Shown here in pieces: positions 1-33,000 of a stretch of 33,000 bases of DNA. This DNA is from Dicyema japonicum (lineage: Eukaryota; Animalia; Dicyemida), in the NCBI GenBank assembly GCA_011109175.1, contig RDEW01000003.1, forward strand, positions 372,001 through 405,000, written 5' to 3'. Numbering within the stretch: the stretch's first letter is position 1; the number at the start of each line of letters is the position of its first letter. The notes under the pieces were generated by a model, which was given only the letters and a program-made list of their open reading frames with translations, was not told the DNA's origin and searched no databases. The position numbers and the translations under genes were made by a program.

Positions 1-402
1 TCCCTCCTAAATTCAAATTATTAATAAACTTTAAATATTTTACTTTATAAAAATTTATCATAAATTTATATAAATAATTTTTAAATAAACCGACTTTTGT
101 GATTTAAATAAATTTGCATGAATTATTTAAGAACACTAGATTTGTTAGCCGAGAGGTTGATTGGTCCTGAGGTTACGTACCTTTATTCCATGAGACTCCT
201 GTTTGGTCGTATGTATGTGTCACGATAACTCGCGGATAAATGGACGGATTTTAATTAAAAAAAAGTTTTGAACAAATAAAAACATTTCCGAAAAAGTGAG
301 TGAACAGGTATGAAGAATTGAGTTTCTGGAAATTTCGATCAATAGCATCCTGTCAAGTGGCGTGACCTTCAATGCTAGTTTCCAAAAACTTTCAACTTTA
401 AT

Positions 403-721
403 AGAGGCATAGTGGTTAGGTGTCGGGCAAAGTGGCTTAGGTTACGGGTTCGATTCTCGATGCTCACCTGGTAGAAGGTTCCACGCATCTACGATGGTAA
501 AAAGGGCTCGACGAGTGACGCCGTCATCAGTGGATATTCACTGCGGAACTTAGATAGTCTAAAAGGACACACACCCAAGAAAAAGAAAACAAAGAAGTGA
601 AGAGTATTCCTTGATCCTCCCTCGATTAGCTACTATAACTGTTCTTTGCTTAAAATAAAGTGTGTTCTGCCTGTGGGGACCGATAACTGATGTGGCTCCT
701 CAGAAAGTGGGAACATAATTA
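403..721 (+). mobile_element. tRNA-derived SINE, family 1 (5'-clipped copy)
   Basis: A-box-like GGCATAGTGG and B-box GGTTCGATTC. Colinear over ~300 nt with the inverted copy at ~23313-23621. Flanked by a near-perfect direct repeat TTTCAACTT(T/A)AAT at 390-402 and 722-734 (putative TSD). Confidence 0.8.
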
Positions 722-1289
722 TTTCAACTTAAATCATTTATAGGTACAAGATCCCAGAGATCCCGGAGATGGGGGACAACGGGAGACACTCCACGTGGGT
801 AAAAAATAAAAACTTGATTTTTTAAACTGCTTATTTAAACACGATTTTTACAAATTCAATGATAAAATACTTATTTCAAGTCTCCCAAGCACAGAAGAGA
901 TTTAGCGTCGCTTGTCAAATAATCAAGCTCGCAACAGACCACGTGCACAGCTGTCTAGCGATGTATGAAAGCCCTTGTCCCTCTTCTCATGAACATGGAC
1001 AAGATGATGGAATTGAGGGACATCATATACCGAAGTTCTGAACAGAGGGAGTGTCGGATGCACTTAGGATTCATGTTCGAATATTGTCCTGCTCAAAATT
1101 GTGAGAACTTGAAAGATCATCTCTCTGAAGACCACCTATAGGATAAAAGTTAATGTGCCTCAAACATGTTGCTAATATTCAGGAACTCTAGACACTGATT
1201 ATTTGATACGGATAAAGCTGCATCCCTTAGCTCTCCTCTATCTAGTATCTTTTAGCTTCCCCCATAGTTTATGCACATTGTGAGACCAG

Positions 1290-1460
1290 AGGGCAAACGA
1301 TTACATAGTCATAAAGGTCATTAGTGCAAGATGGTCATGTCCTCGGGACATTAGACCAATTAGAACATTCTTTCATATGACCCAGGATGAGTAGGAAGGT
1401 CAAATGGTTGTTTGACAATGTCTGGTCGACAACACAGACACCACAAAGGTAAACCGTATA
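1290..1460 (+). mobile_element. Possible Gypsy-type integrase zinc-binding (H2C2) remnant
   Basis: Degenerate translation QDGHVLGTLDQLEHSFI*PRMSRKVKWLFDNV resembles GH.G..T...L...F.WP.M...V. It is heavily mutated. Confidence 0.3.
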
Positions 1461-1514
1461 TGTTCATGTCTCTAGCAGTCTTCATGGTTCTATCCCTCCC
1501 TGTCTACTTTGCTT

Positions 1515-1742
1515 AAGGTTTTCTTTCCCATTCAATTATCGTGGCTTCGCGTGGTCCGTCCGTATCGCCAAGTCCCAGATAGCATCGAAAAGGATCATTA
1601 ACTCTCCCCAACTATTGGAGAGGTTCCCACATCTGTTGTTCTGGATAGACTTCTGTAGATGGAAGAACCGTGACAGTGGGAGCCGCGTACACTTAATAGA
1701 TGTAAGTACTTCTTTCTCGGTTGATGTATACGTTGGTTAAAA
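1515..1742 (+). mobile_element. Pseudoknot-SINE (family 2), diverged copy
   Basis: GTGGCTTC..TGGTCC...CGAAAAGGATCATT..CTCCCC...GGAGAGGTTCCCACA core, plus a TACACTTAAT...CTTCTTTCTCGG...GGTTAA tail matching the 11228 and 17797 copies. Confidence 0.6.
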
Positions 1743-1879
1743 GCACCCCCATGTTTCCATATTAATACTTAGGGTTTCACTTGTACCGTACTCCTAATAT
1801 CCGACCTCCCACCTGGGAGGGGTTTAACGAGTTCACCCGGTCAGAGTAGGACGTATCCTTTTCAAGTATCCGAAATTGT

Positions 1880-2130
1880 TGTAAAAACAAGCTAACTAAT
1901 TCCTTGATCCTGATGAGCCTTCACCCAAGAACAGTGATTCAGAGGACCTTGTCCGGAGAGCTGAGGTCGATTCTAGAACTCGTCGCAAGGAAACGTAATT
2001 TTCTTTCAGTGGAATGTATAATTGAAACCCTTTAATGCCGACCAGGCATTGGGCGTCTCATTAGTAAGGTGGATCTAATGACGCCATCACAGGGAAAGAA
2101 AATAAATTTTTAACCAACTATCCACATAGC
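1880..2130 (-). mobile_element. Pseudoknot-SINE (family 2), diverged inverted copy
   Basis: The minus strand reads GTGGATAGTTGGTTAAA (A-box-like)...GGCGTC ATT AGATCC ACC TTACTAA TGA GACGCC CA ATGCC TGGTC GGCAT TAAA GGGTTT (2085-2025), then TCCACTGAAAG. Outer boundaries are approximate. Confidence 0.65.
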
Positions 2131-2288
2131 ACCACATGGCGCCACTCGGTCATGACAATTTTTGTTAAAAATTACAACAGTAGAACACTAAGTAAAACGA
2201 TAAAAATCTATTTAAAAATTCTGATAAATTAGTTGTATTTTAAAATCAATAAAAATTTAAATTATAATCTTTTGTGAGCTTTAATCAT

Positions 2289-2732
2289 ATGGGTTACTGT
2301 GGAAGACTGTCTAAATATTTCTTAACTATTTTTAACCTCAGAAACTACGCTACCACTAATTTAACCTTTAAAATGACAGAAAACTGCAAGAAAGTAAATA
2401 AAATTATAATTTACAGAAATTAAAAGAAATAATCAAAAAGGACAATTTTTTAAGAATATCGATTGATGGAGGAGGTTGTTATGGGTTTCAATACAAATTT
2501 GAAATCGGAACTAAACTGAACGAAGACGATGTGTAAAGCTAAAATATAAGCTAGTAAGGTTTACGACGGGGATACAATGATTGTGTGCGATTCTACCTCT
2601 GGGGAACTTATCAATGGGTCTACCATTGAATATGAGGAATCTCTGATACGTTCCACCTTCATCATTCTCCACAACCCTCTCTCCACCAACGGGTGCTCCT
2701 GTGGGACCTCATTCGATGTTAAAATGGATTGA
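2289..2732 (+). CDS. ISCA2: Mitochondrial iron-sulfur cluster assembly protein IscA2 (HesB/IscA family), 132 aa, 3 exons
   Basis: Exons 2289-2393, 2417-2532 and 2555-2732; introns of 23 and 22 nt, GT-AG. The spliced protein has LRISIDGGGCYGFQY, GSTIEYEESLIRSTF and NP....GCSCGTSF, plus a presequence-like N-terminus. It is absent from the ORF track because of the introns. Confidence 0.95.
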
Positions 2733-2825
2733 ATATTATATTTAACTTTATTAAGAATATAAAACTTTATTACATTAAGAAACAAGAGGTCATACAGTAC
2801 CCACCCTGGAATACCACATGATGCT

Positions 2826-2975
2826 TTGTGACTAATTGGTTGAAGATTTCAGTTGCCTAGTCTGTTCCTTCTCTAGGCGTCATGTTATCCACCTATCTCA
2901 TGTGGTGCCATACTGGAACGAAAAAGGATCATTTGCTCTCCCCTACTCCACTGAAGGGGTTTCACAACAGTAGCC
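2826..2975 (+). mobile_element. Pseudoknot-SINE (family 2), 3'-truncated copy
   Basis: GTGACTAATTGGTTGAAGATTTCAG head followed by GGCGTCATGTTATCCACC...CGAAAAAGGATCATTTGCTCTCCCCTACTCCACTGAAGGGGTTT. Confidence 0.8.
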
Positions 2976-3112
2976 GCCCTGACTGCGTGGCTATTACCTC
3001 TCAGGAGGGCGAGGGAGAATCACTCAAATGACCAGCGGAGATCTCCAGTGCATGTGGAAATCCGATTCCCTAGACGACCCAGGAATTCGAACCTCGAAGC
3101 CAAAAGGAACCT
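2976..3112 (-). mobile_element. Possible further tRNA-derived SINE fragment
   Basis: B-box-like GGTTCGAATTCC on the minus strand (~3082-3093) in a GC-richer tract. No second copy seen. Confidence 0.3.
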
Positions 3113-3559
3113 GAAGTAATTTTATAAATCGTTTATTTCGTTGGTTATGGTTGAGCAAAACGAATTTTAAGACTAACAGATCACCGTTTACTACCAAAAT
3201 ATTAAACTCCGAAACACATTGAGTGAGTAAACAACTAATTAATTCCGCATATTCTGGGTCATCAGATAAAATAGGTGTCGTACCACGTGCATTATCTCCC
3301 GGTTAAACCATTATTCTCGATAGTCAGTGTGGATTTAGTGGAGATAGTGACTTTGGTTGGTCCATCAGAATTTGAAGATAGTGCTAGTGAATTGAGGAAA
3401 AAACATGAACTACCACTCATAAGGAGACTTCTAAAGTCGACATTCTGGAGGTGAACGGGACAAAATTGAAAAAGGTTAGTTGTCCTATACTGGAGGTGGA
3501 AATTATACGTAAGATGATCCAATTTTGTGTAGGGGAACGTATATTTTCCATTGTGACTG

Positions 3560-4300
3560 TCTCCGAACCAGGAATAGTGCGTTATGAGACATTGAAGCAA
3601 AACCATTCCTTAGGAAATGGTGGTGATTGTGAAACCGGACGCCATAGAAAATTGAGTGGCTGTTTCACCAGACAACTGCTAGAAGAATCCTATGGAACTG
3701 GCGATATCATAAACCCAAGAGATCTTAGAAAAGAGACCGTCTTGAGGGTGAAGACAGCTTTCTCGACAATAACGGGCTCTACATGGAAGCTGGTGGAGAG
3801 GCTGTCGTATTTTCTTACTTTGGAATTTTCGAATAATCGTGCAGCCTCCCCAGCATTCAACGCAAAATCAAAAAGTCTTGACTGAGAAAGGGTGTATGTA
3901 CATGCCCCATCTCAAATCAGGCATTTCCCTAGAGAAAGGGAAGACAGTTATTCCGTCCGGGCGTTTTCCATCTCCACGGCCCACCAGTTCAGAGAATTCA
4001 GTCGCCTGAAGAGAACGCATTCAATATATTTATGGGGAGCTTTCCTCACATTGATGACACGTGGTGCTATTTGGCTATTTGATTCAAAATTTCTCTTTCT
4101 TCCTTGTATTGGCGTCATCGGATACAGCTATCTTAGAAGACGCCCAATACCTATCCGACATTCAAAAAGATCCGTCACTTCATTCAACAGACTATTTCGC
4201 TCTCTGGGGACGAGTTCTGACTACGATCTCAACTTTTCGTACAATGTCCTCTGGATCACTGTGCCTGGTACACGCCAGTGTCAGGGGATTAGTTAGTTTG
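3560..4300 (-). mobile_element. CRE-like non-LTR retrotransposon remnant (restriction-like endonuclease region)
   Basis: The minus strand gives GRGDGKRPDGITVFPFS, then (frameshifted) ALNAGEAARLFENSKVRKYDSL..FHVEPVIVE..FLRSLG. Homologous to the 30850 and 32545 copies. Confidence 0.8.
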
Positions 4301-4429
4301 GTCTTACCGTTGGTCTTTGGTATAATTTGATTTTATGAACTCCACCACATGGATTATTTATTAACCCCGGATAATATTATTATTGGACCACAAGGATATT
4401 ATTGATTATGAAAGTTGATTCTAAGATTC

Positions 4430-5117
4430 AGAGAAGAGAGCGCCGTCTTTGGTTTACTGCTAAATATCAAGAAGACCAAAATTATGACGACTGCTAATAA
4501 GGAACTAAAAATTAGGAATGAGAAAATAGAGAGTTAATGTTGTCTTTCTGGGATGTCTAATTAATCGGAATGGTGACGGAGGCTTGGAAATCAAGAGGCG
4601 AATTGCCATGGGACGAGACACCTTCCAGAAAATGAATAGAATTTGGAAAAGCAAAGATATTTGCTTAAGGACCAAATGCAGACTGGTTAATGCAATCGTG
4701 TTCCCGGTTTTTCTATACGGCACAGAATCATGGATACTGAAAAAGGCGGATAGACGCTTTTGAACTGTGGTGCTGGAGGAGATTACTAAGAATCCCTTGG
4801 ACTTCCAAAATAACAAACACCAATGTACTCAAACGGGTGGAGACGGACATTTCGCTAGAAGGAAGAATCGTAAAACACAGATTGGCGTTCTTTGGGCATG
4901 TTGTCCGCTCTGATTCCCTGGAAAGAACCATTATGCTGAGCAATATTACTGGGAAGAGAAGACCTGGTCGACCGAGGACTCGGTGGCTATCCACGGTGAA
5001 GACCTCATGGGAATGCCTATATCAAGGCTACTCCAAATTGCAACGGATCGGGGAGAGTGGAGGAAACTCGTTCATGAGATCTCCAAGGGTCAGACACGAC
5101 TTAATTGGACAACAAAT
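4430..5117 (+). mobile_element. RTE-clade (BovB-like) LINE, 5'-truncated 3' part
   Basis: EIKRRIAMG..F, TKCRLVNAIVFPVFLYGTESW, FELWCWRRLLRIPW, FFGHVVR and GKRRPGRPRTRW. RTE-type terminus GACACGACTTAA. Confidence 0.9.
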
Positions 5118-5279
5118 ATGAAAATTAATTTTTTTTAATAAAAATAAAAATTTATCGAAAATGAAAATTATAAAATATTGGAGACAATTTTTGTTTCCAC
5201 TGAAATGCAATAAAAATAAAAATTATATGTTTTTAAATAAATATAGAACTTTGCATTTCTTACACTTGTGACATTTGGT

Positions 5280-6030
5280 GCCCACCCATTTCCTGGACAA
5301 ACGCCGAAGTGATCATGTTCCAGGAACAGGCATACATAGTGAAAAAGCATTGGTCCACTATGAAGAAACAACTCCCATCAAACTCTCTCGAATCCTTAAT
5401 TCGTCTAATCGAGCAGGATGTCCGTTTCGCCATGATCGTAGAATTTTCCGTCCATCGCCGGCTTGTGAGGGCTCAAGGGAGGAACACGTAACCATATTGA
5501 GGCCTCTGCTGTGACATGTTCCTAAAAGTGGTCCTTTGGAATAAATTCATTCCTACTTCAACATGAAGGACGTCTAAGAAAAAATGAGTAACCAACCGGG
5601 GGGGTTCTTTTTCAAAACTGACTGACCTTCTATAGAGAAGATCGTCTGGATCTTGAGACAAGCGCAAGTAATCCAAAGTTCACTTCTTAGCGTCAATAAT
5701 TTAAATCAAGCGTTTATGCGGTCGTTGAGCTCATTTTTATGCAATTTTTCAGGCAATTAGCGTTCGATCGCAAATAAGCAGGTTAAGGTCATAAGGAATG
5801 CAATCATCATCGAGTACCATAGTTGTATTTATCCGCAGATTTTACATCACTTGATGCCTGCCACTCGGGTTTGAGTGCAATATTTTATTAGAAATCAAAA
5901 TCTTTCCGATCGTAAAAATTTTAATTCTTCCTTTACTTCTGACCGTCGTTCTCGTCACGTACTCTTTATAGATTGAACAAGAATAGTATTTCGATGCCTT
6001 AGTTGTTAGGCAATCGATTCTCAACCACCC
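5280..6030 (-). mobile_element. Probable Mutator-like (MULE) transposase remnant with a FLYWCH-like finger
   Basis: YYSCSIYK....KGRIK....ILHSNP resembles FLYWCH. The downstream FDGSCFFIVDQCFFTMY resembles the MULE motif DGTF..VP..F.QLY. Many stops. Confidence 0.35.
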
Positions 6031-6167
6031 ATAGCTGGATGATGTCGAAAATAGTCCCGTTTACTAACATAAGCATGAAAATCTTCAAATAATTGACGGA
6101 TATTTTGTTGAAATAAATTTTTTGGTCACTTTATTACTAAGACGGCACTGTGAGACAAAACGATTTT

Positions 6168-6415
6168 TGTGATCTACCTGTCAAAGGAGACGCCCAGTGC
6201 CTGACCAGCATACAAAACTCTTGTGATCTACCTGCAAGGGAGACGCCCAGTGCCTGACCGCCATACAAACAGATCCCGCTCTTCTTTACTCACTTGAGAG
6301 GTTCCCACAAATGGGATATGGATGGATGTGATGCATTTAACTCTGACTGCGAACTGAGATCACTTGGTTAGTTGAGGACTCTCTTTTTGTTTAACTCGGT
6401 GATCTTTAAACGATA
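6168..6415 (+). mobile_element. Pseudoknot-SINE (family 2), diverged copy with an internal ~55-nt tandem duplication
   Basis: TGTGATCTACCTG..GGAGACGCCCAGTGCCTGACC..CATACAAA occurs twice in tandem, then AGATCCCGCTCTT..GAGAGGTTCCCACA and a decayed tail. Confidence 0.7.
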
Positions 6416-6595
6416 AATGATTAGGACGATCCTCTTTCCTTCAAACTGAAATTCTCCATGCTTACTGGTTTAATAAAAAGGACTGGTTTCAGTGAGGTTT
6501 CAGATAGTCTCGTGAAAAAGTACATACATTTAAGGAATTGGTCATTTATGATACAAAGACTGTCTGTCTTAGTCATTTATGCTACGAACTCCTTT

Positions 6596-7000
6596 GTCAT
6601 TATTATTAACCCCAGGCTTACAATGGTAAGCCCAACACATACAGTCATAACTAAATAATCCAAGGGAGGAACCAAAGGGAGAACATCTGCTTGTGTCGAC
6701 CAAATCCATCTTCCAATATTTCATTACAGGCTTCCGCCTTCTAAGAGAGGTGGAGAAGTAGGTCCGTCCTCTTCCATTTTTGTCCCACGTTTTACCGTCG
6801 TGGACATCACTTCATTCTTTAGTGGAATAGTTTTTCATAATGTAATCTTCATCAGAGGATTTGGTCAGGGAGAAAGGTAGGACTCGTTGCCTTACGTGTG
6901 GGATCTGTTTGACAAGAATTTACCTTCGCTGAAAAATCCATCTTTCGGATTCGAACCCACGACCTTCAGATCCGATGTCATCAGACGTTACGTTCAGACA
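6596..7000 (-). mobile_element. tRNA-derived SINE, family 3
   Basis: B box GGTTCGAATCC (6957-6947). The 3' end is CCTGGGGTTAATAATAAT. A 10-bp direct repeat GAACTCCTTT lies at 6586-6595 and 7001-7010 (putative TSD). Confidence 0.7.
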
Positions 7001-7339
7001 GAACTCCTTTAGGTTTTTTTAATCGTCATTGATTGGATGTACGCCCTTGTAAAGACATCCACGTTGAGTTTTTCCATATAGGACTCGTAGTACTTGTATT
7101 AATGAAATTTAATTCAATACCCCCAAATGGGATAAATTGGTAACGAAATTAAAACTCAGCTTTGATTAAATAACAAAAAAGTCCGACCTCGATTGGAAGA
7201 AATCCTCACCTTGGTTTCTGGAACATCCTCAGATTTTTGAACACTTGATAAGATTGGCGTATAAATGGAAAGACCCTTTCAGATAAAAAACCTCCACGTG
7301 GAACAAAATTAATTATGACTTGTCTAATGATTTAATATC

Positions 7340-7750
7340 TTTGTAGCGTTCTTAAATGAAACTAAAATACCGAGAAAAACTTGAAAAAAGCTCTTCTATC
7401 AAAAAATCTAATCTCACAGATTGTTAGCACAAAAGTTATGAACGAGCCACTTGTAATTGGAGGGAACATCAAAAACTGAAACTCCGAGAATAATGAAGAC
7501 ACTTTTAATTGGATTCAAAGGTTCTCGATATATTTCACCACTTGAGACTGCAAGATGTCCCAGTTAGTGGGCATTCATTAAAATTGGAAATCTCCATATT
7601 GACCAAAGGTTAATAGAATATGTTTTAAGACTTTTAGAGAATCAATGAGTGGTTAGAACACTTGAAGTAAAGACACGAGTCAAAGTTTTTACAGGTGACA
7701 AAAATTTCGCGATAAAATTGATGACTTTGTGCCTACAAGCAAAGCCTATA
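7340..7750 (+). mobile_element. pogo/Tigger transposase remnant (CENP-B-type HTH)
   Basis: Frameshifted translation FNWI...DVPVSGHSLKLE...DFRES.EWLEHLK*RHE matches W....P.SG..L..KA....F.AS.GWL..FK.RH. Confidence 0.5.
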
Positions 7751-8115
7751 CTCAAGTGTCTCTTTAGGATTCGTTTTAAAACTGTAATGTAGATAGAGCT
7801 GGAGCTTTCTATCTACCCCAAACTGTCTTGGATAACTTCTTGTGGTACTTTGGTAATTTCTGCCTAAAGTCATTACATATCTCGAGGTAACGAGGGTATT
7901 GGAACCAAGGCATCTGCCCCATCTTGGTAGAAAAAAAAATCAAAATAAATCCGCCTCAGTTCCTGAAAACATGTGTACTTTCCAAACTGGTTACCACTCT
8001 GACCTTGCTCTAACTTTACTAACCGCAAGTAAATAACCACGTGATATAAATAATGGATGCACTATTATTGTAAGGGAAAAACGAAAATATTTAGAATAAA
8101 TGAAGAGATCATTAA

Positions 8116-10288
8116 CTAAATCATTTTTTTCTTATCCTCACGCAAAGTGACAGTAAGATTGAATATAATCTACTTTTATTAACATCTCACCCTATGGGGG
8201 AGGACCAGAATCGTAGTCAACAGCAAAATATCCAACACGCTCGAATTGAAATCTATCCCCAATCTTCACGTCGGAAATGGAAGCGTCAATTAATGCAGTC
8301 TTTTCTACCAACGAATTCTACAATCTACAAACCCTTACTACCTTGTCGACATCACTCATAAAACCCTCAGGCACCTGTCTTTTATCCTCAGGTAATTTGT
8401 GCTTAAACCTACCAATAATTAGTAAAATTACAATTTCGAGTACATCCTTACTGTGCAAGTGACAGGTTGAGCCACCCAGTGAATGTACGAAGCACATTTT
8501 GATGAGTCAACTGGCGAGAACTCGACAGTAATCTCATCATCGGTATATTCGACCACGTGGATCATCATACTCGTGTACTTCAGACCAACCCATGAGGTTT
8601 TTGTCAAACGCTTAAATCCTTTCTCACCATCCTCGAAATTAAACAATAAATTACACAGGCAGAAAGTCGCTTCGCTCAATATACACCACAGAAGAAAAGG
8701 TGATAAAATGACTTCCTTTTGAATGATCGGCGGGAAAATCTGGCACTTCCAGTGTTGTTTGTGGGCTGTGTTCTTCCCAGTTGATAATATTCACTTTAAT
8801 GGGATCTACGACAGACATAGTTCTACAATAAGTAAGAAATCCACCGTTTGGAAGTATTATTGAGGATATTCCTTGTACAAGAATCGAGAAGAATCGGATC
8901 TGTGTAACAAAAAGTCATTGTGACCCCGACCTTATTGCAGAAATAGTTAACAGCCTCAGGGGGAATTCCTCTTCTTCTTAAAGCGGACAGGGTAAACAAC
9001 CGAGGATCATCCCAACCACTGCAATAACCTCAAGACATACCTAACGAGTCCATTGTCAATCAACTTCCCAATTTTACGTTTGGAGACAACTGCATAGTAC
9101 AGATTTAGTCTCCCATACTCCCACTGCACTGGACAATAGACGTCCACCGCATTGCACAAAAAATAATACGACGATCTGCGAGATTGGAATTCCTTAGTAC
9201 ATAGAGAATGGGTGATGTCCTCAATAGAGTCGCAGAGACAGTGGGTGAAGTCATAAGTGGGATAAATACACCTGCAATGATTAAGCAAGCCGACCAGTCA
9301 TTCATGGTGCGATAATGGTGAGCGAATTTAATCCTGTAAGCCACAGGGTCCATCTTTCCGTCCTCCATAATGTGTTTCATTCTCAATGTAGCCTCCCCCT
9401 CGGGTATTTTCCCTGCTCTCATATCCTCAAAAAGGGACAGAGACTCTTCGATAGGTCGGTCCCTCCAAGGAGAGACTTCCGGGTTAATTCCTTTAAGCTG
9501 ATCGGCAGTCTGGTGGCATACGTAAGCAAGGTTTTCCTTGATCAACTTCACAGCCATGTCATAGAGCTCCCCAAAGTAGTCCGAGGCGTAGGTTATATCG
9601 TAAGGCTCATAACCCAGCCAGCGAATATCCTCCTGGATCCCAAGGAAAAACTTTTCCTCCTCTTTTTCTGGGTTCGTGTCATCATAGCGAAGAAATGTGA
9701 TCCCTCCGTGGGTCTTGGCGTACCCAAAGTTGAAATTGATGGCCTTCGCGTGTCCAATGTGGAGGATACCATTGGGTTCTGGAGGAAACCGAGTCCTAAC
9801 CATTCCTCCAGTTCGTCGCAAATGTTCGGCCATGTGCCACATAGTGTTCTTCACAATAACGTACCCGTCAGTCTTGTAGTTCTCCCCTGGAAGGTGGAAC
9901 TTTGCGCACTCTCCCTCCTCTCAGACTCTCAATATCATTGGGGTCTCCACTTTCGGTTCCCCTCTCAGGACGGATTCGAATTCAGCGACGTTGACGTCTT
10001 CAGCAGTATTATTAGTGAAATAGTCAATTACAGCCAGTAGTTGCTTGTCATTAGTTATTTGGGAGTTCCCAATATATTGTGTAATGAACTTTGCACGCGG
10101 CCAGAACTGTGATTTCAACTTGGTTGAGAGTAGATAAAGTAGTTTTCCTTTTGAAGAGTCTATGGTACAGGAATTCAGTTCCTCTATGAGTTCTCCTAGT
10201 CTGGATTGGAGTCTTTTGTTTTTAGAGTCTCTTTTGCTTTGTTTTCAGTAAGCCCAATAGACACAAGAGTACCAACGTCGAGTTCCAT
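8116..10288 (-). pseudogene. QARS1: Glutaminyl-tRNA synthetase, disrupted copy (probable pseudogene)
   Basis: Motifs [71 protein letters not shown] and FNLTVTLRED. Seven introns: 9272-9294, 9019-9040, 8823-8844, 8632-8656, 8409-8431, 8318-8341, 8170-8190. Lesions: a 1-nt deletion at ~10220, loss of ~100 codons at ~9970, an indel with in-frame TGA at ~9910-9923, and an indel with TAG at ~8192-8200. Confidence 0.85.
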
Positions 10289-11227
10289 GGCTTTGAATGT
10301 GATTCAATTTCAGAATTTATTTAAATTCAAGATTTTTAATTTAATTTTTATTTAATGAATTAATTTGTAAAAAACTAAATTATTAGTAAATTAGTATTAA
10401 AACTAACTAAATAATTGTTTAAAGCAAGTTGGTGATAAATGATACTCAATTTAAAAAATTAAGTAACTAATTTTAAGTTTGTTTGCTTTGACTGATTTTT
10501 ATGTAGTCGAGTGAATTCTTAATTCCGACTGTTCTATCATACATTGTAATCTGGATTATTGTCGGACAATTGATTAAGTCAGTGTGAATTCTCGATTTGT
10601 CAGACTGTGGTGAATTTTTACGTCAGCTGTGTACGGCTTAGATTGAGATTATAGCTAGAATTTACATATTTGTCAAACTTAAATTTCCATTTTAGACAAT
10701 AAGAGGATTTAAAAGACTTTCAATTAGATAATTTCATGGTTTAAAACTGAATTAATAGTCTAAATTCAGTGAGATAGGCTTTACTGCTTTATAAAATTAT
10801 GGGTCAGAGAGGGGAATTCGAAGTTACGGAGCGATGGACTTACGGAAAAACTGGGTAACCAACGGGAAGACTCAGTTACGTCGACATGATGTCACACAGA
10901 CAATCAATAGACCACGTGTGGTGGATTTTTAATTTGTTCGATTAAATATTTTGGCACTGAAAATGCCAGATTTGTTAATTTCGTATTTTCGGCAGATAAA
11001 TTCAACGATTGAGACCGTACCGTTTTTTTGATTTGATGGCCTGCAGAATTCTATTTTCCTTAGTCAATAAATCACTTTTTAAAGCAAATTCGTGAAAAAT
11101 GGAAGAGTATTTGTTCAGTTTAATTTGAAACTGATACCAACCTTTTCTTGCTTCGTTTCCAGGCTTTATCCGATAATCTAAAGGACTTAGCGTACATTCT
11201 TATCTATGAGTACTTATTCTGTAAGTC

Positions 11228-11482
11228 TGTTCCTCCTCTTTCTTCCTAATAGAGTGGCGTCATGTGATCCACCTGTCTAGGTGACGCCCAGTGCCAAGCC
11301 GGCATGAAAAAGGATCATTTGCTCTTCCCCACTCCACTGGAGGGGTTTCCACAACTGCATGTAATGGACGTCTTACCCTTTATGCTGATTCCGGATGGAC
11401 TCTGTTTCTGTAGAAGAACTTACTTAATTAGTTGGTTACTTTAACTTCTTTCTCGGTGTATCCGGGTTAATAAAAAATAATA
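11228..11482 (+). mobile_element. Pseudoknot-SINE (family 2), young 5'-truncated copy with a perfect 22-bp TSD
   Basis: ATGAGTACTTATTCTGTAAGTC at 11206-11227 and 11483-11504. (TAA)n/A-rich tail. Highly similar to 17797-18110. Confidence 0.93.
11256..11317 (+). ncRNA. Candidate HDV-like pseudoknot RNA domain within the SINE
   Basis: P1 GGCGTC/GACGCC, J1/2 ATG, P2 TGATCC/GGATCA, P3 ACC/GGT, L3 TGTCTA, P4 GTGCC/GGCAT. The helix order is that of HDV-family ribozymes, but L3, P1.1 and J4/2 are atypical. Confidence 0.45.
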
Positions 11483-11599
11483 ATGAGTACTTATTCTGTA
11501 AGTCCTATATCACTTAATTCGAGATAGAGAGGGTTCATTGGGAGCCTTGAATAAGTTGGCTGAGTTTAGTATCCCCAGATTATATATCCTTTTCTTTAC

Positions 11600-12184
11600 T
11601 CCATCAGAGATTACCTTTACCATTTTTACTACATCAACATCAAGACAAAGACCCTATTTTTCAACATCCCAAGATACCGATGACAATCCATCCTATCAGG
11701 GAGTCTAGCTTCGTCTAACGATCCACTCACATGAGCAGCAAATTTTTCAACATTGCCCTCAAATCCAGAAGTTTCAAAGAGCATTACACTTTGCTCATCG
11801 TCGCTTTCATCAAAAATTGATTGGTCAGTCGTCTACGAAACAAGAAACTACCATAATCCAATTGTGAAGATCAAAAGAGAGGCCGACGTGGGGAGAACTC
11901 CTAGCAGCTACAATTACAAAGGTGCTAACTGGAAATTGTATCGCGAAATCTCAGAAGAAAAAATGAAGAATTGTTACTTGGATAGCTTCAGTTCTCTAGA
12001 GAATGCCATCAGCTACTTTACCCAAATAATCTTGGAAGCAAGATCAAGGGCTATACCCAAACATTACTTAAATTCGTTGAGTAGTCGAGGGAAGACAGCC
12101 TTGATTAAAGAAAAAAATCAGCTTAAAAAATCTAATCGGATATCCTTGGAAATGAAACTCCGGATCAGAACATTAGTTATTTAA
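11600..12184 (+). mobile_element. I/Jockey-group LINE ORF2, end of the APE endonuclease and linker (5' half of an interrupted element)
   Basis: ITLCSSSLSSKIDWSV..YHNPI resembles IDLTL.S..L...W.V...SDH.PI. Also YNYKGANWKLY and ILEARSRAIPK. Confidence 0.7.
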
Positions 12185-14121
12185 TAGCACTCCTGCGTTG
12201 CCATAAGCACGTAAAATGCCTAGGGTTTTGCTCGTGCCGTACACTCGACTATCCACCCAGTCAGCCCTCTCCATCTAGCTTTGTTCCTCGCGCGTTTACG
12301 AACATCTTCAAGATCGTCTCCAGTTTTGAGTTGACCGCCAATTCGTACGTAATCGTTATTCATGCAGAGGGGAAGAGTACATCTTGGCCGACCCCGAAAT
12401 CCAATTCCATGATTCATATGATTGCAAGGAATCACTTCGTCCATTCTCAGAACATGTCCGAAAAGTCGCCAGCGTGAGGTAATTACTTCTCTGCTTATCG
12501 GTTTGCATATTCATAATTTGTAGAGAGTGTCGTTTTTGATAATCTGTGGCCATTTGATTTCTATAAATGTGTTTAGTCTGTCAAGGTCCGTTTTTGATTA
12601 GTCGATCTTCCTGGTCTGAATCCGCTTTGACTTGGAGACAAGTATTGGTCAACTGAATTTGATAATCGATTCAATGTTGTAATCGACAATGTTTTTCGCA
12701 AAGTGGTCAAAAGCACGGTCGGCCTGAGATTATCAATTGGACCTGCAGGTTTGCCAAGTTTTTGTAAAGGGAGTAGAACTCCCATTGCGATGTCAATTGA
12801 ACAATGAGTCCTGATTATCTCGTTGAATATGAAAGTTATCTTTTCTGCTAGCTGGGTTGGTGCGTATTTTAACAACTCTCCACAAACATTGTCATATCCA
12901 GCTGCTCTGTTGTTATTCAGGGGAAGGAGTGCTCGGCGAATCTCGGAATCCGTAAACACATTTTTAAGTAAACGAGGCTGTCCTTCGAATTGTGTGATGG
13001 GTATAGTATCCTCCCGATTGAACTGCTTGCTAAAGTGTCGACTATAAGTCCAACAGAACGGTTAGCGTCTAATACAAAGTGAACTAACTCATCTTGAATT
13101 TTTAAATTGGTTTTAGCTGACCCGCGCTTGGGTAAACGCACAGCTATAAGCATTTTTGCGCCGTCATTATGGCTTCAGAGATTCGTGGGGTTGGCCATCC
13201 ATAGAAATATTGGATAGATGCTGGTCCATTCGCTGCTGGTATCTCGTGAGGAGTGCAGGATTATTTACTAATTCTTCTCCCGATATCATCTGAGTTTTTC
13301 TGGGACATGCATGATTTGCATATAACATTCCATAAAGCCTGCTAAGATTCAACCGACAGACTACGATCTTGTGATCGTCAATGCTCTCCATACGAACGGG
13401 AGTCTACTAATAATCTCTTGTGCGACTGCTTGCACAAAATATAATCTATTTGATTAAATATTTTTTGTTCTTCATTTTTGTCTGTTCTACAACTTACCCA
13501 AGTGGTCTTGTGTCTGGCGGCGTGCTAAATGGCCAGAAACAAATCGTAGGTATTACAAAAGTCGATCATGAAATTTCCAGAAGAATCGATATCCCCCTCC
13601 GTGATTACCAATGCAACGTTCACGTCTGCGTTTAATTCCTGCCTTTGAATTCCAGTCTCCCGCAACAAAAATTAGCGTGGACGAGCAGAGTTGAGAGTAT
13701 ACTTCCGCTCATCCATAGAAGTTGATAATCTTCCTGTGTGGGGGGTATACACATTTATGACAGTCATAATCGATCTCTTATTACGTGATCCGATATTAAG
13801 GTGGATAATAGCGATTCGGTCTGTTACCCTCTATACATGAGTAACCGATCCACAAGTGAGATGTGTATTGCAAAGCCCATCCCATAATGACGGGAGTCGG
13901 ATGGTAGTAGTATTAACCGGTAATTGTCGGATGGTAGTAGTATACATCTCGTTCCACTGTCACCTTCGTCTCTTGCAGACATGCCACACCGGTTTTGTAT
14001 CTTTCAAGGTCCGTGCATAGAATGTTCTGTTTGATGTTTGAGGCCATTCCTCTAACATTGAAAGATGAAATGGAAAAAAGCGTAGAGCGGATTGGTCGAG
14101 AATACACTAACTCAACCAAAA
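12185..14121 (-). mobile_element. RTE-like LINE, internally deleted (APE, RT N-terminal part and C-terminus)
   Basis: SFNVRG...ACLQETK (APE); DDHKIVVC; NNRAAGYDNVCGELLKY..NLRP..LL..LRK..QSGFRPGRST (RT); GRPRCTLP...ARNKARWR (C-terminus). Confidence 0.88.
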
Positions 14122-15230
14122 GATCAGAACATTGAATAATTAAATAAAGGCCAAGGAGTTCAGGGGCCAAAAGTTGAAGAGGAATCGTGTGCTTACAACA
14201 GTAAATACAAGTCGTATTACCGGAGAAGTGTGGAAAGCTATTCGAAACGTGGCAAAAGGCAATGAAATTTCATCAGAGGAGGATTATGTTCAAAGAGATG
14301 TGAACAACTTGAAAAAATTCTACACGAAGATTTCACACAAGGAACACAGGAGGTCTGATACACTACCATCACACAGAAAACTGAATAAAGCGTCAGAACC
14401 GCTCTTCTTCTCGGAGAGATGTGAGGGATACACTACATTCCGCAAAAACAACATACTCTCATGGACCAGACAACATTCCGATTATTCTATTAAAAAATCT
14501 TGGAGACGGGGGAGTTACTTTCCTTACGTCGATTTTCAAATATTCGATTAACCAAAATGTGATGACAGGCACTAATACGGCCAATAATGAAACCTGGAAG
14601 ACCAAGAGATGACCAGCGTCTTTTAGACCAGTGTCACTACTATGTTCCATTGCAAAAATACTGGAGAGGTTTGTGCTCAGGAGAATAAAAGAATTATTGC
14701 CAGAGAGGCCTTTTCAACATGGATTCAGAAATGAGAGATCCACGTCTACATATTTACAAACATTGAGCGACTTCATTCGACTCGGATTTGCAAACAAGCC
14801 GAGACACTTAAAAAATCTGCTCTGCTCGATCGACATACACAAGCGTTCGACATAGTCTCGAGGAAGATTTTATTGAAAAAATATTTCAATCTGAGATCCC
14901 AGGGAAGCTCAAGCTTTGGATCATAACTTCCTAAGTAAACGAATGGGACGTGTATGCCTCAGAGAATTGAAATACATCCCACATCTCCTCCCTAGCGAAA
15001 TCCCTCAAGGATCTCCTTTATATCCTGCTCTTTTTAACCTCTTCTGGCCGATCTCCCAACTCTTGAAAATGATAATGAAGTTCTACTCTCCTATGCGGAT
15101 GATATTGTGTTGTCCTGGCTATCAAAACGTAACTACAAATAACGGACGTTCCCAGCTATCCAAGAGGTTAATCCCGTTCGAGAAAGATAGAATGCAGGCC
15201 AGAAAACGAGAAAATGTGTCTGTCCGGTGA
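14122..15230 (+). mobile_element. I/Jockey-group LINE reverse transcriptase remnant (3' half of the interrupted element)
   Basis: VWKAIR, HGPDNIP, FRPVSLLCSIAKILER, FQHGFR, SIDIHKAFD, IPQGSPL.P.LFN and YADDI motifs across frameshifts. Confidence 0.88.
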
Positions 15231-15369
15231 TCCTCAAGGTTACATGAAGGGCAGACTGGCGACTTTGCCTGGAGGCATAAATTATATAAAATATATTGAT
15301 TTCGTCATAAATTATAAAATACAGTATATTTCATTTAAATTAAAAATTACTAAAATAATCGAAAAATGA

Positions 15370-15895
15370 TTAACATTATCTTGAAAACAGGAAGTAACAG
15401 TTAGGTCTTCCTTATGAACGCCTATAAAGAGAAGAACACGAACGAAACAAATTGTAAAATGACCGGTTGGGTTAACGTCTATAATTTAATACCCAAACAT
15501 GTTGGATATAGAAGTTTTTTCTATACTTTTTAAATAACTATCCCGAGGATATTCGACGTTAACATATTTATAGGCATTCATGGTGTATCATACGACTATA
15601 AACCCAAGTGTTTGCGTAGATCTAATGTTGTTGTTTTATCAACTGTATCCAGATGTTTTTAGAATGTTTATGATGACATTATCTGAAGTTTTCCTTGATG
15701 TTTTTTGTTGAGCTTATGAGATTATTATATGAAAAATTCTTAGCTTGTTTTATTAAAAAAAGAAAAAGTAATCTTGTTAGAGAACATGTCGTATATGTAA
15801 ACCCTGACGGGACATACGTTTACAGAGAATACGGAAAAGGTCCATTGTTCCGAAAAAATTGGAGAGGAAAATACTTTAACGTTGAAGACCAATTT
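15370..15895 (-). mobile_element. Possible decayed hAT (ZMYM1-like) transposase fragment
   Basis: Stop-ridden minus-strand translation NIKENF...LDLRKHLGL*SYDT..INM...GIV...KLLYP loosely resembles LD...RGQ.YD.A.NM.G...GV......P. Confidence 0.25.
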
Positions 15896-16134
15896 TAATT
15901 TGATTAATTTTATTGACTTGAAATAATTTTTTTTATATTTTCTGTAAATATAATAATTAATTTTCGTAAGATATAAAATTTAAAAATTTTATATAATTGA
16001 TAATTAAAAACTAACAGCGACAATTTAACTTGAGCTATCAGGCCTTTTGCCGGCAATTATGACACTGCGCCACTGGTTTACTAATAAACCAGAGAATTGA
16101 GTCATGATCTGTCAAAGTATTTATTATCCTATTG

Positions 16135-17226
16135 CAGTGCTTCTCAAAATGGTGTCCCGCCGACGACTACAATAATTTTTAAATATTTTTGTATTTAAAA
16201 TCTTTTATTCTATTTTTAAAAAATGTTGACCCCTCATTTTAGTTACATTTGATTGTTGAAACATGGTTTCTTACATATGGTTGATAAGTATAAAGCTCCT
16301 ATTTTACGTCGATGTAAAAATTCTTATATGCCTCTGGATTTTATTGTTGTAATAAAAAAACAAATACCAAAATGTCTTATTTGTGATGATACTTTATCGA
16401 AAATATCTAAAATTCCATTGTCGGATATCACCGTTTCCAGACGGATAGCTACTATGTCGGAAGATATTAAAAATAATGTCTTTGACTGCATGAAAGAAGT
16501 ATTTTTAACTTCAAATATATGAATCTAGTGATATTGGGGGAATTGTTCAGTTATTAGTTTTTATTCAAAATGAACAATATTTTTCTGTAAATCGCTTACA
16601 GAGAAAACGTGTGGCCAGGACATTCTTAATTAATAATTGAGTATTTTCATGTAAACAAATTGTTTTTTCAAAATTAGAAAACTTTTTTCTGATATTGAGA
16701 TTTACAGATATGATTGAGTGAATTTAATTGCAACAGTAATTATTATTAGATACGAAATCCATTTGTTACTTTCAATTTATTTCGATCGTCCATAAAAGTG
16801 GGTGAATGTTGTACAACATTCTATGGAAACTTTGACCTACCCGGGACATGTATTGTTTGCTTCAGGACAGACTCCAATTGACGAGATACTTTACGCGGCG
16901 ACTGAAAGTGCGGGCAAATTACATTGGCGAAGCGGCGGACCCACAGTCCGAGGAGGAAGTGGATGGCAGGTGAAGATCCTCTTAAAAGAAGAAGAATGTT
17001 AGATTAGTTCTTCTGTTCATCTAAATCAGCAACTTAAGATCTTTATAATGATCGATCCTTAAAACTTTATATTATGAAATGGAACTTGATTCATTTTGGC
17101 TGAAAGTCAGAAATAAGTTTATGAAATATTTCTAATTAATTTCAACTTAAAAATAAATTTAAGGTGTGCTGCAGGAAATTTTTTTACGCCAAGTGTGCCG
17201 CATGAAAAAAAGTCTGAGAAGCACTG
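16135..17226 (+). mobile_element. hAT (Buster/Charlie-type) DNA transposon, internally deleted
   Basis: TIRs CAGTGCTTCTCA (16135) and TGAGAAGCACTG (ending 17226). 8-bp TA-centred flanks TCCTATTG and CTCTATTG. Transposase remnants PKCLIC, IPLSDITVSRRI..MSEDI, QLLVF and FFCKSL...T.GQDI. Confidence 0.9.
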
Positions 17227-17796
17227 CTCTATTGGTTAGTGGCCTGGTGGTTGAGTTGGTAGTGTAGCTGTGCTGTAATATTCCTATGGTGAACTTAATG
17301 TCCTTATCTCTTCAATATGGGTTTGACCATCTTTTTTTCTTTTTAGAAATATTGGAGCGCCAATCTCCCGAACGCCATATGATATTGGATGACCTTGGAT
17401 AGGAACAAGGGAAGTAAATAGATAATCCTCCAAGAACAACAATAACAGGTTCCATCTAGATTCAGAGATTTCATTCAATTGTCAATTTCTTGTTTATTTA
17501 GAACCCTGAGATCTTCTAAAAAGAAAGACATAAATAACTTCAAACGCTCCTTTTCAACATTGATGGATTTTTGTAATGATTCCGTATTCCCAGAGTCTTG
17601 CGAGCTCTTCCACACCTGTAATTTCGAAAATTTTGTGACGAATCCATTCCGTACATGGATTATTATCTTTCAAAAGTTTTAAAATAAACCTTGTAAAAAA
17701 ACTTTAACGACACAACAAGCAATTTCGCGGTTTATAAAATTAATTTAAAATTATTTAATTATTTTTTCTACTAAAATATTAATTATTTCTCAGTTT

Positions 17797-18110
17797 CTAA
17801 CGTGGTTAATTGGTTGAAGTTTTCAGCTTGTTTTGTTTGTTCCTTCTATTTCCCTTTTTATTAGAGTGGCATCATGTGATCCACCTGTCTAGGTGGCGCC
17901 TAGTGCGACAGGCCGGAACGAAAAAGGATCATTTGCTCTTTCCCACTCCACTGGAGGGGTTTATACAACTGCAAGTATGGACGTCTTTTTCTTTTTATGT
18001 TGATTCCGGATGTACTCTGTTTCTGTAGAAGTGGAAACTGGATACACTTAACTAGTTGTTTAATTTAACTTCCCTCTCGGTGTATCCGGGGTTAATAAAT
18101 AAATTAATTA
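17797..18110 (+). mobile_element. Pseudoknot-SINE (family 2), longest and probably full-length copy
   Basis: TSD AATTA(T/A)TTCTCAGTTT at 17781-17796 and 18111-18126. A-box-like GTGGTTAATTGG. Pseudoknot core at 17868-17931. Tail TCCGGGGTTAATAAATAA. Confidence 0.9.
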
Positions 18111-18194
18111 AATTAATTCTCAGTTTAGTGATTTTCTTTGTCATTGGTAACATTACTCTGTTGTGAGATTCCACCCACTGGCGATTTGACTAAG

Positions 18195-18370
18195 ATTTCT
18201 CTTCTGTTCTTAGCCATTATGTAATCAACCTTCTCAGCTTGTTCCTAGCGCCTGGGTGACATGAATAAGATCATTTGCTTTCTCTTATTTCGCTGCCTTC
18301 ATTAAAAGGCGCGTGTACAGCAATTGGGGCTCTTTTTGCATTTCTGCTGATCCAGGATGCCTGGACAATG
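18195..18370 (+). mobile_element. Pseudoknot-SINE (family 2), old decayed copy
   Basis: GCCATTATGTAATCAACCT...CATGAATAAGATCATTTGCT...GCTGATCCAGGATG aligns loosely to the family core. Confidence 0.5.
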
Positions 18371-18599
18371 TCTTTAACGCCATGGTATTGCCTGTTACTT
18401 ATGTATGGTACAATCCTTGTATTTCAGCGAGGAAAGCGTAAGTGCATGGAATCTGCAAGCCGTGACATTAAGACCACAAAAGTTCTCAGCTGAGATAAGC
18501 TAGAAAAGGCATTAGTCACATAGAGCCCGATACTCTTCTCTGAATTCCCAGAATAGCATTTGTACCGCATTTATAAGTTTAAATTTTGGACTTCTTCTA

Positions 18600-19140
18600 A
18601 GTAGAAAAGGTTAAGGATATTGACGGCAGATAATTAGAGTTATTTTATATTGATTTCACAAATCCTGACTGTTTCCTTGGCTGCCGACATTATAGTCCGA
18701 GTGAATCTATCAACATGATACTTTGACCTTCCATGAAGATTTTAGGTGGATATTCATCCATTTTCTTCTGATATCTGCCGAGAAGTCCATCATTATTTAC
18801 CAGTTTTGGCCGCAATTTTCCCGTCCCTTTTATTGTCAAGCAGGTTCGGATAGGTTATAACACGAAGCCTTCGAGTCTCGGGATGTTGACTACGATCTTG
18901 TAATCTCTATCTGTTAATGTTCTTCCATAAAATGGAGTTAGGATTAGTCTTTTGGGTGTCCGTTTACACAGAATATAGTCAATTCGGTTGAAAACTTTTA
19001 TTTCCTCTCCTATTTTTATTCTTTCTGTAGTCTTGTGTCAAGAAACAAGTCGTAGGTATTACAGATATTGTGATAACTCCTTCTGATGCAGTTTCCACCA
19101 CTACGTTTATTTCACGATAAGGACAAAGACTCATTATAGA
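18600..19140 (-). mobile_element. RTE-like LINE fragment (APE C-terminal part and linker)
   Basis: FNRIDYILCK motif, colinear with the 13350-13620 part of the RTE-like element. Confidence 0.6.
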
Positions 19141-19292
19141 GGTGCCAACCACTAAACCGACAAAGTTACGTGGCTTTGAGATAAAAAATATTAATTTTAA
19201 TGGATTTTATTATACTAATAATAAATAATTAATAAAAAAATATTTAAAATAATTATTTAAACTCATGTTTTTGTTTTGGTGCTGATTGGAAA

Positions 19293-21254
19293 ATGAGTAA
19301 AGATCTTTCAAATGAAACTGGTAATTAAATAAGTGATTTTAAGAAATAAATATTAACCGTTTCGTCACTGCTCGAGCTGACGAGCTCTCATTTTTCTTAT
19401 CTCAGTGTAAGGCAAAGTCAAAAACCCCAATGCAGTTTCTTCCTAAACATCTCCGTCGTCGAGCGGCCAGTAGTAACCCTCGAAGGCTCCCACCTGGTTT
19501 CAGAAATCCTTCTTGTACTACCAAGAATCCCAAAAAGAACAAAAAAGTGAGAAAATCAAGGGCCATGGAATATGATAAACGATCCAAGAGATGCACGTCA
19601 GCTTTAAAATTTAAGTTGCAGGTGGCTGGAGACACACATTTGGCACGCAAAGAGATTTCACGTTGCTGACAAATGGGGCTGGCGGATCCCTCTGTTGCAC
19701 ACAGACAAGATTCTTCGTCCAAATTTTAAATCCGTACAGGAAAAGTGTGTTATACAGGACATTTCCTTCCACTCCGTCATAGAATTGGCAGGGAGCATCG
19801 ACGCCTTGATCTCTGGATTGGCCAAATTATGTAAAAAGGAATCTGGTTACCCATATTAATAACATCAGGACTTACATTCGCTGCAAAATGCTACCTGACG
19901 GGGGATATGACTGGGACTGTGTTCACCTACACGGTGGAAGGAATCCCGATTGGACCAGTGACTTTTATGTGGTCTCCCCAAATTGAAGAAACAAGGAAAA
20001 TATGGCTGATGTGTCATCCTTTGGTGACCCCACAACTTGAAGAGGCGATTCGATCAGTTTTTGGTATATTTCTCTCTTATTTGAGATACGAGCATCATAA
20101 TTGAGGATATTTCCAGGCAGATGAACAGATTCAGGTTGACTGGTCCCCTTTCACAGTCTATTTTGTGCTCCTTTTTTCAAATGGACATTGCCAAGAGATA
20201 TGGTGATTCTATCACGTCTCTTCTAAATTCCACCAACATCGTATCTCTAACTGTCGGGGACCCTCGTCGTAACTTGCCGAAATTGCGTCGCGAGATCCCC
20301 CCTTTGAATACCGATTCACAGAATAGTTTTATTCCTCAAATTCCCGTTTCTGGACTTTGGAATGCTGATTATCGAAAAAACGGAGTGCCTGAACGGAATA
20401 ACAGATTTTCTAACAATCACTCGGGCGATGAGGACTCTCAGATTGAAGTTATGCTGTTCAGGGATGTTGGCTACCAGAACTCTCCGGTTATTGACTCGTG
20501 GAGTGTATTGATACCGCGTGGATGGGGTGTCCCATTTTGGCTGAATTTTGTGTTTCGTGGAGCTCGTTCCGTTGCCACTCAGGAATGGCACTCAATCTGT
20601 GTGGATTTCTGCTGGATCAACGAGCTTCCGTCTATGTGGCCTGATACTGTGGCTACTTGCACATTTGAAAGTCAAAAAACTGAGGAATTGAGACAAAAAT
20701 ACAACAAGTAACCAAATTATCTTATTTATAGACGTCCTCCATCCAAGAGAGTCAATTATGCCAAAATTGGATTCACTGACGATCAATTCTCCTGCAATTT
20801 TGCACGCTTTTTTGAAGATACCTTTTCAGTTGTAAGAAATAGGAGCTACTTTATGAATTTATTCCCAAGTACCTCGACTAAATCTCATGTTCGTGTGAGT
20901 GCCAAACTGTTCTCTGAATTGAAGCTAGATTTTAAGAGCGAGACAACACTTACGTTGGTTAGAATGGAATGCGTTGGGAAAGGAAACGTGGAAAAATACT
21001 CACAAATTGCACTTCCTAGGATTGAGGACATTGAGAATGACTGCGTTGAGGGGGATGATAGATTTGTGATTGGAAGAGTGTCAGAAGGGATGTTTAGTAG
21101 AAGACTGGGACGGTCTATTGGTATTGGGTTTTGTGTGACTGGTTGTCTTGAGTCACTATGTCGTTCGATGAGCCCTCCTATTTTACTTATTCGTGCCCCC
21201 TCCAGTCAGGGTGTTTATAGAAAAGTATGGATAACACCACTTCTTGGTTGTTAA
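19293..21254 (+). CDS. POP1: RNase P/MRP protein subunit POP1, ~614 aa, 6 exons
   Basis: Introns 19321-19343, 19597-19621, 19846-19868, 20064-20085 and 20708-20731. The spliced frame is open and contains FVTARADE, LPKHLRRRAAS.NP.RLP, WLETHIWHAKRFH, QDISF, GPVTFMW, RFRLTGPLS, W..LIPRGWG.PFW, RPPSKRVNY and IGRV..G.FS...G...GIG. Confidence 0.95.
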
Positions 21255-21489
21255 TATTTGTTTTATAATAATTGATGATATTTATATTTTTTGATTTTAA
21301 ATATATTTTTAAGAATATTTCAATTACTAGTCTAATTAACCAGAATAACAATCTCTATATTGGGGGTACTTTTTTATAAGTTCATGTTTTGATAGTTTAT
21401 TTATTTTCTGACCAATACAATAATAATAAATAAAAATCATCGACCTCGTTAAGTGGGGCATTTTTTGTTAGTTAGTTGAGAGCTCTTTC

Positions 21490-23150
21490 GCGTAGCCCAT
21501 AAAAGGTTTCGCTTGGGTCATGCTTTGCAGCCATCCTCCTCGCCATTTTCGCCCACGTCATCTTGTTTTTGGCCCTCATTCGAACATCGTCTGCTGTCAC
21601 TAATTTACGACCTGTTGTTTCGTAATCATCTTTTAGCAAATTGTAAGTGTATTTCTTGGTCTGCCTCGAAATCCGTGATTTCCGATACAGTAGAAATATT
21701 CCTCCATTATTTTGTTACATGGCGTAGTCGGGTCCAGTCTAAGAATATACCAGATAGTTTCCATCTCGATAAAATAACGCCCATGCTAATTAGTCTAGAT
21801 TTACATAGAGTATATATTTTTCGTTTGAGATTTTTCTCCAGTCAATATGAGATTTTTCTCGGATTCCAGTATCTTGAGGTGTTTGGCAGAAGATTTCAGT
21901 CAATATGCGCAGTTGGCTTTTGTGAAAAGTATCATTTTTCGAAATTCCCCATGTTCTGACACAAAGTTTCAGTGATACGTGCTTCTTTCTTATCCAGATG
22001 TGGTACATTTTTTTTGCAGTATATGGTAGCCAGCTTTTTCCTCAGACAAAAAACTCGGCGTCACCTAGTAGTGAGCCGAGTTTTTTGTATGTCTCCAGCA
22101 TTCATCATTTCTTGATCGTTCGATTCGGTGTATAATCAGTTTTTGTAACATTTATGCGCAGATCCCATTTATTCAAAATAAGTTTGGCTTGGAGTAAAAT
22201 TTGGTCACGTGTTTCCTGGTCAGTAGAGACAAAGTCAACATCATCAATTATGTCAACGTATTTAAACCCATATCATTCCTCAGCTCCCTGAGGGCAGCTT
22301 TGAGGTATGTGCTGAATAGAATTGGCGATAATGAATCTCCTTGTAGAGTGCCCATGTTGGTATTGAAAGTCTTGAATGCTTAGTTCATATTCTCACGGAT
22401 AAATCAGTTTCAGTAAGTAATTGACTTATAGTCTCAGGAGTCCTCGTCAAGCAGTTCTTTTAGGATACTCATGAGTTTTTCTTTGTTAGATTAATTCCTA
22501 GGATTTGGGTGACTTTCGTATATTTCTGACATATTAATCCATCCAGTGATCCCTCTCTTTCCCAGGTTTTTGTATCGGAATTAAGAGTTCATGTCCTAAT
22601 GGAAGTGAACAGTGAACTTCCATAGACTCGTTTAATATATTCCGTGATTATATTTCAACAATAGCCGGAGCATGTTTTAGTAACTCGCCGAGATGCCACC
22701 ATAGCCAGCTGTAGGAATGGATTTGTGCCCTTTCGGTGTATGAATGCATTTGCCACTTCCTTTATTATAATTTTATTAGTAAGAGGTCTTGGATTTCCAA
22801 TAATTTGGTATATTCACCCCCCAACTGAATTAAACTGTGTCTTGGGGTGTTAGGCAATATGATTTGCTTTATTCCTCTGGGTTTTGTAGATTACCCGCGT
22901 TGTCGCAGATTTTTCAGCGGGTTTTCGCAGTTCCTCGTGTAATTTAACATCAGAAACACATTCATCTCCCAAACTGATGGTTTTCAATTTTCAGTCGCCT
23001 TATTTTCCGCTATTAGTTTCAGAGGTTATTTGATCGTTTTTCTTATCAAATGATATTTGGTTGCGTTTTCTCTTTGATGCACTTTTATTCGAACTTGAAT
23101 TTCCCGGTTCGAACGTATTTCCTTCTGCTGCCCAGACTCTTCTTACAGGA
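21490..23150 (-). mobile_element. RTE-like LINE reverse transcriptase remnant
   Basis: LQGDSLSPILFSTYLKAALR, a degraded YADDVDF, LLGDAEF and LD*TRLRH. Same family as 12185-14121. Confidence 0.8.
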
Positions 23151-23312
23151 TCATTAATAATACGTCTATTTGGTCTTTTCCCTGGTATTCAACAGTCTGT
23201 AGCCGAAAGTGTAAAGATATCCAAGATCTTCTCAAGGGGTGCGACTGGTTTCAACACCAGAGACATTTTGTTGGTATCTCTTTCGCCAAGTGTCAAAAGT
23301 CATCATATAAAA

Positions 23313-23621
23313 TAAGCCTTTCACGAGAGTCATAGTATTTTATATCTCCGCATAGGCAGGACACACACTTTATTTAAGTAAAGAACAGTTTATTTTTAAC
23401 TAATCGTAGAACCAAGGAATGATCTTCACTTCTTTTTTTCTTTTTCTTGTGTGAGTGTTCTTTCTAGACAATCCAGTTCCGCAGTGAGAATCCACTGATG
23501 ACGGCGTCAAACCTTTTGGCATCGTAGATGCGTGAACCTTCCACCAAGTGAACAGCAGCGAGATTCGAACCCGTAGCCTAAGCCACTTAAGCCCGACACC
23601 TAACCACTATGCCACCCGGCT
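23313..23621 (-). mobile_element. tRNA-derived SINE, family 1 (complete head)
   Basis: Starts AGCCGGGTGGCATAGTGGTTAGG (A box) and contains GGTTCGAATC (B box). The body is colinear with 403-721. Confidence 0.85.
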
Positions 23622-24109
23622 AGATTTTTTTACTTGCTATATATTTTCGATAGGATTTGTAAAGATTTTGAATTAATTTAAAATAAAAATAAAAAATAAA
23701 TATTAAAAAAAAGTGCATTATATACTATAATTGCTTCTGATTACCACATGGATTTCGTTCGTATCTGTTACAGAATTGCACAATCGTACTTTCACTTTTC
23801 CCATCAGGCTTCATGACGACCATAAGATGGCCATTTATTCTTGTCCCAGGATCCACATCTGAGTTCTGCACAGACCAAATACACTTGTCAGTTCTCTGGG
23901 AGTGCCCCGCTCTTGTCTGTGACGTTCTTGTTAGCCACCGGTTTCTTTCAATCGAAGGGACTTTGGATAAATATTAAAAAAGTGCTCTTATAAGTTATCC
24001 TAGTAAAGCAATATTAATGATATCTCCGAATTTTTTAAATAACCTCTAGTATAACCATTTTTATCGTGGTGGTGACATTTACACATGTTTAAAAGGCGTT
24101 TGAGACATA

Positions 24110-24540
24110 AAAAGAACTAACCATTTTATCTTCGACACTAGAGGACTTAAAGATGTGACAAATGACGCTCTCAATGTTCGGGCATTCAAGATCTGTATGC
24201 TGCCTGAAGGAAAAGAAGATGGCAGGTGGATTGTACGAGGAGCATGGAAACTGTGTTAATCTTGCTTCCTTCGGATTCGAAACATTTGGTCAAGGATTTG
24301 CTATGCATAAGGGTATTGTCCCGTGTTTGTACGGATACTTGAAAGTTAGCGACAGGATCTGTGTAATACAATTAAAAAAGAGCCCAATAGAGTAGAGGAG
24401 GTTATACTACGATCATATATGTCTGTGCTCCACACAGCATTCGTCTAATGAGGAATCCTGAGAACTTTAGCAGTTCTTACGAGGAATTGGCTAGAATAAT
24501 GACAAACTTTGCTCTTCTTATCAGCTGCTCGTTGCAGGAG
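24110..24540 (+). mobile_element. RTE-like LINE APE endonuclease fragment
   Basis: GQGFAMH...KVSDRICVIQLK and a following YAP-like region, matching the APE part of 12185-14121. Confidence 0.55.
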
Positions 24541-24699
24541 ACTAGAATGGAAACAAATCCTGTCTCACTTGTTTATGAAATTTCTACCCCGATTTCTGTA
24601 AAAGTCGTAGACAGAGATAGTTTTTATCCGTCCAGAGATTTTATATCATCTCCATCATTCTCATATTGTATCTTTTTCTCCTTCAAGTATTAAATTGAA

Positions 24700-25310
24700 G
24701 AATGGATTAGATCCTTCACCTTTAGAAGGATTGGATGACGAGGCCATGAGAATTGGGGTTTGTGCCCGCCTGGGAGTTGATGTTAGCTAGCTCATTGCTA
24801 TAGATGTGAAGGATATTCGACGCTAAAGGTTTTCGCACTTTCTCCTGCCAAAAGTGGTGGAAGGAGTCCAAGGCACAGAGCCATCAACGGATTTATTACG
24901 TAGGGACTCCGAAACCATCGGATTCCAGGTTCAGTCGGAGCCTCTCGGACTGATCTTTGCAAACAAAAAACCTGACGGGAAACTTTCTTCCTATGTGATA
25001 GCGGTAGATATCCCGCCTTAGACACCACCTGTGTAGATGAACTCTCCCTTGTATTGACGGCAAATCATCCATGGATCAGCCTCGAAAAGGACCGAGAGCC
25101 TAAAGAAATATGAATGTCTTGGGGGACAGTTCATTTTTGAATCAGTCGCCGTCGAAATATAAGAGTAATTGGAAGTAGATCACTAATAGTTGTTCATGCA
25201 TAAAGGTTGTCCTAATTGAATATAAGCGAGAGGCTATATGCTTATATCCAATAATTATCACTAAAGAAGACCTGAGAGGAAATAGCCAAGCAGTCAGGCA
25301 TCCGCTATAT
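24700..25310 (+). mobile_element. CRE-like non-LTR retrotransposon 3' remnant
   Basis: LDDEAMRIGVCARLG, SEPLGL..KKPDG, LDTTCVD, KKYECLG..F..VAVE and LRGNSQAV. Confidence 0.75.
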
Positions 25311-25369
25311 CTCCTTTAACAGATAAATTTAAAAATTTTATTTGCAATCAAATTCAGTTACAAATCTCG

Positions 25370-25720
25370 GCAAAGGCGTTCAACCAGGAACCTGTTGAAT
25401 GGCTGTTTGCCGTTTTGAGGCATGCAAGTCTTCTCGCATCCCCAATGCTCTCAAAGTGCTTCCTATTTTTTCAAAGACACTCTTTCTGATTAAAGTATAG
25501 GTACTTCGACAAGTCCACAAGCTCTCGATTGTGTCATAGATACATTCAGTCCAGAATAAGAGTTAAGGACTGTATCCATAAAATTTTTTGAGGAGCCACA
25601 AGAGGAAAAATATCACTGAACGGTAATTCCCAATCCTCCAAAACAAACAAGCAGAGTTACTGAAGCCATTTTTTCTTCTCGTGAGCATGGACGAAGTGAC
25701 TCAGGAGACCTCGAAACTCT
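25370..25720 (-). mobile_element. CRE-like retrotransposon internal fragment
   Basis: TLLVCFGGLGI resembles ATLPV..GGLGI, and RLACLKTANSHSTGSWLNAF resembles RL.....PHSGAWLNALP. Confidence 0.55.
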
Positions 25721-26699
25721 ATGCTCCGAAGAAGGAAAGATAACATTTGGTTACTATATTAACCTTAGACTAACATAAGCAACCACCACTTAAAACAATC
25801 GAATGGGAGGGTTAACGGATTAGTGAGTTCTGGAGTAGCTCTCAATCAACCATCCCTCTTCTGGCTATTTCTCTGTTTTTTGAGCGTAGGGGTATCTAGT
25901 TGGATCCAAGTATCTCCGAGGTTTCGACTGGGTTATTAGCCAGTTTACAATTCTCGTTGTTAACCTTGAATTATGATAAGTCTTTGATGTGTTTAAAGGT
26001 CAAATTTATCGACTAATATATAGAATTGCTCCTAGTCCTTGGTTCTTGTCAAAAGAAATCCCATTGCTTTTTCACGTGAAAAAAAAATTTCTGCGGGGTT
26101 ATTTTATTTTAGAAATTATGCATAGAAACATGGATTCCTTTGACAGGTGGAAACGATTTTTTTGGTTATCTCAGAGTCATTAGAAACTGGGTCGGATTGT
26201 AGGGTCTAAAATCATTTCCATTTACATGAATTCAAAAATAAGAAATTAGAGGTAGGGCAGCCCAGACCGATGGCTATCTCCTCATTGGACTGCGAGGAAA
26301 ATAGGCTCAGTCAAATTGAACCGAGAGTTGGTTTTCAAGTATCAAAAATCGGCATTATAGGGAAGTGAAAACTTGAATTTCGCTTGAAAAAGGATCTTTG
26401 ATAAAGCGAGCTTGAATTTCGCTGGAAAAAGGCTGTTGTTAAGCCAAAATCAATAAATTTTAAATTCAAAGAAAAATCTGTTAAACCGCAATTTACATAA
26501 AAATCAATATAATATTTTGAACTCAAAATCATAAACCACAGGTTGACAGCTTCACCTTTGACTGTCTACTATCTGATTCCTCGGCACAGCTAAAATAACA
26601 GAGCACGTGTATAATACTAACATATTCATTATTTTATTATTCATTTAAGCACTTTACGAGAGCCCCGCATGTGCAGCAAAAGAAACAAGGTTAGATGTC

Positions 26700-26855
26700 A
26701 TCCTTTTCCATGCTCCCCTGTTCCTAGCCAAAGCTCTCATGTTGTCCAGGTCGTTGGCAATTTTTTAGATTTCTTTTGACATTGACCAGGTCTTTTTGTA
26801 AAACTATTGGCAGTGTCGTTTTAGGTCTTCCACGATAGCGGCCTTCTTGACAAAC
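26700..26855 (-). mobile_element. RTE-like LINE 3'-end fragment
   Basis: GRYRGRPKTTLPIVLQKDL, homologous to GFRGRPRCTLP at ~12380. Confidence 0.6.
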
Positions 26856-27273
26856 ATATATGTTTCCAGAGATATGTTCGGTGGGGATGTTAATTCCATC
26901 CTCAGCACGTGTCCGAAGAGCTTCCATCGGGATTCCAGTACTTTTAATAACATATTCATATTCTTTGAAATTATCATAAATAAATTTAAATTGCAACAGT
27001 TTGGGGTTTTCTCAGAGTCATAGAATAAATAATCGATACAGATTTATATTAGGGTGATCGATTGAGAATTAGTCCAACCACTGTTCTCCGATTTTGCCAT
27101 TTTTTCCTCAAAATGGGGTATTTGAGGTAATTCTGTCTACCTGCTTTATCATTTGAAAGCAAAAAATTATAACAAAGTATGAAATTAATTAATAAATTTA
27201 ATATTATATTATTTCACGTAAATTCTTAAATTACATAATTATTAACTGATTCTGACTACTTTCTGTTTGTGTT

Positions 27274-28996
27274 ATGTCTTTTAACGGTATGTCGCTCACG
27301 AATTCTATGAAATCTAACCTTAAAAGTTCTTAAATTGTAACAAGCCATAGGGATGGGGATAAATGATCTCTTCACCGTTCAAAAGGAGGCATACAAGCCA
27401 ATATCTAGTGGAAGTGACATCGTGATTCACTCCAGTCTGCCTTATTTTTTCAAGTGTAGAGACTGGTAGCGGGAAGACACTGGCTTTTGGGATCCCTTTG
27501 ATGGAGCGTGTTGTTTCGGGTGATGGAGTTCAACTTCTGGCCTTGGCTCCTACTAGGGAGCTCGCAAGACAAATATCAGGACAGCTCGAACAACTCAGTC
27601 ATGCCAGAGTGATCCCTGTTTACGGGGGAGTCGGGATTCAAGACCAAGGTTAGATTCCTGGTAATCTTTAGTCTGGGACCTCAAGAAGGGAGTTGACGTT
27701 GTGGTTGGCACTCCTGGAAGGGTTATTGACCTGATTGGACGAAGAGCCCTTATTTTTACAAAATTGAGATTCTTGGTGGTGGATGAAGTTGACAAGATGA
27801 TGGATATGGGATTCAAAGATTCGGTCGAAGAGATAATCAACAAAGCCTTTTATTCGCCCTCCTCCAAACCACAATTGGTGTTACTTTCGGCCACAATGCC
27901 TGAATGGGTGTACTCTGTGACCAAAACATATATGAGGGACCACAAGTTAATAAAAACAGTGACCACAAACTCAAAGACCCCCTCTTCAGTTAGGCACGTG
28001 GCCGTCAATGTGGAATACTGGGGTCTTATTCCATCGTTAAATCACCTGGTGTTGGGTCTGTCGAGTGGGCGGGCCATAATTTTCGTGGACACTAAACAGA
28101 TGATTTCTGATATTGCTAATGACCCCGATTTGGAGTTTTCCGTAGATGTGCTCCACGGAGACATCGAACAGTCGCGGAGAGAACATGTCCTCAATGTTTT
28201 TGTTTAGCTAATGGCAGGCCTTTAGGGACGGACATGTGAAAGTGCTCCTTTGCACGGATGTGGCTTCTAGAGGAATAGACATACCCGACGTGGAGCTTGT
28301 CCTTCAGTGCAACCCTCCGCGTGACCCCGATAATTACATCCACCGATCAGGCCGCACAGGACGGGCTGGAAAAGAAGGACTCTCCATTTGCTTGTATAAT
28401 AATATGAACGGCTATGACGAACGATTGCTTACGCAAATCGAAAAGAAAGCTGTTTGTTATTCCTCATATTTTAGGGTTTTTTGTTCGATTCTGCCCCTTC
28501 CGTTTCGGACGCTGTTTTGGCTCAGATTAGAGAGTTTGGATGGCTGTAATCTGTAGGAAGGTCAAGTCTGTTGAGGCCAATGATGTCGAAAATTACATGG
28601 AAGCTGCCAGTATTATGCTATCTTCTGATGGTTCCCGGGACATGGTTGCTGCTATGATGTCTCTCTTGTTTGCTGAAAGATCTGGGAGAGAGGTTCTGTG
28701 AGTGATTGACATTTTAGGTTGCTAGCCTGAATGACACATTTAAGCAGGACTTTTCATTCAACAGAAATCAATACAGGAATGAGAATTTCTCTAGAGGTTC
28801 TGCGTATAGACGGGAAAACACTGGAAAGAGTTTGTCGTACAAGCAGAACTACTCCAATGACAGGAGGTTTTCCAATAGAAACGACTATGATGAAAGAAGA
28901 ATGTCTAACAAACAGGATTTCAGGCGATCTCGCGATGATTTCTTTAGTAAAGGCGGTAAAGATCTTAAATGGGAACGTGGATCAAAATTTTCTTAG
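27274..28996 (+). CDS. DDX21: DEAD-box RNA helicase, DDX21/DDX50 (nucleolar RNA helicase II) subfamily, ~518 aa, 8 exons
   Basis: Introns 27326-27350, 27435-27459, 27649-27671, 28196-28217, 28452-28474, 28534-28556 and 28693-28717. Motifs [70 protein letters not shown]...[12 protein letters not shown]. Confidence 0.9.
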
Positions 28997-29659
28997 AATT
29001 TTCTAGCAAAATAATTTTTCTTTCTTATAAATTGTTATTATTTTCATTTTATGTGATTAAGCCAATTGGTTCCTAATACTAGTCTGATCTTGTGTGCTTC
29101 ATGTCATGGAGTCACGTGGTAGCCGAATGGTCTTTTTCATTCTAAGGTTTTTGCCTGTCATTTGACGTTACTTGTAAGTGTGGTGGATGGTTTCCATAAT
29201 GGAAAGCAAGTACCTTTCGAAGAGATCTCATGAGAGGACATATAGCCTTTCCCTGCTCTAAAAAAGAATGATTAGATTTAACCTGCCACGAAAAACCTTT
29301 ATGGTAATTTCAATGGTAATTAACAGGGAGCTATCTACATTTTGTTTCCATGGAAACCGCACTCCTCTTAAAGAAAATCTAAATTTCAACCTCCCCTGTT
29401 CAGATTGATCAGAAATTGTTTTGTCTTGAATTTTTAATAGTTTTAGATTGATGATTTAAAACACCGGACAACTAGCTAAATGATGGTGACGTTCATCCGG
29501 TTAAAAAACCTCTTCAAGATGGATGTGACCTCTCGTTTCATTTTTCATGTGAATGGCCGAAATGATGCACTCAGGGGACAGTCGATAATGAAATTTTGAA
29601 ACGATGAAGCGTCGAAAACATCATGCCCAGGATTCGAATATCGTCTGGCACAAAATTGG

Positions 29660-30020
29660 AAGAACTAATTAAGTGATTCCAGCTTTTAGCAAGTCCCACA
29701 CTCTCCTCAAGTTGACCGTCAGAGATCCCATCGCCATTCGGAAATGTCTTTCCGGTCGAGATTCCTTCGCATGGGTCACCCGGTCCTGTTTCTTTACAGG
29801 AACACAGGAAACCCTGGCTATTGTTTCTTCTCGGCTTTTCTGAAAGGAGATGAACAATTGATGCTTTTTCGTGTTAAGGAAGAGACCGGCGATATGTTCA
29901 ATTCTCGAAGGGGAAAAGGAAAATTTCTTGAGATTTGCTCAAATAGCAGCGATCACGGAAATATACAAAAACCAGATTCCATAGACGGCCGAAGAATTCG
30001 AGGGAGGAATTGCAGCTAAG
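29660..30020 (-). mobile_element. LINE ORF2 C-terminal remnant (I/Jockey group?)
   Basis: SREETIARV...RVWDLLKAGIT* followed by TTAGTT. The GIT-stop terminus is the same as at 30400 and aligns with the start of the SINE tail. Confidence 0.5.
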
Positions 30021-30351
30021 AGAAAGTGACATTGTCGTGGACAATATTTATTTTAGGTGACGTGAAACCCATCTCCGTTTGGAAGGGTCTGATTCGCGTC
30101 GCAATCGAATTTCCGATTTTGTTGACAACTCCCTACCTAATCTCTCAGCAGTTCCAGAGGTTTAGAATGCCATTAAAACAGACGGAAGTGATCTCGAAAG
30201 GTCGAGTATTCCTTCAGTTTCCTGTATTAAGGAGAATAGTTAACAGAAATCAAAATTTTTATATTAATGAGTTAAGATTTTAGACTGACTTTAATCGTTC
30301 CAGGTGAATGACTTTGATTTTAATTTGACTGTTGCTGGTTATTTGAGCGAA

Positions 30352-30680
30352 TTTATTTTATTTATTAACCCCTGGATCATCGAGAAAGATGCCAACTAGT
30401 TAGGTGATTCCAGTTCCCGCAACCAAGCGTGCTATCCTAAGCCTGTGCGTCTCCACTGTTCCCACTGCTGAACGGAAGTTCTTTGATCTTTGCAGAAGAA
30501 ACCGATTGGCGACGGAAATTCTTTGCCAACCGATTTTCTTTTGCGTGAAACAGTGAGAGATTGAGTGGGTGTCCATCTTCCTCGCAAATGCGGAGAAATC
30601 CGGAACCACATCTATGAGTTGTAGAGTCCGTCAGCAGGGGAATCTGAGAGGGAATATCTACGCAGTTGGAGCGGCCTTTG
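30352..30680 (-). mobile_element. LINE 3' end (ORF2 C-terminus and 3' UTR), putative partner of SINE families 2 and 3
   Basis: The ORF ends ...RFLLQ....R...VAGTGIT*, followed by CTAGTTGGCATCTTTCTCGATGATCCAGGGGTTAATAAATAAAATAA. Confidence 0.6.
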
Positions 30681-30849
30681 TGTGATCTCGGCTGACTGTT
30701 TCTTTATTTTAATAAAACATTGATTTTTTACAGGCCACTTAATAAATTAATTGATTACCTTGAATTAAGTATAATTTTCATCACTTTGACAACGCCGCCT
30801 TATAATCATGGTTATAAATCTCCTTGAATTTGACTAAGTAATAGTTCGA

Positions 30850-31325
30850 TCTTTTTTGTCGAATAAGTTCAGGACGGTTCCCAAGGATCAACGGAATTGT
30901 CAAGCGAGCCTTGGAGTCTGCGGGATACCCAGCCATACTAGAACCTGTTGGCCTGGACAGAGGAGACGGAAAACGTCCCGACGGGATCACAATTTTCCCA
31001 TTCGAAGAGGGAAACCTTTGGTCTAGGACGCTACTTGTGTCGACACGCTTTGCCCGTCCAACATTGTCGGGAACGCGGTAGACACACTGTATTCCGCGGA
31101 AAAAACGATGAGGACAAAGGAGAAGAATACGAAGCGCTACGCGACCGATTCGCGTTTTATCCGATAGTGGTCGAGACAACTGGAGGAATAAGTGGAAAAT
31201 CGCTTCGCTTCCTAAAGAAACTTGGACGCTTAGCTGCACTAAAAAGCCACGACGCACGTAAGACCCGGTGGCTACTCCAGTTGATCTCTGTTGTGTCAGC
31301 GGGGTCCACTTTGGATGGATGGTAG
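30850..31325 (+). mobile_element. CRE-like non-LTR retrotransposon 3' remnant (RLE domain)
   Basis: INGIVKRALESAGYPAILEPVGLDRGDGKRPDGITIFPF...DATCVDT...YPIVVETTG...FLKKLG...WLLQLIS. Confidence 0.88.
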
Positions 31326-31599
31326 TTTTAAATAAAAGAATAAATTTGTGTTTTTAATAAAAGAATTAAATCTGAAATAACACAGACAAAAAATCAAAAT
31401 TAAATGGCCGCAGCTTTCATTACAATTAATCTGATTTGTGTGTTTATGACTAAATTTGATCAAACTGTGCTGCTTAGTTATACTAAATCCCACACATCCT
31501 TACTTTAGTAAGACCATTCACTTTCCTCTAAACCGTCATGATAGCTTAGTTTATTTCACGTTTCTTCAATTCTTCTTCATTCAATAAGGAGTTTGACAT

Positions 31600-32430
31600 T
31601 CCATAGGAAACATGCCACAGATATGGCAAACAATTTAAGAAATTGTGATGAATCGTAACATTCTCCCTTTAATATGGAAAAAAGCTGTCGTGAGGATGAT
31701 TCCAAAACCAGGGAAGCCAAAGAGAGATCCGGCAAGCTACAGGCCAATTAACTTAAAAAAGTGATAGAACGTATCATTTTCAAAAGGCTAAGCAGACATA
31801 TAGAGGAGAATGACTTTCTGATTCCGGAGCAGTGGGGTTTTCGTCCGGAAAAGGCTGTGCAGACTGCTTCTTTCTAATGAATTTTGAAATCATGAAAGTA
31901 AGGGATTCCAAAAGACAAATAAACTTATTATGTCTTGATATCTCGAAAGCCTTGATATCTCAACAGTGTATGCCATGAAGCGTTGTTAACGCAGCTTATA
32001 TCAGCATGTGTTCCAAGATACCTATTTGTTTGGCTAAGAAATTATCTTCAGGAAAGAAAATCTTTTCTGAAGATGTGTGGAAATATATTTGATGCAATAT
32101 CATTCAAGAGAAGAGTACCACAAAGTTCACTTTGTACAAAAAAGTTACACGTCAGCCGACACATAACTGTTCATCTTCAAGGGAGTTATTCTCCCTAGCC
32201 TGCTTTATTGGTGAGAGGGGTGGTTCTTCTCTTCAAAAGGGGAGATCTTATCCCTCCTAGAGAAGACAAAGAGAGCTGCAATTAAGCTCTCCTTAAACAA
32301 GAAACTGAGAGACTGTCTAAGCGAGGACGAAGACAAGCTGTTAGAACGGATTAGCAAGAATGTGGAGGATCGGCTCAATGGTTTCAGGAGGAGATCAAGA
32401 AACCAGAACATACAGCGATACAGATAAAAA
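31600..32430 (+). mobile_element. Jockey/I-group LINE reverse transcriptase remnant
   Basis: WKKAVVRMIPKPGKPKRDPASYRPI, EQWGFRP, LCLDISKA, WLRNYLQER and VPQSS. Confidence 0.8.
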
Positions 32431-32491
32431 ACGGAACACTCATTTTCTCGATTTTTTCTATTGAATGATTAATTTTTCAACAAAAATAGAA

Positions 32492-33000
32492 TTTTTTTTT
32501 TTTTTTTTTTAATTAAAAAAATTTTTTTAACAATTAAACAAATATCAGTTGAGGAAGCCTGCTGCGTGGATTGCGAACGAGTTCCCTCGGAGTATGGCTA
32601 TTCCAATCTTTTGTCTTAGCCATAGCCCTTCTCGTTGATCCCTTTTCTTTCTGGCAAGCAATCCTCCGAGTTCTTGCAAGAATTCAGCCGTCATTGGACC
32701 AACGGCTCCCGATGATTCGGTCGCAACAGGAGTAAATCGGTAGCGATCCCCCGAGGCAAGAATATTTCTTGATTTTTAGGTTTTCCGCGGTCGAAGCAGC
32801 TGCTCCAGGTGTCTGAACAGATTTAAAAATGTTCGTGCTTGAGAACGTGTCTATGCAAGTTGCGTCCCAGACCAAAGATCTTCCAGACGTGAAGGGGAAA
32901 AGGGTCATCCCGTCAGGTCTCTTCCCATCTCCTCGATCAAGACCCACTGGTTCAAGCTGTGCTGGGAAGCCTGAAGCTTTCAGAGCTCTGACGATCACAT
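32492..33000 (-). mobile_element. CRE-like non-LTR retrotransposon 3' end with poly(A) tail (runs off the window)
   Basis: RALKASGFPAQLEPVGLDRGDGKRPDGMTLFPF.SGRSLVWDATCIDTF...K.KKY, one frameshift, then FTPVATESSG...WLRQKIGIAILRGN...* (stop 32545-32547), a short UTR and a 19-nt T run at 32492-32510. Confidence 0.92.

Follow-up and report, generated by a model that had tools for sequence, protein, structure and literature searches.

A conserved structured core with HDV-like helix order in a SINE family of Dicyema japonicum

The SINE superfamilies CORE, V, Deu, Ceph and Nin-DC are defined by a conserved central domain. Self-cleaving ribozymes of the HDV type, on the other hand, are found at the 5' ends of the R2, RTE and L1Tc/NARTc retrotransposons (PMC3774820, PMC3185411, PMC3383444), and in R2, RTE and L1Tc the ribozyme sets the RNA's 5' end (PMC3774820, PMC3185411). 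Non-autonomous elements with an HDV-like ribozyme at the 5' end have also been described, namely the R2-derived SIDEs (PMC3414825) and NARTc (PMC3383444). Finally, an internal structured region of the B2 SINE RNA was proposed to self-cleave (PMC13172522).

It is instructive to compare the core of a SINE family of Dicyema japonicum to these systems. At first sight the resemblance to HDV-like ribozymes is considerable, since the helices follow in the order P1-P2-P3-P3'-P1'-P4-P4'-P2' and P1 has 6 bp. As in HDV, J1/2 is AU(G), P2 abuts P3, P3' abuts P1', J1/4 has 2 nt, J4/2 is purine-rich, and in most relatives a C and then GAA precede P2'. Like the ribozymes of retrotransposons, the core lies in a retroelement, one with a probable RTE-like partner. 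In contrast to them it lies inside the element, 87 nt from the start, and none of the 100 copies listed begins at the expected cut site. It also departs from HDV-like ribozymes in having a G-C pair at the base of P1, no U...G pair in L3, no conserved P1.1, an L3 of 4-5 nt in the conserved register, a dispensable C and no match to a covariance model (CM). The SINE is a short, non-coding, LINE-dependent retroelement with an HDV-like fold as SIDEs and NARTc are, but there the ribozyme sets the 5' end of the element, which the core does not do here. The B2 RNA also has an internal structured region, which in our case is predicted from the sequences; the fold of B2 is not of the HDV type, and protein stimulates the cleavage (PMC13172522). 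Going by description, the likeness to the CORE, V, Deu, Ceph and Nin-DC superfamilies is that one internal block is common to SINE lineages with different 3' parts, and the difference is that the common block here includes the head and has helices supported by covariation. We think that the core is probably a structured SINE core domain whose fold serves a non-cleaving role of the SINE RNA.

The window analysed here is a stretch of 33,000 nucleotides (Table 1), and its positions 11228-11482 (+) are one copy of a SINE family with thousands of genomic copies. When the organism's own genome (67.5 Mb in 377 contigs) was searched, over 1820 candidates turned up, with an identity of 92-95% in the 40 scored matches, and a 20-mer of the core has 424 exact genomic copies as opposed to 0 for the reversed control. 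Within DNA contigs of one sample, the contig word depth goes up several-thousand-fold across the element, and an empty site was not found there. According to an alignment of 30 genomic copies with their flanks, the full SINE measures about 320 nt plus the tail. The preliminary description had rightly taken 11228-11482 for a SINE copy, but this is not the full element: it is 5'-truncated, lacking about 66 nt of the head, and it carries an internal deletion of about 10 nt near 11416. Most of the aligned copies reach about 66 nt further upstream, where their first letters are GCCGCGTGGCGCCATGTGG; the full-length start, about 66 nt upstream of the 5' end of the window copy, is GCCGCGTGGCGCC.

Target site duplications (TSDs) are variable and the 5' truncation points differ among the 30 aligned copies. 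Both TSDs reported earlier are exact, i.e. the 22-nt ATGAGTACTTATTCTGTAAGTC at 11206-11227 and 11483-11504, flanking the window copy, and the 10-nt TTCTCAGTTT at 17787-17796 and 18117-18126, flanking the copy at 17797-18116. All seven copies of the original list were recovered by profile or CM search. The element is short and non-coding, has a high copy number, variable TSDs and 5' truncation, and shares its 3' end with a partner LINE in addition to having a simple-repeat tail, which in the window copy is A/T-rich and of the (TAA)n type. The initial assignment to the non-autonomous retroelements is supported by the copy number, the TSDs, the 5' truncation and the LINE-related 3' end. Several diverged SINE lineages have the head and the core of about 75 nt in common, and their downstream parts differ. 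In 326 kb, 58 copies of the core were picked up with a profile and a covariance model, and about 28 of these fall outside the young subfamily.

Table 1. Positions of the SINE copies, and of the elements of the copy at 11228-11482, within the 33,000-nt window
Feature	Position	Strand	Remark
Left TSD ATGAGTACTTATTCTGTAAGTC	11206-11227		exact 22-nt repeat of 11483-11504
Right TSD	11483-11504		exact repeat of left TSD
5'-truncated SINE copy	11228-11482	+	alignment with 30 genomic copies
P1 5' strand GGCGTC, putative	11256-11261	+	conserved, no covariation
P1 3' strand GACGCC, putative	11283-11288	+	
P2 5' strand (G)TGATCC	11264-11270	+	compensatory changes
P2 3' strand GGATCA(T)	11312-11318	+	compensatory changes
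Small hairpin CCT-GTCT-AGG, conserved 'P3' register	11272-11281	+	
P3 as first drawn, ACC/GGT	11271-11273/11280-11282	+	
P4 hairpin GTGCC-AAGCC-GGCAT	11291-11305	+	compensatory changes
T11305, end of P4; most relatives have C here	11305	+	
Purine-rich joiner GAAAAA ('J4/2')	11306-11311	+	
LINE-related 3' region, then A/T-rich (TAA)n-type tail	11428-11482	+	
Older near-full-length copy with CGAA, TSD TTCTCAGTTT	17797-18116	+	
Lineage-B copy, core directly after head	2005-2149	-	
Lineage-B copy, absent from the earlier list	4053-4178	+	inverted repeat I1 with 2031-2138
Diverged copy	1522-1734	+	
Diverged copy, P1 3' strand deleted	2814-2971	+	
Diverged copy, core partly tandem-duplicated (6155-6234 and 6209-6285)	6164-6379	+	
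Diverged copy	18214-18372	+	
SINE tail fragment	30354-30424	-	

The probable partner of the SINE was found among randomly sampled genomic loci. Locus L040 contains a LINE copy (3503-6466, +) with the TSD AGAACCAAT and a single APE+RT ORF (L040:3495-6416, 974 aa) with the Pfam domains RVT_1 and Exo_endo_phos. This LINE is 5'-truncated close to the start of the ORF and has a very short 3' UTR that ends in (TAA)n; its architecture suggests that it is RTE-like. The last 70 nt or so of the SINE align to its 3' end with a score of 57 (shuffles: 21.9 +/- 4.2, 0 of 500 as high), hence the SINE is probably mobilised by this RTE-like LINE. TSDs of 10-22 bp, random 5' truncation, the LINE-related 3' end and the (TAA)n tail are signs that the LINE would mobilise the ~320-nt SINE by target-primed reverse transcription. 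A second LINE fragment, with an RT domain, an open frame of 663 aa and a (TAA)n end, is located at L045:2473-4461 (-), and a full-length SINE copy (L045:5362-5690) lies on the same strand about 900 nt upstream of it.

The complementarity of P1 to P4 is present in the SINE consensus, and the helices are indeed found where they had been drawn (P1 11256-11261/11283-11288, P2 11265-11270/11312-11317, P4 11291-11295/11301-11305). The drawn structure as a whole is paired well above slid controls, both in a MAFFT alignment and in a CM alignment. The copies decay neutrally, so only differences at the level of lineages are informative for covariation, and the covariation discussed below rests on only about 28 diverged, neutrally decaying copies and partly on a CM-fitted alignment; the CM alignment is biased towards P2, P3 and P4. 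A test of covariation against shuffles turned out well for two helices, as P2 and P4 both scored above every one of 500 shuffles, but P1 did no better than the shuffles (score 0.125 vs 0.135, a value reached by 385 of 500).

P2 shows double changes in three separate lineages and can be extended to 7 bp. Its form is TGGATCC/GGATCCA in lineage B, TGGTTC/GAACCA, reached via two transition pairs, in lineage C, and GATCT/AGATC in the copy at 6209. The closing pair of P4 (43-76) occurs as G-C, A-U and G.U, and changes from CG to UA or from GC to AU are seen in L030, L025 and L027. The variants of P2 and P4 that had been quoted are present in the copies named, including AGATCC/GGGTTT at 2076-2025, but the latter is one decayed copy of the lineage whose form is TGGATCC/GGATCCA. 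Since the pairing of P2 and P4 is kept via double substitutions in several lineages, we regard this part of the fold as real. An all-pairs covariation scan gave many apparent covariations, 43-76 among them, and is dominated by the split between lineages A and B, so that it is unusable as a covariation test.

The picture is different for the other two helices. The P1 strands GGCGTC/GACGCC are invariant in kind, i.e. conserved without covariation. Among the 100 copies listed, the sole common variant is an A to G change opposite U, and a compensating partner was not found for the variants GGTGTC and GGCATC. By our own estimate, a perfect GC-rich P1 of 6 bp would arise by chance with a frequency of about 0.004-0.01. 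P3 as drawn does not covary; the ACC/GGU complementarity exists (11271-11273/11280-11282), but what the lineages have in common is the register CCU/AGG (11272-11274/11279-11281) with a loop of 4-5 nt, whose pair 25-31 is paired in 90% of the rows, as compared to 61% for pair 22-34. The combinations P1+P3+P4 (-16.3 kcal/mol) and P2+P3+P4 (-15.0 kcal/mol) are predicted to be nearly isoenergetic, which makes a pseudoknot of P1 and P2 plausible. RNAalifold picks P1+P4 on the five lineage consensuses, and when given the raw MAFFT alignment of the decayed copies it returned no base pairs.

A conserved block of this kind could also be maintained at the DNA level, as an internal promoter or as protein-binding boxes, the pairing being incidental. 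The motif GTGGCGYCATGTGRT is present in both the head and the core of the SINE, and we take it to be loosely similar to an A box; moreover, P1 and the core of P3 never vary. Compensatory double changes such as those of P2 and P4 are, however, unexpected for promoter boxes. ARAGORN and Rfam gave no sign that the head derives from tRNA, 5S or 7SL (ARAGORN found no tRNA-like head in four full-length SINE copies), and between consensus positions 44 and 47 the head reads TTTT, which would be a weak pol III terminator. We hold conservation at the DNA level to be very unlikely.

The preliminary description went further and proposed that the element bears a ribozyme or is derived from one. A working ribozyme would be active in the C-bearing subfamilies, cut 5' of the P1 G and remove the head. 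The predicted topology is the same as in HDV, CGAA precedes P2' in most A-type copies (the three CGAA copies originally named are all there), and a P1 of 6 bp is within the range of R2 (PMC3774820). The details of the active site point in the other direction. L3 reads UGUCUA, without the 3' G, and offers neither the U...G reverse wobble nor P1.1; a Nasonia R2 ribozyme no longer cleaves once the conserved L3 G is lost (PMC3774820). Lineages B and C do not preserve the proposed P1.1 (UG/CA), and the conserved CCU/AGG register uses up bases of L3, leaving only 4-5 nt and thus no room for an L3/P1.1 of the HDV type. At the HDV cleavage site P1 is closed by a G.U wobble (G1.U37). At the corresponding pair of the SINE, 7-40, 35 rows have G-C and 4 have G.U.

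The 'catalytic C' is common but dispensable for amplification. In the window copy and its whole subfamily, which was amplified nonetheless and comprises at least 30 copies that are about 97% alike, the position is U. Among the 100 A-type copies listed, 76 have C and 24 have U at this position, the dinucleotides being CG (67), CA (8), CT (1), TG (22), TT (1) and TA (1). Lineage B has UC here, and most lineages keep a C at or beside the junction of P4 and J4/2. The position also co-varies with column 43 (G-C/A-U/G.U), as expected of a P4 base pair, a result that rests largely on the A-vs-B split.

The search with Infernal and Rfam that had been suggested gave no HDV-like match. There was none in the window at the gathering score, no relevant family at E<=10 on a full-length copy, two more copies and two LINE loci, and nothing above the cut-off genome-wide for RF00094 and RF01788. 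The Rfam covariance models cannot score pseudoknots, so that this negative result is weak evidence. A metagenome scan for the core returned 8 loci, all of them chance matches by CM.

The position of the core within the element also counts against a ribozyme. The P1 G is at SINE consensus position 88, so that the predicted cut is internal and would sever the conserved head from the SINE body, unlike the 5'-terminal cut of the ribozymes of retroelements. Reverse transcription of cut RNA would give many copies starting exactly at the P1 G. None of the 100 copies listed begins there; all 100 have the homologous TCCTA(A/T)TAGAGT right up to the P1 G, and of the 424 copies whose 20-mer is intact, 423 also satisfy a filter placed 12 nt upstream of it. 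Cleaved RNA therefore accounts for less than about 1-3% of the insertions, if any. With a P1 that does not covary, a missing L3/P1.1 and G.U, a C that was lost in an amplified subfamily and an internal cut site, the ribozyme claim is not supported, and judging from the sequences we consider an active ribozyme very unlikely. An HDV-like topology that comes without the active-site features and the 5'-terminal position does not identify a ribozyme. By analogy with B2, one might still imagine that the C-bearing subfamilies have a divergent HDV-type ribozyme inside the SINE, one whose closing pair is G-C, whose L3 is short and whose J4/2 is long, and that removal of the head is perhaps regulated or exploited by the host, and to this too we would give very little credence.

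Because its helix order and spacings mirror those of HDV, the core is possibly derived from a ribozyme. It would then have come from the 5' end of a LINE, e.g. of the RTE partner, acquired a new head and lost catalysis, its fold being retained for reasons of structure. It is in keeping with such a history that the partner LINE appears RTE-like, that the C is retained in 76 of the 100 A-type copies listed, and that non-autonomous elements derived from R2 and L1Tc carry such ribozymes (PMC3414825, PMC3383444). Yet searching the whole genome with the HDV-like models gave no match, and the LINE copies examined, which are all 5'-truncated, share nothing with the core. In addition, the 5' half of the core resembles the head motif GTGGCGCCATGTGGTGC, which suggests an internal origin; all in all, we find the relic unlikely. 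Within the core the head motif recurs as GTGGCGTCATGTGATCC (the two lie at consensus positions 5-21 and 85-101), an example being window 2149-2092 (-), which adjoins 2091-2012 (-), and the 5' half of the core may have arisen when the head was duplicated internally.

Returning to the structured core domain, we picture the ~75 nt as a folded RNA module conserved in several SINE lineages. P2 (7 bp) would close a junction that holds the small CCU/AGG hairpin and the P4 hairpin, and the GC-rich complement GGCGUC/GACGCC may add a pseudoknot. The fold probably has a role for the SINE RNA itself, such as in stability, RNP formation or template selection, and does not cut this RNA; the likeness to HDV would then be one of topology, whether by convergence or as a relic. 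Should the fold be purely structural, the family joins the other SINEs that have a conserved core; it helps to annotate the genome and presents a case in which some parts of such a core are under real RNA-level constraint. Were the core catalytic, or a relic that can be traced, SINE core domains would be tied to the ribozymes of LINE 5' ends, a connection that to our knowledge has not been described.

There are a few further points worth mentioning. Of the 100 copies listed from the genome-wide pattern matches, 67 retain the CpG at GGCACGAAA, meaning either that the copies are young or that CpG decay is slow in this genome. The window contains a 108-nt inverted repeat (2031-2138/4058-4165, 74% complementary, about 1.9 kb apart) that consists of two lineage-B SINE copies in opposite orientation. 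Two partial cores overlap at 6155-6285, which points to tandem duplication on a local scale within a single old copy. The SINE copies of the window sit between and around three genes, represented by exon(s) of a class I Glu/Gln-tRNA synthetase (9105-9854, -), of the RNase P/MRP subunit POP1 (20121-21254, +) and of a DEAD-box helicase (27701-28207, +).
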